Assembly (NCBI GenBank): GCA_963740085.1
Contig: CAVUCU010000007.1
Coordinates: 217,618 to 281,617 of the forward strand
DNA from: Nitrospirota bacterium
GTDB lineage: Bacteria; Nitrospirota; UBA9217
Direction: 5' to 3'
Length of the DNA: 64,000 nt
Shown: in pieces, positions 1-64,000 of the stretch
Position numbering within the stretch: position 1 is the first letter of the stretch
Layout: every line of letters starts with the position of its first letter
Position numbers and translations under genes: made by a program
Notes under the pieces: generated by a model
Seen by the model: the letters and a program-made list of their open reading frames with translations, nothing else
Database searches by the model: none
What the model was told of the DNA's origin: nothing

Positions 1-572
1 GGGATGGCCATCTCTTTCGCAACCCGCTTCGAGACCGCTTCGATGTCGTCGCCGATAAGACCCACAGGACACTCAGAGAGTATGCCTATGCCGCGTCCGA
101 GGGGAAAGAGTCCTTTTAATTCTTTCAGGGCCAGATCAAGGCCTTTGTCACCGCCGTACACGATGTCTTTTTCCTGGAAATCGGTCGTGATATGCATGGT
201 GCCGAAGGCGTCGATGCCGGTCTGACCGTTATAATAATTCCGGCGCGACCACCAGGAGTACTGCCCGCAACCGACAGGACCGTGGCTGACGGTGATCTGG
301 TCCTTCACCGGACCCCACACCACGCCCTTGGCGCCCGCGTACGCGCAACCGCGCACGGTCATGACGCCGGGCCGGGACTTGACGTTCGACTTGACCTGGC
401 AGGAGCTGCACTGGCCCGTGGGGTCGTTGGCGGCCAGATGTTTCGCCCGCACCTTCTTCGACTTTTCCGGGTACGCATCCAGGATCTCTTCGATCATTTT
501 CTGGGTATCTTTGATCTTCCCGCTCACGGGTTTCGCATCTTTGATTTCTTTGTCTTTCACTTCAGTGCTCAT
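1..572 (-). CDS. nifD: Nitrogenase MoFe protein alpha chain, N-terminal part (runs off the window start; not in the ORF track)
   Basis: Manual translation from ATG at 572 (RBS GAAGGAGG) gives MSTEVKDKE...[18 protein letters not shown]...[19 protein letters not shown]...[14 protein letters not shown]...[13 protein letters not shown], which includes the three P-cluster Cys motifs. Lies directly downstream of nifH. Confidence 0.97.
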
Positions 573-644
573 GACGCCTCCTTCAATTCCCGTAGTCAGG
601 AGCCCTCCTGGCTTCTGCTCCTGGCTTCTGTTCTCTCTGCTGTT

Positions 645-1544
<900 letters not shown>

Positions 1545-1603
1545 CTAAAAGCCTCGAAAGCTTTCCGAAAGTTTTTACCGACAATTTTACTATTCACGTA
1601 TAT

Positions 1604-1620
1604 AGCAATGCCCGTGCCAG
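1604..1620 (-). promoter_or_regulatory. Sigma-54 (-24/-12) promoter of nifHD
   Basis: Minus strand reads CTGGCACGGGCATTGCT, an exact TGGCAC-N5-TTGC match about 117 nt upstream of nifH. Confidence 0.9.
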
Positions 1621-1646
1621 GATCAATACGGGAGCGCCCTTCACCT

Positions 1647-1659
1647 CAATGCATTGATT
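1647..1659 (-). promoter_or_regulatory. IHF binding site upstream of the nif sigma-54 promoter
   Basis: Minus strand AATCAATGCATTG matches WATCAA-N4-TTR, about 27-40 nt upstream of the -24 box, the usual position in nif promoters. Confidence 0.65.
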
Positions 1660-1814
1660 TTATGCCGGCTTTGTTGGTGAGCGGTCCTGGCTCGCGAGTA
1701 AACGAAAATATTAATGCGACGCGCTTTTAATCACCGGCATAGAAAATAAGCACAAAGCGTGATTAACTATGGGAACGAGTCAGGGTATTTATGCAAATCC
1801 CATTCATTCAAATC

Positions 1815-1843
1815 TTGACAAAGGAACAACGAACCGCTATTAT
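1815..1843 (+). promoter_or_regulatory. Sigma-70-type promoter for the outer-membrane barrel gene
   Basis: TTGACA-N17-TATTAT. Confidence 0.7.
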
Positions 1844-1900
1844 TTTGAACCGGTCGTAACATATCGCTGTGTGTAAGTCTTTATTCGTTCAAAAAACGAG

Positions 1901-2929
1901 GTGATCGTGATTGCCAGAAAAGCATCTATGCTTCTCTTCCTGATATTTTTTTTGTTCCCCCTAACCTGCGTTGCAGGGTACCTCGATAACAGCGGTGATG
2001 ACGAGCCGGATATTAATGCGGCCCTGGGGGTCCAGGGGTGGTTTTCCCAGGCAGACGCGAAGTGGCAGATATCCTTTCCCTATACCACCGCGGCTGGTGT
2101 TGCGGGTAAGATCGAGTCAAGGCTGGATTACCGAAAGATCGACAGCCCACTGGTCATCGCAACGGCTGGCGGGAACGTGGCGCCGCGATTTGCATTTGAT
2201 GTGGTATATGGATTCGGGTCGATCACGGGAGGCCGGGGAACGGATACAGACCGTTTTCTTCCGTCATCGGGTGGAGGCGTTGAATTCTCAAAGTCAACAA
2301 ACAGCCTCGACGGTGATGTACGGCTCTGGGGCATCAACTTCTACTACAATACCAGCCGGTTCGCTGATACGCAGGCCGGCCCCTGGGGTTTTGTGCTGGG
2401 TTTTCTCCATTACGGGGACAACCTTCGGATGACAAACGCCGTGCAAACTGTTTCCGTGCCCTTCGACGGGACCATCTTTCCTTTACTCGGACCCTTCCCG
2501 GCGAACCAGGTGCTCAACTCTACCTACGATTTTTCCTGGAACCTGTTGAAGACGGGAGTAGTGAACCATGCGGAGCTGACAGAAGGTCTTACGTATACCG
2601 GTACGCTCTCGATCTTTCCCTATGTGGACTACCAGGGGGAGGGATATTGGAACCTGCGCGCCGGAACGAATCCGTCGGATTTCAGACTTCAATCGCCTAA
2701 CTTTATTCAGAAGTCAAAAAAAGGGTATGGATATGAAATATCGCTGGGGTTGGGGTATGATATTTGGGAGAATGTGGAACTGTCGGCAGGATACCGGTAT
2801 ATGTACCTCTATGCGGGCAACGGGACCGATACGGTCTATTTCGCGGACGGTTCCACAGTCGAATCAACCCTCGACTGGGTGACCGTTTCCCGGCACGGGG
2901 CATATGCCGAATTGTTTTTCAGATTTTGA
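1901..2929 (+). CDS. Outer-membrane beta-barrel protein, omptin-like
   Basis: Signal peptide, alternating aromatic/hydrophobic beta strands and a C-terminal Phe (ELFFRF). The SRLDY, DTD and GYWNLR segments resemble omptin-family proteins, but the family is tentative. Confidence 0.6.
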   Translation: MIVIARKASMLLFLIFFLFPLTCVAGYLDNSGDDEPDINAALGVQGWFSQADAKWQISFPYTTAAGVAGKIESRLDYRKIDSPLVIATAGGNVAPRFAFDVVYGFGSITGGRGTDTDRFLPSSGGGVEFSKSTNSLDGDVRLWGINFYYNTSRFADTQAGPWGFVLGFLHYGDNLRMTNAVQTVSVPFDGTIFPLLGPFPANQVLNSTYDFSWNLLKTGVVNHAELTEGLTYTGTLSIFPYVDYQGEGYWNLRAGTNPSDFRLQSPNFIQKSKKGYGYEISLGLGYDIWENVELSAGYRYMYLYAGNGTDTVYFADGSTVESTLDWVTVSRHGAYAELFFRF

Positions 2930-2937
2930 TGGAGAAA

Positions 2938-3768
2938 CTAAAACCTCGGCAGTGGATCGGACAGCGTGCCGCCAAGACTGAACTGATAGAACCCCTCGGC
3001 ATCCTTGTTCTTTAAGAGAGCTACGAGCCCCTCCTGTTCCCTCGCCAAACGCTCCGACAGCTTGAGCTTCACCGTCAGATTGAGCGCGCCACGCTCGCGC
3101 AAGATCAGGTCACCCAGACACCGAACCTTCAGTTCCTTGCCCTCGAGCTCCAGCTTTTTGATCGTCAGGCGGTCACCTTTGACCTCCGCCTCAAGCCAGC
3201 ACTGTTCAAAGTCAAGGTCCGGGATAGAGAACCCCTTGATCTTCAATTCCCGGGAGGCCAACCCCTTGAGCCACAACCTCCCTTTGCCCGAATCGCCGGT
3301 CATCTCGAAGTTCCCGCCCAATTTGCCTGACAGCTTGAGACCAAAATCCTTCAGCAATGCGTATGACCCGACATCCAGCCCGTTGCCGTCAACCAGAAGA
3401 TACTGTCTTCCTGGCCTATCCTGTACCTTCACCAGAAGCTCACCGCCGTAGGCCTGTGCCTTCATGTCAAGCGAGGACCGCCCGCGAAGCAGATTGAAAA
3501 GCGAGATCGTGGTCCTGACGGACGGGCTCTCGAACAAAACCCTGCCGGACTTTTCCGACACGACCACATCCGAAAGTACGAAGCGATTGAAGAACCGGGG
3601 CGAAATGCGCGTAACGGAGAGAACAAACGGCGTGCGCAGGCGGACCTCGGATTCCAGTTTTGTCTTGACCCGGTCAAAGGGGAAGAGCAAAAGAAGAAAG
3701 ACCAGAAATGCCGCAACGAAATACGCGGTAAATGACAGCCTTCGGATGAGTGTTTTTTTATCGGGCAT
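2938..3768 (-). CDS. gspN: Type II secretion protein N
   Basis: Last gene of the gsp operon; N-terminal TM ending in FPFDRVK, beta-rich body and C-terminal GTLSDP. Start chosen at ATG 3768. Confidence 0.75.
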   Translation of the reverse strand: MPDKKTLIRRLSFTAYFVAAFLVFLLLLFPFDRVKTKLESEVRLRTPFVLSVTRISPRFFNRFVLSDVVVSEKSGRVLFESPSVRTTISLFNLLRGRSSLDMKAQAYGGELLVKVQDRPGRQYLLVDGNGLDVGSYALLKDFGLKLSGKLGGNFEMTGDSGKGRLWLKGLASRELKIKGFSIPDLDFEQCWLEAEVKGDRLTIKKLELEGKELKVRCLGDLILRERGALNLTVKLKLSERLAREQEGLVALLKNKDAEGFYQFSLGGTLSDPLPRF

Positions 3769-3790
3769 GATTTGAAATATTTCGACTGTC

Positions 3791-4291
3791 CTACTCGGCG
3801 CTTGAAACAAGGATCGTTGCGTTCAGCACTTTGGGATTATCAAACCGGGGCTTGAAGTTCAGCTTCTTGATCCGAAGCCCGTCCTGCTCGAGCTGATAAA
3901 GGTAACTCACAATATCGTAGAGCGTAACGCTATCGAGTCTTATCTCGACGATGCTCTCCTTGAACTCCTCGGTCTGGACTCCCTCCTGCGGCTTGAGAGA
4001 TACGATTTTACTGCCCAGATTCGCCCGTTTGGTGATATTCTCGATCTCGGTCAGCAGCGGGCCGCGCTTCGCCGCAGCAGCCTGTGCCTGCTGCAGGCGC
4101 TTCTGCATCTCAAGGTACTGTTCCTTGAGCACGCGCATCTCCACCAGGTCCCGTTCCTTCTTCGGGAGCAGCTCGCGTTTTCGGTCCAGATCGGACGTCA
4201 GCGGAGACACCACGAATACATAGAGCAGGATGATTGCCGCCACTATCCCGCCGATGATGAGCGTTTTCTTATCTCTTTGTTCCAGTTTCAA
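3791..4291 (-). CDS. gspM: Type II secretion protein M
   Basis: RDKK followed by one TM helix, a coiled coil and a ferredoxin-like C-terminus; follows gspL. Confidence 0.8.
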   Translation of the reverse strand: MKLEQRDKKTLIIGGIVAAIILLYVFVVSPLTSDLDRKRELLPKKERDLVEMRVLKEQYLEMQKRLQQAQAAAAKRGPLLTEIENITKRANLGSKIVSLKPQEGVQTEEFKESIVEIRLDSVTLYDIVSYLYQLEQDGLRIKKLNFKPRFDNPKVLNATILVSSAE

Positions 4292-4318
4292 GGAATACCC
4301 CTGGATATGATCTTACGT

Positions 4319-5653
4319 TCACAACGTCTGTTTCAATTTAATTTCGAAACGGAATTTCACCTTGTTGTCCACTCCCATGCGCGTGTCCAGCACGGCTACC
4401 TCGGCAAACAGCGGCGACTTCTGGAGCTCGGCCTTCATCTTGTCCATGGAATCGAAAGACGCCGCCTCGCCCTGGAGCTTCAGCCGGTCCCCTTCCATGT
4501 TGAACTCCTGAAAGCTCACCCGGACCTCCTTGGGGATCCCCTCGGTCACCGCCTTCATTACGTCGAGCGCCGACATCCCCGTGCCGAGCACACCGAACTT
4601 CTTTTTTGCTTCGTCAAGCCTGGTGCGAAGCTGCCGCACGGGGTCGACAATGACCTTGGCGTCAGGAAAGGTCTGACGGTATATCGCGTTGATCTCGCGA
4701 TCAAGCTTCCCGTAGCTAGACTCGACGAGGTACGACTTTACTCCGATGTTCGCCGCGACAAGCGCCACCGCAATAACGCCGGCGATAATAAGGGTGCGTT
4801 TTCTCTTGCGTATGCCTATGTCGACCATGCGATACGCGAACTCCCCCTTGCGGAAGTTGGTTTGCTCGGACAACGCGAGCCCGAGACTCACCGGGTCGTC
4901 GGCCTTCTTCCCCCTGAACTCAGGTGTAACATACTCCACGGCAACTCCGAGGTCGGCAAGCGATGCACTCAAACGGTCGTTCGGGGACAACAGGTATGCC
5001 TTCTCCACCCGCTCGCCGCCGTCGCCTTCGATCGCCTTCAGCGTGTGGTCGATCGCCGCGGTGGGTTGAACGCTCGAAAAGCTCCTGCAGGCGGTTATCG
5101 AACTTCCTGACTTCGTGCAAAGGTCGCTGCCGTCGATCAGGACAGCACTTCCCTCCACGGGGACCATCTTCGAAACAAAATAGAGGCCGATATAGGAAGG
5201 TACAATGACCTGCGGATCAATACCGGCCGAGGCAAGAAGATCGAGGTGCCGTCGCAGTACCGACTTGGGCAGCAGCATGCCAAGCACCGATGCCTCTGTC
5301 TTTTTATCGGCATTTTTTCCCGCCTTGTCCAGGATAAAGTGATCGATCTCTACATCGTCAAGAGGAAAGGGCAGGCTGTCCTCGATCTCGAAGGGCAGGG
5401 CCTTTTCAATGCGTTTGCGGTCGACGAAGGGGAAGTGGACGATACGCTGGCTGAAATGGCGGCCGGGGATCGAAGAGACGATCCGGGCGCCTGCCCATTC
5501 CGCGGACTTCTCTTTCAGGATATCTACCAGTTCCGCATCGGTGGCAAAGGCGCGGTTGAAAGAGTCTATGAACTCTGTTTTTTGACGCAGGCCGGTCACG
5601 ACGACCGACACGGCCACCCGTCCTTGATCGATGTTCAGCCCGACGATCTTCAC
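4319..5653 (-). CDS. gspL: Type II secretion protein L
   Basis: Actin-like N-terminus (IVGLNIDQG, LPFEIEDSLPF), NFRKGEFAY before a TM helix, PilN-like C-terminus. Confidence 0.88.
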   Translation of the reverse strand: MKIVGLNIDQGRVAVSVVVTGLRQKTEFIDSFNRAFATDAELVDILKEKSAEWAGARIVSSIPGRHFSQRIVHFPFVDRKRIEKALPFEIEDSLPFPLDDVEIDHFILDKAGKNADKKTEASVLGMLLPKSVLRRHLDLLASAGIDPQVIVPSYIGLYFVSKMVPVEGSAVLIDGSDLCTKSGSSITACRSFSSVQPTAAIDHTLKAIEGDGGERVEKAYLLSPNDRLSASLADLGVAVEYVTPEFRGKKADDPVSLGLALSEQTNFRKGEFAYRMVDIGIRKRKRTLIIAGVIAVALVAANIGVKSYLVESSYGKLDREINAIYRQTFPDAKVIVDPVRQLRTRLDEAKKKFGVLGTGMSALDVMKAVTEGIPKEVRVSFQEFNMEGDRLKLQGEAASFDSMDKMKAELQKSPLFAEVAVLDTRMGVDNKVKFRFEIKLKQTL

Positions 5654-6546
5654 AACGCTCTCCAGTAATTTACGGTAAATCCTGAATTTGACCGCGTAAT
5701 AACAGCCTCGACCTGTTTTGTATATCCTCCCACGGTTGCGTAGGAATACACCTTGAAAACATTGCTCGTTTCAGTCAAAAAATTTGCAACCTGCAAGGTC
5801 GTGGACGGCAAAAAAGTGCTGTTGATACCGGGGAAGTCGCTGACCTTCGCGTGGTCGGTAAAGGGCGCTTTCTTTCGCTCTTCGATGATCAAGCCCGCCG
5901 CTCCTGAGTTTATCCCAAGGCTTTGCAGCACTTCCGCGGACGCGGTATTGATGTCAATCCTATCCACCTGGCTGGTTGTCACAAAATCTTTCACTTTGTT
6001 GTAATCTTCATCGCTCATGTATTGATGCAAACCCGTCAACAACCCGATATTCTTTATTCCGCTGGTATTCTGGGTCATGTTATCGAGAACGACGCGGTCA
6101 ATGCCATTATTCTCAAAAAGGGCGCTCAGCATGGCCTGCCTGTATGGGTTCGTCTGCATATCGGTGATCCTTATCTTCCCCGCTTCATCGTCCCACTTTA
6201 CCCTGAGTTCCACATCGTTTCCCGGCAAAAAAGGGACTGGCTGCCATTCCTGTTGTTCGAGATTGTCATAGATACTGGCCGTTCCCGTCACACCAGAACT
6301 GAGGTTGGCGGCGAGAAATCTTCCAACGAAATTTACGCCCGAGCGCGCAAGGTAGTAGGCGCGCTGGCTATTGCGAAAATTGACAGCCGCGCGAAGACTA
6401 ATCCTCGTACCATAGGCAAATTCAAAGATAAGCGCGATCAGGAGCGCCGTCACCAGGAGTACGATGATCAGCGCAACGCCGCGATCGCCCTTGAGAACTG
6501 CAGAATCTTTTGCTTCATGAGTCATAAGAGGCTTCACCGTCGACAC
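5650..6546 (-). CDS. gspK: Type II secretion minor pseudopilin K
   Basis: RGVALIIVLLV prepilin motif, AYYLARSG, DEAGKI and IDINTAS helix-hairpin-helix segment. Confidence 0.9.
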   Translation of the reverse strand: MSTVKPLMTHEAKDSAVLKGDRGVALIIVLLVTALLIALIFEFAYGTRISLRAAVNFRNSQRAYYLARSGVNFVGRFLAANLSSGVTGTASIYDNLEQQEWQPVPFLPGNDVELRVKWDDEAGKIRITDMQTNPYRQAMLSALFENNGIDRVVLDNMTQNTSGIKNIGLLTGLHQYMSDEDYNKVKDFVTTSQVDRIDINTASAEVLQSLGINSGAAGLIIEERKKAPFTDHAKVSDFPGINSTFLPSTTLQVANFLTETSNVFKVYSYATVGGYTKQVEAVITRSNSGFTVNYWRAL

Positions 6547-6549
6547 CGG

Positions 6550-7281
6550 TCATTGCCCAAGAGCGGCAGATCCCACTTCGACCTTCGTACTATAGAGAGA
6601 ATCATCATCGAGCACAAGCGTGATCTCCACCGCCTTCGGGAGCTGCAGCGATCGCTGGGAAATGTTGTCCCAGTCGTCGCTCCACGCTAACCCGTTAAAA
6701 TACCTCAGCCGCAGACTTTTGATCCGCTCCGTAAGAGCATAATCCATGCCGCCCTCGAGCGGAGTATTCTCCATGCCGAACTCCCGTTTTTCCATCCGGA
6801 TCAGCATAGTGCCGTTCTTTTCAGGTGTTTCCTCGAACCGGTAGCCCACCTCCCACAGATCGGTCTCTTTTGAATTTGGTTTGCGCCAGTTCGTCAGCGT
6901 CGTAAGGGCTATCGTATCGAACCGGGGAGCATCCAGTCCCGCGCTGGACTTCTTGCCGTAAAAAAAAGTTTCCTTCATGGACTGGTCGTAATAGGCATTC
7001 GAAATATCGTTCGAAAGCTTCGTCAGCAAGGTACGGGCGAGGTCCCCCGCGTCCCTTCTCGCCTCAGCCTGCGCCACGCCCCTGCTGGCCGTGGAAAAAC
7101 TTGCATAGATCACGGTCACGATTCCCGACATGATCGCCACCGCGATAAGAACTTCGAGAAGCGTGAAGCCCTTCGACTTACTATCACTGCTGTTTTTTGT
7201 TCTTGCTGTTCTGAACTCCGAACTCAGAACGGAGCCTGCCCTCGAATGTTTCAAGCGGGGGAACTCCGGACAGTTATTCAT
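6550..7281 (-). CDS. gspJ: Type II secretion minor pseudopilin J
   Basis: GFTLLEVLIA prepilin motif, W-x-D-D-W and LPKAVEITL. ATG at 7281 overlaps the gspI stop. Confidence 0.88.
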   Translation of the reverse strand: MNNCPEFPRLKHSRAGSVLSSEFRTARTKNSSDSKSKGFTLLEVLIAVAIMSGIVTVIYASFSTASRGVAQAEARRDAGDLARTLLTKLSNDISNAYYDQSMKETFFYGKKSSAGLDAPRFDTIALTTLTNWRKPNSKETDLWEVGYRFEETPEKNGTMLIRMEKREFGMENTPLEGGMDYALTERIKSLRLRYFNGLAWSDDWDNISQRSLQLPKAVEITLVLDDDSLYSTKVEVGSAALGQ

Positions 7282-7675
7282 AGTCCACCAGCTCCACCAG
7301 CTCCGTGCGCGTACCTTCCTTCCACAGGACCGCAATACGGATCTCGGTGATAAACACCGTGCTGAAAAGGGGGATCTGTGAAAGGGTCTTCTTCCAGGTG
7401 TAGTCTTTAAAGTTGTCCTCGTCCTTAAAGTCCCCGGCTTCCTCAACCGGCTGCCTGTTCTTGGACACGATCACGTCCACCATCATGCGTTTTGCAAGCA
7501 GGGTCGCGGTAGTAATATGTTCCGCCTGCGCAACATCCTGCATGGTCCTGCTCTGGAGTCCCAGGAGGATCACCAGCACCGTGGCCATGATCGACACGGC
7601 AACCATCACCTCGAGAAGGGTGAACCCGCTGTTTGTAAACTTGACCGTTGCCCCTTGACCCCTGACCCTGGTCAT
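7274..7675 (-). CDS. gspI: Type II secretion minor pseudopilin I
   Basis: GFTLLEVMVA prepilin motif; size and operon position fit. Confidence 0.85.
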   Translation of the reverse strand: MTRVRGQGATVKFTNSGFTLLEVMVAVSIMATVLVILLGLQSRTMQDVAQAEHITTATLLAKRMMVDVIVSKNRQPVEEAGDFKDEDNFKDYTWKKTLSQIPLFSTVFITEIRIAVLWKEGTRTELVELVDYE

Positions 7676-8232
7676 TTCCCCTCCACATATCCTTCGTGGA
7701 GTTCGGTGTCTCCGGAAAGCGGCTTCACGAGAAGCGTGAAATCCCGGCCTGATCCATCCCGCAGATAAATAAAAGCCTGTTCAACCCACCCGTCGGGAGT
7801 GAACTGGATGTAGGGATCATCAGGATGGCTGCTTACCCGTACGTCCCGAAACGTCGTCTGGCCGGAGAGGCTTCCCTCGGATGCGATCTCTGAAGAGAAG
7901 CGTTTGAATTCCACGGTCTGATCGTTCACCGGAGTCATGACCTCGGTCCAGTAGCGCCCCTCGTGGACATCGAATCTGAGACGGAATACCGCCTTCCGCG
8001 CCTGGGACTCGTCTTTCAGAAATCGTATCATGCCCGTCAGATGTCTGGCGCTGCGCTTCAGATTCGCCTCGCCGAGTTCGCCCAGACGGGGAATGATCAG
8101 CGTAAGCATGACCCCAAGGATCACGATGATAACCGTGAGCTCGATAAGCGTGAAGCCTTTTGAATTCGGATATGCGTGAAGATCTGCACGCTGTTCAACG
8201 CCAGGCTCCGAACTCCGACCTCCAAACTTCAT
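7672..8232 (-). CDS. gspH: Type II secretion minor pseudopilin H
   Basis: GFTLIELTVI prepilin motif and IQFTPDG motif. Confidence 0.85.
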   Translation of the reverse strand: MKFGGRSSEPGVEQRADLHAYPNSKGFTLIELTVIIVILGVMLTLIIPRLGELGEANLKRSARHLTGMIRFLKDESQARKAVFRLRFDVHEGRYWTEVMTPVNDQTVEFKRFSSEIASEGSLSGQTTFRDVRVSSHPDDPYIQFTPDGWVEQAFIYLRDGSGRDFTLLVKPLSGDTELHEGYVEGK

Positions 8233-8669
8233 TGCATCTTCCAGCTTTCAATGTCCGCGTTGTTGCCTTCACCGCCGGGCTCGTTGTCGGCGCCGTATGA
8301 AATGATCTCGTACTCCCTGTTCTCGCTTCCAGGAGAGATGTAGACATAATCCTTGCCCCAGGGGTCTTTCGGGATGCGCGCAGGCTTGAGATACCCGCCT
8401 TCCCGCCACTTCGTTGGAATACGTCCGACCGTGGGCATTGTGATCAGCGCTTCAAGCCCCTGCTCTGTCCCCGGGTAGAACCCGTTATCGAGCTTGAACG
8501 CATCGAGCGCGCCCTCCAGTGACCGGATCTGCGTTTTCGCAACCTCAACCTTCGCTTTTTCCTCCTGCCCGAGAAACTTCGGCAGCACCAGGCCTGCTAA
8601 CAGCCCGAGGATAATGATAACGACCATGATCTCGATGAGGGTGAAGCCTTTGAATTTATTTTTTTTCAT
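8229..8669 (-). CDS. gspG: Type II secretion major pseudopilin G
   Basis: GFTLIEIMVVIIILGLLA, YPGTEQGLEAL, PKDPWG and ISYGADNEPGGEG motifs. ATG at 8669 has RBS AAGGAG. Confidence 0.97.
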   Translation of the reverse strand: MKKNKFKGFTLIEIMVVIIILGLLAGLVLPKFLGQEEKAKVEVAKTQIRSLEGALDAFKLDNGFYPGTEQGLEALITMPTVGRIPTKWREGGYLKPARIPKDPWGKDYVYISPGSENREYEIISYGADNEPGGEGNNADIESWKMQ

Positions 8670-8746
8670 AGCAACTCCTTTTAAGCCCATATTCGCTGCC
8701 CGGCAAGAGATATTGTTCTGACCCCTGACTCCGTATGCTCTCCGTA

Positions 8747-9967
8747 TCACTGCACTCCCGAGCTCATCTCGAGCATCGGCAGCATGATAGCGATCACCAC
8801 AAAACCGATGACCAGGCCCATGGCAAGGATGATCACCGGCTCCAGGAGCGCCATAAGTCCGGTAAGTTTCGTTTCGACGGTCCGGTCGAAGGAGTCCGAT
8901 ATCTTGAGCAGCATCTTCTCGAGCTCACCGCTCTTTTCTCCCACGGCCACCATCTGCACCACCACCGGAGGAAACAGGCCGCTCCTGCGGAGCGGATCGG
9001 CGATGGGCTCGCCTTCACGCACGTTCTCGCGCGCCTTCACCACCGCGTTCGCGAGCACCGAGTTGCCGATCACGTTCCTGACGATATCGAGGGCTGCGAG
9101 CGTGGGAACGCCGCTCTGGAGCAGCGTACCCAGCGTGCGCGTGAACCGTGAAACGGCGATCATGCGGATGAGCGACCCAAAGACCGGCAGCCGGAGCAGC
9201 CGCGCATCGATATTTTCCTTCCCTGCCTGTGTCCGCGCGTACCGCCTGATGAAGTAGGCCCCGCCGGCCAGCGCGAGCAGAAGCGCCCACCAGAAGGTTG
9301 AGAGGAACCTTACCACGGCAAGGAGCATAAGGGTGATAAAGGGAAGCTGCTGCTTCATGTCCTGGAACATGCCGATGATACGGGGCATGACAAAGCTGAA
9401 GATGAAGAGAAGCATGCCAAGGCCGATGATCGACATGAACGCCGGGTACGCGAGCGCAGCGGCGATCTTGCCGCGAAATCTGATCTGTTCGTCAAGAAAG
9501 TCTGCAAGCCGGTCAAGCGTGATCTCGAGGGTCCCGCTTGCCTCGCCCGCTGAGACCATGTTGATGTAGAGCGGGGAAAAGACCTTCGGGTTTTCCTTGA
9601 GCGCATCAGCCAGCGACGCGCCCTCGCGCACCCCGTCACGCACCGAAGAAAGCGCTCCTCTCAGGCTGACATTCTCCTCCTGCTCCACGAGAACGGTGAG
9701 TGAATCCATAAGGGGAAGGCCGGACGACAGGAGCGTCGAAAGCTGGCGGGTCGCATTCGCCACATCGGCGAGCCGCACCCTGCTCCCGAACCTGAAAGAC
9801 AGGGTCTCGCGCCGGGCCGCTCGCGTGGAAGCCCCCTCGCGGATCTCAAGGACGATGACCCCTTCTTTCTTGAGTTTCGACTTGACAGCCTTGAGGCCTT
9901 CACCGTCCTGAACGCCGGAAACGTTCCTGCCGCCGCTCGTGACGCCTTTATATTCGTAAACCGGCAT
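8747..9967 (-). CDS. gspF: Type II secretion inner-membrane platform protein F
   Basis: MPVYEYK start, AGEASGTL, AVGEKSGEL and LLEPVIIL motifs. Confidence 0.97.
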   Translation of the reverse strand: MPVYEYKGVTSGGRNVSGVQDGEGLKAVKSKLKKEGVIVLEIREGASTRAARRETLSFRFGSRVRLADVANATRQLSTLLSSGLPLMDSLTVLVEQEENVSLRGALSSVRDGVREGASLADALKENPKVFSPLYINMVSAGEASGTLEITLDRLADFLDEQIRFRGKIAAALAYPAFMSIIGLGMLLFIFSFVMPRIIGMFQDMKQQLPFITLMLLAVVRFLSTFWWALLLALAGGAYFIRRYARTQAGKENIDARLLRLPVFGSLIRMIAVSRFTRTLGTLLQSGVPTLAALDIVRNVIGNSVLANAVVKARENVREGEPIADPLRRSGLFPPVVVQMVAVGEKSGELEKMLLKISDSFDRTVETKLTGLMALLEPVIILAMGLVIGFVVIAIMLPMLEMSSGVQ

Positions 9968-9998
9968 GAATTAAAATACCGTAGACAGCAGTCAGAAT

Positions 9999-11753
9999 TC
10001 AAAGGGCGGAAGAACGGCCCTGCTCCCGGTTCCCGGATCCTGACTCCTGACTTCTGCCTTTCTCAGACCTGTTTCTGCGCTGTGTCACTCGCACCACTTC
10101 ATCAACCGAGGTGATCCCCGCGAGCACCTTGTCTGCGCCGTCCTGCCGGAGCGTGTGCATGCCTTTTTCCACGGCCAGCGCTTTCAACATGGCCGCGTCT
10201 GCGTTCTTCATGATGAGCTGCCGGACCTCGTCGTCCACGCTCAAAAGCTCGTAGATCGCGCTCCTGCCGAGGTAGCCGGTCTGGAAGCATGCCGGGCAGG
10301 CTTTCGCCCGGTACACGGTCGCGCCGGCTGCATCGGTCTTGAGCTCAAGCTCTGCTGTCTCGGCGGGCGTGATCGGGTAGGGCTCCCGGCATTCCGTGCA
10401 GAGAACCCTCACAAGCCGCTGCGCCAGGATTGCCATGACCGATGACGAAATGAGGAACGGTTCGACCTTCATGTCGATCAATCTTGTCACGGCTCCCGCC
10501 GAGTCGTTCGTGTGAAGCGTGGAGAACACGAGGTGCCCGGTAAGCGCCGCCTGGATCGCGATCTCGGCGGTCTCCGAGTCCCGGATCTCGCCCACCAGGA
10601 TCACGTCCGGGTCCTGCCGGAGAACGGAGCGAAGCCCGGCGGCAAAGCTCAGATGGATCTTCGCGTTCACCTGTATCTGGCCGATTCCCTTGAGCTGGTA
10701 TTCGATGGGATCCTCTATCGTTATGATGTTCTTGTCGGGAGAGTTGATCTTCGAGAGCGCGGCGTAAAGGGTCGTGGTCTTTCCACTGCCCGTGGGGCCG
10801 GTCACCAGAATGATCCCGTGGGGCCGGGTGATGTGTTCATTGAACCGGGTGAGCGTATCGCCGGAGAACCCGATCTGATCGAGCGGCAGGAGCGCGCTCT
10901 CGCGGTAAAGGAGGCGCAGCACAATGCGTTCGCCGAAGGCGGTGGGCACGATCGAGACACGGATGTCCACGTCCTTGCCGCCGATCTTGATCCGCATGCC
11001 GCCGTCCTGCGGCAGCCGCTTCTCGGCAATGTTCAGGTCAGCCATGATCTTGACGCGCGATGCGATGCTGGATTGAAAACGCTTCTGGATCGTCAATATG
11101 TTGTAGAGAATGCCGTCAATGCGAAACCGGGCGACCATCTCCTTCTCAAAGGGCTCGATGTGGATATCGCTCGCGCGTTCCCGGATCGCCTGGGACAGCA
11201 GCGAGTTCACCAGCCGGATGATCGGTGCGTCATCGGTTGCCTCGAGCAGGTCCGTGGGCTCGTCAAGCTCCGCCGCGAGAAATGTCAGGTCCTCTTCCTC
11301 CATCTCCTGCACGGTGTCCTCGGCGCGGTTCATGTCCTCACTGTGCAGTCGATTGACCGTGTCAAGGATGAGTTCGGAGGGGGATAGACAGAGGGAAATA
11401 TCCGTGTTGAACAGGATCCGGAGGTCGTCGATCGTGGAAAGCGCAAGCGGTTCGGAGGTGGCCACGAGAACGCTGCCGTTCTCGCGCCGGAGCGGGATCG
11501 CGATCGCTTTTTTTGCATAGGTGATCGGCAGCTTGAGCGCAAGTTCACGGTCGATCTCGCCAAGGCCTGCCTGGAACGGCAGGCCGAGCTGCTCGCCGAG
11601 CGCCGTGAGCACCTCGGCCTCGGTCACGAAGTTGAGACGGACGAGCAGTGTTCCGATCCGGCCTCCCCGTTTCATTTGAAGGTCGAGCGTCTTTTTGAGC
11701 CGTTCAGCTGAAAGCCCGGACTCAACGAGTATCTCGCCGAGCAGGCGTCTCAC
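9999..11753 (-). CDS. gspE: Type II secretion ATPase E
   Basis: MshEN-like N-terminus (RRLLGEILV), ASDIHIEP, GPTGSGKTT, LRQDPDVILVGEIRD and two CxxC motifs. Confidence 0.97.
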   Translation of the reverse strand: MRRLLGEILVESGLSAERLKKTLDLQMKRGGRIGTLLVRLNFVTEAEVLTALGEQLGLPFQAGLGEIDRELALKLPITYAKKAIAIPLRRENGSVLVATSEPLALSTIDDLRILFNTDISLCLSPSELILDTVNRLHSEDMNRAEDTVQEMEEEDLTFLAAELDEPTDLLEATDDAPIIRLVNSLLSQAIRERASDIHIEPFEKEMVARFRIDGILYNILTIQKRFQSSIASRVKIMADLNIAEKRLPQDGGMRIKIGGKDVDIRVSIVPTAFGERIVLRLLYRESALLPLDQIGFSGDTLTRFNEHITRPHGIILVTGPTGSGKTTTLYAALSKINSPDKNIITIEDPIEYQLKGIGQIQVNAKIHLSFAAGLRSVLRQDPDVILVGEIRDSETAEIAIQAALTGHLVFSTLHTNDSAGAVTRLIDMKVEPFLISSSVMAILAQRLVRVLCTECREPYPITPAETAELELKTDAAGATVYRAKACPACFQTGYLGRSAIYELLSVDDEVRQLIMKNADAAMLKALAVEKGMHTLRQDGADKVLAGITSVDEVVRVTQRRNRSEKGRSQESGSGNREQGRSSAL

Positions 11754-13960
11754 CGGCCGGCCTCTGCGGGCGCGGCCGGCGCGGATAACACGGTTGTTGT
11801 TGGAGCGCTCTCCACTCCCTCCGCGGCCGGCGCGGATAATACGGTTGTTGTTGGAGCACTCTCCACTGCCCCCGAGGCCGGGGTGGATGATTCCGTTGTT
11901 GTTGGAGCGCTCTCCACTGCCCCCGAGGCCGGCGCGGATAACACGGTTGTTGTTGGAGCGCTCTCCACTCCCTCCGCGGCCGGTGTGGATGATGTGGTTG
12001 CTGTTGGAACGCTCTCCACTGCCCCCGCAGCCGGCGCAGAGGGGGTCTGATCGCTCTCGTTCTCCCCGGCGGTGCCGGTGTCCGCGGACTTCATTGACGG
12101 CTCCACGCTCCCGGTTTTGTCCAGCGGCTTCAGCATCGGTTGCAGGGATTCACTTTTTTTCTCCATGCGGTATTCCTGACGCCACTTTTCCATTGCATCA
12201 TTCTTCTGCCTTGCCAGATCGCTGGCTTCGTCTTCATTGTTGATGATATAGGGAGTAATGAAGATCATGAGGTTCGTCTTATCGATGCTGGTTGTTTTAG
12301 ACTTGAAGAGCCAACCGAGGAGAGGAATGTCGCCAAGGAACGGCACCTTTGAAGTCGAGGAGGTGACGTTGTCGCGGATCAGGCCGCCGATCACCATGGT
12401 CTGGCGGTCTTTCACCACAACAGCGGTGGTCGCGGATCGCTTGCTGGTCGTTGGTCCGGCCACATTCGTCAAGGTGGATGCGATCACATCGGAAATTTCC
12501 TGATTGACCTCAAGGCGGACATTATCAGAGGAGGCGATCTGCGGCGTTATCGACAACTTGATGCCGACGTCCTGCCGGGTAACTGTATTAAAAAGTGACT
12601 GGCTGCCTGTTATCGCGTTCTGCGTCTGGCCGGTAATAAAAGGGACGTTCTGACCTACCATGATCTCGGCCTTTTGATTGTCCATGGTGAGAATGTTCGG
12701 CGTCGAGAGCACGTTTACGTCGCCGTCAATCTGGAGCGCGTGAAGAAGCGCGCCCACACTCAGGAATTGTTTGCCCTGGAAAGTGAAGGTACCCTTGATC
12801 GCGCCTACCGCAAGGCCGCTCATCTGGGCAAGTGCGGCCGGTCCGTTTGCAATGACGTTGCCGATGTTGCCGAAATTGGTTCCCCCCACAACGGCCGATG
12901 TCGCACCTTCATTCAAGCTGCTGGTTTTTATCGGCACCTCAAACTCGAACCCCAGATCACTCATCTTTGACAGACTCAGCTCGATTATGGAGACCTCGAC
13001 ATATACCTGGCGCCGACGGATATCGAGCTTCTGGATCACGTCCTTCACAACCTCGTAATCGCCCGGCGAGGCGACGATGATCAGCGAATTGGTGGATTTG
13101 TCCGCCGAAATATTGACGGCACTTTCCAGGATCGTGGAGGAATTCGCCGGCTGGGCAGGTCGACCCGGCTGAGGGGGTGCAGGCAGCCGCGCGACCAGCG
13201 CGGTCAACAGCTTGGAGATATCGTCGGCGTTTGCGTTCTTAAGGTGATAGACATTGATCTTCCCTTTCCCTTCAGGCGCCGCAACGTCAATGGCTTGGAT
13301 CAGGCTCTCGATCTTTCTAATGTTGGGAACCGAGTCAGTGATAATGATCGAATTCGTGTTCGGATAGGCGATCAGGTTGCCGTCCCTGGACATCAGCGGG
13401 CTGAGGGTTTGTAGGATATCATGGGGATTGACAAATTTCATCCTGATGAGCTTGGTCACGAACCCCTCGCCCTGCATAGTTCCGTCCTGGAAAACCTTGA
13501 TCCCGCTCTGCCGGGCCATGGCCGAGGGAATGATGCGGGTGACGCTACCGTCCTCCATGGTCGTGAAGCCTTTGATCTCGAGCGCAGAAAGAAACACCTG
13601 GTACGCCTCGTCCGGCGACATCTTCGTCGGCGTCATGATCGTGACCTTTCCCGCCACCTTCTCGTCGAGGATAAAGTTCCTGCGGGTAAGCTCGCTCATC
13701 ACCTTGATAAGCGCGTTGATGTCGATATTCGTGAAGTTCAGGGTAACGTAATCGTCAGTGGACTTGCTCTTCCTGAGATGAACCTTTTCGGCGGGAGCGG
13801 CGGATGCAGTCGGTGCAGCGACAGGTTCGGTTACGGCCGGCACCGTCGGAGCGGGTTCGGCCGCAGGAGGTACGTCTGGATCGTTCGGCATGCTCTCAGC
13901 ATATGACGCCGATGCGCTCACAAGCCCTATCACGAGCAGCAGGGCCACTAATTTTTTCAC
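11750..13960 (-). CDS. gspD: Type II secretion secretin D with a repetitive C-terminal tail
   Basis: GTG start with RBS GGAGG and a signal peptide; N0-N3 domains; secretin motifs NVLSTPNILTMDNQKAEIMVG and KVPFLGDIPLLGWLF. Confidence 0.96.
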   Translation of the reverse strand: MKKLVALLLVIGLVSASASYAESMPNDPDVPPAAEPAPTVPAVTEPVAAPTASAAPAEKVHLRKSKSTDDYVTLNFTNIDINALIKVMSELTRRNFILDEKVAGKVTIMTPTKMSPDEAYQVFLSALEIKGFTTMEDGSVTRIIPSAMARQSGIKVFQDGTMQGEGFVTKLIRMKFVNPHDILQTLSPLMSRDGNLIAYPNTNSIIITDSVPNIRKIESLIQAIDVAAPEGKGKINVYHLKNANADDISKLLTALVARLPAPPQPGRPAQPANSSTILESAVNISADKSTNSLIIVASPGDYEVVKDVIQKLDIRRRQVYVEVSIIELSLSKMSDLGFEFEVPIKTSSLNEGATSAVVGGTNFGNIGNVIANGPAALAQMSGLAVGAIKGTFTFQGKQFLSVGALLHALQIDGDVNVLSTPNILTMDNQKAEIMVGQNVPFITGQTQNAITGSQSLFNTVTRQDVGIKLSITPQIASSDNVRLEVNQEISDVIASTLTNVAGPTTSKRSATTAVVVKDRQTMVIGGLIRDNVTSSTSKVPFLGDIPLLGWLFKSKTTSIDKTNLMIFITPYIINNEDEASDLARQKNDAMEKWRQEYRMEKKSESLQPMLKPLDKTGSVEPSMKSADTGTAGENESDQTPSAPAAGAVESVPTATTSSTPAAEGVESAPTTTVLSAPASGAVESAPTTTESSTPASGAVESAPTTTVLSAPAAEGVESAPTTTVLSAPAAPAEAGR
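11765..12019 (-). repeat. 5 x 51-nt (17-aa) tandem repeat in the GspD C-terminus
   Basis: Units VESVPTATTSSTPAAEG / VESAPTTTVLSAPASGA / VESAPTTTESSTPASGA / VESAPTTTVLSAPAAEG / VESAPTTTVLSAPAAPA. Confidence 0.95.
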
Positions 13961-14090
13961 TCGTTGCCTCCGTGTAAAAAAGCTTCGACACGGAGACACG
14001 GGGAAAAAGGGAACGCGGAGAAAATGGCCGCCAGTATCCTTTTCTCTCCCCGTCACCGTATCACCCGTCGCCGCGTCCGTCCTTTGCCGG

Positions 14091-14924
14091 TTATCGTATC
14101 TCGTAATTCAACGTCTGGCGAGCACCGCCCCGCAGCAGGTCGATGGAGATGAACCGCTCGGTCCTCAGGCCCTGGTAGAGCTGGAAGAACTTGGCGGGAT
14201 CGTCCACTTCTTGCGAATTGACCTTCTGGATCACGTCGCCGTTCTGGAGCCCGATCTTCTCATAGATGCTGCCGGGAGCGATCTCACTGATCCGGAACCC
14301 CACGGTCTTCCCCTGCTCCATGTAGGGCAGCGCCCGCGCCTGCGTCAGGATCTGGCTCATGTTCTCGGTGCTCGCGAGCATTTCCCTCTGGTCCACCATG
14401 TACTTGCCGGCTGATAGTCTCTTGACCCCTACACCGGCGTTTGCGCCAGGCGCTTGAATGTCTACGATTTTGTCCTCGTCGGCAAGCAGGATGTCGACCG
14501 TCGATCCGTCAGGCCTCTGGAGTGTTACCTTTTCGCGCTTCACCTGGATGATCTGGGATCCGTCCGGCAGCTTCTGGTGTATCCGGTAGAATACCTGGCC
14601 GGTGCTGTCCTCGAGCACAGCGCCGGAAAAGCTCCCACCCTCTACCGTACCGATGAGCTTGTAGTTCGAGGATTCGACCGCCGGTGGTCCGCTCGACGGA
14701 CCTTTGCCTTCGCCGAAGAGGCCGCGTTCCAGAATGGAGGAATAGTCGCTCAACTCCCGGCGGGGCTCCAAGACCGGCCGGTCGCGCTCCAGGGGCGTGG
14801 TGAACCTGGGCGCAGCTTCGAGACTCCGACCGATCATGGCATCCACGGTATCGGCGAGGAAGTAGGCTGATACGGTAAGGAGCGCAACGAGCACAAAAGC
14901 ATATAGTGTTTTGTTTTCCTTCAT
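14091..14924 (-). CDS. gspC: Type II secretion protein C with PDZ domain
   Basis: N-terminal TM, LIGTVEG HR domain and PDZ (GFRISEIAPGSIYEKIGLQNGDVI); first gene of the operon. Confidence 0.92.
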   Translation of the reverse strand: MKENKTLYAFVLVALLTVSAYFLADTVDAMIGRSLEAAPRFTTPLERDRPVLEPRRELSDYSSILERGLFGEGKGPSSGPPAVESSNYKLIGTVEGGSFSGAVLEDSTGQVFYRIHQKLPDGSQIIQVKREKVTLQRPDGSTVDILLADEDKIVDIQAPGANAGVGVKRLSAGKYMVDQREMLASTENMSQILTQARALPYMEQGKTVGFRISEIAPGSIYEKIGLQNGDVIQKVNSQEVDDPAKFFQLYQGLRTERFISIDLLRGGARQTLNYEIR

Positions 14925-14953
14925 AAATTTACCATCACTTCTTCCAGGTGAAG

Positions 14954-14983
14954 ATTATACTCTCAAACCATGTCTGTTGTCAA
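14954..14983 (-). promoter_or_regulatory. Sigma-70-type promoter of the gsp operon
   Basis: Minus strand TTGACA-N18-TATAAT. Confidence 0.7.
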
Positions 14984-15085
14984 TTACTAACAACTTGAGA
15001 GTTAAAAGTTTTTCAGCAAATTCAGGTTTCCATGGAGGAACATGAATTATTAGCATAACTAAGGCGTGGTTTTCAATAAAAAAAT

Positions 15086-17018
15086 TTACAGCCCGGGAAA
15101 CAACGCATCCAACTCGTGTTTGTCCGCTTTATGCCCATGCATCGCTGCGGCCCTTGCTTCTTTCCATCTCCGCCTCAGCTTCTTCACATTCTCACCCTTC
15201 GCTTCTTTTGCCTTAAGCTTGTTATCGATCACCACAAGGCGGGCCAGCGCATCACGAATGCCTTTCTCGAGGTCCCGGTATTTCACGGGATCGGACTTCG
15301 GAATGGAAAAATCGCCGCTCGTTTTCCAGATATCTCCCAATTTCATCCACGCGGCGAAATATTCTATCTTCCCGCCTTCCATGAGCTCGATCTTCGACGT
15401 TGCCTTGATGTCCCTGACCCACAGGCCATTCTTATCCGCAACTACTTTCTGGCTTCCCGTGAACGGTTCAGCCCCCTGGGAATCAAAGTATCGCCACTTC
15501 ACGCGGCTGACCTGGGTCTCCGAATCGTGACAACTGCCGCACGTGCGTGATTTTCCGAGCGGGTGCGCCACCTGTTCAACCTGGAGCCATGCGAGATAGT
15601 TGTTGTTCCCGCCGGGGAAGCTGAAGGTCCCAAGCTGGACATAGGCATCATGCGTCTCGCCTTTCGGCCAGCGGAAGGTGAGCCCCGGCCTGGGTGCGAT
15701 CGTATCTTTGATCCCTCCCGCGCTGTTCGGCCAGATCTTTACCGGCATCCACCTGTTATTCTGGTCCTTGATCAATATCGGCGGTTCCTGCGGGCCGTAA
15801 TATAATGAATACTTCTTGAACGGATTCGGCTTGGACAAGATCTTGCCCGGCCCCCACGACGTCATCTCGTATCCGCCGAGAAGCTTCACGTGGCAGGCTT
15901 CACACGCGAGATTTTTGTGCGCACTCACTGCCATGGCCTGCTCGACTTCGATATGACAGTCCTGGCACGTCGCCTTACGCTCGATGTGCCCCATGCCGCC
16001 GGGTCCGCTTTGGTGGCAGTCGACACATTCGATTTTTTTCGCGACATGCACGTCCTCGGGCAGGCCCGCAGGCTCTGAGAAGTCTTTGCCGAGATAACTG
16101 TCCCCTCTTCTTCTCTCCATCGTTCCCGAATGACAAACAAAGGTGCTCCGGCCCCCGCCGGCGCAATTCGGCGATGGAGGTACGCGTTTGAATGCGTGCA
16201 CCCCCTGCTCACGCGTGGGCGCATAGTGACAGTCAAGGCAACCCACGTGGCAGAGATTGCACGCCTTTTGCTTGGCGATCGCCTGTTCGTGCGAAAGCGG
16301 GAGATTGATCTGTGCTACGATCCTTTTCGTGTTCTCGAAAGAGAACCTGTCTCCTTCCGCCCTGCCGACCGGCTGGGTGTCCGCGAAGGACGGCCCTCAG
16401 TTATTCGGGCCGTGGATATCGTTCCAGACGCGCATTGAGCGCTGCCGGAAGTTCGCGGCCATGATGCTGGTATCGAATTGTTTCACTTCATCAGGATGGC
16501 AGGCCGACTTTCCGCAGGTCCTGGCGGCGATCGCCGGGTCGAAGCCGAGTGTGGTCAGATTTCGATCGTGGTACATCAGTGTTCCGACGTCGTCGTCCAA
16601 CTCGCCGTCCGCAAGGCGGGGAAGCATGTTCCGCTGCCGGTCGTCACCTGACGGCAGGAGCTGTTTCACATGACCTTTGCGCGGGATGACGTTCAGATCA
16701 TTGTCGAGCACGATAAGTTTGAGCATGCCGGCATGCGCCCTGGCCGGGTCATCGAACAGTCCGTTGCCGAGATGGCAGTCGCGGCACTCCGTGTTCGGGT
16801 GGCGGGACTCCTTCTGCACCTGCTCGCGGGTCATCGCGAGTTCGGGATAGCCCAGTTTTGCCATCCGGGTTTTATCCGCATGGCACGACACGCACTTGTC
16901 GCTCGACCGGTAGTTTGAGTAGAAAGAGATGAAGAGCAGAACGAAGGACGAGCTGGGCGACAAGGATCGCCATGCCTTTTCTGCTGCCGAAGAATCTCCA
17001 GAGTTTGCCGATGGCCAT
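15086..17018 (-). CDS. Multiheme cytochrome c, probable selenoprotein (UGA at 16397-16399 read as Sec; apparent 1-nt indel near 16948)
   Basis: ORFs 16397-17035 and 15086-16246 share a frame and are separated only by one TGA plus 50 sense codons (HGPNN-U-GPSFADTQP...KACNLCHVGCLDCH). There are 8 CxxCH motifs plus CX4CH and CX9CH variants, and a SECIS-like hairpin follows the TGA. Confidence 0.85.
16352..16390 (-). promoter_or_regulatory. Bacterial SECIS-like hairpin
   Basis: After the UGA: UCCUUC..CCC-A-GCC[GGUC]GGC-A-GGG..GAAGGA. The G-first GGUC apical loop starts 27 nt after the UGA and matches the E. coli fdhF SECIS loop sequence. Confidence 0.75.
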
Positions 17019-17134
17019 GAGAAATAAGATACCACAGGCAGGGCATCATGACAATCTTAAAAAGGAACAGGGGGGCGAACAAAGAGTTAACCCGGCGTCG
17101 CGAAGCAGTTGGCGACGAGCAATTAATTTAGCTC

Positions 17135-17220
17135 GTAGGTTGGGCTGAACGGTTCATGCGAAGCCCAACGCATTATACGACATATAAATGTTGGGCAGGA
17201 GGATCGTTTGCCCAACCTAC
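17135..17220. repeat. GTAG-family REP doublet (REPIN-like)
   Basis: GTAGGTTGGGCTG...AAGCCCAAC and the inverted GTTGGGC...GCCCAACCTAC flank an AT-rich spacer. Confidence 0.8.
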
Positions 17221-17232
17221 ATAAAATTATGA

Positions 17233-18603
17233 TCAGAACAACCGCTCCATCGCCTCTTCCACGGTCCGCACGCCCATCAGCTCCATCTTTTTAATTGCAG
17301 CGGTTTTCTCCATCTTCTCGACGTTCAGCGCCGGCAGCACGCAACGCGTGAAACCGAGCTTCGCCGCATCCTTAAGACGTGATTCGGCCTGACTGATCGC
17401 ACGCACTTCCCCGGCAAGGCCCACCTCGCCCATCACCACAGTCCCGGCATTGATCGGCTTCTCGCGGAAGCTCGAGGCCACGGCCGCGATCACACCGAGG
17501 TCGATCGCAGGCTCGTCGACCTTCAACCCTCCGACGATGTTCACGAACACATCCATGCCCATGAGGTGCATGCCGACCCGCTTTTCGAGCACGGCGAGCA
17601 GGAGAGAGACGCGGTTGAAATCCACGCCGATGCAGGTCCTCCGGGGCATGGCGAGCTTTGAGGGGGCCACCAGCGCCTGGAGTTCGGCGAGGATCGGCCT
17701 TGTCCCTTCAAGGGAGGAGACCACGACCGAACCTGTTGCGTCGGCGGGTCGCTCGGCCAGGAATATCTCCGACGGGTTGGACACTTCCGCCAGACCGCTT
17801 TCCTTCATCTCGAACACACCGATCTCGTTGGTGGAACCGAAGCGGTTCTTGACCGCGCGCAGGATGCGGAAGGAGTGCCCCTTGTCCCCTTCAAAATACA
17901 ACACGGTATCGACGATATGCTCAAGCACACGCGGTCCGGCAATAGCGCCGTCCTTGGTCACGTGGCCGATGAGGAACGTCGGCATGCCGGTGCGCTTGGC
18001 GTGGATCATGAGCCTGCCCGAGACCTCGCGCACCTGGCCCACGCTGCCCGGCGCGGACGGCAGCTCCGCGGTGAACATGGTCTGGATGGAATCGATGACC
18101 AGTACCTGGGGTTCGAGTCCGTCCGCCGCGTGGATGATCTCTTCAAGCTGCGTCTCGGCCAATACGTAGAGGTTATCGGTCTTGACGCCGAGCCGCTGGG
18201 CTCGCATCTTGATCTGTGAAGGAGACTCCTCGCCGGATACGTACAGCGCCTTGCCCCGGAGCTCGGATACCTGTCTCAGCATCTGGAGCACGAGCGTGGA
18301 CTTGCCGATGCCCGGGTCCCCGCCGATCAGCACCACGGAGCCGGAAACGATCCCGCCGCCGAGCACGCGGTCGAGTTCGCCGATCTTCGTAACGAACCGG
18401 TCCTCGTCCTTTGCCTGGATCTCTCCCAGGAGGACCGGCTCCGATCCCCCGGAGCGCTTCGCGCTCCCGATGTCCTTGGGTTTCTCCATGCGCTCCTCGA
18501 CCATGGTGTTCCATGCGCCGCAGTCGGGGCACTTGCCCATCCATCGGGGAGACTGGGAGCCGCAGGACTGGCAAACGTAAACGGTTTTGGCTTTCGATTT
18601 CAT
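17233..18603 (-). CDS. radA: DNA repair protein RadA/Sms
   Basis: N-terminal C4 zinc finger, GDPGIGKST, KNRFG motif and a Lon-like C-terminus. Confidence 0.98.
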   Translation of the reverse strand: MKSKAKTVYVCQSCGSQSPRWMGKCPDCGAWNTMVEERMEKPKDIGSAKRSGGSEPVLLGEIQAKDEDRFVTKIGELDRVLGGGIVSGSVVLIGGDPGIGKSTLVLQMLRQVSELRGKALYVSGEESPSQIKMRAQRLGVKTDNLYVLAETQLEEIIHAADGLEPQVLVIDSIQTMFTAELPSAPGSVGQVREVSGRLMIHAKRTGMPTFLIGHVTKDGAIAGPRVLEHIVDTVLYFEGDKGHSFRILRAVKNRFGSTNEIGVFEMKESGLAEVSNPSEIFLAERPADATGSVVVSSLEGTRPILAELQALVAPSKLAMPRRTCIGVDFNRVSLLLAVLEKRVGMHLMGMDVFVNIVGGLKVDEPAIDLGVIAAVASSFREKPINAGTVVMGEVGLAGEVRAISQAESRLKDAAKLGFTRCVLPALNVEKMEKTAAIKKMELMGVRTVEEAMERLF

Positions 18604-18741
18604 TGAGGCCTTCCTACTTTCTCCGAAAAGAATAAATATTCACCCTCACCTGACCAAGTGAGAGGAATCTATAAGGGACCCTGCAGCAAGCTGCAGGAAA
18701 TTGCAAGTTCAATAAATTTCTCCGCGAGCTCTGCGAAGTCC

Positions 18742-18769
18742 TAAGTGGCCGCTTTTCTTTCATAGGCCA
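18742..18769 (+). repeat. Dispersed 28-nt mini-element, copy 1
   Basis: TAAGTGGCCGCTTTTCTTTCATAGGCCA, identical to 44027-44054; the 25-nt core also occurs at 62154-62178. Confidence 0.9.
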
Positions 18770-18824
18770 CTGCGAGAGACCGCATTTCGTAAATCCGAAA
18801 ACAGAACAATTCTCTTAAAAATAC

Positions 18825-19301
18825 TTACCCGGCCCTGCGCTCGTACCGGACCATTGAATAGGGGAGGATGTCCTCGAATTTTTTCCGCTCGACCTCCGCG
18901 AAATCATCGGGGATATCGGGGAAGAATGCATCGCCGTCAAATTCCTCATCAACGATCGTAAGGTAGATCCTGTCCGCAAGCGGCATGGCCTCGCGAAACA
19001 CCGCTTCACCGCCGCAGATGAAGACCTCATCAGCGTCCCCGCAGGCCGTGATCGCTGCCCGCAGATCATTCACGACCGTGCATCCTTCAGGCGAATACCC
19101 CTGTTGGGTCGAGATGATGATGTTCCTGCGCCCCGGCAGCGGGTGTCCGATGCTCTCGAAGGTCCTCCGTCCCATGATGACAGGATGCCCCATCGTGATC
19201 GCCTTAAACCGTCTGTGTTCCGAGGGCAGGTCCCAGGGCAATTCATTCTCACGACCGATCACCCGGTTTTCCGCCATGGCCGCAATAATTGAAATGATCA
19301 T
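18825..19301 (-). CDS. folA: Dihydrofolate reductase
   Basis: IIAAMAENRVIG, LPW, VIMGRRTFESIG, PLPGRRNII, ICGG and GDAFFP motifs. Confidence 0.96.
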   Translation of the reverse strand: MIISIIAAMAENRVIGRENELPWDLPSEHRRFKAITMGHPVIMGRRTFESIGHPLPGRRNIIISTQQGYSPEGCTVVNDLRAAITACGDADEVFICGGEAVFREAMPLADRIYLTIVDEEFDGDAFFPDIPDDFAEVERKKFEDILPYSMVRYERRAG

Positions 19302-19587
19302 GGTGTGCTGTCTCAGCATCCCCCTCAAGATAATTTTTCAACCTGTTCTCATTACACCATATTTTCCGCGATTCTTCAACCTCAAAAAAATAATGCTATC
19401 TTTTGATCTATTTGTTGTATAATGGTCCGCGTGAGTCTCATACTGGATCTGACATCAGGGCAAATCAGTAAAATATTTACTAATTCTTTGGACGTACAAA
19501 TTCACATGCCGGTCAATTGACTCTTTCGTCAAATTGTGGTATGAGAAGATTGAATATTTCATCTCTCAAGGAACAACTAAGGCAAAT

Positions 19588-20946
19588 ATGAGAATCAAAC
19601 TGCTTACCACGCTGAGATTCAAAATTGCGTTCTTTATCATCATCCTGCTTCTTATCACCGCCTCCCTTTTTTCCCTTATTACGGTCCAGACGATGAACCG
19701 GCACATCATGGATGAAGTCATCAAAAGAGCGGAATCATTATGCAAAAGCATGGCGGCCCTGGCCCCCTACAGCATTCTCTCCGGCGATCTGCTGGGCATA
19801 GACAATATCGTCTCTAAGGCAAAGGGTGCGAATACCGACGTGGAATACGCGGCAGTCACCAATGCCGAGATGAAGATACTGGCCCATACCGATGTTGCCC
19901 GGCGGGGGGAGATCTTTGTCCCGTATCCACGCAACATATTCAAAGAGAACCAGGACGGGACCCGCGTATATGAAGTTCAGCCCGCGTCGGAAAAGTTGAT
20001 GGAAATTGTCTCTCCCATTCTCTTTGACAACAAACAAATAGGCAGCGTAATTATCGGGATCAACAATTCCGTCCTGTTCCATGCAAGGGCCGAGACCCGG
20101 AGAAAGATCCTGGCCGGGTTCGGTATTACCATGCTTCTGGGCATCGGGTGCATCATTGTGCTGTCTTCCGTCATAACACGGCCCATCAAGGAGCTTACCA
20201 GGGGTGTCGATGAACTCAAGCGGGGAAGACAATCGCGGCTCAGGATCTATTCGCATGATGAACTCGGCAACCTGACTGCGAGTTTCAACCGGATGACCGA
20301 ACTGATCACCAGTCAACAGGCTCGGCTTGGCACCTATGCGACAGAACTGGAAGAGGCATATGTTTCCACGGTCACGGTGCTTTCTGCCGCCATCGATGCC
20401 CGCGACCCATATACACTCGGACATTCCACGCGGGTCTCCAAATTGTCGCTGCGTATGGGAGCGGCAATGGGGCTTTCCCGTCAGGAGCTCGAAGACCTTG
20501 AAATCGCCAGTCTCTTCCACGACGTCGGAAAGCTGAAGACTCCCGACTTCGTTTTACTGAAGGATGGGCCTTTGGACCCGCAGGAGCTCCGCGAAATTGC
20601 GAACCACAGCGAGAATGGCGCCGCGATCCTGAGCAGGGCGCGGTCTCTTCAAAAGTTTATTCCGGCAGTCAGACACCACCACGAATGGTTTAACGGCGAA
20701 GGCTATCCCGATGGCCTGAGGGGTGAGGACATCCCTCTCTACGCTGCCATCATTGCGGTCGCTGACGCCTTCGATGCGATGACGTCCGCCCGGCCTTACA
20801 AGGACGCTCTTTCCCATGAAGAGGCGCTTCAGGAATTGGCCCTTTTTGCGGGGCGGCAGTTCAACCCCCGCCTCGTCGAAGTACTTCACCAGGTTATCGA
20901 AATCCCCTCCCTGTCCACGGAAAATTTTTCAAGCGAAAAAGGATGA
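19588..20946 (+). CDS. Membrane sensor with HAMP and HD-GYP domains (c-di-GMP phosphodiesterase family)
   Basis: Two TM helices around a periplasmic domain, a HAMP segment (DELGNLTASFNRM), and DPYTLGHS, HDVGK, HHHEWFNGEGYPDGL and ADAFDAM motifs. Confidence 0.92.
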   Translation: MRIKLLTTLRFKIAFFIIILLLITASLFSLITVQTMNRHIMDEVIKRAESLCKSMAALAPYSILSGDLLGIDNIVSKAKGANTDVEYAAVTNAEMKILAHTDVARRGEIFVPYPRNIFKENQDGTRVYEVQPASEKLMEIVSPILFDNKQIGSVIIGINNSVLFHARAETRRKILAGFGITMLLGIGCIIVLSSVITRPIKELTRGVDELKRGRQSRLRIYSHDELGNLTASFNRMTELITSQQARLGTYATELEEAYVSTVTVLSAAIDARDPYTLGHSTRVSKLSLRMGAAMGLSRQELEDLEIASLFHDVGKLKTPDFVLLKDGPLDPQELREIANHSENGAAILSRARSLQKFIPAVRHHHEWFNGEGYPDGLRGEDIPLYAAIIAVADAFDAMTSARPYKDALSHEEALQELALFAGRQFNPRLVEVLHQVIEIPSLSTENFSSEKG

Positions 20947-20949
20947 TCC

Positions 20950-21648
20950 ATGCGAGCCCTTAGCCCATTGGCACTGACAATGTTCTGCGCTTGCCTGCTC
21001 GCTTTTGCACCATCGTGCTCGTCTATCCGGGCGTTGTCAAAACCCGCCGGAAACGGAAAAAAGGCGGTCAGTGGTACGGGCAAACAGGCCCAGAAGACGG
21101 TCGATGAAACGGGCAAACAGGCTCAGAAGACGGTCGATGAATCGGGCAAACAGGCTCAGAAGGCGGTCGACGAAACGGTTATACAGGCACAGGTGAATAT
21201 TGTGGGCGGCGAGTATAAGAAGGCTCTCGAGCTCTACGCGAATACCTATGAAACAAAACATACCCTGGAGATGCGCGATAATTATTCCGGAACCGGTGAA
21301 CAGATCCGGAAGATCGCGGACGCGGCGTTTCAGAGAAAGGATTTCGCCGAAGCCGGGAATATTTACAACACGCTGATCGAAAGCGGTATTCTTACGCGGG
21401 ATTTTGCCGATTCGCTGTCATTCAACGAAGATTACCTGATCGGGCAGAAGAAGGCCTGCTCCAAGGCGCTTTTGGAAACGGGCCTGACGATCTATCGTGG
21501 CGGCAAACTTGAGGAGGCGATTTCTATCTGGAAGAAAGCCCTGGTATTCGATCGTGACAACAAAGACATCAAGAGCGCGATCGAAACTGCGACAACTCAG
21601 CTCCAAAACCTGAAAAATATAAAACAAAAGAATTCAGTGACCCCGTAA
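20950..21648 (+). CDS. TPR-containing putative lipoprotein
   Basis: Hydrophobic signal with Cys (APSC) and C-terminal TPR-like helices (EAISIWKKAL); starts 3 nt after the HD-GYP stop. Confidence 0.7.
   Translation: MRALSPLALTMFCACLLAFAPSCSSIRALSKPAGNGKKAVSGTGKQAQKTVDETGKQAQKTVDESGKQAQKAVDETVIQAQVNIVGGEYKKALELYANTYETKHTLEMRDNYSGTGEQIRKIADAAFQRKDFAEAGNIYNTLIESGILTRDFADSLSFNEDYLIGQKKACSKALLETGLTIYRGGKLEEAISIWKKALVFDRDNKDIKSAIETATTQLQNLKNIKQKNSVTP
21076..21192 (+). repeat. About 3.5 x 33-nt tandem repeat (TGKQAQKTVDE)
   Basis: ACGGGCAAACAGGCCCAGAAGACGGTCGATGAA repeated with few substitutions. Confidence 0.92.
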
Positions 21649-21649
21649 T

Positions 21650-22354
21650 TCACGCTTTTCCGTCCAGATACCTCCGTCTTTTCCCTTCCGGGAACCGCTC
21701 GATCGCATATCGCAGCATTGTCCGCGGCATTTTTCTGTAATACTGCCTCAGAAATTCCTCTTCGCGGGGAAGGGAACGCTTGCCGACCTCGCGCAACATC
21801 CATCCCACCGCCTTGTGGAGAAGATCGTGATCGTCCTTCAGAAGGATCTTCGATATCCCGAGCGCATCATCGAAATCGTTCTGCTTGATAAACGGGAATG
21901 TTGCCAATATCGCCATCCGTCGTTTCCACAGGTCCTTTGATCTCGCGAACACATACAGCGGCTTCCTGTTCTTGTCCAGAAGGTATGCCCCGAGGATGTT
22001 CGGCGCCGACAGGTCCACGAGGTCCCAGTTATTAATGTGCTTTGTGTTCGCGAGGTAAAGGCCGTAGATTTTCCTTTTCAGTGCGTCATCGCCCCCTGAA
22101 TATGCATGGACCAGCATAAAAAGCGCGAGCAGGCGTTCTTCGTGAACGGTTGAAGAAAGCAGTGTCGTGACCTCGCCAAGCGATGCACCATGAAATTCCT
22201 TCGCCACCCTCCGGATGTCCGGGACCACGACCCCGAGAAAAATGTCCCCCTCCCCGTACTCACCCGGTCCGGTCTTGAAGAACCCCCGAAGGACCTTTGC
22301 CTTCTCTCTGCTCGCGAATTGCCGCAAGCGTTTTTGGATATTTTCCGCGGTCAT
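21650..22354 (-). CDS. DNA alkylation repair protein (AlkD-like)
   Basis: FFKTGPGEYGEGD, INNWDLVD, KAVGWMLREVGK and MPRTMLRYAIE motifs. Confidence 0.9.
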   Translation of the reverse strand: MTAENIQKRLRQFASREKAKVLRGFFKTGPGEYGEGDIFLGVVVPDIRRVAKEFHGASLGEVTTLLSSTVHEERLLALFMLVHAYSGGDDALKRKIYGLYLANTKHINNWDLVDLSAPNILGAYLLDKNRKPLYVFARSKDLWKRRMAILATFPFIKQNDFDDALGISKILLKDDHDLLHKAVGWMLREVGKRSLPREEEFLRQYYRKMPRTMLRYAIERFPEGKRRRYLDGKA

Positions 22355-22515
22355 AGAATTAAGATAGATAGGCGCATATTTCATTTGTTAATCATGAGGT
22401 AATTAAACAGCATAAGACGTGCATTTTTCACCTACTACTGTTCACCTCGAATTATAGAAATCATTAACGAATTCTGGTTGAAACTTTCTAACGATGAATA
22501 CAGCGCCCTGACCAA

Positions 22516-25087
22516 CTACTTCACCTGGTCCAGTACACTCCGCACCTGCTTTAAAAGCATCATCGGTGAAACAGGCTTAAAAACCACCGGCGTCTTGTCC
22601 TCAAGCAACAGCCTCTGCCGGATCAAGTCAGGGGCGTAACCGCTTTGGAACAGGATCTTGATATCGGGCTGGATCGCCCTGATACTCGTCATAAGCCTCT
22701 TTCCCGGACTTCTTTGGCATGATAATATCGAACAGCAACAACTCGATCCTGTCTTTGTTCTCCTTAAACTTGTTCACTACGTCCTGACCATCGACCGCAG
22801 CGATCACGGTGTAACCGGCCGATTCTAGTATTGCCGTGGTCATAATTCTGACCATTTCGTCATCTTCCGCAAGCAAAATTGTTTCCGCGCCTCCCTTGTG
22901 GCGCTCCTGCACCGGTTTATTCTTCTCTTTCACACTTTCGGAGATGAGCGGCAAATAGATTTTGAAGGTCGTACCCTGGCCCAGTTCGCTGTAAACATTG
23001 ATGAAACCTTCGTGCTGTTTGATGATGCCGTATACAATTGCAAGCCCCAGTCCGGTGCCTTTTCCTACCCCTTTGGTTGTGAAGAAGGGCTCGAAGATAT
23101 GCTCCCGGGTGACCGCATCCATGCCTTTGCCCGTATCTGATACGGTGATCAACCCATAGATGCCAGGCTTGCCGTATCCATGGATGGAGATAAACACTTC
23201 ATCCAGACGCGCCTCCTCTGTGGCAATAGTGAAGGTGTCTCCCGTTGCCATTGAGTCGCGAGCGTTCGTTGCCAGGTTCATCAGGACCTGCTCAAGCTGA
23301 TGGGCATCGCCGAAAATCGGCAATGCTGACTCAAAGAGCACTGTTCTGCATTCAACATCCTCACCAATGACCCGCTTCAGGAATTTATCCACCGTCCGGA
23401 TGATCTCATTCAGGTCCACGGGCTTTCGTTCGCTGATTTGTTTTCTGCTGAACAGGAGGAGGCTTTGCGTCAAACGTGCGGCCCTTTCCCCAGCCTCGAG
23501 TATTTGCTCGATGTTCTCGCGATGGGGATCGTCTTTTGCCATCTTCATGAGGGCAATGTTCCCGTAGCCGATGATAACAGAAAGGATATTGTTGAAATCG
23601 TGGGCAATACCGCCGGCTAGGGTGCCGATCGATTCCATCTTCTGAGCATGGCGAAGCTGTTCTTCGAGTTTCTGCTGGTCCGTGATGTCGCGGAAGATAC
23701 CGAGGAGGCACTGCTTTCCGCCCAAAGTCACAGACGTGGAACTGATGTCCACATAAAAGAGCGACCCATCCTTTCTCAACATCGGGACCTTGAGCTCACG
23801 CGTGATCTCTCCGCGCACCTGTTTTTGAAAACTCTCTGAGATGGCGGGCAGTTCCTCTTTCGGATGAATATCATCAATACTCAGGCCAACGATCTCGTCA
23901 CGTGTATAACCGAGCATTATGCACATGGCCTTATTTGCCTCAATAAAATTCGTGGTCTCCGCGTCGGCGATCAGGATTCCGTAGGTCGCCTGTTCGAATA
24001 TGGACCGGAACTTTTCTTCGCTTACCTGAAGTGCCTCTTTCGCTTGCTTGCGAACGGTAATATCGTGGGCAACATAGACCGTACCTATCGGAATGCCACG
24101 ATCGTCCGTCACCGCGGATACCGATACGATAACATCGAATCGCTTTTCGTTCTGCCGGGCCAGACCATCTCCCGGGCGAGGGTACGCTCTTCTGCCCGGA
24201 CTGCGACGCTGGATCCGTTGGGAATACGAATAATGGATGTCAGCTCTTCACCGAGGAGATCGGATTTTTTATTCCCAAGCATCTCCAGGGCAGCGCGATT
24301 GATCAGCCGTATCTTCCCCTCGAGGTCGATGACTATTACGGCCCCATCCATGGTCTCCAGAATCTGGTCGGCGACCAGCTCCGGCGTAATGTCAACGAGC
24401 CGGTATTGTATGACCACATAAGAGCAAATCACAACAAAGATAAACAGGGGGACATAACCGAACGGATAAACTGGAACGCCCAGCGCGGGGAGAAAGTCAA
24501 CCGCTCCCACATAGGCAATGCTGAAGGCTATAAGCAGCCTCTGAACCGTTTTTTGTGCAGCTCGTTCGTGCTGAGTCGGTATTCCTGCCAGTAGAGGCGA
24601 AGGGTGAGGACCATGATAAAGAAGAAAAAGCCGATAAACACGAACCCCAACAGCCATACTGTACGAAATTGCCCCAAAAGAATCGGGCGCTTCCGCGTAC
24701 ATGCAAATCCGTGAAGATGACCCCAAAGGCAAGGAGCGTTGACAAAACGATGCTTGCTGCGATGGTGAAACGGAAACGATGGAACAGGCCAAGGCGGGCT
24801 ACGGTAAACAAAAGCACGGTAGTGGGGATGAAGACAGAGCCGAGTTGAGAGATCCGGATCCAGAGAAGTGATAGGCCATCATTATGGCTTGCATAGTTTA
24901 CACCGGTCGCTGATAGATAGAGGCTGGTGCTCAGGCCCATGAGGAGGAACAACATCCCGATAAGGGAACCATGCTCTCGGACCAGGACAAAGAGCCCCAG
25001 AAGGGCAATCGAAACACCAACGACGAGCATAGGCACTGCATAACCATTCAGACTGTAGTTCGCGGGATTTAGTATCTGCAGGATCAT
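22516..25087 (-). pseudogene. Hybrid sensor histidine kinase (N-terminal multi-TM, PAS x2, HisKA, HATPase, REC), broken by about 5 frameshifts
   Basis: Domains continue across ORFs 24497-25174, 24109-24792 and 22628-24112 (AGGIAHDFNN, NLATNARD, GKGTGLGL, LLAEDD). The REC C-terminus (ILFQSGYAPD...VLDQVK*) is in another frame ending at 22516. This could be a real pseudogene or assembly indels. Confidence 0.75.
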
Positions 25088-25427
25088 GCATTCCTCATCA
25101 TGTTCAATTTGAAAACAAACGGATAGCAGGATAGGGATCAGTAAAGAACTTCGCCTATAAAGAACCTGAACCAAAGCACAAGAGGCCAGTAAGGAGCAAA
25201 ACGACCATGAAACGGGAAAAGAGGCACTTCATAGCTCGGCTCATTCTGCCCCACGTGTTGGAATAACGCAATGCCAAATCAAATTATAGCAAAGTTTTTC
25301 AGCTACTTCTGATTATGTCGTATCCACAAAATTATTCCAGTTTAACCGGATAAAGACTCGTCAATTTTGTTATATGCACTCCTCCAAACCATCAGAAGGC
25401 TACACATAACGGGAAGGAGCTGCGTCT

Positions 25428-25817
25428 TTATTTCGCACTCTTATTTCCCTTCAGCTTCTTCGCAGCGTTTTCGGCAACCTGGAACTTCACAATCTTTGTG
25501 ATCAGCTTTAGCGGGATCGGCTGGTCAATGGGGAACTGAACCGACCCCTTCGCATGCTTGTACTTCTTGAAATCATCTTGAAATTTGGCAATTCCGCTCG
25601 ATGTCGGATAGAATCCGATATGGTTTTTGAAAGCGGCGAACGATACAAGATTGCCATTGTAGGAGAAAGATGGTATTTGATAACTAATCTTTTCCGTAGC
25701 TTCCGGGGCCGCCTTCTTGATGGTGGCCCGTATTTCCGAGAGTATGCGCTTCACATTATCAGGGAATCCTTCAATGTATTGATCGATTGCTGTTAGTTCG
25801 TTGGTTTTCGCATTCAC
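25428..25817 (-). CDS. DUF1801/YdhG-like protein
   Basis: IDQYI, APEATEKISYQIP, FAAFKNHIGFYP and KGSVQFP motifs. Confidence 0.85.
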   Translation of the reverse strand: MNAKTNELTAIDQYIEGFPDNVKRILSEIRATIKKAAPEATEKISYQIPSFSYNGNLVSFAAFKNHIGFYPTSSGIAKFQDDFKKYKHAKGSVQFPIDQPIPLKLITKIVKFQVAENAAKKLKGNKSAK

Positions 25818-25937
25818 TTGGAACTCCTTGTCGTGCCCAATAAGGGGATCACTATTTCCCCTCGATGTAACGACTCCACTATTCTATTTCAAAAATGCAG
25901 TGTTGCAATGAATGGAAGCACTGCAGACTACAGTCAA

Positions 25938-27134
25938 CTATGTGCAGCTCACCGATGATGCCAGATATCTCTGTTTGTGTGACAACATGGCAAAAAGCAT
26001 TCGAGTAAGTTTATGCATTGTTGCCATGACTGCTTTCTTATAAGGCAATCCAGCTTGTTTCTTTTTCTGGTAATACGCTCGGAATTTATCGTTATTGAGG
26101 ATCACATTTACCGTCATGAGCCAAAGAACACGTCGAAGGTGCCTATTTCCTCTCTTTGAGATTCTGCTCTTTCCCTCGTACTTGCCGGATTGATACACTG
26201 TTGGATCAATCCCTGCGTAGGCAATCAAATGTTTGTGCGTCTCGTAGCTCTCGATTCGTCCTAGCTCAGCCAAAAAAGTGGTACCGGTTCCGTTACCGAT
26301 GCCTACCACGGATGTTACAATCTCCAGGTCTTCGACCATCAGAGAGTTGCAGTAGTCCGTGAGCATGACCGTCAACTCATCTCGACGATCCTCCAGATGG
26401 ATTAGTGTCGAGATTTTCCCCCGGAGGATAGTCTCTTTGGCTGGACTGACCGTCCCAACCGAGTTCTTGGCCAGTTTGATGATATCCTCCGCCGTAAAGG
26501 TTGATATTCTGCTCCCTGAACCTCGTGGCTCCATAGCTTTAGCTATTGCCCGGGGTTTGGCAAGCACAATCAAACGAGCCGAGGGAAACTTCTTCAGAAA
26601 TTCAAGCATGATGCCCGAATAGACGCCGCAGAGCCGCTCAAGCTCAGGAAAGGTCGTCTGCAAGACCCGCTTGATCTCGGTCTTGGTCGCGGAAATCAAA
26701 TGGCTCAGCGACTCTCTCTCCCGGGCGAGATCTCGCATATCCTGCATATCCTGGCTGACGGACATCTGAGAAATCTTATCCGTGTGAGCCAGCAGGAACT
26801 GGGCGATCGTCAGTGCGTCTTTCTTATCGGTCTTGGTCTTCCGGAGCGTAAGTTTGGCAAAGTTCGAAATCAACAGCGGGTTAATGACTACGGCTCGGAT
26901 GCCCTGAGACGTGAGATAAGAGAATAGATTGATGTGATAGCAGCCCGTGGACTCCATGCCGACGATGACCGTAGAAACATATGGTTGCTGTGCCATTATC
27001 ATCTTCAGCAACTTCGAGAACCCATCACTGTCCATGGTACAATCTTGGGCGAAACAGCGTGTCCCTTTGCCGTCAAGGCCAGCGGCAGAAAAGGACTCTT
27101 TGGAAACATCGACGCCAACGGTCAAACTTTCCAT
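25938..27134 (-). CDS. IS110-family transposase/recombinase (DEDD)
   Basis: GVDVSK, MESTG and KTDKKDA (DEDD catalytic residues); C-terminal AYAGIDP-QSG-ISKRGN; RBS GGAGGAGG before ATG 27134. Confidence 0.95.
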   Translation of the reverse strand: MESLTVGVDVSKESFSAAGLDGKGTRCFAQDCTMDSDGFSKLLKMIMAQQPYVSTVIVGMESTGCYHINLFSYLTSQGIRAVVINPLLISNFAKLTLRKTKTDKKDALTIAQFLLAHTDKISQMSVSQDMQDMRDLARERESLSHLISATKTEIKRVLQTTFPELERLCGVYSGIMLEFLKKFPSARLIVLAKPRAIAKAMEPRGSGSRISTFTAEDIIKLAKNSVGTVSPAKETILRGKISTLIHLEDRRDELTVMLTDYCNSLMVEDLEIVTSVVGIGNGTGTTFLAELGRIESYETHKHLIAYAGIDPTVYQSGKYEGKSRISKRGNRHLRRVLWLMTVNVILNNDKFRAYYQKKKQAGLPYKKAVMATMHKLTRMLFAMLSHKQRYLASSVSCT

Positions 27135-27320
27135 TGATCCCTCCTCCATGCAAGATTTAGACAGGCAGGAAACGCCTCCCGACCAATCCTCCATCGTTAC
27201 CAGGGCTCTTTGGCCCAATCAACCTATCATGGCTATGGGAGGCAGGGAACAAACTGTACTGAGGGTTCAAGGACCGAGGAAGTAAACTAAGTTCTCCTGC
27301 CCTTCTATGACATCTATATA
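27135..27320 (-). ncRNA. Putative IS110 bridge RNA-encoding non-coding end
   Basis: About 190 nt upstream of the recombinase, with two large stem-loops containing internal loops (GGCAGG/CCUGCC; CUCCC/GGGAG enclosing GGGC/GCCC). Inferred from known IS110 architecture. Confidence 0.55.
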
Positions 27321-27463
27321 GCACAACTAATCGTAGGAGGAAGTACTTTTTCACCAGTCTTGCGCCGGTACAAATTGACAAGTGACCGCTACCGGCATGA
27401 AACCCTTTGGAAACAACTCGGGCGCGGAACAACATCGTTCCGAGCCCGTATTCATTCAGAGTA

Positions 27464-28270
27464 TTATTTTTTTAAGACCTCTGCAAAGAAGCTGGTCATG
27501 TCCTCCCATGACCTCTTGTCAGCGTCGGCATTATACGCCAAAGGAAGGCCGAACTTCTTGCCCAGTTCGTCCGCTTCCGGGTTCGTGAAGCTGTGGACCG
27601 CGCCCGGATAGTTGATAAACTGAAAATCGACCTTGGCATCTCGCATTTCCTGCATGAACGCATCGATCGTCTGCTGCGACGTAAACTTGTCGTCCTCGCC
27701 GTTATATACCCGGATCTTTGCCTTGACCTTTCCCGCCTGGGCGGGTTTAACCGCGACAAGACTGCCGTGGAAGCTTGCCACGGCCTTGAGGTCTTCGCCC
27801 TGCCGCGCCATGTTCAGCACCACACCGCCGCCGAAGCAATAGCCGATTGCCGCGATCCGTTCCGGGTCCACGGTCTTCTGCTTTTTAAGAAAATTCATGG
27901 CCGCCTCGAACCGCTTCTTGGCAACGGGGAAGTTCTTCATGGTCTCGGACGAGAACTTGGCCGCGTCATCGGGATGCGTTGCGGTCTTCCCTTCGCCATA
28001 CATGTCCACTGCCAGCGCCGTGTATCCCAGTTCTGCCAGCATCCGCGCGCGTTTTCGGACATACTCGTTCAGTCCCCACCACTCGTGTACGACGAGAACA
28101 CCCGGCCGCTTGCCTTTGATGTTCTCATCATAGGCAAGGTAACCCTTCATGGTCACTCCGCCCGCCTTATAGTCAACGGGTTCACCCTTGATCTTTGGAG
28201 CAGCGAAAACCGCACCGGCAACGATCAATACCATTACAGCGGCAGACAGCCCAACATTGATTTTTTTCAT
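27464..28270 (-). CDS. Dienelactone hydrolase family protein, exported
   Basis: Signal peptide and VHEWWGLN, GYCFGG and HSFTNP motifs. Confidence 0.93.
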   Translation of the reverse strand: MKKINVGLSAAVMVLIVAGAVFAAPKIKGEPVDYKAGGVTMKGYLAYDENIKGKRPGVLVVHEWWGLNEYVRKRARMLAELGYTALAVDMYGEGKTATHPDDAAKFSSETMKNFPVAKKRFEAAMNFLKKQKTVDPERIAAIGYCFGGGVVLNMARQGEDLKAVASFHGSLVAVKPAQAGKVKAKIRVYNGEDDKFTSQQTIDAFMQEMRDAKVDFQFINYPGAVHSFTNPEADELGKKFGLPLAYNADADKRSWEDMTSFFAEVLKK

Positions 28271-28456
28271 AACAGCCTCCCTCGTTCAATAAAAAAGATC
28301 ATGCACTACCCTGTCGGATATCAGCGCCTGAATCCGGCTGAATATCGGTGCATGCAGTAAAAACGCTATCCAAGTGACCCTTGATGAGGATGAGAGAGAA
28401 TTGAGTTGCTGATAAGCTCTAGTGTAGCAGAAAATAATGGCTCTTTGGCAGGGGGA

Positions 28457-28924
28457 CTACCGATTTCTTTCCTTCACCACCCGTTCCACTTCCCGTTTCG
28501 ACTCCTTCGCCTTGATCGCCTCACGCTTGTCATAGGTCTTCTTGCCCTTGGCAAGACCGATCAGCACCTTGGCCCTGCCGCGCACGAAATAGATCTTGAG
28601 CGGGATGAGCGTGAACCCCTTTTGCGACACCTTCCAGGTGATCTTCCGGATCTCTTCTTTATGCAGCAGGAGCTTGCGCGTCCGGAGCGGCTCATGGTTC
28701 ATGATATTGCCGTGTGTATAGGGGCTGATGCTCGCATTCAGAAGGTACATCTCTTCATTCTTGACGATGGCGTAGCTGTCCGTCAGGTTCGCGAGCCCGA
28801 GGCGCAGGGACTTGACCTCGGTGCCCTGAAGTGAGATGCCTGCCTCGACGGTCTCTTCAACGAAGTAGTCGTGGTACGCCTTGCGGTTCGTAGCGACCGC
28901 GGTGTCCTGTTTTTTTTCTGTCAT
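28457..28924 (-). CDS. smpB: SsrA-binding protein
   Basis: NRKAYHDY, EAGISLQGTEVKSLR, RKLLLHK and GKKTYDKR motifs. Confidence 0.98.
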   Translation of the reverse strand: MTEKKQDTAVATNRKAYHDYFVEETVEAGISLQGTEVKSLRLGLANLTDSYAIVKNEEMYLLNASISPYTHGNIMNHEPLRTRKLLLHKEEIRKITWKVSQKGFTLIPLKIYFVRGRAKVLIGLAKGKKTYDKREAIKAKESKREVERVVKERNR

Positions 28925-28943
28925 AAATGATCAGGGATACATG

Positions 28944-29243
28944 TTACATTTCGGATCTGCTGACAAGCCTGTATGTCTCCTCGTAGATGCGTTCACGGGG
29001 ACCGACTGCGATAATTTCAATGCGCTTTTCCTTCATGAGACGATAGATGATCCTGAACCGGCTGACACGATAGCTTCTCAATCCGTACAGTTCCTCGGTC
29101 AGGGCCTTTCCTGCGTACGGGTCAGCCGCGATCACGTGAAAAGCGGTTTTTAGTTTCCTTTTGATGTCCGGATGGAGATTGCGGAGGACCGAGGCGGCAT
29201 GATCGGCTACCAGCATTCTATAGAGTTGCCGCTTTCTATTCAT
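28944..29243 (-). CDS. RelE/ParE-family toxin
   Basis: GKALTEELYGLRSYRVSRFRIIYR and IIAVGPRERIY; directly downstream of the antitoxin. Confidence 0.88.
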   Translation of the reverse strand: MNRKRQLYRMLVADHAASVLRNLHPDIKRKLKTAFHVIAADPYAGKALTEELYGLRSYRVSRFRIIYRLMKEKRIEIIAVGPRERIYEETYRLVSRSEM

Positions 29244-29245
29244 GC

Positions 29246-29506
29246 TCAGTCGAAGAGTTCTTCAAGCGTGTAGAGTCTCGCTTTCCTTTGTTTGAGGTCC
29301 TTCAGGCCTTCTTTGATTTCACGCATCAGGGCTGCATCAGAACGCACGGCGATGGTCTCCTTAAGGCTCTCGAACTCTTCGGGGCTCACCAGAACCGCGG
29401 CCGGCGCTCCATTCTTCGTAATAAGCACTTCCTCGTCCGTGGCCTGGACTGCGTCGATGAGACTGCTCAGTTTCATCTTCGCTTCGGAAAGCGACAGCGT
29501 CTTCAT
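29246..29506 (-). CDS. Phd/YefM-family antitoxin
   Basis: MKTLSLSEAKMKLSSLID...ITKNGAPAAVLVS; RBS GGAGG. Confidence 0.92.
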   Translation of the reverse strand: MKTLSLSEAKMKLSSLIDAVQATDEEVLITKNGAPAAVLVSPEEFESLKETIAVRSDAALMREIKEGLKDLKQRKARLYTLEELFD

Positions 29507-29528
29507 TCGTGATGACCTCCATTCAGGT

Positions 29529-29575
29529 TGACCAGAATTATGACCAATACTACCACCTGTCGCCCTTAGTGTCAA
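29529..29575 (-). promoter_or_regulatory. Toxin-antitoxin promoter with candidate operator
   Basis: Minus strand TTGACA-N17-TAGTAT, followed by two TGGTCA direct repeats 12 nt apart. Confidence 0.7.
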
Positions 29576-29619
29576 GCCGGCGAAAGAGCTGTCCTCCTGA
29601 CTCCTGAAGTTTTTAACTA

Positions 29620-31794
29620 TCACATCAGGTTCACCGGGTCCACGTCCACGATAACCCTGCATTTCCTGCCGTACTTCTCCTCCACTGCGTTCCGTCCCTC
29701 GATCGCAAGGGATCGGATCTTGTCCCGCTGCTGCGACAGGAGCAGCAGATGGAACCGGTATTGGCCGCGCACCCGCGAGATCGGCGCCGGAGCGGGGCCC
29801 AGGAGCACCGTGTCCTTGACGCGCATGAGGCTGCGGATGCGGTCCTGCGCCGTCTTGGCCGCTTCCCCGGCAAGCGCTTCCTGCGCGCTCTTGATCTCGA
29901 TTTTGATGATCCTTCCGACAGGCGGATACCCGAGCTGCGTGCGGTACGTGATCTCCTCGTTGTAGAACCCTTCGTAATCATGCGTCATGCTGTGCCGGAC
30001 CGAGTAATGGTGCGGGTTCATGGTCTGGATGATCACCTCCCCTCCCAGTTCGCCCCTTCCTGCCCTGCCTGCGGCCTGGGTGATCAGTTGAAAGGTCTTT
30101 TCGGCTGCGCGAAAGTCAGGCAGGTTCAGCCCCACGTCGGCATCCACCACGCCCACGAGCGTCACTGAGGGAAAATCGTGCCCCTTGGCGATCATCTGCG
30201 TGCCCAGCAGGATGTCGACCTCGCGGCGATCCACCTTGCGGAGCAGCGTTTCATAGGCCTGTCTGCCCTTGACCGAGTCGCTGTCCATGCGCAGGATACG
30301 CGCTGATGGGAAAAGCGCCTGCAATTCCTCTTCGATCCTCTGCGTGCCCGAGCCGAGCAGTTTCATCGCAAGGCCCGAACACGCCGGGCACTTGTCCGGA
30401 GGCCGGGTGAGGAAACCGCAATAGTGGCATTTCAGCGTCTTCTCCGATTTATGGAACGTGAGGGACACGCTGCAGCTGGGGCATTTGACGGCTACGCCGC
30501 AGTCACCGCAGATCAGAACGGAAGAAAAACCACGGCGGTTCAACAGCAGGAGAGACTGTTCGTTCCGGGCGAGCCGCTGCGTGATATGCTCGATGAGCAG
30601 GGGAGAATAGAGCGAAGACCTGGGGAGGGTCTTTACGTCAATGACGGCAACCTCGGGCATGGGGCGGTGGTCCACGCGGTCGGCAAGGCGAAGATACTGA
30701 TATTTGCCTGATCGCGCATTGTAATAGCTTTCGAGAGACGGCGTCGCGGAACCAAGGACGGCGACCGCGCCCAGGAGCTTTGCGCGCATGATCGCGACGT
30801 CCCGCGCGCTGTACCGAAGGCCTTCGTCCTGTTTGTACGAGTTCTCATGCTCTTCATCTACAATGATGAGGCCTATGTTCACGAAAGGCGCGAACACTGC
30901 CGAGCGGGCGCCGATGGCCACGTCCACCTGTCCGGCCTGGATGCGGCGGTATTCGTCGGACCGCTCGCGGTCGGTCAACCCGCTGTGCAGCACCGCCACC
31001 CGGCCGCCGAAACGTCCCTTGAATCGGGCAAGCAACTGGGGCGTGAGCGCGATCTCGGGCACCAGCACAATGGCCCCTTTTCCCGTATTCGCGAGACCGC
31101 TGATGGCGTGAAGATAGACCTCGGTCTTGCCGCTTCCGGTCACGCCGTGAAGGAGAAATACGCCGAACGTTTTGCATGCGACCGTCTCGTTGATGCGGCG
31201 CACGGCCTCGGACTGCGCAGGCATAAGCCCGGGCGGTACACTCGGACTGAACTCCCCGGCATCCGGTCTCTCATCCGCTTCCTTCTCGATGATGGTCGCC
31301 ATCTTTGCGTCGCACAGGGACCTGATGGTAGCGGGGGCAAAACTCTCAAGCTCATCCATGCCTATGACCTGACGATCGCACAGGAGCAGCAGAAGCTCGC
31401 TCTGTTTCGGCCCGCGGATGGCCCCCATATCGTGGTCCCCATCGGCGATCTGCAGAAACCGTCTCTTTTTTGGTTTTGTTCGCGACAGGGACTTCGGCAC
31501 GAGCGCGTCAATGGTCTGGCCTAAAGGATGCAGGTAATAATCGGATATCCAGCGGGCAAGAGCGAGGAGCCCCGGCGGAAGCGGGTTGTCGAGCACGTCG
31601 GTCACCGGCTTGAGACCCGCGACCTCGGACGTGCCGGGAAAACCGACGACCGTCCCCTCAATGCTCCTGCTCCCGAAAGGCACGCGCACACGCGAGCCCG
31701 GAACAAGACGGTCCCTCATCTCCTCCGGCACGCGGTAGTGGAATGTTTTATGAACAGCGATATTGACGGCTATATCAGCGACTAGATCGGGCAT
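29620..31794 (-). CDS. priA: Primosomal protein N'
   Basis: GVTGSGKTEVY, VDEEHE, LNRRG, four CxxC pairs, GTQMIAKGHDF and QAAGRAGR motifs. Confidence 0.98.
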   Translation of the reverse strand: MPDLVADIAVNIAVHKTFHYRVPEEMRDRLVPGSRVRVPFGSRSIEGTVVGFPGTSEVAGLKPVTDVLDNPLPPGLLALARWISDYYLHPLGQTIDALVPKSLSRTKPKKRRFLQIADGDHDMGAIRGPKQSELLLLLCDRQVIGMDELESFAPATIRSLCDAKMATIIEKEADERPDAGEFSPSVPPGLMPAQSEAVRRINETVACKTFGVFLLHGVTGSGKTEVYLHAISGLANTGKGAIVLVPEIALTPQLLARFKGRFGGRVAVLHSGLTDRERSDEYRRIQAGQVDVAIGARSAVFAPFVNIGLIIVDEEHENSYKQDEGLRYSARDVAIMRAKLLGAVAVLGSATPSLESYYNARSGKYQYLRLADRVDHRPMPEVAVIDVKTLPRSSLYSPLLIEHITQRLARNEQSLLLLNRRGFSSVLICGDCGVAVKCPSCSVSLTFHKSEKTLKCHYCGFLTRPPDKCPACSGLAMKLLGSGTQRIEEELQALFPSARILRMDSDSVKGRQAYETLLRKVDRREVDILLGTQMIAKGHDFPSVTLVGVVDADVGLNLPDFRAAEKTFQLITQAAGRAGRGELGGEVIIQTMNPHHYSVRHSMTHDYEGFYNEEITYRTQLGYPPVGRIIKIEIKSAQEALAGEAAKTAQDRIRSLMRVKDTVLLGPAPAPISRVRGQYRFHLLLLSQQRDKIRSLAIEGRNAVEEKYGRKCRVIVDVDPVNLM

Positions 31795-31797
31795 GGG

Positions 31798-31962
31798 AAT
31801 TTCAGATTTCGGATTGTGGATTTCGGATTGGAAGGCGTTGTCCCGTGAAGATATTTCTCAAAACAGGACTCGCATGTTATTTCTTATGTACAAACCATTG
31901 AAGGAGAGTGGACTCTGATCGAAGCTTTTCAATCCGCGATCCGAAATCAGCAATCCACCATT
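31798..31962. repeat. Inverted pair of heptamer arrays (GATTTCG-like / AATCCGA-like)
   Basis: ATTTCAGATTTCGGATTGTGGATTTCGGATTG and the inverted CAATCCGCGATCCGAAATCAGCAATCC flank an AT-rich spacer. Confidence 0.7.
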
Positions 31963-32445
31963 TCAGGCGCCGTCCTTCAGCGTCTTGATCTCCTTGGCGC
32001 TCAGGATGTCCTTGAGTTCGATCATGAACTCGTTGATGTCCTTGAAGGAACGGTAGACCGAGGCAAAACGCACATACGCCACTTCATCCAGGCGATGGAG
32101 GTGGTTCATCACTTCTTCGCCGATGACCGTGCTCGGGATCTCCTTGAGGCCCTTCTCCTGAAGAGACCTCTCGATGTCCGACACGGTTGTTTCGATGGAC
32201 TCGACGCCTATCGGCCGCTTTTCACAGGCCTTCTTGAGCCCGTTCAGGATCTTCAGCCGGTCGAAAGGCTCGCGCCGCCCGTCCTTCTTGATCACAAGCG
32301 GCAGCACGTCCTCGACGCGCTCGTAGGTGGTGAACCTGCCTTCGCACGAGAGGCACTCGCGCCGCCTGCGGATGGATTCGCCTTCCTTCCCCATCCGGGA
32401 GTCGACGACCTTGTTTTCAACGCTGGAACAGTAGGGACAACGCAT
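31963..32445 (-). CDS. nrdR: Transcriptional repressor NrdR
   Basis: CPYC, IRRRREC, RFTTYE, ATP cone and AYVRFASVY. Confidence 0.98.
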
Positions 32446-32532
32446 AGGGACCCTTTAGAAATATCGATGGATGATGGATGAACGCTCGCTTCGCTCGCTA
32501 GGGTGACGGACGTATTTTCTTCTCGTCCCTCG

Positions 32533-32985
32533 TCACTCGTCCTTCTTGTACTGTGTTATTTTAAGCCCCGACTCTTTCAGCATCGCTTCGGCGAGTTTGT
32601 CCGGATACCCGTCCTCGAAGATGATGTGCTTGACGCCCGAATTAATGATCATCTTGGCGCAGATGCCGCAAGGCTGGTTCGTACAGTAGAGCGTAGCGCC
32701 GTCGATGTTCGTCCCGTGCCTGGCGGCCTGTATGATCGCGTTCTGCTCCGCATGCAGACCGCGGCAGATCTCGTGCCGCTCGCCCGAGGGAATGCCCATC
32801 TGCTCGCGCAGGCACCCGCGATCGAGACAATGCTCGATCCCTGACGGGGCGCCGTTGTAGCCCGTCGCGAGGATGTTCTTGTCCTTCACGAGGACGGCCC
32901 CGACCTGGCGGCGGAGACAGGTGGCCCGCTTCTTCACCAGGTGTGCGATCTCCATGAAATATTCGTCCCACGTAGGTCTTGTCAT
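32533..32985 (-). CDS. dCMP deaminase / ComEB family
   Basis: [19 protein letters not shown] and PCxxC motifs. Confidence 0.92.
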
Positions 32986-33111
32986 TGGTCAAATCCTAAG
33001 TTCGAAACCCCAAATCCTAAACAATCTCCAAAGGGCAAAAACAAAATAGTTAATACATCAGATTTCGAATTTGTTTAGACTCTAGATATTCGTGCGTCGA
33101 GTGTACGCACG

Positions 33112-34365
33112 TCATACGCGCGTTTTTTCCATCGCGAACAGGGGGAATCCCGCGCAGAAAGCCTTGGTCCGTTCCTTGATCGCGGCCAGCTTTTCCGGCG
33201 ACTTGCCGTTGGCGAGGACTTCGCAGATGATATCGCCGACGATCTTCATCTCCGGTTCGCGCATGCCGCGCGTGGTCACGATCGGAGTGCCGAGCCGGAT
33301 TCCGCTCGTGATCACCGGCGACTTCTGATCATAGGGGATGCTGTTCTTGTTCACCGTGATACCCGCGGCATCGAGCGCGGTCTCCGCGTCCTTGCCGGTA
33401 ATGTCCTTCGGCGTCAGATCAACGAGCATCAGGTGGTTGTCAGTGCCGCCGGACACGATGCGAAATCCGTCCTCGGTCAGCCTGCGCGCCAGCGCCTGAG
33501 CGTTCTTCTTGACCTGCCGTTGATAATCCCTGAACTCCGGCTGGAGCGCTTCCCTGAAGGAAACGGCCTTGGCAGCTATCACATGCACGAGCGGCCCTCC
33601 CTGGATGCCGGGGAAGATGGTCTTGTCCACGGCCTTGCCGAACTGTTCCTTGCACATGATCATTCCGCCGCGCGGACCTCTGAGCGTCTTGTGGGTCGTG
33701 GTCGTAACAAAATCCGCGTAGGGCGCCGGGTTCGGATGCTCTCCGACGGCGACAAGCCCTGCGATGTGGGCAATATCGGCCATCAGGTAAGCGCCGACCC
33801 TGTCCGCGATCTTTCGAAACCGGGCGAAGTCGAGGACCCTCGAATAGGCGCTGAACCCGCACACGATCATCCTGGGCTGGTGCTCCACTGCAAGCCGCTC
33901 CACCTCATCATAGTCGATCAGCTCGGTCTTTTTGTCCACTCCGTAGGCAACGGATTTATAGAGCATTCCCGAGAAGCTCACGCTTGCCCCATGCGTCAAA
34001 TGGCCGCCGTGGGCGAGCCCCATGCCGAGGATCGTGTCCCCTGGCTTGAGCACGCTGAAGTAGACCGCCATGTTCGCCGAGGAACCCGAGTGAGGCTGGA
34101 CGTTCACGTGCTCCGCGCCGAAGAGCCGCTTTGCCCGCTCGATGGCGAGTGTTTCAACCTTGTCGGCGAACTCACACCCGCCGTAATAGCGCCGGTTCGG
34201 ATATCCCTCCGCGTATTTGTTCGTGAACACCGAGCCCTGTGTCTCAAGCACTGCCTGGCTCACATAGTTTTCCGATGCGATCAGGACGATCTTGGAGAGC
34301 TCGCGCTCCTCCTCGCCTTTGATCGCCTGGTAGACCTCGGGGTCCGTTTCATTCAGTTCTGACAT
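33112..34365 (-). CDS. glyA: Serine hydroxymethyltransferase
   Basis: [14 protein letters not shown] and [14 protein letters not shown] motifs. Confidence 0.99.
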
Positions 34366-34418
34366 GCCATCGTCCTTTTACCTTTTATCTACTCAAGTCA
34401 AAACATGTTCGCCACGAA

Positions 34419-34445
34419 TGGCCTAAAAAATGAACCGGCCACTTA
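34419..34445 (-). repeat. Degenerate copy of the 28-nt mini-element
   Basis: Minus strand TAAGTGGCCGGTTCATTTTTTAGGCCA; both GGCC-containing ends are conserved. Confidence 0.65.
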
Positions 34446-34610
34446 GAGAAACACGCAAGGAACTCAGAGGGCTTTCATTTAAGGATACCTGAATTCGGGC
34501 TTTTTCTTTGAGATCTTTGCCTGCGCCCGCCGTTTACGAGTGCTATGCGCGGGTGCAGGGCGTGTTCTTTTGCGGCCAACCCGGGTAGTGACCTTAATTG
34601 TATCTTTTTT

Positions 34611-35036
34611 CTATATCTTATTGAGCCGCAGCTGGTGCCTGCCGCCTTCGAACTCCGTTTCGAACCACGTCTTCACGATCTCGAGCGCGACACCCTTGCC
34701 GATGACGCGTTCGCCCATGACCAGGACATTTGCGTCATTGTGCAGGCGGCTCATCTGCGCCGTGAAGTGGTCATGACAAAGCGCCGCTCGCACCTTCGGA
34801 TAACGGTTCGCCACGATCGACATGCCGATGCCCGTGCCGCAGATCAGGATGCCGCGATCGACCGCCTTGCTCGATACGGCCTCGGAGACCTTCTTCCCGT
34901 AGTCCGGATAGTCCACGGAATCCTTTGTCGCAGTGCCAAAATCCGAGACCTCGACGGTCTTGATCGTCTGGAGGAATTTAACGACTTCTTGCTTCAGTTC
35001 AAAGCCGCCGTGGTCCGAGCCGATGGCAATTTTCAT
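34611..35036 (-). CDS. rpiB: Ribose-5-phosphate isomerase B
   Basis: GSDHGG, SVDYPDY, ICGTGIG, HNDAN and FEGGRH motifs. Confidence 0.96.
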
Positions 35037-35199
35037 AAAGACCCGCCCTTCTGGAGATGTTGATATTAACATCTCCGCTCTTTTTGTGTCAAGGGAAATA
35101 CCGGAATACGGAAGAGCGGCTGCAAAGAAAAAATCTGCCCGTCAAACCGTTACGGGCCGCGGAATCCGGCGCTCATGCCAGGTTATCGCGTTGCATTCA

Positions 35200-36183
35200 T
35201 CATGGCTTGTCCTCATCCCGGGCTTTTTCCCGGAGATCGGCCGGACGTGCGCCCATGCTCTCCCGCACCCTGTTGTTCGACAGAGCCGGATCGTCAAGCG
35301 ATTCCAGGTGCGTAAGCACCTCGACATCGCGCAGAGCGCTCCTGATATCGGATTCGATGTGCTCCGCGAGCTCATGCCCCCGATGAACCGTCCATGAGCC
35401 GGGAACAAGTACATGGAGCGATACGAAACGGCTATGACCGGCCTGCCTCGTGCGAAGATCGTGACACTCTATGCCGTGCAGCCCGCTGAGCCGGTCGAGA
35501 ATATCTCGCACGACCTTCATTTCTTCCGGGGGGAGCGAAGCGTCCATCAAGCCCGCTACTGAATCCCGTATGATGCGGGATCCCGACCAGACAATGTTGC
35601 CTGCAACGAGTAAAGCTACCACGGGGTCCAGCCGCTGCCATCCGGTCAGAACAACCCCGCCCACGCCGACCACCACGCCCACCGAGGTCCAGACATCGGT
35701 GAGCAAATGGTGGGCATTGGCCTTCAGCGTGATGGATTGGTGCCGCTTCGCGGCGCGGAGCAGGACCAGCGCCACACCCAGGTTCACCAGGGCCGCCGCG
35801 ACGGATACTGCCAGCCCCAGCCCGACCTGTTCCAGCAGGCGGGGATGTAAAAGCCGCGGGATGGCGGTAAAAGCGATGCTGATCGCCGCAAGGACGATCA
35901 AGGTGCCCTCAACGCCGCTTGAAAAGTATTCCGCTTTGCTGTGGCCGTAGGCATGATCGTCATCAGCCGGCCGGGCCGCGATTGTCAGCATCGCCAGCGC
36001 CATGATCGCGCCCACAAGATTCACCAGGGATTCGAGCGCGTCCGAAAGCAGCCCCACAGAACCGGTAATAAGATACGCCGCGGTCTTGAGCCCGATCGTC
36101 ATGATTGCCGCGGCAATGGAGAGCCAGGCAAAACGGGTAAGCGAGGATCGGTTCATATTCGGTGCCTGTACGCGATTGTCCAT
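35200..36183 (-). CDS. Cation diffusion facilitator (FieF-like)
   Basis: [30 protein letters not shown] and a C-terminal ZT dimerisation domain. Confidence 0.93.
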
Positions 36184-36215
36184 TGAAACAAAAAATCCCT
36201 TCCGGGCGGCGGAAA

Positions 36216-37007
36216 TCAGCCGACCGCCTGTCGTCCATCAAAAAACTCATATCCGATCATGCTGAGCGCGGCAATGGCCGCGGTCTCGGTGCGGAGGATA
36301 TTCGATCCCAGGCTCACGAGATGGAACCCTTTTCCATGAGCCGTCTCCGCCTCCTGCGCGGAAAAACCGCCTTCGGGGCCGATAAGCACGATGATGCGCG
36401 TCACCCCGGACACCTGTTGGAGAACATTCTTGAGTGAAATGGTCGCTTCTTCCCAGGGGAGGAGAAAGAGCGTTCGGGGTTCAGGGGGAGGAGAACCGGG
36501 GGCACGGGCCAAGGGTCCAGGGTCCGGGGAGAAGACAAAATCCCGGAAGGTCCGGATCTGTTCGATACGCGGGATATCCGGCCTGTTGCTCTGCATGGCG
36601 GCCTCGCGGCAGATCTTCTGCCACCGCGAAACACGTTTCTCTTCGTCCCTGATCTTTACGATGGTCCGTTCGGTCACGAGCGGGACGATCGTTGCGACGG
36701 CGAGTTCCGTGGCCTTTTGCACGATCCAGTCCATTTTGTCGGACTTGGGCAGACCCTGGCCGAGGGTGACGAGGGGATAACGGATCTCCCGCTTCGTTCG
36801 GGCCGTCACCTCGGTTGTGATCTCGGCTTTATTGACCTGCGTGATCTTGACAGAGTACTCGGCGCCTTTGCCGTCGCACAGCAGGAGTTCATCGCCTGTC
36901 TTCATGCGAAGGACCGTCGCGATATGACGCACGTCCTCGCCGGAGATGGTGATGCTCGTGCCAATGATCTGGTCGGGGGATATGAAAAAACGCGGGGGTC
37001 TGGGCAT
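36216..37007 (-). CDS. rsmE: 16S rRNA m3U1498 methyltransferase
   Basis: HIATVLR, QKATEL, EAAMQS, IGPEGGF and [11 protein letters not shown] motifs. Confidence 0.96.
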
Positions 37008-37036
37008 ATGTTTTGTAGACTCTGAAAACCAGTTTT

Positions 37037-37153
37037 ACCGCTAAGGCGCGAAGAGCGCAAAGGAATGCTTGGAAATTAAGATTCCAGGTCTTAAAGAAGA
37101 AAAGATGACAGCTTTTTGCGTTTTAAACTTTGCGGACTTCGCGCCTTAGCAGT
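37037..37153. repeat. Palindromic intergenic element with roughly 9-nt periodic arms
   Basis: ACCGCTAAGGCGCGAAGAGCGCAAAG...CTTTGCGGACTTCGCGCCTTAGCAGT. Related elements lie at 43941-44062, 55028-55220, 62051-62190 and 63388-63535. Confidence 0.75.
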
Positions 37154-37169
37154 CACAAGTCTTTCAGCC

Positions 37170-38648
37170 TTATTTCCCCGGCTTCGGCGTTTCGGTCCGT
37201 GGCTTGCCGCCCCTTCTCCGCCTGCGCCGCGTTGGCCTCGCTTTTCGCTTTGCGCTTTCCTGTATTTCCTTTTCCTCGCCGGGCGCGAGCGGATGCTCCT
37301 TGATAAATTTCTTCCACCAGACGCGAAGCTCCTGTTTCTCGCCCGTGGTCTCGCTCGTGAAACGCAGATACTCGAAGGCGTCGGCAAACCCGGGTCGCCG
37401 CAGGAAATAACGGGGGTATTTCCCCTCCCGCTTTTCAAAGCGATTCTGGTCCCAGTAGATATCGCGCATCGACAACCCGACTTTCCTGGGGATCTGCACC
37501 CGTTGAGTCTGTTCCAGCATGACCTCGGTCACTGCCCTCGTCATTGCATCAAGTGCAGGCACCCCCTGTTTTCCCAGCTCAACGGCTTTTCCCGTGATCA
37601 ACTGTCCGAACATGAGCGCGAACAGCATGTGCGGCGGGACCTGCCTGCCCGCCTGTACGCAGCCGTCCACCCACTCGAACGCCTTGCCGATCCAGATGTG
37701 CGGGAAGCCGTCGGACTCCGTGTCCACCCACTCGTTCAGGCGCGGGAAGATCACGTCGAAGAGACCCGTCTTCCTGAGAAGCTGATAGGTCTTCTCGCCC
37801 TCACCGAGCAAAAAGAGCTTGAGGACCTCTTCGTACATCCGGGACGGAGAGGCAAGCGCCACGTGGTCTTTAAGCTCCAGCATGGCGCGATAGGTCTTCT
37901 GTTCGATCTCGAACCCGAGCAGGGCCGCGAACCGCACGGCGCGGACCATGCGCACGGGGTCCTCGGTGAACCGTACCAGGGGATCGCCGATGATGCGGAT
38001 GAGCCCGCGTTCGAGGTCCTGCATCCCGCCAACGTAGTCGATAACGGAGAAGTCGGCAATACTGTAAAACAGCGCGTTCACGGTAAAGTCACGCCTGAGC
38101 GCGTCTTCTTCAGGCGTACCGAAGACATTGTCCCTGAGGATCATACCGCCCTCGGTCTTGAGCATGCGCGGCGGCTTGGGCCTGGCCGGCGCCTTCGCCG
38201 GGGTCGCGGGAGTTGAAGGCGCCTCGCCCGCCACCACTCCGGGGGAAGCAACGGCTTCCTGCGCATGCTGCTCCGTCGGTTGCGGTGGCAGTTGTTCAGC
38301 GACAGGGGCGGCATCCACTGCCTCCGGTTCATCGGACACCATCGACCGGAACGTCGCTACCTCGATGATCTCGTCATGAAAATGGACATGGGCGAGCCGA
38401 AAGCGGCGGCCGATGAGCCGGCAGTTGCGGAAGGCCTTCTTGATCTCGCCCGGTGTTGCGTCCGTGGCGATGTCGAAGTCCTTTGGCTCGCGGCCGAGCA
38501 GAAGGTCTCGCACGCTGCCGCCCACAAGATAGGCGACATACCCTTGCTCTTTCAGCTTGTAGAGGACCCGCACGGCGTTGTGGCTGATCCACTTGCGGGA
38601 GATGGCATGCTTGGAACGCGGGGTGATCGTAGGTTTTATAGGACTCAC
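37170..38648 (-). CDS. pcnB: Poly(A) polymerase I
   Basis: LVGGSVRDLL, KDFDIAT, the PAP signature LIGRRFRLAHVHF, RRDFTVNAL, EDPVRM and an Arg-rich tail. Start placed at GTG 38648. Confidence 0.93.
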   Translation of the reverse strand: MSPIKPTITPRSKHAISRKWISHNAVRVLYKLKEQGYVAYLVGGSVRDLLLGREPKDFDIATDATPGEIKKAFRNCRLIGRRFRLAHVHFHDEIIEVATFRSMVSDEPEAVDAAPVAEQLPPQPTEQHAQEAVASPGVVAGEAPSTPATPAKAPARPKPPRMLKTEGGMILRDNVFGTPEEDALRRDFTVNALFYSIADFSVIDYVGGMQDLERGLIRIIGDPLVRFTEDPVRMVRAVRFAALLGFEIEQKTYRAMLELKDHVALASPSRMYEEVLKLFLLGEGEKTYQLLRKTGLFDVIFPRLNEWVDTESDGFPHIWIGKAFEWVDGCVQAGRQVPPHMLFALMFGQLITGKAVELGKQGVPALDAMTRAVTEVMLEQTQRVQIPRKVGLSMRDIYWDQNRFEKREGKYPRYFLRRPGFADAFEYLRFTSETTGEKQELRVWWKKFIKEHPLAPGEEKEIQESAKRKARPTRRRRRRGGKPRTETPKPGK

Positions 38649-38790
38649 GGGAAGGTATAATAGCACACAGTGGCGGGTAAGGTAAAGAGGGAATGCGATA
38701 TTTCGCCCGGGCCGGCTCCGATTGACAATACGGTTTTATGGAAATTCGCTCCATTGTGAAGAACGTCTTACTATGGTATAATCGTTCACT

Positions 38791-39540
38791 ATGATGAATA
38801 ATCTCAACGTTATTGGACTGAACCCCGTGGTCGCAGGCAAGATCACCCCGATGCTCGAAGACCTGCTCAGGGAGCACGCATCGAACATCCATTCATTTCA
38901 CCTCGTGGGCAGCGCGGTGATCCCGGACTACAACGAGAAGCTTTCGGACATCAATTCCGTTGTCGTGTTGCACAACATGGACTTGCAGTTCATTGAGTTT
39001 CTCGCACCCCTTGGCAAGAAATATGGTAAAAAAAAGGTCGCCGCACCTCTCGTAATGACCCCGGTGTATATCGAAACATCGCTGGACGCATTCCCTGTCG
39101 AATTCCTCGACTTCAAGCTCATCCACAAGACCGTCTATGGGACTGACCTTCTGCAGGACCTGCGGATCGACAAGCCGCACCTGCGTCTCCAGTGCGAACG
39201 CGAGATCAAAACGAAACTTATCGGCCTGAGACAAGGATATATCTCATCACTTGGAAAGAAGGACGATATTGCCGCCGCGCTGCTAAGGTCCTTCACCGGC
39301 TCCATGGCCCTCTTCCGCGCCATTATCTCCCTGCTCGGCAAGGAGCCTCCGATCCTGCGCGCGGAGGTCATAACCATGCTCGGCTCCGCAACAGGGATCA
39401 AAACAGATATCTTTAAAGAACTGCTCCTGCTGAAGTCTCATCTTCTCAAACCATCGGAACAGGAACTTGCATTCTTCTTCGAACGCTACTACACCACGCT
39501 CGAGTCCACTGAAAAGATCATTGATGATCTCCATGTTTAA
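38791..39540 (+). CDS. Nucleotidyltransferase-like hypothetical protein of the TPM/LemA cluster
   Basis: GSA...SDIN motif, DAFPVEFLD and LRLQCERE; overlaps the TPM gene start. Confidence 0.65.
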   Translation: MMNNLNVIGLNPVVAGKITPMLEDLLREHASNIHSFHLVGSAVIPDYNEKLSDINSVVVLHNMDLQFIEFLAPLGKKYGKKKVAAPLVMTPVYIETSLDAFPVEFLDFKLIHKTVYGTDLLQDLRIDKPHLRLQCEREIKTKLIGLRQGYISSLGKKDDIAAALLRSFTGSMALFRAIISLLGKEPPILRAEVITMLGSATGIKTDIFKELLLLKSHLLKPSEQELAFFFERYYTTLESTEKIIDDLHV

Positions 39541-40309
39541 GAAACTCGTCATCGCGGTCATTCTTCTTGCGGCCGCCTGTGCCGCTGTGGTCAGCGCCTC
39601 CACGCCGCAGCCTCCCGACACGCCCCGGGATTATGTGGTCGACCTGGCCGGCGTCATCAGAAGCGACGTAAAAAATGAACTCAATGCCTATCTCCAAACG
39701 CTTGAGCAGAAAACCACGGCCCAGGTGCTGGTGCTCACGGTGCAGACCCTCGACAACCAGAGCATCGAGGAATTCGCGTTCAATACGAAGGAAAAATGGA
39801 AGCTCGGACAAAAGGGCAAGGACAATGGTGTTCTGATCGTCGTTGCGGTGAATGATCGGAAGTACCGGATCGAAGTGGGCTACGGGCTTGAGGGCGTATT
39901 GCCCGACAGCATGGTCGGCTCGATCGGACGGGAATACTTCGTCCCCTATTTCAAAACAGGCGATTACAGCACCGGGATCTACGCAGGCACCATAGCGGTG
40001 ATCAATGCGATCGCGTCCCATGAAGGCGTAAGCATAACGAATGGACCGATGCAAACGCAGCCTCAGGGGGCCTCTGCCCGCAAGCCCCTCAGTATTTTCA
40101 ACAAGATCATGCTGGCGGTGTTCGGCATCATCGCCCTGGTCCTGTTCATTAAAAATCCCCGCCTGTTTTTTCTTTTACTTCTGACGTCATCAATGGGCGG
40201 TGGAAGGGGCGGCTGGTCCGGAGGAGGCGGGGGTTTCGGAGGTGGAGGAAGCTTCGGAGGCGGTGGCGGCGGAAGCGGAGGGGGCGGCGGGGCATCGGGA
40301 GGCTGGTGA
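39533..40309 (+). CDS. TPM-domain (YgcG-like) membrane protein
   Basis: YVVDLAG, WKLGQKGKDNGVL, RIEVGYGLEG, a TM helix and a Gly-rich GGGGASGGW tail. Confidence 0.93.
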   Translation: MFKKLVIAVILLAAACAAVVSASTPQPPDTPRDYVVDLAGVIRSDVKNELNAYLQTLEQKTTAQVLVLTVQTLDNQSIEEFAFNTKEKWKLGQKGKDNGVLIVVAVNDRKYRIEVGYGLEGVLPDSMVGSIGREYFVPYFKTGDYSTGIYAGTIAVINAIASHEGVSITNGPMQTQPQGASARKPLSIFNKIMLAVFGIIALVLFIKNPRLFFLLLLTSSMGGGRGGWSGGGGGFGGGGSFGGGGGGSGGGGGASGGW

Positions 40310-40377
40310 TTCTGATTCTTCTACAGTCCCCTCTTTCGCAAGGACATGCGTTTCAACTGGGGCGCAGTATCAGTTTC

Positions 40378-40825
40378 TCCCTGCCCCTTCAAGGGGGAGG
40401 TCAGGTGGGGGATGGGTCATTCCATGCTTGGCCAGACAAACAAATATATTCTCTACCATAAGATGCAGCGTACTCTCCGGAATAATATGACGGATGCGGA
40501 AAGAAGGTTATGGGGCGTACTTACGCGGCAGACAGTTTCATGGATTCAAAATTCCGCAGACAGCATCCTTATGAGCAATACGTGCTTAGATTTTACCTGC
40601 CTCGAAAAGAAACTGGTTGTTGAGGTTGACGGCGGACAGCATACGGAAGATACACTTCGTGATAGCGAACGAACATGATTTTTAGAAAAAGCCGTTTCAG
40701 GGTAATGCGGTTTTGGAATCATGAGATCCTGGCCCAGCTGGAAGCCGTACAAGATTGCATCTGGAGGGCATTACATGATGAGACAAACCCATCCCCACCC
40801 CGGCCCTCCCCTTGAAGGGGAGGGA
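40378..40825 (+). mobile_element. DUF559 endonuclease remnant flanked by about 40-bp imperfect inverted palindromic repeats
   Basis: Left TCCCTGCCCCTTCAAGGGGGAGGTCAGGTGGGGGATGGGT, right ACCCATCCCCACCCCGGCCCTCCCCTTGAAGGGGAGGGA. Between them, fragments across frames: LRNNMTDAERRLW, FRRQHP, LDF, VEVDGGQH, VMRFWN. Confidence 0.8.
40424..40780 (+). pseudogene. DUF559 (Vsr-like) endonuclease, multiply frameshifted
   Basis: Family motifs are spread over several frames and there is an in-frame stop at 40676-40678. Confidence 0.78.
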
Positions 40826-40922
40826 ATAGCGGCAGAATCCCGCTCCGATTTGTGCTAAGATAAAAACTTCTCGCTTTCCGATGGGGAGAGGAAGATAACT
40901 AATTAAACCACAGGAGGAAATC

Positions 40923-41498
40923 ATGAACAACGGGGTAAAGTCAGTGCTGATCGTTCTCGGAGTCATTGCGGTGTTTGCGATCGGGGCCATCATGTACGGT
41001 GTCGGAGAGTACAACAAGGTCGTGGCCATGGACGAGCAGGTCAAGTCGCAGTGGGCGCAGGTTGACAATCAGTTGAAACGGCGCTACGATCTGATCCCGA
41101 ACCTCGTGGAGACCGTGAAAGGCTATGCCACGCATGAAAAAGAGCTGTTCGAGAACCTTGCCAATGCCCGTACGAAATATTTCCAGGCAAACACGGTCAA
41201 TGAAAAGGTCCAATCCTCTCAGCAGGTCGAGGGCTTTCTGTCCCGCCTCCTGGTCCTGCGCGAGACTTATCCCCAGCTCAAGGCGAATGAGAACTTCCTG
41301 AAATTGCAGGACAGCCTCGAGGGTACGGAGAACCGCATCGCCGTTGAGCGCATGCGGTACAATGACACCGTCAAGATCCTCAATACGTACCGGAGAACCG
41401 TGATGGGAAAATTCTTTGCTTCTCTGGCTGGCGTGAACGAGGCCCGGTATTACGAGACCCCGCAGGCGGAGAAGGAAGCACCGAAGGTGAAGTTCTAG
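40923..41498 (+). CDS. lemA: LemA family protein
   Basis: RRYDLIPNLVETVKGYA, YPQLKAN, TENRIAVER and APKVKF motifs. Confidence 0.96.
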   Translation: MNNGVKSVLIVLGVIAVFAIGAIMYGVGEYNKVVAMDEQVKSQWAQVDNQLKRRYDLIPNLVETVKGYATHEKELFENLANARTKYFQANTVNEKVQSSQQVEGFLSRLLVLRETYPQLKANENFLKLQDSLEGTENRIAVERMRYNDTVKILNTYRRTVMGKFFASLAGVNEARYYETPQAEKEAPKVKF

Positions 41499-41530
41499 TA
41501 ACCGCGAATATCTTTTTCTGGATGCATCCC

Positions 41531-41570
41531 GAGCCTGTTGAGCGAGTGATCCGCGAGACGGGCTTTTTTT
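41531..41570 (+). terminator. Probable intrinsic terminator after lemA
   Basis: GAGCCTGT...ACGGGCTT stem followed by a T tract. Confidence 0.55.
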
Positions 41571-41580
41571 GTGCTCAAAG

Positions 41581-43221
41581 CTATAGGGCCTTCGCCACTG
41601 CCTCCTGCCTGGCCGGGGACGACTGCGAGAGGTCCTCGAACGCGGACATGGCCGCGATGGACCCGTGCGAGACCGCGACGACTATCTGCTTCGGCGCGCC
41701 GGTGATGTCTCCGGCGGCGTACACATTCGGCATGGACGTCCGCATGGTCATCAGGTCGGTCTTGATGTATCCCTGATCATCCAGTTCGAGTCCGAGCTGC
41801 TTTGCGATCTCGTTTTGCGGAACATAACCGATGGCCACGAACACGCCATCCACAGGCATCTCCGATATCTTGCCGGTCTTGTTGTCCTTGATCTTGACGG
41901 CTTGTACGATCTTGCCGCCCGATATCTCATGCACCTCGCTGTCCCACAGGGCAGGGATCCCTGACTGCTTGAAGCTTTCCTGAAGCCTTGTCTCCGCGCG
42001 AAGAGTATCGCGCCAATGCACGAGGGTCACCTTTGCGCCGAGGTTGTGAAGATAGAGCGCGTCCGTGACCGCCGTATTGCCTCCACCCACCACCAGGACC
42101 GATTTGCCATCTTTAAAGAAGTAGCCGTCGCAGGTAGCGCAGTAGCTTACTCCCCTGCCGAAGAATCTCTGAGTTCCAACCGCTTCGAGCGCGCGGTTGT
42201 CAACGCCGGTTGCGATCAACACCCCTCGGGTAATATAGATAGCGTGGTTCGTTTTAAGATGGATCTTTCCGTCCTGCGGGTCTTTTGCCACCTCGGTCAC
42301 ATATTCGCCGACATGAAGCTCCGCATACTGGGCTGCCTGCTGCGCCATGAGATCAATGAGACTCTTGCCGCCGATGCGCATGAACCCCGGGTAGTTCTCC
42401 ACGACCGGCGTGATCATCACCTGGCCGCCGAGGTTGCCTTTTTCGATCACCACGGAGTCGAGTCCGGCCCGCACGGCGTATATCGCAGCCGTGAGCCCCG
42501 CAGGTCCTCCACCGATGATGACCAGATCCTTATTTACCGGTTCTCCCGAGATCTGCGTTGATGCCGTCAGAGGCTCCTTGAGGGTCAGGAGAGATTCCAT
42601 GAACAGCGGCTCCGGTTGAAGTCCGGCTCCGGTAAAGGTATTGTTCATGAATGTTTGCGGCACGGCAAGGGATCCGAGGCCTTCCGCAAGGTCCCGGTTC
42701 TCGTAGATCTCGACAGCCTCCGCAGACACGAGGTCGGGCTTCACCATTGCAGCGGAAATTGCAGTGAGGACCTGCAGCGGACAATAGGGACACGTGGGGC
42801 TGACAAAGACCTGGATGTCCCGTTTTTCATGCAACTGTTCGGTTATCTGCGTGATCGCTGGTTGGGAAAGGAGGGGCTTTCCCGTGGAGGCCATCATAAT
42901 GGCCGTGAAAAATGAACGGCCCTCCTCTCCCACGGGTGCGCCGGTGAACCTGATGCGATACTTGTCAGGTGCGATGAGTATCGACGGCGAGCGGGTCACG
43001 TTGCGTTTGACGGACCGCTCATCGCCGATGGTATGGAACGTCACCTTGAGTTTCTCCGAAAGCGGGGCAAGGGCCTTCAGCAGGGCCAAAGCGGCTTCAT
43101 TGAACTCATCATTCTTGCCGCTTTCGGTAAAAACCTCGATGGCGACGTCTTCCTTGAGCGTCTCCTGAAAGGTCTCTTTAATGGTCTGTTTTATATCGTC
43201 CGGGATGATTTCCTCTGCCAT
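41581..43221 (-). CDS. Thioredoxin-disulfide reductase with N-terminal thioredoxin-fold (AhpF/PDO-like) domains
   Basis: CPYC in the second Trx fold; GGGPAG, CATC, GGGNTA and YAAGD motifs. Confidence 0.9.
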   Translation of the reverse strand: MAEEIIPDDIKQTIKETFQETLKEDVAIEVFTESGKNDEFNEAALALLKALAPLSEKLKVTFHTIGDERSVKRNVTRSPSILIAPDKYRIRFTGAPVGEEGRSFFTAIMMASTGKPLLSQPAITQITEQLHEKRDIQVFVSPTCPYCPLQVLTAISAAMVKPDLVSAEAVEIYENRDLAEGLGSLAVPQTFMNNTFTGAGLQPEPLFMESLLTLKEPLTASTQISGEPVNKDLVIIGGGPAGLTAAIYAVRAGLDSVVIEKGNLGGQVMITPVVENYPGFMRIGGKSLIDLMAQQAAQYAELHVGEYVTEVAKDPQDGKIHLKTNHAIYITRGVLIATGVDNRALEAVGTQRFFGRGVSYCATCDGYFFKDGKSVLVVGGGNTAVTDALYLHNLGAKVTLVHWRDTLRAETRLQESFKQSGIPALWDSEVHEISGGKIVQAVKIKDNKTGKISEMPVDGVFVAIGYVPQNEIAKQLGLELDDQGYIKTDLMTMRTSMPNVYAAGDITGAPKQIVVAVSHGSIAAMSAFEDLSQSSPARQEAVAKAL

Positions 43222-43320
43222 GGCACCCTCGTGAAACGTATTCAGACATCAATGATCAGGAGCCGGATATATTTTTCAACTTCTGACTCCCGACTTCTGT
43301 CTCCTGTCTCCCGCCTTCTA

Positions 43321-43878
43321 TTACTTGATCCTCCGCGACATGGCCTTGAACTCCTCCGTGCCGGCCACTTTTAAGAGCTGGAACAAGACCGTCTCGGTGC
43401 AGGTCACGACACCGCCAGCCTCGCGCATGAACTCCATTCCGATCTTCCAGTTCTCCTTGGTGCGTGAACAGATCGCGTCCTGCACGACGTGGACATTGAT
43501 ACCGCCTTTAAGCAGCCCGATGCATGTCTGGAGCACGCAGATGTGCGTCTCCATGCCTGTCAGCACGACGCTTCTTTTATTGTGCTCCTTGAGTTCCTCA
43601 AGGAACGAAGGCTGGCCGCAGCAATCGAAGGTCATCTTCTCCACAGGACGGTAGAACGGCAACGCCTCCCGGATCTCCGGAACGGTCGCGCCGAGTCCCT
43701 TGGGATACTGCTCTGTCACCATGACCGGCATGTGGATCATCTTGGCGAGTTCGACCAGGTGCAAGTTGTTCCTGACGACCTTGTCCCTTTCCTTCATAAC
43801 TGCCGCAAGCTTGTCCTGAATATCGACGATCAGAAGGACCGTATCTTCCTTATCAATAAAAAATTTGTCCAATGTCAT
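43321..43878 (-). CDS. Isochorismatase-family hydrolase
   Basis: IVDIQDKL, TEQYPKGLG, EKMTF and GMETHICVLQT motifs. Confidence 0.92.
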   Translation of the reverse strand: MTLDKFFIDKEDTVLLIVDIQDKLAAVMKERDKVVRNNLHLVELAKMIHMPVMVTEQYPKGLGATVPEIREALPFYRPVEKMTFDCCGQPSFLEELKEHNKRSVVLTGMETHICVLQTCIGLLKGGINVHVVQDAICSRTKENWKIGMEFMREAGGVVTCTETVLFQLLKVAGTEEFKAMSRRIK

Positions 43879-44026
43879 AATGCTGTTCGTCCCCTTAGTT
43901 ACTAAAGAATCAAATTCTACACAAAATGGCGAGAAAATTTACCGCGAAGACCCGGAGGACGCAAAGGACGTCAAAACAAAATAAATCTTGTAATTCAAGT
44001 TTTCCTCGCAATCTTCGCGGATTTCT

Positions 44027-44054
44027 TAAGTGGCCGCTTTTCTTTCATAGGCCA
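44027..44054 (+). repeat. Dispersed 28-nt mini-element, copy 2
   Basis: Identical to 18742-18769. Confidence 0.9.
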
Positions 44055-44139
44055 TAGCGGTTCAAATGTTTAAATCCGGCTTCTCCGGGTTAGGGTAGAC
44101 CCGTTTTGTGCGCCGCTTTTCATGCCTCAATCTAACCAT

Positions 44140-44156
44140 ACCGGCAGCCTGCCGGT
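44140..44156 (-). promoter_or_regulatory. SECIS-like hairpin for the C-terminal UGA of the glutaredoxin-like selenoprotein
   Basis: ACCGGCA[GGC]UGCCGGU, a perfect 7-bp stem starting 11 nt after UGA70, with a G-first loop. Confidence 0.75.
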
Positions 44157-44158
44157 CG

Positions 44159-44377
44159 TCAGACCCCTCACGAACCGCCTTCATAGCCAATGGAGACCTT
44201 GTCATACTCCACGATTACCGGGACCTTCCTTGCGCCTTTTGTATACGTCAGCATTTCATCCAGTTTCGCGCTGTCAGCCTTCACGTCATAATACACAGCT
44301 TTACTCCCGTAGACCAACCTGGCCTTATCAGTATGCGGTCAGCCGGCCTTCCCGAAGATCATCACCTTCTCTGTCAT
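44159..44377 (-). CDS. Glutaredoxin-like double selenoprotein, Uxx-star type (not in the ORF track)
   Basis: RBS GGAGAGG; translation MTEKVMIFGKAG-U-PHTDKAR...RKVPVIVEYDKVSIGYEGGS-U-GV*. In-frame TGAs at 44339-44341 and 44168-44170 are each followed by a SECIS-like hairpin. Confidence 0.88.
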
Positions 44378-44469
44378 CGGTCCTCTCCTCTCCGCGAAGC
44401 GAGATCGTATGTTTATATAATATCATTTTGCGGATGCAAAAGTAACTATTTTACGATACAATTGTAAAC

Positions 44470-45123
44470 GTGATTTCAGACGGAACAAATCCCACGGCAA
44501 GTTTGTCATATAGTAGTAAAGAGAGCGTCGCTTCCGGTTCGGATGACGACGCAACACTCGTATCATCTGCACAAACAGGCGATCTGCAGGCTTTTGAACA
44601 GCTCGTAACAAAGCACCAGAAAAAGATGCTCAACATCGCTTATCGCCTGATCGGGGATCATGACGATGCATGCGAGGTCGTGCAGGACGCCTTTGTCTCC
44701 GCCCATAAGAATATCAGGATGTTCCGGGGGGATGCAAAATTCACTACCTGGCTCACGACGATAACCCTGAACCTGTCGAAGAACCGGCTTAAACAGGTGA
44801 GGACCCGGCAGAGCCATGAGGCCTATTCCCTGAATGATCCGATCCAGACCGATGGCGGCACGATGACCCTTGACCCTCCGTCAAAGGAACTCTCCGCGCT
44901 GGAGAGCATGGAAAAGCGGGATATCCGGACAAAGGTGCAGGACTGCATTAAGGCGCTGGATACGGATTTTCGGGAAGTTCTCATCCTTCGGGATATGCAG
45001 GAGTTTTCGTATGAAGAGATCGGGAACATGCTCAAAGTCCGCGAGGGCACGGTCAAGTCGCGGCTGTTCAGGGCAAGAGATATGGTCAAGGATTGTTTGA
45101 AGCGGTTCATGGGAGAACTTTGA
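44470..45123 (+). CDS. ECF RNA polymerase sigma factor (RpoE-like); start uncertain
   Basis: GDLQAFEQLV, EVVQDAF, FTTWL and SYEEIG...GTVKSRLFRAR motifs. Confidence 0.93.
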   Translation: MISDGTNPTASLSYSSKESVASGSDDDATLVSSAQTGDLQAFEQLVTKHQKKMLNIAYRLIGDHDDACEVVQDAFVSAHKNIRMFRGDAKFTTWLTTITLNLSKNRLKQVRTRQSHEAYSLNDPIQTDGGTMTLDPPSKELSALESMEKRDIRTKVQDCIKALDTDFREVLILRDMQEFSYEEIGNMLKVREGTVKSRLFRARDMVKDCLKRFMGEL

Positions 45124-45130
45124 CCGACGT

Positions 45131-45166
45131 TCTCCTCTCCCCTTGCGGGAGAGGCTGGGTGAGGGG
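45131..45166 (+). repeat. Solo palindromic repeat related to the DUF559 element ends
   Basis: TCTCCTCTCCCCTTGCGGGAGAGGCTGGGTGAGGGG between the sigma and anti-sigma genes. Confidence 0.7.
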
Positions 45167-45172
45167 TATTCA

Positions 45173-46208
45173 ATGAAACATAACGACATCCGACATAGAT
45201 TGTCCGAATATATAGACGGGTCGGTCGCTGCGGAAGAAAAGGCGGAGATAGAGGCGCATCTCAAGACCTGCACACAGTGCAGCGATGCGCTCTCTGAACT
45301 CCAAAAGACCATTGAACATATCAAGACCGTCGATGAGATCGAGCCGCCCTCATGGATGACACAGAAGATCATGGCAAAGGTGCGTGCGGAGGTTGGTGAA
45401 AAGAAATCTCTCTTCCAGAAACTATTCTACCCATTAGCAGTCAAGATCCCGATCCAGGCCATTGCGGTCCTGTTCCTCGCCGTCACCGGGTTCTATATCT
45501 ATCAGAACATTCAGCCGGCAGAAAGAACATCCGAAGCGCCGAACCAGGAGGTCGCTGCCAAAAAGCCGGTTCCTCCGACAGGCACTGCACAGGATAAACT
45601 TGCTAAAGCGGATAGACCTGCTGTTCGCTCAGAGCAGGTTCCGCAAACACCGGCGTATAAATCTTTGGACATGAAACAGGAATACGAGAAACCTCCGCTG
45701 CCAAAGCTCCAAGGCCAAGCGACAGCACCAGCCGCCGCTCCGGCAGCTCCTGTCATGCCGGCTGAGCAGCCCATGCCCGCTAAAAAAAATGTCGCCTCAC
45801 TCAAAGCTGCTGCGCCGCAAGCAGGAGCAGGCGCTCCCGCAGCCATGTCGGGGCAGGCGACCGGTATTGCGCCGCATGCGGAAAAGAAATCAAAATCCAC
45901 GTGTACCAATGCAGCGAGCATTAAATGTGGCACCAGCTGATGCGGCTGGTTCCGTGATCAGCGTACGGGTCAATGACATTGACGCTTCCGTACGGGAACT
46001 TGAGCAATCAGTTAAGCAGCTCGGAGGATCGATTCAGAAGAAGGACCTTCCCAATGCGAAGAGAATCTATGAAATTTCGATCGATGCTCAGAAGCTTCAG
46101 CAGCTCAGGGAAAAGCTGAAACGTATCGGCGATGTCGGTGATGAGACAAGGACGCCTTTATCGCAGGACGGCCACGTAGTAGTAAGAATTGAATTTGTAT
46201 CGAACTGA
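45173..46208 (+). CDS. Zinc-finger anti-sigma factor (zf-HC2, TM, low-complexity linker, C-terminal domain), with a frameshift near 45900
   Basis: LSEYIDG...HLKTCTQC and a TM helix; the C-terminal domain continues in ORF 45789-46208. Confidence 0.8.
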
Positions 46209-46306
46209 GATAGGACAGCGCACTTTTCTGCGACCTTCTCGATAAGTCAGCTCATGCATTGTTAGATTTCTAAAATCCTCCCATAAATTTTATTCGTTAG
46301 TCTTCG

Positions 46307-46334
46307 GGAACTTTTCCGCCCCTCCCCTGTCTAA
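46307..46334 (+). promoter_or_regulatory. ECF (sigma-E-type) promoter upstream of the DUF4139 gene
   Basis: GGAACTT-N16-TCTAA. Confidence 0.75.
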
Positions 46335-46376
46335 TGGACCAGAAGCAGTTAAATCCATTGGCACAGGAGGCCCGTC

Positions 46377-47835
46377 ATGAAGATCAAGCATCTTGTCTTA
46401 GTTCTGTCAGTTATGTTCTTCGCAAACATCAATATGTGTCCGGTTTCCGCCTCAGTCAAACAAGAAGTCAAGACCCCAACGACCTCAAGCACGCTGGATG
46501 ACCAGACCGGCGTAGCGCTAACCATTTACAACGTAAATCTCGGCCTGGTCAAGGACCAGCGCGCCATCAAGCTGTTCAAAGGCATCGGCGACCTGCGGTT
46601 CATGGACGTGGCCTCGCAGATCATGCCCACGAGCGTGCATATCAAATCACTCATTAATCCGGACACCCTCCAGGTACTGGAGCAGAACTATGAGTATGAC
46701 CTGCTGAACCCCCAGAAGCTGCTCGACAAATACGTAGGCAAAGAGGTGAAGCTCTACACGAAGAACCCCTATACTGAACGGGAAGAGGTCGTGAATCGCC
46801 ACGCTGCTTTCGAACAACGGCCAGCCCATCTTCAAAATAGGCGATGAGATCACCTTCGGGCACCCCGGCAGGATCGTCTTCCCCGGCGTGCCGGAGGACC
46901 TCAATGCCAAGCCGACCCTTGTCTGGATGCTCGACAACGACCTGCCATCAACGCAGAAGATCGAGGCCACCTACCTTACGAATGGCATCAACTGGCGGTC
47001 GGATTATGTGGTGACGCTGAATGACCGGGATGACAGGGCCGACCTCTCGGGCTGGGTGACCATCGATAACCACAGCGGCGCAACGTATAAAAACGCGAAG
47101 CTCAAACTCGTTGCCGGAGATGTGAATCGGGCGAAAAACGAGTTTGAATATAAAGACAAGATGATGCGTGTTGCGGAAGGAGCCGCAAAAGCTGCAGCGC
47201 CGCAGTTCAAGGAAGATTCGTTCTTCGAATACCATATCTATACCCTTGAGCGGCCTGCCACCGTGAAAAACAACCAGACCAAGCAGATCAGCCTGGTGAC
47301 TGCCGATAATATTCCGGTAAAGAAAGAGCTCCTGTACTATGGAGCGAACTATTATTACTACAATCACTATGGCGAAGCCATGTCGAACCAGAAGATCGGC
47401 GTGTTCGTCGAGATCCGGAACAAGAAAGAGAACAATCTCGGGATACCGCTGCCAAAGGGTACCGTCAGGGTCTACAAGGCCGACCAGGAAGGCAGCCTCC
47501 AGTTCGTGGGCGAAGACTCGATCGACCATACGCCCAGGGATGAGAAGGTCAGGATCAAGCTCGGCGACGCCTTTGACGTGGTGGGAAGCAGAAAGCAGAC
47601 GGACTGGAAGAAGACAGCATACGATACTTACGAAGCTGCATTTGAGCTATCGCTCCGGAACCACAAGAAGGAAGACGTGGTGGTAAAGGTAGTGGAACCG
47701 ATCCCCGGTGACTGGACGATGCTCTCGTCGTCACATGAATACAGCAAAACCGAGGCATTCACCGCCGAGTTCAATATCCCCGTACCGAAGGACCAGGAGG
47801 TGAAGCTGACGTACCGGGTGAGGATGAGATATTAG
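46377..47835 (+). CDS. DUF4139/DUF4140-type exported protein, with a single +1 frameshift near 46795
   Basis: Signal peptide, LTIYNVNLGLVKD and EQNYEYDLL. Removing one A near 46795 restores ...ATLLSNNGQP...GHPGRIVFPGVPEDL, which joins ORF 46888-47835 (YLTNGINW, PLPKGTVRVY). Confidence 0.85.
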
Positions 47836-47851
47836 GCCAGAGAGGCACAAA

Positions 47852-47883
47852 TCAGCCGCAGCGAAAAAATCCGCTGCGGCTGA
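47852..47883. terminator. Hairpin between convergent genes
   Basis: TCAGCCGCAGCG-loop-CGCTGCGGCTGA, a 12-bp perfect stem. Confidence 0.7.
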
Positions 47884-47913
47884 AATACGTCCCAATAAAA
47901 AAGAGCCGCGAGG

Positions 47914-48219
47914 TTAGCTCTGCTTTAGTTTGGAAAGAAGACTTATAGAAAACACATACCTTGCTCCTTCTTCTTTTCGTACCGCCTGATAGAAGTCACA
48001 GTTGTCGCAAGTATCATATTTCGCTGCAAAAGTACCCTGCACCTTCCCGCCGCACAAGGTGCCTGCGACAACCCAGCACGTCCTTCCGGCATTCTGTCCT
48101 CCATGAATGCCATCCAGTTTGTTTTCAATTGCAACCGGGCAGATACCCAGATCTTTTTCGTGTTCTCCTCCCTTTGTTCGTCCGCATTTCTTCGCTTCCC
48201 AGCAGTTAAGTTTCTTCAA
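47914..48219 (-). CDS. Small Cys-rich two-CW-domain protein
   Basis: TTG start after TAAGGAGG; NCWEAKKCGR...CP...GRTCWVVAGTLCGG...CDNCDFY. Confidence 0.8.
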   Translation of the reverse strand: MKKLNCWEAKKCGRTKGGEHEKDLGICPVAIENKLDGIHGGQNAGRTCWVVAGTLCGGKVQGTFAAKYDTCDNCDFYQAVRKEEGARYVFSISLLSKLKQS

Positions 48220-48335
48220 TATTGAAAACCTCCTTATTTTAAATACGATAACACGCCGTTGCACTATTATCAATAATAAAAACGGGCTTCGTTACGATGT
48301 CTGCTGTTTTGTGAAGATCGGGGGGATGCGTTTCC

Positions 48336-49400
48336 TCATAGCCACTTCTTACGCTTGAAATAAAGGAACATTGAAACGCCGATAACGGACATCCCGACGA
48401 GTGTGTAGAAATACCCGTAGTGCCATTCCAGCTCCGGCATATATTTAAAATTCATCCCGTACACCCCAACAATGAATGTAATCGGCATGAAGATCAGGGA
48501 TATAGCCGTCAGTATCTTCATGACCTCGTTCAGCCGGTTGCTGACGCTCGACAGGTACAGGTCAAGCATGCTGGACAGCATCTCGCGGTAGATGTCTACG
48601 CTGTCGATGATATGGATGGCATGGTCGTAGACATCTCTGAGATAGGGTGCGGTGGATTCCCGGATCAGCGATGACTCATGCTTGCCCAGGCCGCTGACAA
48701 CCTCACGGAGCGGCCACACGGCATTGTGCAAAAAGATCATCTCTCGCTTTAATTGATAGATCTTCTGGACGGTCTTCTGCGTTGGCTGTTCGATCAACTC
48801 TGTTTCGAGCATTTCGATCTTGTCGCCAAACTTTTCCAGGATCACGAAGTAATTGTCCACCACCGCGTCAATGAGCGCGTAGGCAAGATAGTCGGCCTTC
48901 ATTTTCCGGATGCGGCCCTTGTTGGTCCGGAGATGATCGCGGATCAGATTAAAAACATCCCCTTCGATCCCCTCCTGAAAGGAAAGAACGAAGTTCGCGC
49001 CGAGTACGAGACTGACCTGCTCGGTAATGACCTCTCCAGTCTTCCCGCTCGCGAGCATCTTGAGCACTATGTAGAGATATTCGCCGTAGTCCTCCATTTT
49101 CGGCCGCTGGTCCGTGTTCATGATGTCTTCCATCACGAGCCGGTGGAGGCCGAAACATTCGCCGAGCTTTTCGAGCACCTGGACATTATGGACACCGTCA
49201 ACATTGATCCAGGTCACCGTTGGCTTGTCCCTGAACGGGAGACAGGCATCGACGGTTGCCTTCTCTATCTCTTGAAAGTTCGCCTCATCATAATCGATGA
49301 TATTGATCTTGACCTGCTCGTCCTTCTTCTCCCCGGTATACACCAGCGTTCCGGAAGGAAGGCCTGCTTTTTTGGTCCTTTTTTTAGTGAGTGCGCGCAT
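48336..49400 (-). CDS. corA: Magnesium/cobalt transporter
   Basis: QRPKME, YLRDVYD and YGMNF signature with two C-terminal TM helices. Confidence 0.97.
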   Translation of the reverse strand: MRALTKKRTKKAGLPSGTLVYTGEKKDEQVKINIIDYDEANFQEIEKATVDACLPFRDKPTVTWINVDGVHNVQVLEKLGECFGLHRLVMEDIMNTDQRPKMEDYGEYLYIVLKMLASGKTGEVITEQVSLVLGANFVLSFQEGIEGDVFNLIRDHLRTNKGRIRKMKADYLAYALIDAVVDNYFVILEKFGDKIEMLETELIEQPTQKTVQKIYQLKREMIFLHNAVWPLREVVSGLGKHESSLIRESTAPYLRDVYDHAIHIIDSVDIYREMLSSMLDLYLSSVSNRLNEVMKILTAISLIFMPITFIVGVYGMNFKYMPELEWHYGYFYTLVGMSVIGVSMFLYFKRKKWL

Positions 49401-49407
49401 GGAGGCT

Positions 49408-50259
49408 TTACAAGAACTCCTTAAGCGTTACCTCGATCTTCTTCATGTCAAAGGCCTGATGCACGAGAGGTTTCTCTTTGATCATCGGAACGCGCTCTTC
49501 AAATGTGGGCCGGTCATTGCGATAGATGACGCCGATGGGAATACGGTCACCCCACTCGAGCGCCCTTGCGAATGCGGTCTTTCGGTCTTCGGGGTCATAC
49601 CCGGGCTCGATATGATAAACACGCTGTTTGTACCAGTCATAGGTGTTCACCTTGTTGAAGGAAACGCAGGGTTGAAGAATATCGAGGAGGGCAAACCCTT
49701 CGTGCATGATCGCTTCCTTCATGAGATCTTTAAGATGGTCCAGATCGCCTGCATACCCGCGCGCTGCAAATCCGCAGTCAAGCGCAACTGCGAGGGCCAT
49801 GGGGTTGAACTGTTCCGAGAGCACGCCGAAGGGCATGTTCCTGGTCACCACCCCTTCGCCCGTTGTGGGAGACGCCTGCCCCTTGGTCAGGCCGTAGACC
49901 TGGTTGTCGTGCACGAACAGTTTCACATTTATGTTCCTTCGCATGGCGGCCAGAAGATGGTTGCCTCCTTCGCCGTAGCAGTCGCCGTCGCCGGTGGTGA
50001 CGATCACCGGCATCTCGTGGTTCGCAAGCCTGATGCCCGTGGCAACCGGAAGGGCCCTGCCGTGAAGGCCGTTATAAGTATTGCACCTCGTGTAGTGGGG
50101 GAACTTCGCGGCCTGCCCGATACCGGAGACGATCGTGAACTGATGCGGCTCCCAGTTGAGTTCCACCATCGTGTCCTTGAACGCCTTCATGATCGCGAAA
50201 TTGCCGCATCCCGGACACCAGGCCGGGACCTGTCCTCTATACGTTTCTAAGGTGGCCAT
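49408..50259 (-). CDS. 2-oxoacid:ferredoxin oxidoreductase beta subunit
   Basis: WCPGCG, GDGD TPP motif, YGLTKGQASPT and QPCVSFN. Confidence 0.95.
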   Translation of the reverse strand: MATLETYRGQVPAWCPGCGNFAIMKAFKDTMVELNWEPHQFTIVSGIGQAAKFPHYTRCNTYNGLHGRALPVATGIRLANHEMPVIVTTGDGDCYGEGGNHLLAAMRRNINVKLFVHDNQVYGLTKGQASPTTGEGVVTRNMPFGVLSEQFNPMALAVALDCGFAARGYAGDLDHLKDLMKEAIMHEGFALLDILQPCVSFNKVNTYDWYKQRVYHIEPGYDPEDRKTAFARALEWGDRIPIGVIYRNDRPTFEERVPMIKEKPLVHQAFDMKKIEVTLKEFL

Positions 50260-51967
50260 TGATCTCTCCTGTCAATTCTTCCACGGTGAACGGCCGGCCG
50301 TCATATTTATGGACCTGCGCGTTGAACTCAAACCCTGTCTCGCTGCGCAGAAGACGGGCGAACTGTCCGCTCGCATTGTTCTCGATGCAGAGGGAAAGCC
50401 TTGCGTTCTGAAGCAACCGGACGTAATCAAAACGCTCCCGGTGCGGAAGCGGGAAAACCTCGCTGAAGTGAAGCATGGCGATGCTGGTGGATTTTGCGAG
50501 TTCGTCAACAACCTCCTTCATCACCCCGTACGTGGAACCCCAGCCTGTCAGCACAACCCGCGGGTCATGGTCGCCGTAGAGGAACGGTGGCGCGATCTCC
50601 TGCCTGAGGAGAGGCATTTTTTTGAGCAGCCGCTTTTCCACCATTTTGATCCTCGTCGCGGCATCCTCGATGATGTGGCCGTCCTCATCGTGCTCATCGC
50701 TGTCCGTCACGACAAGATGCTTTGCATCCCCGGGCACGCCGAGAGGGGAAATCCCGGTCTCGGTCAAGGCATACCGCTGGTAACCCGCTAATTTCTTGAA
50801 TGCACCTTCCCGCACGCGATAATCCACATATCTGATCTTGCCGGTATCAAATCCCCCGAAAGTCCACTCGGTGTCCGACAGGTAGGTATCGAACAGGATA
50901 AAAACAGGCACTTGATACTTTTCCGCAAGGTCGAACGCCTTGTTCGTGAGATAAAACGCCTCGCGGGGCGATCCCGGCGCAAATACAACGCGGGGAAATT
51001 CCCCGTGTCCGGCGGAGACGATGAACTGGAGATCGCCCTGCTCGGTCCTTGTCGGGAGCCCCGTTGCGGGACCCGGCCGCTGGCCCATGGCGATCACGAT
51101 TGGCGTCTCGGTCATTGCCGCCAGCGAGAGTCCCTCGACCATGAGCGCAAATCCGCCGCCCGAGGTCCCGGTCATGGCCCGGACACCGGCAAAGGATGCC
51201 CCGAGTGCCATGTTGATTGCCGCGATCTCGTCCTCGGCCTGTTCCACGACAACACCGTATTCCTTTTCCTTGGTCGCGAGATAGTTCATGATGCCTGTCG
51301 ACGGCGTCATGGGATACGCCGAGTAGAACTTGCACCCCGACGCCAACGCACCGAGGGCGATGGACTCGACGCCTCCCACGAGCATCAGGGGTTTTGCCGA
51401 TCCATCAGGAAGAAGGGAGAAGTTGCACTTGGGACAGCCGTTGAATGAGCGGTCATAGCCTGCCATGGCCGCGTTCTTGTTCGCGCCGACGACCTTCTCG
51501 CCCTTTTTCGCAAAGGTTGCGGCAAGGAGGTCCATCAGGATATCGAGGTCCATCCCCAGTATGCCGAGGACCGCTCCCGTTGCCACGGCGTTCGCCATGA
51601 TCCTGTCGCCGCCGTGCTCCATTGCAAGCTTCACAAAAGGGATGTCGAGGAACGCCGGCTTATCGTGCGTTTCCTTGAGCGTTTCAGAATCGTAGATGAT
51701 CTTGCCGCGGGAGGTAAGCTCCCGTTCGTGCAGCTGTATGCTCTCCTTGTCCAGTGCAACAAGAATGTCGATCGCATCCCTGGGCGCTGAAACCGGCCTG
51801 TCCGAAAACCGTATCTGGTAGAAATTATGCCCGCCGCGGATCCGCGACTCATAATCCTGATTCGTGAAGACGTGGTATCCGGCACGGGCAAAAGTATGTC
51901 CCAGGGTATCACCGATCGTCTGGATGCCCTGCCCGGCCTCACCGCCGATCTTGACGGAATAGTCCAT
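50237..51967 (-). CDS. 2-oxoacid:acceptor oxidoreductase alpha subunit (gamma-alpha fusion)
   Basis: GGEAGQG, RIRGGHN, YPMTPST, QAEDEIAA and RPGPATGLPT motifs. Confidence 0.95.
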   Translation of the reverse strand: MDYSVKIGGEAGQGIQTIGDTLGHTFARAGYHVFTNQDYESRIRGGHNFYQIRFSDRPVSAPRDAIDILVALDKESIQLHERELTSRGKIIYDSETLKETHDKPAFLDIPFVKLAMEHGGDRIMANAVATGAVLGILGMDLDILMDLLAATFAKKGEKVVGANKNAAMAGYDRSFNGCPKCNFSLLPDGSAKPLMLVGGVESIALGALASGCKFYSAYPMTPSTGIMNYLATKEKEYGVVVEQAEDEIAAINMALGASFAGVRAMTGTSGGGFALMVEGLSLAAMTETPIVIAMGQRPGPATGLPTRTEQGDLQFIVSAGHGEFPRVVFAPGSPREAFYLTNKAFDLAEKYQVPVFILFDTYLSDTEWTFGGFDTGKIRYVDYRVREGAFKKLAGYQRYALTETGISPLGVPGDAKHLVVTDSDEHDEDGHIIEDAATRIKMVEKRLLKKMPLLRQEIAPPFLYGDHDPRVVLTGWGSTYGVMKEVVDELAKSTSIAMLHFSEVFPLPHRERFDYVRLLQNARLSLCIENNASGQFARLLRSETGFEFNAQVHKYDGRPFTVEELTGEINGHLRNV

Positions 51968-52168
51968 AGTTCCTCTTTCAGTAACTGGATTGATACGGAG
52001 TTATGAGAGAATAAAATCCTTCACCGTGAAAAAATGCAACGGTTTTGACAAGCAACAAGATCAACAGGATTAAATGATATAAAGAAGAATGAAATCTGAT
52101 CGTATCGGGCGCTATCCTGTCGATCCTGTCAGGGACTGGGATTCCAGCTTGGGTGAAAGACCGGACCT

Positions 52169-52498
52169 TTACCTGATGTCTTCTATCGTGATCACACCGG
52201 ATCCGAGGAGTCGGGCAAGAAGCACAAATCCTCCACAGGGCGGTGCTGCCCGGTCCTGCATAAAATCGCAGTCATGTTCATGAAAATCACAGACAATGCA
52301 CAGGGTTTTCACTAACCTGTCTGCCAGAACCGGGTTTGATTCGCCACTCTTGCATTCAAGGACAAGACTTTTCCCTTGGCGCAATAATCGCTCCACGACC
52401 GTATACCCTTTGCATGCAAGTTCTTCGTTTTTCCCGGGCTTATAGTAGGAACAGAATTTTAAACAAAGTGTTTGTTCCAGCGGCAAGTTATCCGTCAT
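52169..52498 (-). CDS. Small Cys-rich hypothetical protein, divergent from the radical SAM gene
   Basis: CLKFCSYYKPGKNEELAC...CIVCDFHEHDCDF...PPCGG; probable metal-binding protein. Confidence 0.7.
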   Translation of the reverse strand: MTDNLPLEQTLCLKFCSYYKPGKNEELACKGYTVVERLLRQGKSLVLECKSGESNPVLADRLVKTLCIVCDFHEHDCDFMQDRAAPPCGGFVLLARLLGSGVITIEDIR

Positions 52499-52544
52499 GG
52501 GGTCTATTATAACAAAAACGGAGATGTAGTGCTATACTTACGCT

Positions 52545-53675
52545 ATGACTTACTACCTGACAAAACAGGCCGTACTGAAATGGCTCGAAGTCCCGTCTGT
52601 TTATCAGATCGCAAAGGACGAGTTATACGAGCTTGACAGCGCGTCGTTCAATTTTCTGAAAAAGTGCGCCTCACACGCCGGTTGCGTATCAAAGAACAGC
52701 GCGTTTATAGATTACTGCCGGGAGGAGGAACTGCTGTCGATGAAACAGGGTCCGGCCCGACGGCCAGTTCTCAAACAATCTCCCGTGCCCTCGCTTCGAT
52801 ATCTTGAACTCCAGATCACCGATGCCTGCAACCTCAGATGCAGGCATTGTTACATCGGCAATAACGGCAACAACGAACTGTCGGTGGATCAGGTGGCAAC
52901 GGTCCTGCGAGAATTCGAGGAGATGCAGGGTTTGCGCGTACTGATAACAGGCGGCGAGCCGCTGCTCCACAGCAAGTTCGCTGAGATCAATGAGATGCTC
53001 CCCGATTTTTTCATCAGAAAGGTCCTGTTCACGAACGGTCTGCTCCTTAAAAAAGAAGACTTGCAAACGCTCAAGGTTGACGAGATACAGGTGAGCCTCG
53101 ATGGACTTGAAGCCGCCCACGACAAGATCCGGGGAAGCGGGACGTTCAAACGCTCCCTGGAGGCGATGAAACACGCACTTGACGCGGGCTTTGATGTATC
53201 GGTGTCAACCATGGTACATAAGTTCAATAGAGCGGACTTCGACGGCATGGAACAGCTTTTCAAGAAGATGGGGATCAAGGATTGGACCGTGGATGTTCCG
53301 TGCATGACCGGAAGGCTGAAGGAAAATGAAGAGTTTTGTGTCAGCCCCGAGGAAAGCGGAAAATATCTTGGCTACGGTTACGGAAACGGGCTCCATTCGT
53401 CCACACAGGGATACGGCTGCGGCCTCCATCTCATGGCGGTTATGGCGGATGGGGGCATTGCTAAATGCTCATTTTACCGGGACCAACCCGTGGGCGCCGT
53501 GGACCAGGGACTGAAAACAGCCTGGAGCAAAATTCAACCCGTCAGACTTAAGGACTTGGAGTGTGACTGCGAGTATCTTGAAGTGTGCCGGGGAGGATGC
53601 AGGTACCGGGCGGAGCTTCTCGAGGGGAAAAGCGGAAAAGACCTTTACCGGTGCATGCTCTATGGTATAATATGA
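52545..53675 (+). CDS. Radical SAM/SPASM protein with an N-terminal extension (candidate peptide maturase)
   Basis: CNLRCRHC, ITGGEP and VSLDG motifs; SPASM-type Cys pattern CGLH...KCSF...CDCEYLEVCRGGC...C; about 75 aa N-terminal extension. Confidence 0.9.
   Translation: MTYYLTKQAVLKWLEVPSVYQIAKDELYELDSASFNFLKKCASHAGCVSKNSAFIDYCREEELLSMKQGPARRPVLKQSPVPSLRYLELQITDACNLRCRHCYIGNNGNNELSVDQVATVLREFEEMQGLRVLITGGEPLLHSKFAEINEMLPDFFIRKVLFTNGLLLKKEDLQTLKVDEIQVSLDGLEAAHDKIRGSGTFKRSLEAMKHALDAGFDVSVSTMVHKFNRADFDGMEQLFKKMGIKDWTVDVPCMTGRLKENEEFCVSPEESGKYLGYGYGNGLHSSTQGYGCGLHLMAVMADGGIAKCSFYRDQPVGAVDQGLKTAWSKIQPVRLKDLECDCEYLEVCRGGCRYRAELLEGKSGKDLYRCMLYGII
53644..53671 (+). promoter_or_regulatory. Promoter at the 3' end of the rSAM gene, facing the peptide ORF
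   Basis: TTTACC-N16-TATAAT with an extended -10 (TGG-TATAAT). Confidence 0.55.
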
Positions 53676-53768
53676 ACAGTAGTAGGCTCGCACAGAGTTC
53701 GTAGCGTTCTGAATAAAAGAGGTACTTCTCCTCATCAAACCATGTTATCAGGAAAGGAGGTTTTTCCA

Positions 53769-53831
53769 ATGACCATTAAAAAGGTAACAAAAAAAATGGC
53801 GGTCACTTGCAAGTGTAAAAGCTCCTGCTAA
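53769..53831 (+). CDS. 20-aa Cys-rich peptide, candidate RiPP precursor (not in the ORF track)
   Basis: AAAGGAGG 8 nt before the ATG; MTIKKVTKKMAVTCKCKSSC*; followed by a terminator. Confidence 0.72.
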   Translation: MTIKKVTKKMAVTCKCKSSC

Positions 53832-53862
53832 CTTCGACAAGGTCCGCCCAAAATAAAGATAA

Positions 53863-53895
53863 GCCCGGCGCTCCCTGCCGGGCGTTTTATTTTTT
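53863..53895. terminator. Intrinsic terminator, probably bidirectional (peptide and ychF)
   Basis: GCCCGGC-loop-GCCGGGC followed by TTTTATTTTTT and preceded by an A-rich run. Confidence 0.8.
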
Positions 53896-53904
53896 GTCAC
53901 CCCA

Positions 53905-54999
53905 TCACACGTTAAACCGAAAGAGCATGATGTCCCCGTCCTTGACCACGTAGTCCTTGCCTTCGGAACGAAGCAGGCCCGCCTCTTTCACGGCCTTCTC
54001 AGTGCCAAGCTTCATCAGATCATCGAAATGGAATACCTCTGCGCGAATGAAGCCCTTTTCAAAATCCGAGTGGATCTTCCCCGCGGCCTGCGGCGCCTTG
54101 GTGCCCTTGGTAATGGTCCATGCCCGCACTTCTTTCTCGCCTGCGGTAAGGTAGGTGATGAGACCAAGGAGCTCGTAGCCCGCCCGGATCATGCGATCGA
54201 GGCCTGATTCCTTGAGCCCCATCCCCGCCAGATATTCCATTCGTTCTTCCGTGGGAAGCTGGGCTATCTCTCCCTCCACCTGTCCCGAAATGACGACGAC
54301 CCGGGCATCTTCCCCGGCGGCTATCTTCCTGACCGCATCCACAAGCGGGTTCGGCTTGTCCACCATGTCTTCCGCCACGTTCGCCACATAGAGCACCGGC
54401 TTGGCGGACAACAGGGCGTAGCTCTTGAGCCATAGGGTCTCTTCCTCGGAATGGGTCGCACGGCGGACAGGCTCACCCCTGGCAAGCATGTCCTTGAGCC
54501 GCCGCATGAACTCCACTTCTTCCAGGGCCTTTCGGTCCGCGGTCCTGGCCATCTTCTCGGCCTTGTACAGCCGCTTCTCGATCGCATCGAGGTCCGCAAG
54601 CATGAGCTCCGCCTCGATCACCTCGATATCCTCCCGGGGATCTACCTTCCCGGCCACGTGAATGACATTCGGGTCTTCGAAGCAGCGCACCACATGCGCG
54701 ATGGCGTCCACCTCTCGGATGTTGGCGAGGAACTTGTTGCCCAGCCCTTCGCCCTGCGCCGCTCCTTTCACGAGGCCGGCAATGTCCACGAATTCCATGC
54801 TCGTGGGCGTTCTTTTTTTCGGTTTGTAGATCTCGACAAGCTTGTCGATCCGCTCATCGGGCATGTCCACCACGCCGACGTTCGGATCGATGGTGGTGAA
54901 GGGATAGTTCGAGGCCTGAGCGCCCGCAGAGGTGAGTGCGTTGAAGATGGTCGACTTGCCCACGTTCGGCAGGCCGACGATGCCGCAATTGAAACCCAT
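53905..54999 (-). CDS. ychF: Redox-regulated ATPase YchF
   Basis: [31 protein letters not shown] and a TGS domain. Confidence 0.98.
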
Positions 55000-55298
55000 A
55001 AATAACTCCTTAAACCTTACCATTCAGCACGGTGACACGGAGGACACTGAGTACGACAACGTCCTGGAAACGATGTTCACCGCTGCAAATGGAGCGAATA
55101 CGACAAAAGAACACAACGGCCGGATACGGATAAAATCCGGATGACCGGCCTCATAAACCTATGAGCAGGGGCAGCAACATCATTGATCCGATTTCTCTGT
55201 GCCTCCGTGTCTCCGTGGTGGATCTTGTTTGCGCGCTTCAAATCAATAAAAAACCCGGAGCTGTCGAAATGGTCCTACAGGTCCGGGTTCCTGAATAC

Positions 55299-55862
55299 TT
55301 ACTTTTGATTAACGATATCCATGGCCCGCGCGGGGCCTTCCAGGACAATACGTCTGACCGCTTCCGCGGCCTTCGCAACGGCCTCTGAGGCAGCCGGACG
55401 TTCTTCAGCAAGGAATGGGCTGAGAACATAATCCGCGGGATCCATATTCAGCGCCGGCCTGTTGATCCCGATGCGGACCCGGATAAAGTCCGCTGATCCC
55501 AGGTACTCGATAATGGAGCGAAGCCCGTTGTGGCCTCCGTGGCCGCCGCCCATCTTCACGCGCACGGACCCAAGAGGAATATCCAGATCATCATGCAGCA
55601 CGATGAGATCGGAAACGGTCCGGTAAGCGTCCCTCAGGACCGCCGCCACCGCCCGGCCGCTGTCGTTCATATACGTCTGCGGCTTGACCAGGAGCAATTC
55701 TTCTGAATCGATCCTGGCCTTGCCGATCAGGGCGTGATGTTTTTCCTGGGCATGATCAACATGCAGGATTCCGGCAAGCTCGTCAACAGCCATGAACCCA
55801 GCGTTGTGACGCGTGCGTTCGTAGGTTCTGCCCGGGTTACCGAGCCCGACAATGATCTTCAT
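55299..55862 (-). CDS. pth: Peptidyl-tRNA hydrolase
   Basis: GLGNPG, TRHNAGF, KPQTYMN and GGHNG motifs. Confidence 0.98.
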   Translation of the reverse strand: MKIIVGLGNPGRTYERTRHNAGFMAVDELAGILHVDHAQEKHHALIGKARIDSEELLLVKPQTYMNDSGRAVAAVLRDAYRTVSDLIVLHDDLDIPLGSVRVKMGGGHGGHNGLRSIIEYLGSADFIRVRIGINRPALNMDPADYVLSPFLAEERPAASEAVAKAAEAVRRIVLEGPARAMDIVNQK

Positions 55863-55873
55863 GCAAAGCCGTC

Positions 55874-55973
55874 ATTGCAAAATGCAAAGTTTAAATTGCA
55901 TGTTGCAAAATGATGAACAGAGCGGAAACGCCGGCATTTTGCCCTTTGCCCTTTGCATTTTTCAATTTGCATT
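55874..55973. repeat. Inverted heptamer arrays (TGCAAAA / TTTTGCA type)
   Basis: ATTGCAAAATGCAAAG...TTGCAAAATG and CATTTTGCCCTTTGCCCTTTGCATTTTTCAATTTGCATTG. Confidence 0.75.
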
Positions 55974-55984
55974 GATACTCTGGC

Positions 55985-56749
55985 TTACTTCTTGGGTGCG
56001 GATTCCTTCTTGGGAGCAGCTTCCTTCTTTGGAGCGGCCTCTTTTGCACCTTCTTTGCCCTTTGCTTCAGCGCCCGACGCGGCGGCGGCCTCTTCTTCCT
56101 TCTTCGTCTTCTTGACGAGCTCGGGCTCAGCGCCCTCCGCTGCCACAGCCGGCGTAGCGGTAAGCATTTCCTCGAGTTTGGCCTCCGAGATCGGCGGCTG
56201 GATCGTCGCCACCGTAGCGTCCAGATCGGTCAGGATCTTTACCCCTTCAGGCGCCTTGATGTCCCTCACGTGAAGAGACTCGTTCACCTTGAGGTGCTCG
56301 ATATTGACTTCGATAAAATCGGGGATATGGGCGGGGAGACACTCGACCTCGAGATCACGCTGACCGTACTGGAAGATGCCCCCTTCCTTCACCCCGACGG
56401 CAGTCCCGGAAATGTGCACCGCCACCTGGATCTTCACCTTCTCGTTCATGGCGACTTCCATGAGATCGAGATGAATGAGCTTGCTGCTTATCGGGTCCAC
56501 CTGGTAGTCCTTGATCAGGGCCAGCTTTACGCCCGTGCCTTTTCCCCCCTCAAGCTTGAGATTGATGAGCGCATGCGCTCCGCCCTCGGTGTTAAGGATC
56601 TTCGAGACGTCCTTATTGACCATCATGATGGGTGTGGACTTGCCGTGGCTGTAGAGGACCGCCGGCACTTGTGCATCCCGCCGCAATCCCCGGGCAGCTC
56701 CCTTGCCCACCTTTTCCCTGACTTGTGCTGTTAATGCTATTTTATCCAT
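55985..56749 (-). CDS. rplY: 50S ribosomal protein L25/Ctc
   Basis: GKGAARGLRR, VPAVLY, a Ctc beta domain and EPELV followed by a K/E/A-rich tail. Confidence 0.96.
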   Translation of the reverse strand: MDKIALTAQVREKVGKGAARGLRRDAQVPAVLYSHGKSTPIMMVNKDVSKILNTEGGAHALINLKLEGGKGTGVKLALIKDYQVDPISSKLIHLDLMEVAMNEKVKIQVAVHISGTAVGVKEGGIFQYGQRDLEVECLPAHIPDFIEVNIEHLKVNESLHVRDIKAPEGVKILTDLDATVATIQPPISEAKLEEMLTATPAVAAEGAEPELVKKTKKEEEAAAASGAEAKGKEGAKEAAPKKEAAPKKESAPKK

Positions 56750-56883
56750 TTCTCCTCCGATACGATTAGTGAAGCGTTATACATGACTAAAGATAAGCAC
56801 TGATGAAAACTCTTCGGCTGACGACAGGACCAGCACGGCTTTCCTGGGGTTACCCGTGTTCACCCGTGGTTCCTCTCTTCCGT

Positions 56884-57843
56884 TTATACGAACAACGAGC
56901 TGAGCGATGTTTCCTCGTGGATCCTCGTGACGGCATCGGCAAGAAGCTGCGCAACAGAAAGAACCGTCAACTTCTTGCATTCCAGCTGTTTGGTGTCCGG
57001 GGCGATCGTATTCGTCGCGATCAGCTCATCGAGCGAAGATTCATTGATGCGTTTGATCGCCGGGCCCGAGAGCACTGCGTGCGAACAGGCCGCACTGATC
57101 GTGCCCGCCCCGTTCGCCTTGAGCGCGGCCGCGCCTTCGGTCAGCGTTCCGGCGGTGTCCACCATGTCGTCCAGCAGCAGGCAGTCGTGCCCTTTGACAT
57201 CGCCGATAATGTGCATGACCTGCGCCTCGTTCGGTTTGTCCCGCCGCTTGTCGATGATCGCAAGCGCCGCATTGAGCCGCTTGGCGAACGCCCGCGCCCG
57301 TTCCACGCCGCCGGCGTCCGGCGAAACAACGGTCAGGTTGGTGAACTTCTTCGACCGGAGATACTCGAGGAGCACCGGTGCGGCAAACAGATTGTCCACC
57401 GGGATATTGAAGAACCCCTGTATCTGGCCCGCATGCAGGTCCACCGTAAGGACCCGGTTCGCGCCCGCGGTCGTGATCAGGTCGGCCACAAGCTTGGACG
57501 TAATGGGGACGCGGGGCTGCACCTTCCGGTCCTGCCGGCTGTACCCGTAATAGGGAAGCACCGCCGTGATGCGGGTCGCCGACGCCCGCTTGAGCGCATC
57601 GATCATGATCAGCAACTCCATGAGATTCCGGTTCACCGGGCTCCCCGTCGGCTGCACGACGAAAACATCCATGCCCCGCACGTTGTCCACGATCTGGACG
57701 TTGATCTCTCCGTCGCTGAAACGGCCTACCAGCGCGTTCCCGAGCGGGATGCCCATCTTCTGGCAAATTTCCTTTGCAAGGGCCGGATTTGCGTTTCCCG
57801 AAAAAATCTTTATTTCCCGTGATCTCGCCTTCACTTCATTCAT
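56884..57843 (-). CDS. prs: Ribose-phosphate pyrophosphokinase
   Basis: [31 protein letters not shown] and DDMVDTAGT motifs. Confidence 0.99.
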
Positions 57844-57859
57844 CCTCTTTTCCGAATGT

Positions 57860-57933
57860 TGGTTCGGGGACAGGGAGTCGAACCCCGATAAAAGGCTTCA
57901 AAGGCCTCTGTCCTACCATTAGACGATCCCCGA
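57860..57933 (-). tRNA. tRNA-Gln (UUG)
   Basis: TCGGGGA/TCCCCGA acceptor stem, anticodon loop CTTTGAA, GTTCGAC T-loop and an encoded CCA; usual position between ispE and prs. Confidence 0.97.
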
Positions 57934-58156
57934 TCAAAGGCCGCCTCCGGGCCTGGCAGCGTGGCCGGATAAACCCCGGCAGAACAGCCGCACAAATTAA
58001 TAAATCCTGCTGCAGACGAACCAAATCCGTTCAAAAAGACCTTCAGGCTGTGACGGACCGGGCTGTAATCTCCAACGGGGTAAACATCAAAGGATAGGCA
58101 GACGCCTATCCTCTCGTATCAGATGCAGAATCGGCAAAACTCGTATAAGCAGCGTT

Positions 58157-58459
58157 TTATTGTTCTTCGGAAGCACTCGGAGCCGGCTCTTGCTTCGTTG
58201 GATTGGCCAGCTCACGCTCATATTCAGGAAGGACCTTTTTCTCTATCATCTGCCTGGTCTCGCTGTTCAGCGGATGGGCGATGTCCTTGAACGATCCGTC
58301 CTTCATCTTGCGGCTCGGCATGGCCACGAACAACCCCGCATTGCCGTTAATGACGCGAAGGTCCCTGATCAGGAACACGTTGTCGATCGTTATGGTTGCA
58401 TAGGCCTTGAGGCGCTCTTCATTACTGACCGGGAAAACCCTCACCTCCGTGATTTCCAT
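58157..58459 (-). CDS. spoVG: SpoVG family nucleic-acid-binding protein
   Basis: MEITEVRV, LKAYA, GLFVAMPSRK and DIAHPLN motifs; RBS AAGGAG. Confidence 0.95.
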   Translation of the reverse strand: MEITEVRVFPVSNEERLKAYATITIDNVFLIRDLRVINGNAGLFVAMPSRKMKDGSFKDIAHPLNSETRQMIEKKVLPEYERELANPTKQEPAPSASEEQ

Positions 58460-58517
58460 AGACTCTCCTTCACGCTGAAGAATCGTGGCACTATGGTCGA
58501 TCATGACAACTTCGGAA

Positions 58518-59396
58518 CTATGTCTGCCCTCCCGCACGAAACTCCGCAAGTGGCGATTCGGTCAATGTTTCAACCGGGAAAAGCCTCCATCCCTCAGGGG
58601 AAAGACTGTCCGCGGCGGCCCGGCATGCGGCCTCTGTCTCGAATATGCCGAACACCGTCGGCCCGCTCCCGCTCATGAGGGCACCCACGGCCCCCCGGTC
58701 CAGAAGTGCGTCTTTGATCCTGTTTATCACCGGCCGCACTTCCGATGTCGCCTGCTCAAGGTCATTATGGAGCCCCAAGGCGATTTTTCGGATATTAAGC
58801 CTTGCAATTTTATTACAGTCACCTTTCTTTGTCAACCTCAAATTTAAGTTTTTGTAGGCCCAGGCAGTGGAGATCTCAACTCCCGGGTTGACGAGTAAGA
58901 TTGGGGTGTGCGGCAAAGGTGCCAGTTCCGTGAGGATTTCTCCTCTCCCCCGCGCAAGCGCCGTCGGTCCGAAGAAGAAAAAGGGCACGTCCATGCCGAT
59001 CCGGCAGCCGATCTCGGCCAGCCGGTCCCGGTCAAGTCCAATGCCGAGCAGCCTGTTCAGTGCCGCGAGCACGACTGCGGCGTTGCCGCTCCCTCCCCCG
59101 AGCCCGGCCGCAACGGGTATGTTTTTTTTGATCTCGATCGTCAGGCCGACCGCTTCACCCGAGATCTTGAGCATTTCCGTTGCCGCCTTCCAGGCAATGT
59201 TCTCCTCCCCGGAGGGTACCGCATCGCTGTCGCTGGTCACGCGTATGCCCGTTCCGCCGAGAGACACGGTCACTTCGTCGAAAAGCCCGACCATCTGCAT
59301 CAGCATCTCTACGTCGTGGTAACCGTCCGGTCTCCTGCCGAGCACCGACAGGCAAAGATTGATCTTCGCCGGAGAACGCAGCGTTATTGCGCTCAT
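58518..59396 (-). CDS. ispE: 4-diphosphocytidyl-2-C-methyl-D-erythritol kinase
   Basis: SPAKINL, PVAAGLGGGS, DVPFF and MSGSGPTVF motifs. Confidence 0.97.
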   Translation of the reverse strand: MSAITLRSPAKINLCLSVLGRRPDGYHDVEMLMQMVGLFDEVTVSLGGTGIRVTSDSDAVPSGEENIAWKAATEMLKISGEAVGLTIEIKKNIPVAAGLGGGSGNAAVVLAALNRLLGIGLDRDRLAEIGCRIGMDVPFFFFGPTALARGRGEILTELAPLPHTPILLVNPGVEISTAWAYKNLNLRLTKKGDCNKIARLNIRKIALGLHNDLEQATSEVRPVINRIKDALLDRGAVGALMSGSGPTVFGIFETEAACRAAADSLSPEGWRLFPVETLTESPLAEFRAGGQT

Positions 59397-59405
59397 GGTC
59401 CCCAT

Positions 59406-60200
59406 CTATCTTTTGTCTTCCTCCTCTGATCTCCGCGCCGCCTCCGCATCGCTCAGCAGGAACGCCTCATCGCCGATCGGGATGTTCACTTCCACATCGC
59501 TATAGTCTATGGTGAGAAGCAGCTTCTTGTCCGGGTATTCTATCACGACGTGCATTGGCATGGGATAATGCGCGATCTCGGTTGTCCGGCCGAATCTGGC
59601 CTCGTACACCAGCTTGCCTGACGACCACAGTTCCTGGGAAACCAGCGACGGGACCTGCCCCGGTCCGGAGGGGAGAACAACGCCGACGCGGTGAACAATC
59701 TCGCCGCGTGACAGCTCCAGCATGCACTCGTTGTTCCGCCCGCAGAACAGCCTGGCATCGGGGGGCGGCACGCTCATTGGAATACTGCCGGAGAGGAGCG
59801 CGCAGAGATCCCGGACCTCCACGCCCTCGCCAAGCAGCCGCTCCAACCCCGCGGGTCCCTGCCTGACTACCCGGTCATTTCCCGGCAAACGCGCCAGCAC
59901 TTCCTTCCCGTCCCAGACCAGAGCGAGCTCTGACTGCCCCAGAGGCCCGTAAGCCTCGATCCTGAACCTGCGCTGTGCGTCGAGTACGATACCCACATTC
60001 TCGAGTGAGCGCTTTCTGCCCCGCTTGACCACCTCGACGCTCGCGATCGCCTTGAGCCCGGTAAAGGACTCCCGGCGCTGTTCCAGGGTTTGAAGCAGCG
60101 GCCCTGCCGGGACCTCGGTCATGGGGATCACTGGTTTTTTAGGAAGGCATGAGAACAGGAGAGGAATAATGATGAGAGCGGCGAACCGAACGGTCTTCAC
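59406..60200 (-). CDS. Lipoprotein, LolB/DUF4292-like
   Basis: Lipobox LFSC and RIEAYGPLG; occupies the usual lolB position between the TPR gene and ispE. Confidence 0.65.
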   Translation of the reverse strand: MKTVRFAALIIIPLLFSCLPKKPVIPMTEVPAGPLLQTLEQRRESFTGLKAIASVEVVKRGRKRSLENVGIVLDAQRRFRIEAYGPLGQSELALVWDGKEVLARLPGNDRVVRQGPAGLERLLGEGVEVRDLCALLSGSIPMSVPPPDARLFCGRNNECMLELSRGEIVHRVGVVLPSGPGQVPSLVSQELWSSGKLVYEARFGRTTEIAHYPMPMHVVIEYPDKKLLLTIDYSDVEVNIPIGDEAFLLSDAEAARRSEEEDKR

Positions 60201-61945
60201 TTCTTGCCCTTTTTCCCCGGCTTCACGTCCTTGAGCAGGTCATCGGGATCGCCGAACCCCGCTGCCTTGAACTTCTCTCGGAGCTTCTGGTTCTTGGGGT
60301 CGAGCTCCAGAGACTTGAACCATTGCAGTCTGGCCATGTCCTTGTTGGAGAGCTTCAGATAGATATCTCCGTAGTGCTCGCGCATCACGGGGTCCTCGCC
60401 CACCTTCGTGATCGCTTGTTTCATGACATCGAGTGCCTCGTTCAGCATGCCCTTCTGGTAATAGGCCCAGGCGAGACTGTCGAGGATGTAACCGCTCCCG
60501 GGTTTGACCACGAGTGCGCGTTTGATCAGCTGTATCGCCTCGTCCAGGTTCTCGCCCTTTTCGGCAAAGGAATAGCCCAGGTAGTTCAGGGCGTCCGCAT
60601 TGTCCGGTTTGAGCGCTATCGTCTTTCTGAGCGTAGCGATCATCTCGTCGCGCTTGCCCTGCTTTTCGTACGCAATGGCCAGACTGAACAGCAGGTCGTC
60701 CCGGTCAGGCGCCATCTGGAATCCCCTGTTCAGCGTATCGACTGCCTGCTGGTATTTTTCAAGGTCCATATACGCATTGGCCAGATACAGATACAGCTCG
60801 GGCTTCCCGGGCTGTTCGGCGAGCGCCTTCTCGAGGAGCGGCACAGCGTCCGCGGTCCTGCCCATCTGCGCATAGATGTAGGCGATCTGAAGGATCGTAT
60901 CGATGTCCTCGGGAGCGGCAGACCGGAGGGCCTGATAGGATGTGAGCGCTTCGTCATACCGCTTCGCGGCCACCAGGGTTGAGGCCAAGTAACGCTTGAC
61001 CCTCAGGTCCTTCGGGACTGCGCGCGAAACGATCTTGAATACCTCCACTGCCCTGTCGTATTTCTTCTGCTCGGCATAGATAAGACCCATCTTGACAAAG
61101 GCGTCATAATTCTTGGGGTCCTGGGCGGTCACCCGTTTCAAGTATTCCAATGCCTCAGGAAGCGAATTCTGCTGAATATAGAGCTGAGCGAGGTGCTCTT
61201 CGATCTCGAGGTTATGGGGACTGATCTCGATGGCTTTTTTATATGCCTCGATGGCGTCGCCGACATTGTCCATCTGCTCATAGACGAACGCCATGCCGAT
61301 GAGGGCGGGCTCGAAGTCGTCCCGGATGGAGATCGCGCGTTTATATTCAGCCAGTGCCTCTTCAAACCTCTGCTGTTCCGTGTAGATCCGGCCGAGATAG
61401 TAAGGCGACATGAGCAAATTGGGATTCATCTTCTCGAGGGCGCGAAATGTCTCCTCGGCCTCGTCGTACCGTTTCAGGGATGCGTACAACGAACCGAGGT
61501 ATACGTAGGGGTCCTCCTGCTTCGGATTGATCGATATCGCCTTGCGGTAGACGGACACCGCATCGTCGTATCTCTTTTTGCCCGTATAGATGCTGGCAAG
61601 GATCATGAGCGGCTGCGGGTCATCCGGCTGGAGCTCCGCCGCCTGCTTCGCAAAACGGGTCGCCTGATCGAGTTGTCCCTTGCGAAGAGAGAGCGTCGCG
61701 AGAGAGAGGGCGATTTCGGCCGCTTTCGGGTCCAGCCGGTACGCTTCCTCGTATTCCTTCATGGCGACGTCAAAATCCCCATCATCCTCAGACAGCCTGC
61801 CGATCATAAAATGGTAATAGGCATCGGCTTGTGTGCGAACGCCGGACCCGACCGTCGCGGTCGCGGTTTCAGGCATCCCGGCGTGATGCGGGGCGCAGGA
61901 AACAACAAAAAGGGAGAGCAACAGCAGTGAGATTATCTTTTTCAT
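60197..61945 (-). CDS. TPR-repeat lipoprotein
   Basis: Lipobox VVSC, many TPRs, and ALNYLGY, ILDSLAW and EHYGD motifs. Confidence 0.9.
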   Translation of the reverse strand: MKKIISLLLLSLFVVSCAPHHAGMPETATATVGSGVRTQADAYYHFMIGRLSEDDGDFDVAMKEYEEAYRLDPKAAEIALSLATLSLRKGQLDQATRFAKQAAELQPDDPQPLMILASIYTGKKRYDDAVSVYRKAISINPKQEDPYVYLGSLYASLKRYDEAEETFRALEKMNPNLLMSPYYLGRIYTEQQRFEEALAEYKRAISIRDDFEPALIGMAFVYEQMDNVGDAIEAYKKAIEISPHNLEIEEHLAQLYIQQNSLPEALEYLKRVTAQDPKNYDAFVKMGLIYAEQKKYDRAVEVFKIVSRAVPKDLRVKRYLASTLVAAKRYDEALTSYQALRSAAPEDIDTILQIAYIYAQMGRTADAVPLLEKALAEQPGKPELYLYLANAYMDLEKYQQAVDTLNRGFQMAPDRDDLLFSLAIAYEKQGKRDEMIATLRKTIALKPDNADALNYLGYSFAEKGENLDEAIQLIKRALVVKPGSGYILDSLAWAYYQKGMLNEALDVMKQAITKVGEDPVMREHYGDIYLKLSNKDMARLQWFKSLELDPKNQKLREKFKAAGFGDPDDLLKDVKPGKKGKK

Positions 61946-62153
61946 GATCAGTGATACATGCGAACGACTTGTGTGTGTCAAAGTAAACCCCGCGACAATG
62001 GTTAGTAGTATTTGGTTCATTCCTGAAAAAAGCGAAACTAAAAGGCGTCTCTCGCAGAGCACGCAGGGGACGCAGAGTTAAATCAAAACCTTTTTGTATT
62101 CGTTGTAAACCGGAACATTCTTTGCTTTTCTCTGCGAACTCTGCGGAAATCCC

Positions 62154-62178
62154 AAGTGGCCGCTTTTCTTTCATAGGC
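62154..62178 (+). repeat. Dispersed mini-element, copy 3 (25-nt identical core)
   Basis: AAGTGGCCGCTTTTCTTTCATAGGC inside the right arm of the 62051-62190 palindrome. Confidence 0.9.
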
Positions 62179-62213
62179 TACCGCGAGAAAATTTCCTGTT
62201 GTTTTAAAAAGCC

Positions 62214-62987
62214 CTATCCATCCCGCTTCATGAACTGCTTTACCTGCTCCAGGCTGGTCTCAAGACCATCTTTCTCGTGCACTTCAAGAGTAAGGACGGG
62301 CGCTGAGGCATTGACGTTCAAAAGACCGAAGAATTTTCCAAAATCGATATTTCCCCGTCCCAGGGCCCAGTGCGAGTCGGCGTTCCCATCGTTGTCGTGC
62401 AAATGGACCTCCACCAGGCGTCGTCCGAGAGATTCGAACCATTGCTCCATCGTCACGGTGGAAAAGAGATTGAAATGGCCTGTATCGAAGCAGAACCCGA
62501 AGTCGGGGCTGTCGATCTTCTCGATAAGCATCTGAAGCGCCTCGGGCTCTTCATCGAACACGTTCTCGACAGCGACGCGCAGTCCTATCTTGGTCGCGGC
62601 GTCCATGACCTTTTGCCAGGTCTCAATGCTGTTCTCGAGCCAGATGTCCTTCCTCCCGCTGTAACGCCATCGGTCGTAGGCGCCGTGGAACACGGCGGCG
62701 CGCGGCTTGAGGATGGCCGCCACGGCCAGGAACTGCCGGAAACGCACCTGTGTCACCGACCGCACCATGGGGTCCATGGCGCCGGGGTTCATGTCCATGA
62801 ACGGCGCGTGGAGCGTAAGCCTTGGATTCCAGTCAAGCCGTTCGAGCAGTTTTTCGAGGTCCTGCTTCTCGATCTGGTCGAGGACCGCGCCGGGAAAATA
62901 GATCTCGAGGTCATAGCGGCGCTTGCGCAGCATCTCGAGATAATCCTTCAGCAGCGAATAGGGCATCTGGACGTGTATGGGTTCCAT
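62214..62987 (-). CDS. Sugar-phosphate isomerase/epimerase (AP endonuclease 2 TIM barrel)
   Basis: LHAPF, VENVF, FDTGH, HLHDNDG and TLEVH metal-binding motifs. Confidence 0.88.
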   Translation of the reverse strand: MEPIHVQMPYSLLKDYLEMLRKRRYDLEIYFPGAVLDQIEKQDLEKLLERLDWNPRLTLHAPFMDMNPGAMDPMVRSVTQVRFRQFLAVAAILKPRAAVFHGAYDRWRYSGRKDIWLENSIETWQKVMDAATKIGLRVAVENVFDEEPEALQMLIEKIDSPDFGFCFDTGHFNLFSTVTMEQWFESLGRRLVEVHLHDNDGNADSHWALGRGNIDFGKFFGLLNVNASAPVLTLEVHEKDGLETSLEQVKQFMKRDG

Positions 62988-62993
62988 CAGGGA

Positions 62994-63281
62994 TCAGCCT
63001 TTGGACGGACAGGTACCAGGACAGGTGCCCGCGGCACAACCGGTTGCCGGCTTTGCCTCCTCTTTGGGTTTTTCCGAAGCGTTTCCTTCTTTTCGGTCGT
63101 TCGACGGGTAATCCGTCACATACCAGCCGCTTCCTTTAAGCACGAAGGCCGGCGTAGAAAGCACCTTGTGGATATTCTTGGCCTTGCACAGCGCACATAC
63201 GGTGAGATCTGGATCGCTGAATTTCCGGACAGCTTCAAAGCGGCCCCCGCAGCTTCCGCATTCATATTCATAAACAGGCAT
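62994..63281 (-). CDS. FmdB-family zinc-ribbon protein
   Basis: MPVYEYECGSCG...CALC...LKGSGWYVTDY; RBS GGAGG. Confidence 0.92.
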   Translation of the reverse strand: MPVYEYECGSCGGRFEAVRKFSDPDLTVCALCKAKNIHKVLSTPAFVLKGSGWYVTDYPSNDRKEGNASEKPKEEAKPATGCAAGTCPGTCPSKG

Positions 63282-63562
63282 ACTAACACCTCCACAACCA
63301 ACAAAGAATTCGAACATGCATTATAAACAATAGGGCACGTAAAAACAAGCGTTTTCGTGCAGGATGGGCGGAGCTAAAAAGGCGTCTCTCGCAGCGGAAA
63401 GAGAATAAAAATCTGTCTCTGCAGGGCTATTTCTCGCAGAGGTCGCAGAGTAACATTAAACCTTGTTATGAATTTGTGTTTGAACAAGACATTCTTGTGC
63501 CTTTCTCCGCGACCTTTGCGCCTCCGCGAGAAAAGCTTTCTTTGCTTTCCGGGACACCGATA

Positions 63563-64000
63563 TTACAGTTTCATCTCCGCCAGCGTGAGCACGAAGGACC
63601 CGACGCTGAGCTTGCTCTTCATGAGAACCGGGACCTTCCGGCTGTCGTCCGTGAGCCAGATGAACACCTCGCCCTTGTTCCGGAAGACGCCCTTATACTT
63701 GGGAAAGGTCCTGACCTTGATCGTCGAAAACTCGCCCAGGGCCGTTTTCAGCTTCTCTCTGCCAAGGACCTGGAATTCGACGGACCAGTTCTTTTCGCTG
63801 TCGAGCACATCGATGATGATGGTCTTGCCGGGCTCAAGGTCTTCCCTCGTCCGCAGATAGTAGAGCGACGACAAGGCGTCCTGCACCTGCTCCGGTACGT
63901 CCAGGGTTGCCGGGGGGTCGTTATTCAGCGTGCTGATCACGGTCTTTTGCGCATGATCGAAGACCACGACGCGCAACCTCTTCTTCTTGCCGTAGTGCTC
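63563..64000 (-). CDS. DUF3108-like protein, C-terminal part (starts beyond the window)
   Basis: QDALSSLYYLR, GREKLKT and IWLTDDSRKVPV motifs. Confidence 0.8.
   Translation of the reverse strand, partial: EHYGKKKRLRVVVFDHAQKTVISTLNNDPPATLDVPEQVQDALSSLYYLRTREDLEPGKTIIIDVLDSEKNWSVEFQVLGREKLKTALGEFSTIKVRTFPKYKGVFRNKGEVFIWLTDDSRKVPVLMKSKLSVGSFVLTLAEMKL

Follow-up and report, generated by a model that had tools for sequence, protein, structure and literature searches.

A radical SAM/SPASM-type enzyme (rSAM), a 20-residue Cys-containing peptide and a small Cys-rich protein together form an undescribed three-gene set that is kept in many anaerobic bacteria and in some archaea. The set is described here from a window of 64,000 nucleotides from a Nitrospirota bacterium (the whole stretch of DNA that was analysed). 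We consider that it is best explained as a peptide-maturation system with a housekeeping, not an antibiotic, role. This explanation is probable in our judgement, with translation of the peptide, its binding by the enzyme, the chemistry performed and the roles of the components all being inferred.

Organisation of the locus

The locus comprises the following features, numbered by position in the window.

52169–52498, minus strand: gene for the 109-residue Cys-rich protein (8 Cys), head-to-head with the rSAM gene, 46 nt between the two starts
approximately 52172–52300, minus strand: CxxC...C domain 2 of the Cys-rich protein
approximately 52337–52465, minus strand: CxxC...C domain 1 of the Cys-rich protein
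52545–53675, plus strand: gene for the radical SAM/SPASM-type enzyme rSAM (376 residues)
52545–52805, plus strand: predicted RRE-like leader-binding domain and linker of rSAM (residues 1–87)
53644–53671, plus strand: promoter-like site TTTACC-16-(TG)TATAAT within the 3′ end of the rSAM gene (consensus match only)
53753–53760, plus strand: Shine-Dalgarno sequence AAAGGAGG, 8 nt 5′ of the peptide ATG (read from the sequence)
53769–53831, plus strand: putative precursor peptide gene (20 codons and stop), MTIKKVTKKMAVTCKCKSSC, beginning 93 nt past the rSAM stop
53863–53893, plus strand: intrinsic terminator-like hairpin of 8 pairs (7 G-C) followed by a T-run, 3′ of the peptide gene

The coordinates and sequence features given in the original prediction were all present, and correct in every detail, when re-read from the sequence. 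A promoter and a terminator had also been proposed for the peptide gene. Matches to both are present, the promoter-like site having 10 of 12 consensus matches plus an extended −10 TG in a consensus scan, so that it could, as a consensus match only, give the peptide its own transcript. By themselves, however, such matches are weak evidence, because shuffled sequence also produces them: the scanned region contains 4 promoter-like and 5 terminator-like sites, compared to shuffle means of 1.7 and 2.2, respectively. The hairpin is bidirectional in form, since ychF converges there. A G-C-rich hairpin and T-run can be seen 3′ of the peptide gene in many of 24 copies, judged by eye and without a formal count. 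No family was matched in an Rfam scan of positions 51900–54000 at E ≤ 1. The gene for the 109-residue protein lies upstream of 2-oxoacid:ferredoxin oxidoreductase genes on the same strand, and the peptide gene adjoins a ychF-pth-L25-prs housekeeping block.

The peptide gene is conserved at the amino acid level

The N-terminal half of the peptide is rich in Lys. Its ending, C14-K-C16-x-x-S/T19-C20, is invariant and is followed at once by the stop codon, and the C-terminal motif takes the general form CKCxx[S/T]C. Among 24 aligned copies, the variation is found at the third codon position (45, 40 and 172 non-majority bases at positions one, two and three, respectively), and pairwise comparison of the last 8 codons yields 763 codon differences that are synonymous and 65 that are not. 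All 24 copies carry a GGAGG-type site at an equal distance from the start. As far as sequence evidence alone can establish it, the ORF is a conserved protein-coding gene, the translation of which is inferred. We found 130 distinct peptide variants (19–20 residues). The gene is usually single-copy, the length is always 19–21 residues, and the peptide remains nearly invariant over a divergence in rSAM that reaches down to 35–46% identity, across two domains of life.

Leader attenuation of a downstream gene is impossible in the window because the next gene converges, and a leader-peptide attenuator was rejected on this ground as well as on the conserved amino acid sequence and the presence of the peptide in archaea.

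No NCBIfam or Pfam family matches the peptide or the Cys-rich protein, and an exact look-up in a public protein collection found neither of these, nor a longer 29-residue ORF. An exact look-up of one archaeal peptide at guessed coordinates likewise gave no match, a result of little weight. The system is invisible in databases because the peptide gene is too short for annotation pipelines. Full-text literature searches with the peptide and domain motifs returned only unrelated matches, supplements being outside their coverage, and searches of the literature on radical SAM, SPASM and RiPP in Nitrospirota, Thermodesulfovibrio and Archaeoglobus returned nothing on the three-gene system. With no family match, name or paper found, the earlier view that the precursor is not recognisable as any named family still stands. 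A search for RNA data on positions 52100–54000 listed no RNA dataset, only DNA metagenome contigs with a word share of at most 0.26.

rSAM combines a radical SAM core with a seven-Cys SPASM-type region

The enzyme consists of three modules: an RRE-like domain (residues ~1–66) with a linker to ~85, a radical SAM core, and a SPASM-type region with 7 Cys. The core is matched by Pfam Radical_SAM (PF04055) over residues 90–235 (E 9.7e-25; score 88 bits, cut-off 29.5). Its CxxxCxxC motif (C95/C99/C102) is invariant across 49 rSAM homologues, as are the seven C-terminal Cys (C292, C308, C340, C342, C348, C352 and C370). The CxxxCxxC motif, SPASM-type Cys and N-terminal extension attributed to this protein at the outset are indeed there. 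SPASM denotes a C-terminal motif of 7–8 Cys (Cx9-15Gx4C ... CxxCx5Cx3C ... C) that binds two auxiliary 4Fe-4S clusters. The seven Cys of rSAM fit this pattern except that the central motif reads CxCx5Cx3C, compared to CxxCx5Cx3C in the SPASM pattern, and the Pfam SPASM model does not match the protein at E ≤ 0.1; close homologues carry the JGI name ‘SPASM domain’ proteins, and SPASM enzymes are among the fold matches. Conserved Cys ligands are evident at only three positions for auxiliary cluster I, with C253 as a possible fourth ligand that is found in most members of the family, not all.

An AF2 model of rSAM (pLDDT 94) gave SkfB, SuiB, CteB, anSME, ChlB and PqqE as the best PDB folds. Sequence similarity to known maturases is limited to the core (SkfB, E 6e-17; CteB, 1.6e-6). 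No NCBIfam model reaches its cut-off for rSAM, the best score being 96 bits against cut-offs of 265–725; the named maturase models compared include WgkB, ScmE/F, GeoRSP, mycofactocin MftC, SkfB, StsB and SbtM, among others.

Identity as AhbD, AhbC or NirJ was considered and rejected, as these models give 86.9–96.3 bits with coverage of the core only, against full-length equivalog cut-offs of 500–650. A true AhbD elsewhere in the same genome scores 526 bits on the model on which rSAM scores 90. Grouping with the NirJ/Ahb heme and cofactor enzymes had been named as an outcome that would refute the proposed system, and such a grouping is not seen.

The N-terminal extension has a predicted RRE fold

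An RRE has a winged-helix-like fold, built from three strands and three helices, and takes up a leader peptide as an additional strand. The N-terminal domain of rSAM is predicted to have four short strands and two helices, with a conserved acidic strand, D25-E-L-Y-E-L-D31. Pfam PqqD (PF05402) matches only 1 of 49 rSAM members (E 0.062), and a PDB profile search with the domain sequence gave no meaningful match, so we rely on fold searches. Modelled alone, residues 1–87 reach a pLDDT of 90, and the top Foldseek matches of the domain alone are RRE domains (TbiB1, probability 0.99). VIA-align gives RRE matches at Z 4.3–6.6 (TbiB1 6.5, lasso B1 6.0, PqqD 5.1), and across the fold searches the matches include TbiB1, lasso B1, PqqD, SuiB, MccB, LynD, ThcOx and PbtF. 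The scores are middling (best Foldseek E 0.047; maximum VIA Z 6.6), and winged-helix DNA-binding domains also match the domain, at Z ~3. The original prediction had inferred an RRE in this extension. That inference holds for the modelled fold, on fold evidence only and without binding data.

The peptide is predicted to dock on the RRE-like domain and the barrel

Modelling of a complex between the enzyme and the peptide had been suggested. Three runs gave ipSAE values of 0.85, 0.87 and 0.92, compared to 0.02 for the best of 3 controls. The pLDDT of the partner does not fall below 62, and at least 54% of the contacts agree between runs. In the model, peptide residues 2–6 lie on the β3 strand of the RRE, contacting residues 26–31, 34, 37, 54, 57, 58 and 61, while the core enters the barrel. 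The contacts thus combine the canonical RRE β3/helix mode with the barrel and the region around C292–296, 308–310 and 349–352. In the calibration of the mark used for ipSAE, 58 of 80 solved complexes attained it, as did 2 of 110 mismatched pairs; no chain shorter than 30 residues was included, hence partners of 20 residues are not covered, and the present runs used our own alignments. The score may also be high through likeness to solved RRE–leader complexes.

The third gene encodes a CxxC...C domain protein

In the 109-residue protein, a CxxC...C domain of ~42 residues occurs twice in tandem; the alignment of this domain has three invariant Cys. An HMM built only from archaeal single-domain ORFs matches both halves of this protein, and also matches single-domain ORFs abutting rSAM in Desulfobacterota-labelled loci and in one distant Nitrospirota family. 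The gene is head-to-head with rSAM in 21 of 28 loci. In a sample of 401 genomes from the phylum, the protein is found in 154, mirroring rSAM and the peptide; in 11 genomes with both of the latter, the short Cys-domain model gives no match at E ≤ 0.001. The suggestion that this divergent protein belongs to the system is borne out by the three-way tally of the same sample, where all three genes are present in 145 genomes, none in 232, and a mixture in 24 (related genomes, not independent).

In the ESM Atlas, both Cys proteins match unnamed hypothetical clusters only. In two families the unlinked Cys protein gene follows cutA, a weak hint towards metals. One protein of 474 residues (P0277) joins a receiver/PAS/HisKA-like N-terminus to a double Cys domain, although this single case is a possible gene-calling artefact and was left out of account.

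Linkage and co-occurrence across genomes

Of 28 orthologous loci, 22 have the peptide gene directly downstream of rSAM, over rSAM identities as low as 46%, and 3 of the 6 loci without a downstream peptide have no usable downstream DNA. Peptide genes are also found beside rSAM homologues in Thermodesulfobacteriota-labelled MAGs and in Archaeoglobi, where they lie directly upstream. The expectation of a conserved small Cys ORF beside rSAM orthologues is therefore met in all three groups. In Archaeoglobi the order is reversed, with the peptide followed by the small Cys protein and then rSAM. All 4 genomes that carry the CKCK form show this order, as do 9 of 10 fetched loci with more distant rSAMs (35–38% identity to the window's enzyme). 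A genome scan with the peptide gave at least 120 matches, making its taxonomic range a lower bound, and 55 of 78 genuine peptide loci (named genome records, among the matches listed) have an rSAM match within the fetched locus.

Within the 401-genome sample, 162 genomes carry rSAM and 160 match the peptide pattern, compared to 3 that match a reversed control pattern (among the matches listed). After adding a K17H variant and removing two TGG-ended chance matches, 156 genomes have both rSAM and peptide, 6 have rSAM only and 4 the peptide only, noting again that related genomes are not independent. There are 2–4 genomes with a peptide-like ORF and no detected rSAM. Two complete genomes with rSAM but without the peptide (G009 and G013) also lack the Cys protein. 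In several families rSAM and the peptide are unlinked and both are retained, and no constant alternative partner was found in the context of the unlinked peptide genes.

For comparison, dsrA occurs in 202 of the 401 genomes, and family tallies place the system inside dsrA-bearing families. Several dsrA families lack it (in f27, dsrA 9/9 and rSAM 0/9), and three genomes (G019, G027 and G030) have rSAM and no dsrA match. We infer nothing about function from this distribution.

Proposed mechanism and alternative explanations

We propose that the 20-residue peptide has a dedicated ribosome-binding site for its translation, and that its Lys-rich N-terminal half (residues 2–9) would add a β-strand to the acidic β3 strand and helices of the fused RRE. 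The C-terminal core, T-C-K-C-x-x-S/T-C-COOH, would then reach the radical SAM barrel beside the SPASM auxiliary clusters, where reductive cleavage of SAM and abstraction of a hydrogen atom from the core would lead to its modification. The most likely modification would be at least one intramolecular thioether of the sactionine or ranthionine type, from a Cys sulfur to the carbon of a neighbouring residue, possibly formed at the auxiliary cluster I site. In sactipeptides the Cys sulfur is joined to an α-carbon, and in ranthipeptides to a β- or γ-carbon. The enzyme architecture and Cys-rich core are only consistent with this class, the chemistry being inferred, and no evidence here separates a thioether from other Cys chemistry. 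The CxxC...C protein would be the third partner and an obligate one; it might serve as a chaperone that binds metal or a cluster, as an acceptor, or as the user of the modified peptide. The product would act intracellularly, and might be, for instance, a metal- or redox-active peptide or a prosthetic piece similar to a cofactor.

The substrate of rSAM could instead be the small Cys-rich protein, alone or besides the peptide, which would then be an accessory such as a metal-binding partner. The co-occurrence of this protein with rSAM is as close as that of the peptide (154 and 160 of 401 genomes), its gene directly adjoins the start of rSAM in loci from archaea and in Desulfobacterota-labelled ones, and the SPASM rSAM CrpC is reported to crosslink an adjacent Cys-rich protein, CrpA (PMC13692751). 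Yet it is the peptide that is docked on the RRE and barrel in the complex model, where an unrelated 20-mer is not (0.87 against 0.02), and its Lys-rich sequence complements the acidic RRE strand. We find this assignment unlikely, but it is not ruled out, and it is compatible with the peptide also being a substrate. A slimmer chance is given to an ordinary secreted bacteriocin or signalling peptide cluster of the sactipeptide or ranthipeptide type, as could be expected from an RRE-rSAM-SPASM enzyme beside a Cys-rich short ORF, which is a known thioether RiPP cluster architecture, and from the thioether RiPP maturases that are the best structural matches of rSAM. Such a cluster is difficult to reconcile with a usually single-copy peptide of 19–21 residues that hardly changes across two domains while rSAM identity falls to 35–46%, with flanks that hold varying housekeeping genes and no conserved protease, transporter or immunity gene, or with trio genes that are often scattered in the genome.

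It is also conceivable, if barely credible to us, that the small ORF encodes a mini-protein that stays unmodified and either resembles metallothionein or associates with ribosomes, or else a leader peptide with a regulatory function, and that its proximity to rSAM is inherited synteny. The peptide is both Lys-rich and Cys-rich, with a CKCK motif that we take to resemble metallothionein segments, and it sits between a 3′ terminator and the adjacent ychF-pth-L25-prs block on one side and rSAM on the other. Inherited synteny does not account for an rSAM–peptide pair re-formed in the opposite order in Archaeoglobi, for the retention of both genes when unlinked, or for the joint absence of peptide and Cys protein from G009 and G013, and the conservation is at the amino acid level, beyond codon content.

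Returning to the maturation system that we favour, the near-invariance and single copy of the peptide, when set against typical bacteriocin-type RiPPs, argue for a cellular role. Together with its fixed length, the lack of protease, transporter or immunity genes, and the retention of a scattered trio, this makes an intracellular product, and not a secreted antibiotic, the most likely inference. A more speculative proposal, possible in our opinion but rather doubtful, is that the three genes yield a metal- or redox-active prosthetic molecule, derived from the peptide, for an anaerobic energy metabolism common to sulfate- and sulfur-metabolising Nitrospirota, Thermodesulfobacteriota and Archaeoglobi. 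The 20-mer would be crosslinked, or changed in another way, at its Cys-Lys-Cys...Ser-Cys-COOH end, and the CxxC...C protein would then hold or use it. To our knowledge, PQQ and mycofactocin are the only conserved cellular cofactors made by RiPP radical SAM logic. If the proposal were true, this would be a third kind of cofactor derived from a ribosomal peptide, and the first Cys-based one across Bacteria and Archaea.

Comparison with known systems

RiPP-type radical SAM systems are best known for variable secreted antibiotics. The present system differs from this usual picture in a near-invariant 20-residue precursor of fixed length, a SPASM-type enzyme with a fused RRE, and a previously unnoticed small CxxC...C protein, the three genes being inherited together in ~40% of the 401-genome Nitrospirota sample. 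Being short and simple to synthesise, the peptide is a substrate with which to look for new radical SAM chemistry on Cys, Lys or Ser, and the system points to an as yet unidentified physiological function in anaerobes that metabolise sulfate and sulfur.

SCIFF of Clostridia is a highly conserved Cys-rich peptide that occurs clade-wide with one rSAM/SPASM maturase and is not hypervariable. The present system resembles it in pairing a conserved Cys-rich peptide with a single such maturase, but differs in the 20-residue length and 3 Cys of the peptide, in the phyla concerned, and in the extra Cys-protein partner; among the matches listed, the NCBIfam SCIFF models matched neither peptide nor rSAM. 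The PQQ (PqqA/PqqE/PqqD) and mycofactocin (MftA/MftC/MftB) systems likewise have a very short conserved precursor modified at C-terminal residues by an RRE-guided rSAM-SPASM enzyme. Their products are intracellular and their genes vertically conserved, and PqqE and PqqD are among the fold matches reported above. Here, in contrast, the RRE is fused, the surroundings show no conserved genes for a peptidase or for tailoring, and the core is Cys-based, compared to Glu/Tyr or Val/Tyr. rSAM also falls below the NCBIfam cut-offs of both families, with 82 bits against 265 for the mycofactocin maturase model.

The architecture of an RRE, an rSAM core and a C-terminal auxiliary-cluster domain is likewise found in CteB/CteA (thermocellin), AlbA, SkfB and PapB, and CteB-type maturases are likewise encoded alongside a Cys-bearing short peptide. 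The CteB leader adds a strand to the RRE sheet, the mode that is also predicted by modelling for the 20-residue peptide, and SPASM Aux I of CteB has an open site that binds a substrate Cys (PMC6231123). With seven SPASM-region Cys and three evident Aux I ligands, the window's rSAM resembles CteB (PMC6231123), although this open-site argument for thioether chemistry is only suggestive because C253, a possible fourth ligand, is present in most members but not in all. Unlike the CteB-type systems, the precursor here has 19–21 residues, is almost invariant and has its last Cys as the final residue, genes for leader cleavage or export are not seen, a small Cys protein is present as a conserved third component, and the spread covers Bacteria and Archaea. 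Finally, the SPASM rSAM CrpC of Methanococcus voltae is reported to install ranthionine links on the Cys-rich protein CrpA (PMC13692751), a case that bears on the 109-residue protein of the window. The likeness lies in a SPASM rSAM with an RRE beside a Cys-rich protein in anaerobic archaea (PMC13692751), and the difference is that in the present system a separate 20-residue peptide is the better-supported substrate.

The locus and its peptide gene

An ORF listing of positions 51600-54200, together with reading of the sequence, matched exactly the ORFs, ribosome-binding site, spacings and Cys-rich ORF described in the original prediction.

Features of the locus and its flanks (window positions)
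52545-53675, +, radical SAM ORF, 376 aa (ORF listing of 51600-54200)
53769-53831, +, peptide ORF, 20 aa, MTIKKVTKKMAVTCKCKSSC, 93 nt past the radical SAM stop
53753-53760, +, ribosome-binding site AAAGGAGG, 8 nt upstream of the peptide ATG
52169-52498, −, Cys protein ORF, 109 aa with 8 Cys, start 46 nt from the radical SAM start
53644-53671, +, promoter-like TTTACC-16-(TG)TATAAT (consensus scan)
53863-53883, +, GC-rich hairpin with T-run (consensus scan)
50237-51967 and 49408-50259, −, two subunits of 2-oxoacid:ferredoxin oxidoreductase, flanking the trio
downstream flank of the trio, ychF (Pfam)

The assignments of pth, ribosomal protein L25 and prs to the ORFs beyond ychF rest solely on translated sequence. 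The consensus scan gave four promoter-like and five terminator-like sites, against shuffle means of 1.7 and 2.2, and such matches alone are weak evidence. Immediately downstream of the Cys protein, and on its strand, is the oxidoreductase (49408-51967, −), with a fused gamma/alpha subunit of 576 aa and a beta subunit of 283 aa. By tblastn, its alpha gene lies past the Cys protein in 20 of 28 related loci; the Cys protein and the oxidoreductase may be co-transcribed in the window's family. The prs gene (56884-57843) is near the peptide gene in the window, and in genus g48 (loci L060, L061, L066) and locus L145 the peptide gene heads a string of TPR-protein, ispE and prs genes, which suggests an old insertion site beside the ychF-pth-L25-prs-ispE housekeeping block.

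The radical SAM gene is present in 27 of 41 related genomes. The original prediction implied a conserved small Cys-containing ORF beside its orthologues, and one ending TCKCK[S/G]SC was found just downstream in 22 of 28 fetched loci. Loci L015, L021 and L022 have no such downstream ORF, and absence from L025, L026 and L028 is uninformative due to scant or no downstream DNA. In 24 aligned copies of the peptide gene, non-majority bases number 45/40/172 by codon position, and pairwise codon differences are 1873 synonymous vs 1125 non-synonymous for the whole gene, and 763 vs 65 for the last eight codons. This pattern indicates from sequence comparison that the ORF is a gene under strong purifying selection and not an RNA element, with its translation inferred; Rfam finds no RNA family at the peptide/radical SAM region. 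A GGAGG-type site precedes all 24 copies, and GC-rich hairpins with T-runs were seen by eye 3' of many. Some genomes carry two or three copies, one adjoining the radical SAM gene and the rest elsewhere (G403, contigs C2, C4, C6; G470, contigs C11, C17). In L090, from a 'Proteobacteria' MAG contig, identical copies at 230-256 and 1673-1699 flank a methyltransferase-like ORF.

Co-occurrence within the phylum

Across a phylum sample of 401 genomes, the radical SAM gene was found in 162 and the peptide pattern TGYAARTGYAARN6TGYTRR in 160, with matches to a reversed control pattern in at least three. The raw table shows both in 154 genomes, radical SAM only in 8, pattern only in 6 and neither in 233. 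Two pattern-only matches end in TGG and were rejected as chance, not peptide genes. Two genomes counted as radical SAM-only (G315, G373) carry a peptide variant, MTIKKITKKKALTCKCHSSC, leaving six: the gene lies at the edge of a contig in G034, completeness is 63-65% for G058 and G257, G124 gives a weaker radical SAM match, and G009 and G013 are the sole good genomes in the sample with an intact radical SAM gene and no peptide. These last two are near-complete, with orthologues of 61-63% identity (G009:C199:5814-6929, locus L015; G013:C12:486379-487503, locus L021), and lack both the peptide (allowing up to two mismatches to the pattern) and a Cys-domain protein; their enzyme may be decaying or re-purposed.

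The radical SAM gene is missing from the large families f9 (0/76), f10 (0/28) and f17 (0/40), and several families keep it and the peptide gene though not adjacent. In single-contig genomes of genus g48, coordinates place the two genes roughly 145-675 kb from each other; the 19-aa peptide variant of this genus also occurs in records titled Thermodesulfovibrio sp. Family tallies show the trio nearly confined to families with the dissimilatory sulfite reductase gene dsrA (202/401 genomes); several dsrA families are without the trio, and three carriers (G019, G027, G030) gave no dsrA match.

Spread beyond the phylum

A scan with ACNTGYAARTGYAARNNNTCNTGYTRR, covering one genome for each species, returned at least 120 stretches, of which 80 were listed; 78 of these are genuine peptide-family ORFs of 19-20 aa, and the other two (Cytophagales, Acetatifactor) were dismissed as chance. 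Among the matches listed, a radical SAM homologue lies inside the fetched locus for 55 of the 78 genuine peptides, and Nitrospirota or Thermodesulfovibrionia MAGs account for most records; the same matches include an Archaeoglobaceae MAG, Archaeoglobus sp. JdFR-22, an 'uncultured archaeon', and further MAGs that carry the labels Thermodesulfobacteriota, Deltaproteobacteria, Proteobacteria (two copies) and Chloroflexota. All loci gathered yield 130 distinct peptides, every one 19 or 20 aa. Following the peptide gene on the same strand in L111 (5923-6837) and L122 (213-1127), the only two Desulfobacterota-labelled loci that were ORF-listed, is a 304-aa ATP-grasp-like ORF (ATP-grasp_3, E 2e-6, above its cut-off) that may be a lineage-specific extra tailoring enzyme.

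Among 71 genomes of the class around the Archaeoglobus record, the peptide pattern occurs in four, exactly those with a radical SAM enzyme at least 62% identical to that of Archaeoglobus, and in all four it lies about 200 nt upstream of the enzyme gene. A further 18 genomes have enzymes 40-47% identical to the Archaeoglobus query. Ten of these loci were fetched (35-38% identity to the window's enzyme), and nine encode a variant peptide immediately upstream, such as MKVKKVEKRVVGICKCNVSC, MKVSKVERRDTGICKCGDSC and MRVKKVEGRKRRICKCASTC; one distant archaeal variant has a single extra Ala past the last Cys. With these variants included, the family-wide core, as read from the sequences, is a C-terminal C-K-C-x-x-[S/T]-C that follows a basic start of the form M-x-[IV]-x-K-[VI]. 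The reversed archaeal gene order is evidence of linkage independent of bacterial synteny.

A third component, the Cys protein

The 109-aa Cys protein is encoded head-to-head with the radical SAM gene in 21 of 28 loci (tblastn), and more distant families have none beside it. All 13 archaeal loci have a small ORF between the peptide and radical SAM genes, with the motif I-C-x-x-C-D-F-Y-K...L-E-C-x-A-F-K-x-L...G-K-x-T-x-E-E. An HMM built from 11 of these archaeal ORFs and nothing else finds two tandem matches in the window's Cys protein, at segment residues 25-54 and 77-120; their E values, 1.7e-3 and 1.5e-2, are modest, but the double match recurs across most double-domain loci. The same HMM gives strong matches (E 1e-15 to 1e-20) to single-domain ORFs that end at the radical SAM start in L111, L122 and L183 and in the distant Nitrospirota loci L034-L036. 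Aligned jointly, the sequences share three invariant Cys (CxxC...C). Three genomes with nothing beside the radical SAM gene (G080, G036, G169) each encode a single double-domain ORF of 100-117 aa at another site. This ORF follows cutA (Pfam CutA1, E 5e-39), overlapping its end, in G036 and G080, which belong to two different families (L235, G036:C1, 1166-1788; L237, G080:C1, 1166-1782). CutA1 is a divalent-ion tolerance protein, and the adjacency is a weak hint of metal handling.

The Cys domain occurs in 154 of 401 genomes, with family tallies that parallel those of the enzyme and peptide. All three components are present in 145 genomes and none in 232; pairs comprise radical SAM with peptide (11), radical SAM with Cys protein (4) and peptide with Cys protein (2), and singles radical SAM (2, G009 and G013), peptide-like (2) and Cys protein (3). 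As the sampled genomes are related, this table is descriptive and does not amount to a statistical test. The co-occurrence holds with dispersed genes and across two domains of life. Against 1.84 billion representative proteins, the Cys-domain profile has 212 matches with E <= 0.001, of which 55 reach E <= 1e-10; their lengths form two classes, 47-90 aa for single-domain and 103-150 aa for double-domain proteins. Pfam, NCBIfam and Atlas hold no name for the domain, and the public label is 'hypothetical protein'. One 474-aa protein, P0277, joins a receiver/PAS/HisKA-like N-terminal part to a double CxxC...C domain, and may be either a genuine sensor fusion or an artefact of gene calling.

The radical SAM enzyme and its N-terminal domain

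Pfam identifies nothing beyond the Radical_SAM core (residues 90-235, E 9.7e-25), and NCBIfam gives 83 weak, core-only matches, none near its cut-off (top 96 bits vs 265-725). Grouping with NirJ/Ahb heme/cofactor enzymes would have refuted the original prediction. AhbD, AhbC and NirJ are among the models whose cut-offs are not approached, and this assignment is ruled out because a true AhbD lies elsewhere in the genome (526 bits, cut-off 500) and the enzyme itself scores only 90 bits. Across 49 aligned homologues (38-82% identity), both CxxxCxxC (C95, C99, C102) and seven further Cys in the C-terminal part (C292, C308, C340, C342, C348, C352, C370) are invariant, the latter in a SPASM-like pattern but with CxC in place of CxxC. 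The AlphaFold2 model from this alignment (pLDDT 94) is closest among PDB folds to the RiPP maturases SkfB, SuiB and CteB, followed by BlsE and MoaA, then anSME, ChlB and PqqE; SkfB is nearest by sequence (E 6e-17, core only).

The N-terminal extension had been inferred to be an RRE, a leader-peptide-binding domain. Sequence models are blind to it: among 49 members a single one matches Pfam PqqD (E 0.062), and profile searching of the PDB gave no meaningful match. D25, L27 and E61 are invariant among the homologues, and Y28, E29, F37, F54 and C58 almost so. Modelled alone, residues 1-87 (pLDDT 90) form two helices and four short strands. The top ten Foldseek matches are all leader-binding RRE proteins, including TbiB1 with leader (E 0.047, probability 0.99), the SuiB N-terminus, lasso B1 and MccB, with LynD and ThcOx lower in the list. 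VIA-align against 48,161 representative chains gave Z scores of 6.6 for TigE, 6.5 for TbiB1 (rmsd 2.2 over 63 residues), 6.0 for lasso B1, 5.6 for MibB, 5.1 for PqqD, 5.0 for ThcOx, 4.5 for the PbtF RRE and SuiB, 4.3 for MccB and 3.4 for CteB; OmpR-type winged helices also match, near Z 3. Scores are middling, but the family of matches is consistent, and we accept the predicted RRE fold.

Complexes were predicted from the enzyme and peptide alignments with SAM and three 4Fe-4S clusters. The ipSAE values were 0.85, 0.87 and 0.92, against 0.02 for the best of three controls, with partner pLDDT of at least 62 and contact agreement between runs of at least 54%. Of the solved complexes used for calibration, 58 of 80 reached the mark, as did 2 of 110 mismatched pairs; the calibration had no chain under 30 residues and no alignments of the kind used here, and the high score may reflect likeness to solved RRE-leader complexes. 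The lowest-error contacts join peptide residues 2-6 to enzyme residues 26-31 (the conserved E-L-Y-E-L-D strand) and helix residues 34, 54, 57, 58 and 61. The remaining peptide contacts barrel strands 85-88, 131-135, 160-162, 182-184, 219-223 and 246-250, Y103, and the region of C292-296, 308-310, 349 and 352. The predicted binding is thus in the canonical RRE mode, Lys-rich leader against acidic strand, and the modelled pose sets the Cys core beside the SAM site and first auxiliary cluster.

Chemistry, role and relation to known systems

CteB is reported to be a SPASM enzyme for a Cys-containing peptide, with a substrate Cys filling its open Aux I site, unlike the fully ligated clusters of anSME, SuiB and PqqE (PMC6231123). 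The seven invariant C-terminal Cys of our enzyme recall that open site. A possible eighth ligand, C253, is missing in several of the 49 homologues. Given only seven invariant Cys and the CteB precedent, the most economical guess is that a substrate Cys would bind the auxiliary cluster directly and a thioether would form. We infer thioether chemistry only tentatively, rating it slightly below an even chance. MftC performs oxidative decarboxylation as a C-terminal chemistry, and chemistry of this type stays on the table because the stop strictly follows the last Cys. The CxxC...C protein may also be modified itself, a possibility left standing by a 2026 report in which CrpC crosslinks a Cys-rich protein (PMC13692751).

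We consider the reading of the trio as enzyme, substrate and partner quite probable. The invariant, single-copy, fixed-length peptide, and the absence of conserved export or protease genes from the flanks read, argue for a product that works inside the cell and not a bacteriocin, although this is inferred. The overall interpretation of the original prediction is supported, and is extended by the third, Cys-protein partner and the cross-domain spread. No NCBIfam or Pfam model names the enzyme, peptide or Cys protein, and full-text literature searches with motifs and topic, which did not cover supplements or journals outside the searched set, found nothing on the trio; it is therefore classed as a variant on the known RRE-radical SAM theme. 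In short, we infer an RRE-dependent radical SAM/SPASM peptide maturation system with a known kind of enzyme logic, whose mini-precursor is unusual and near-invariant and which adds a third conserved Cys-protein partner and spans Bacteria and Archaea.
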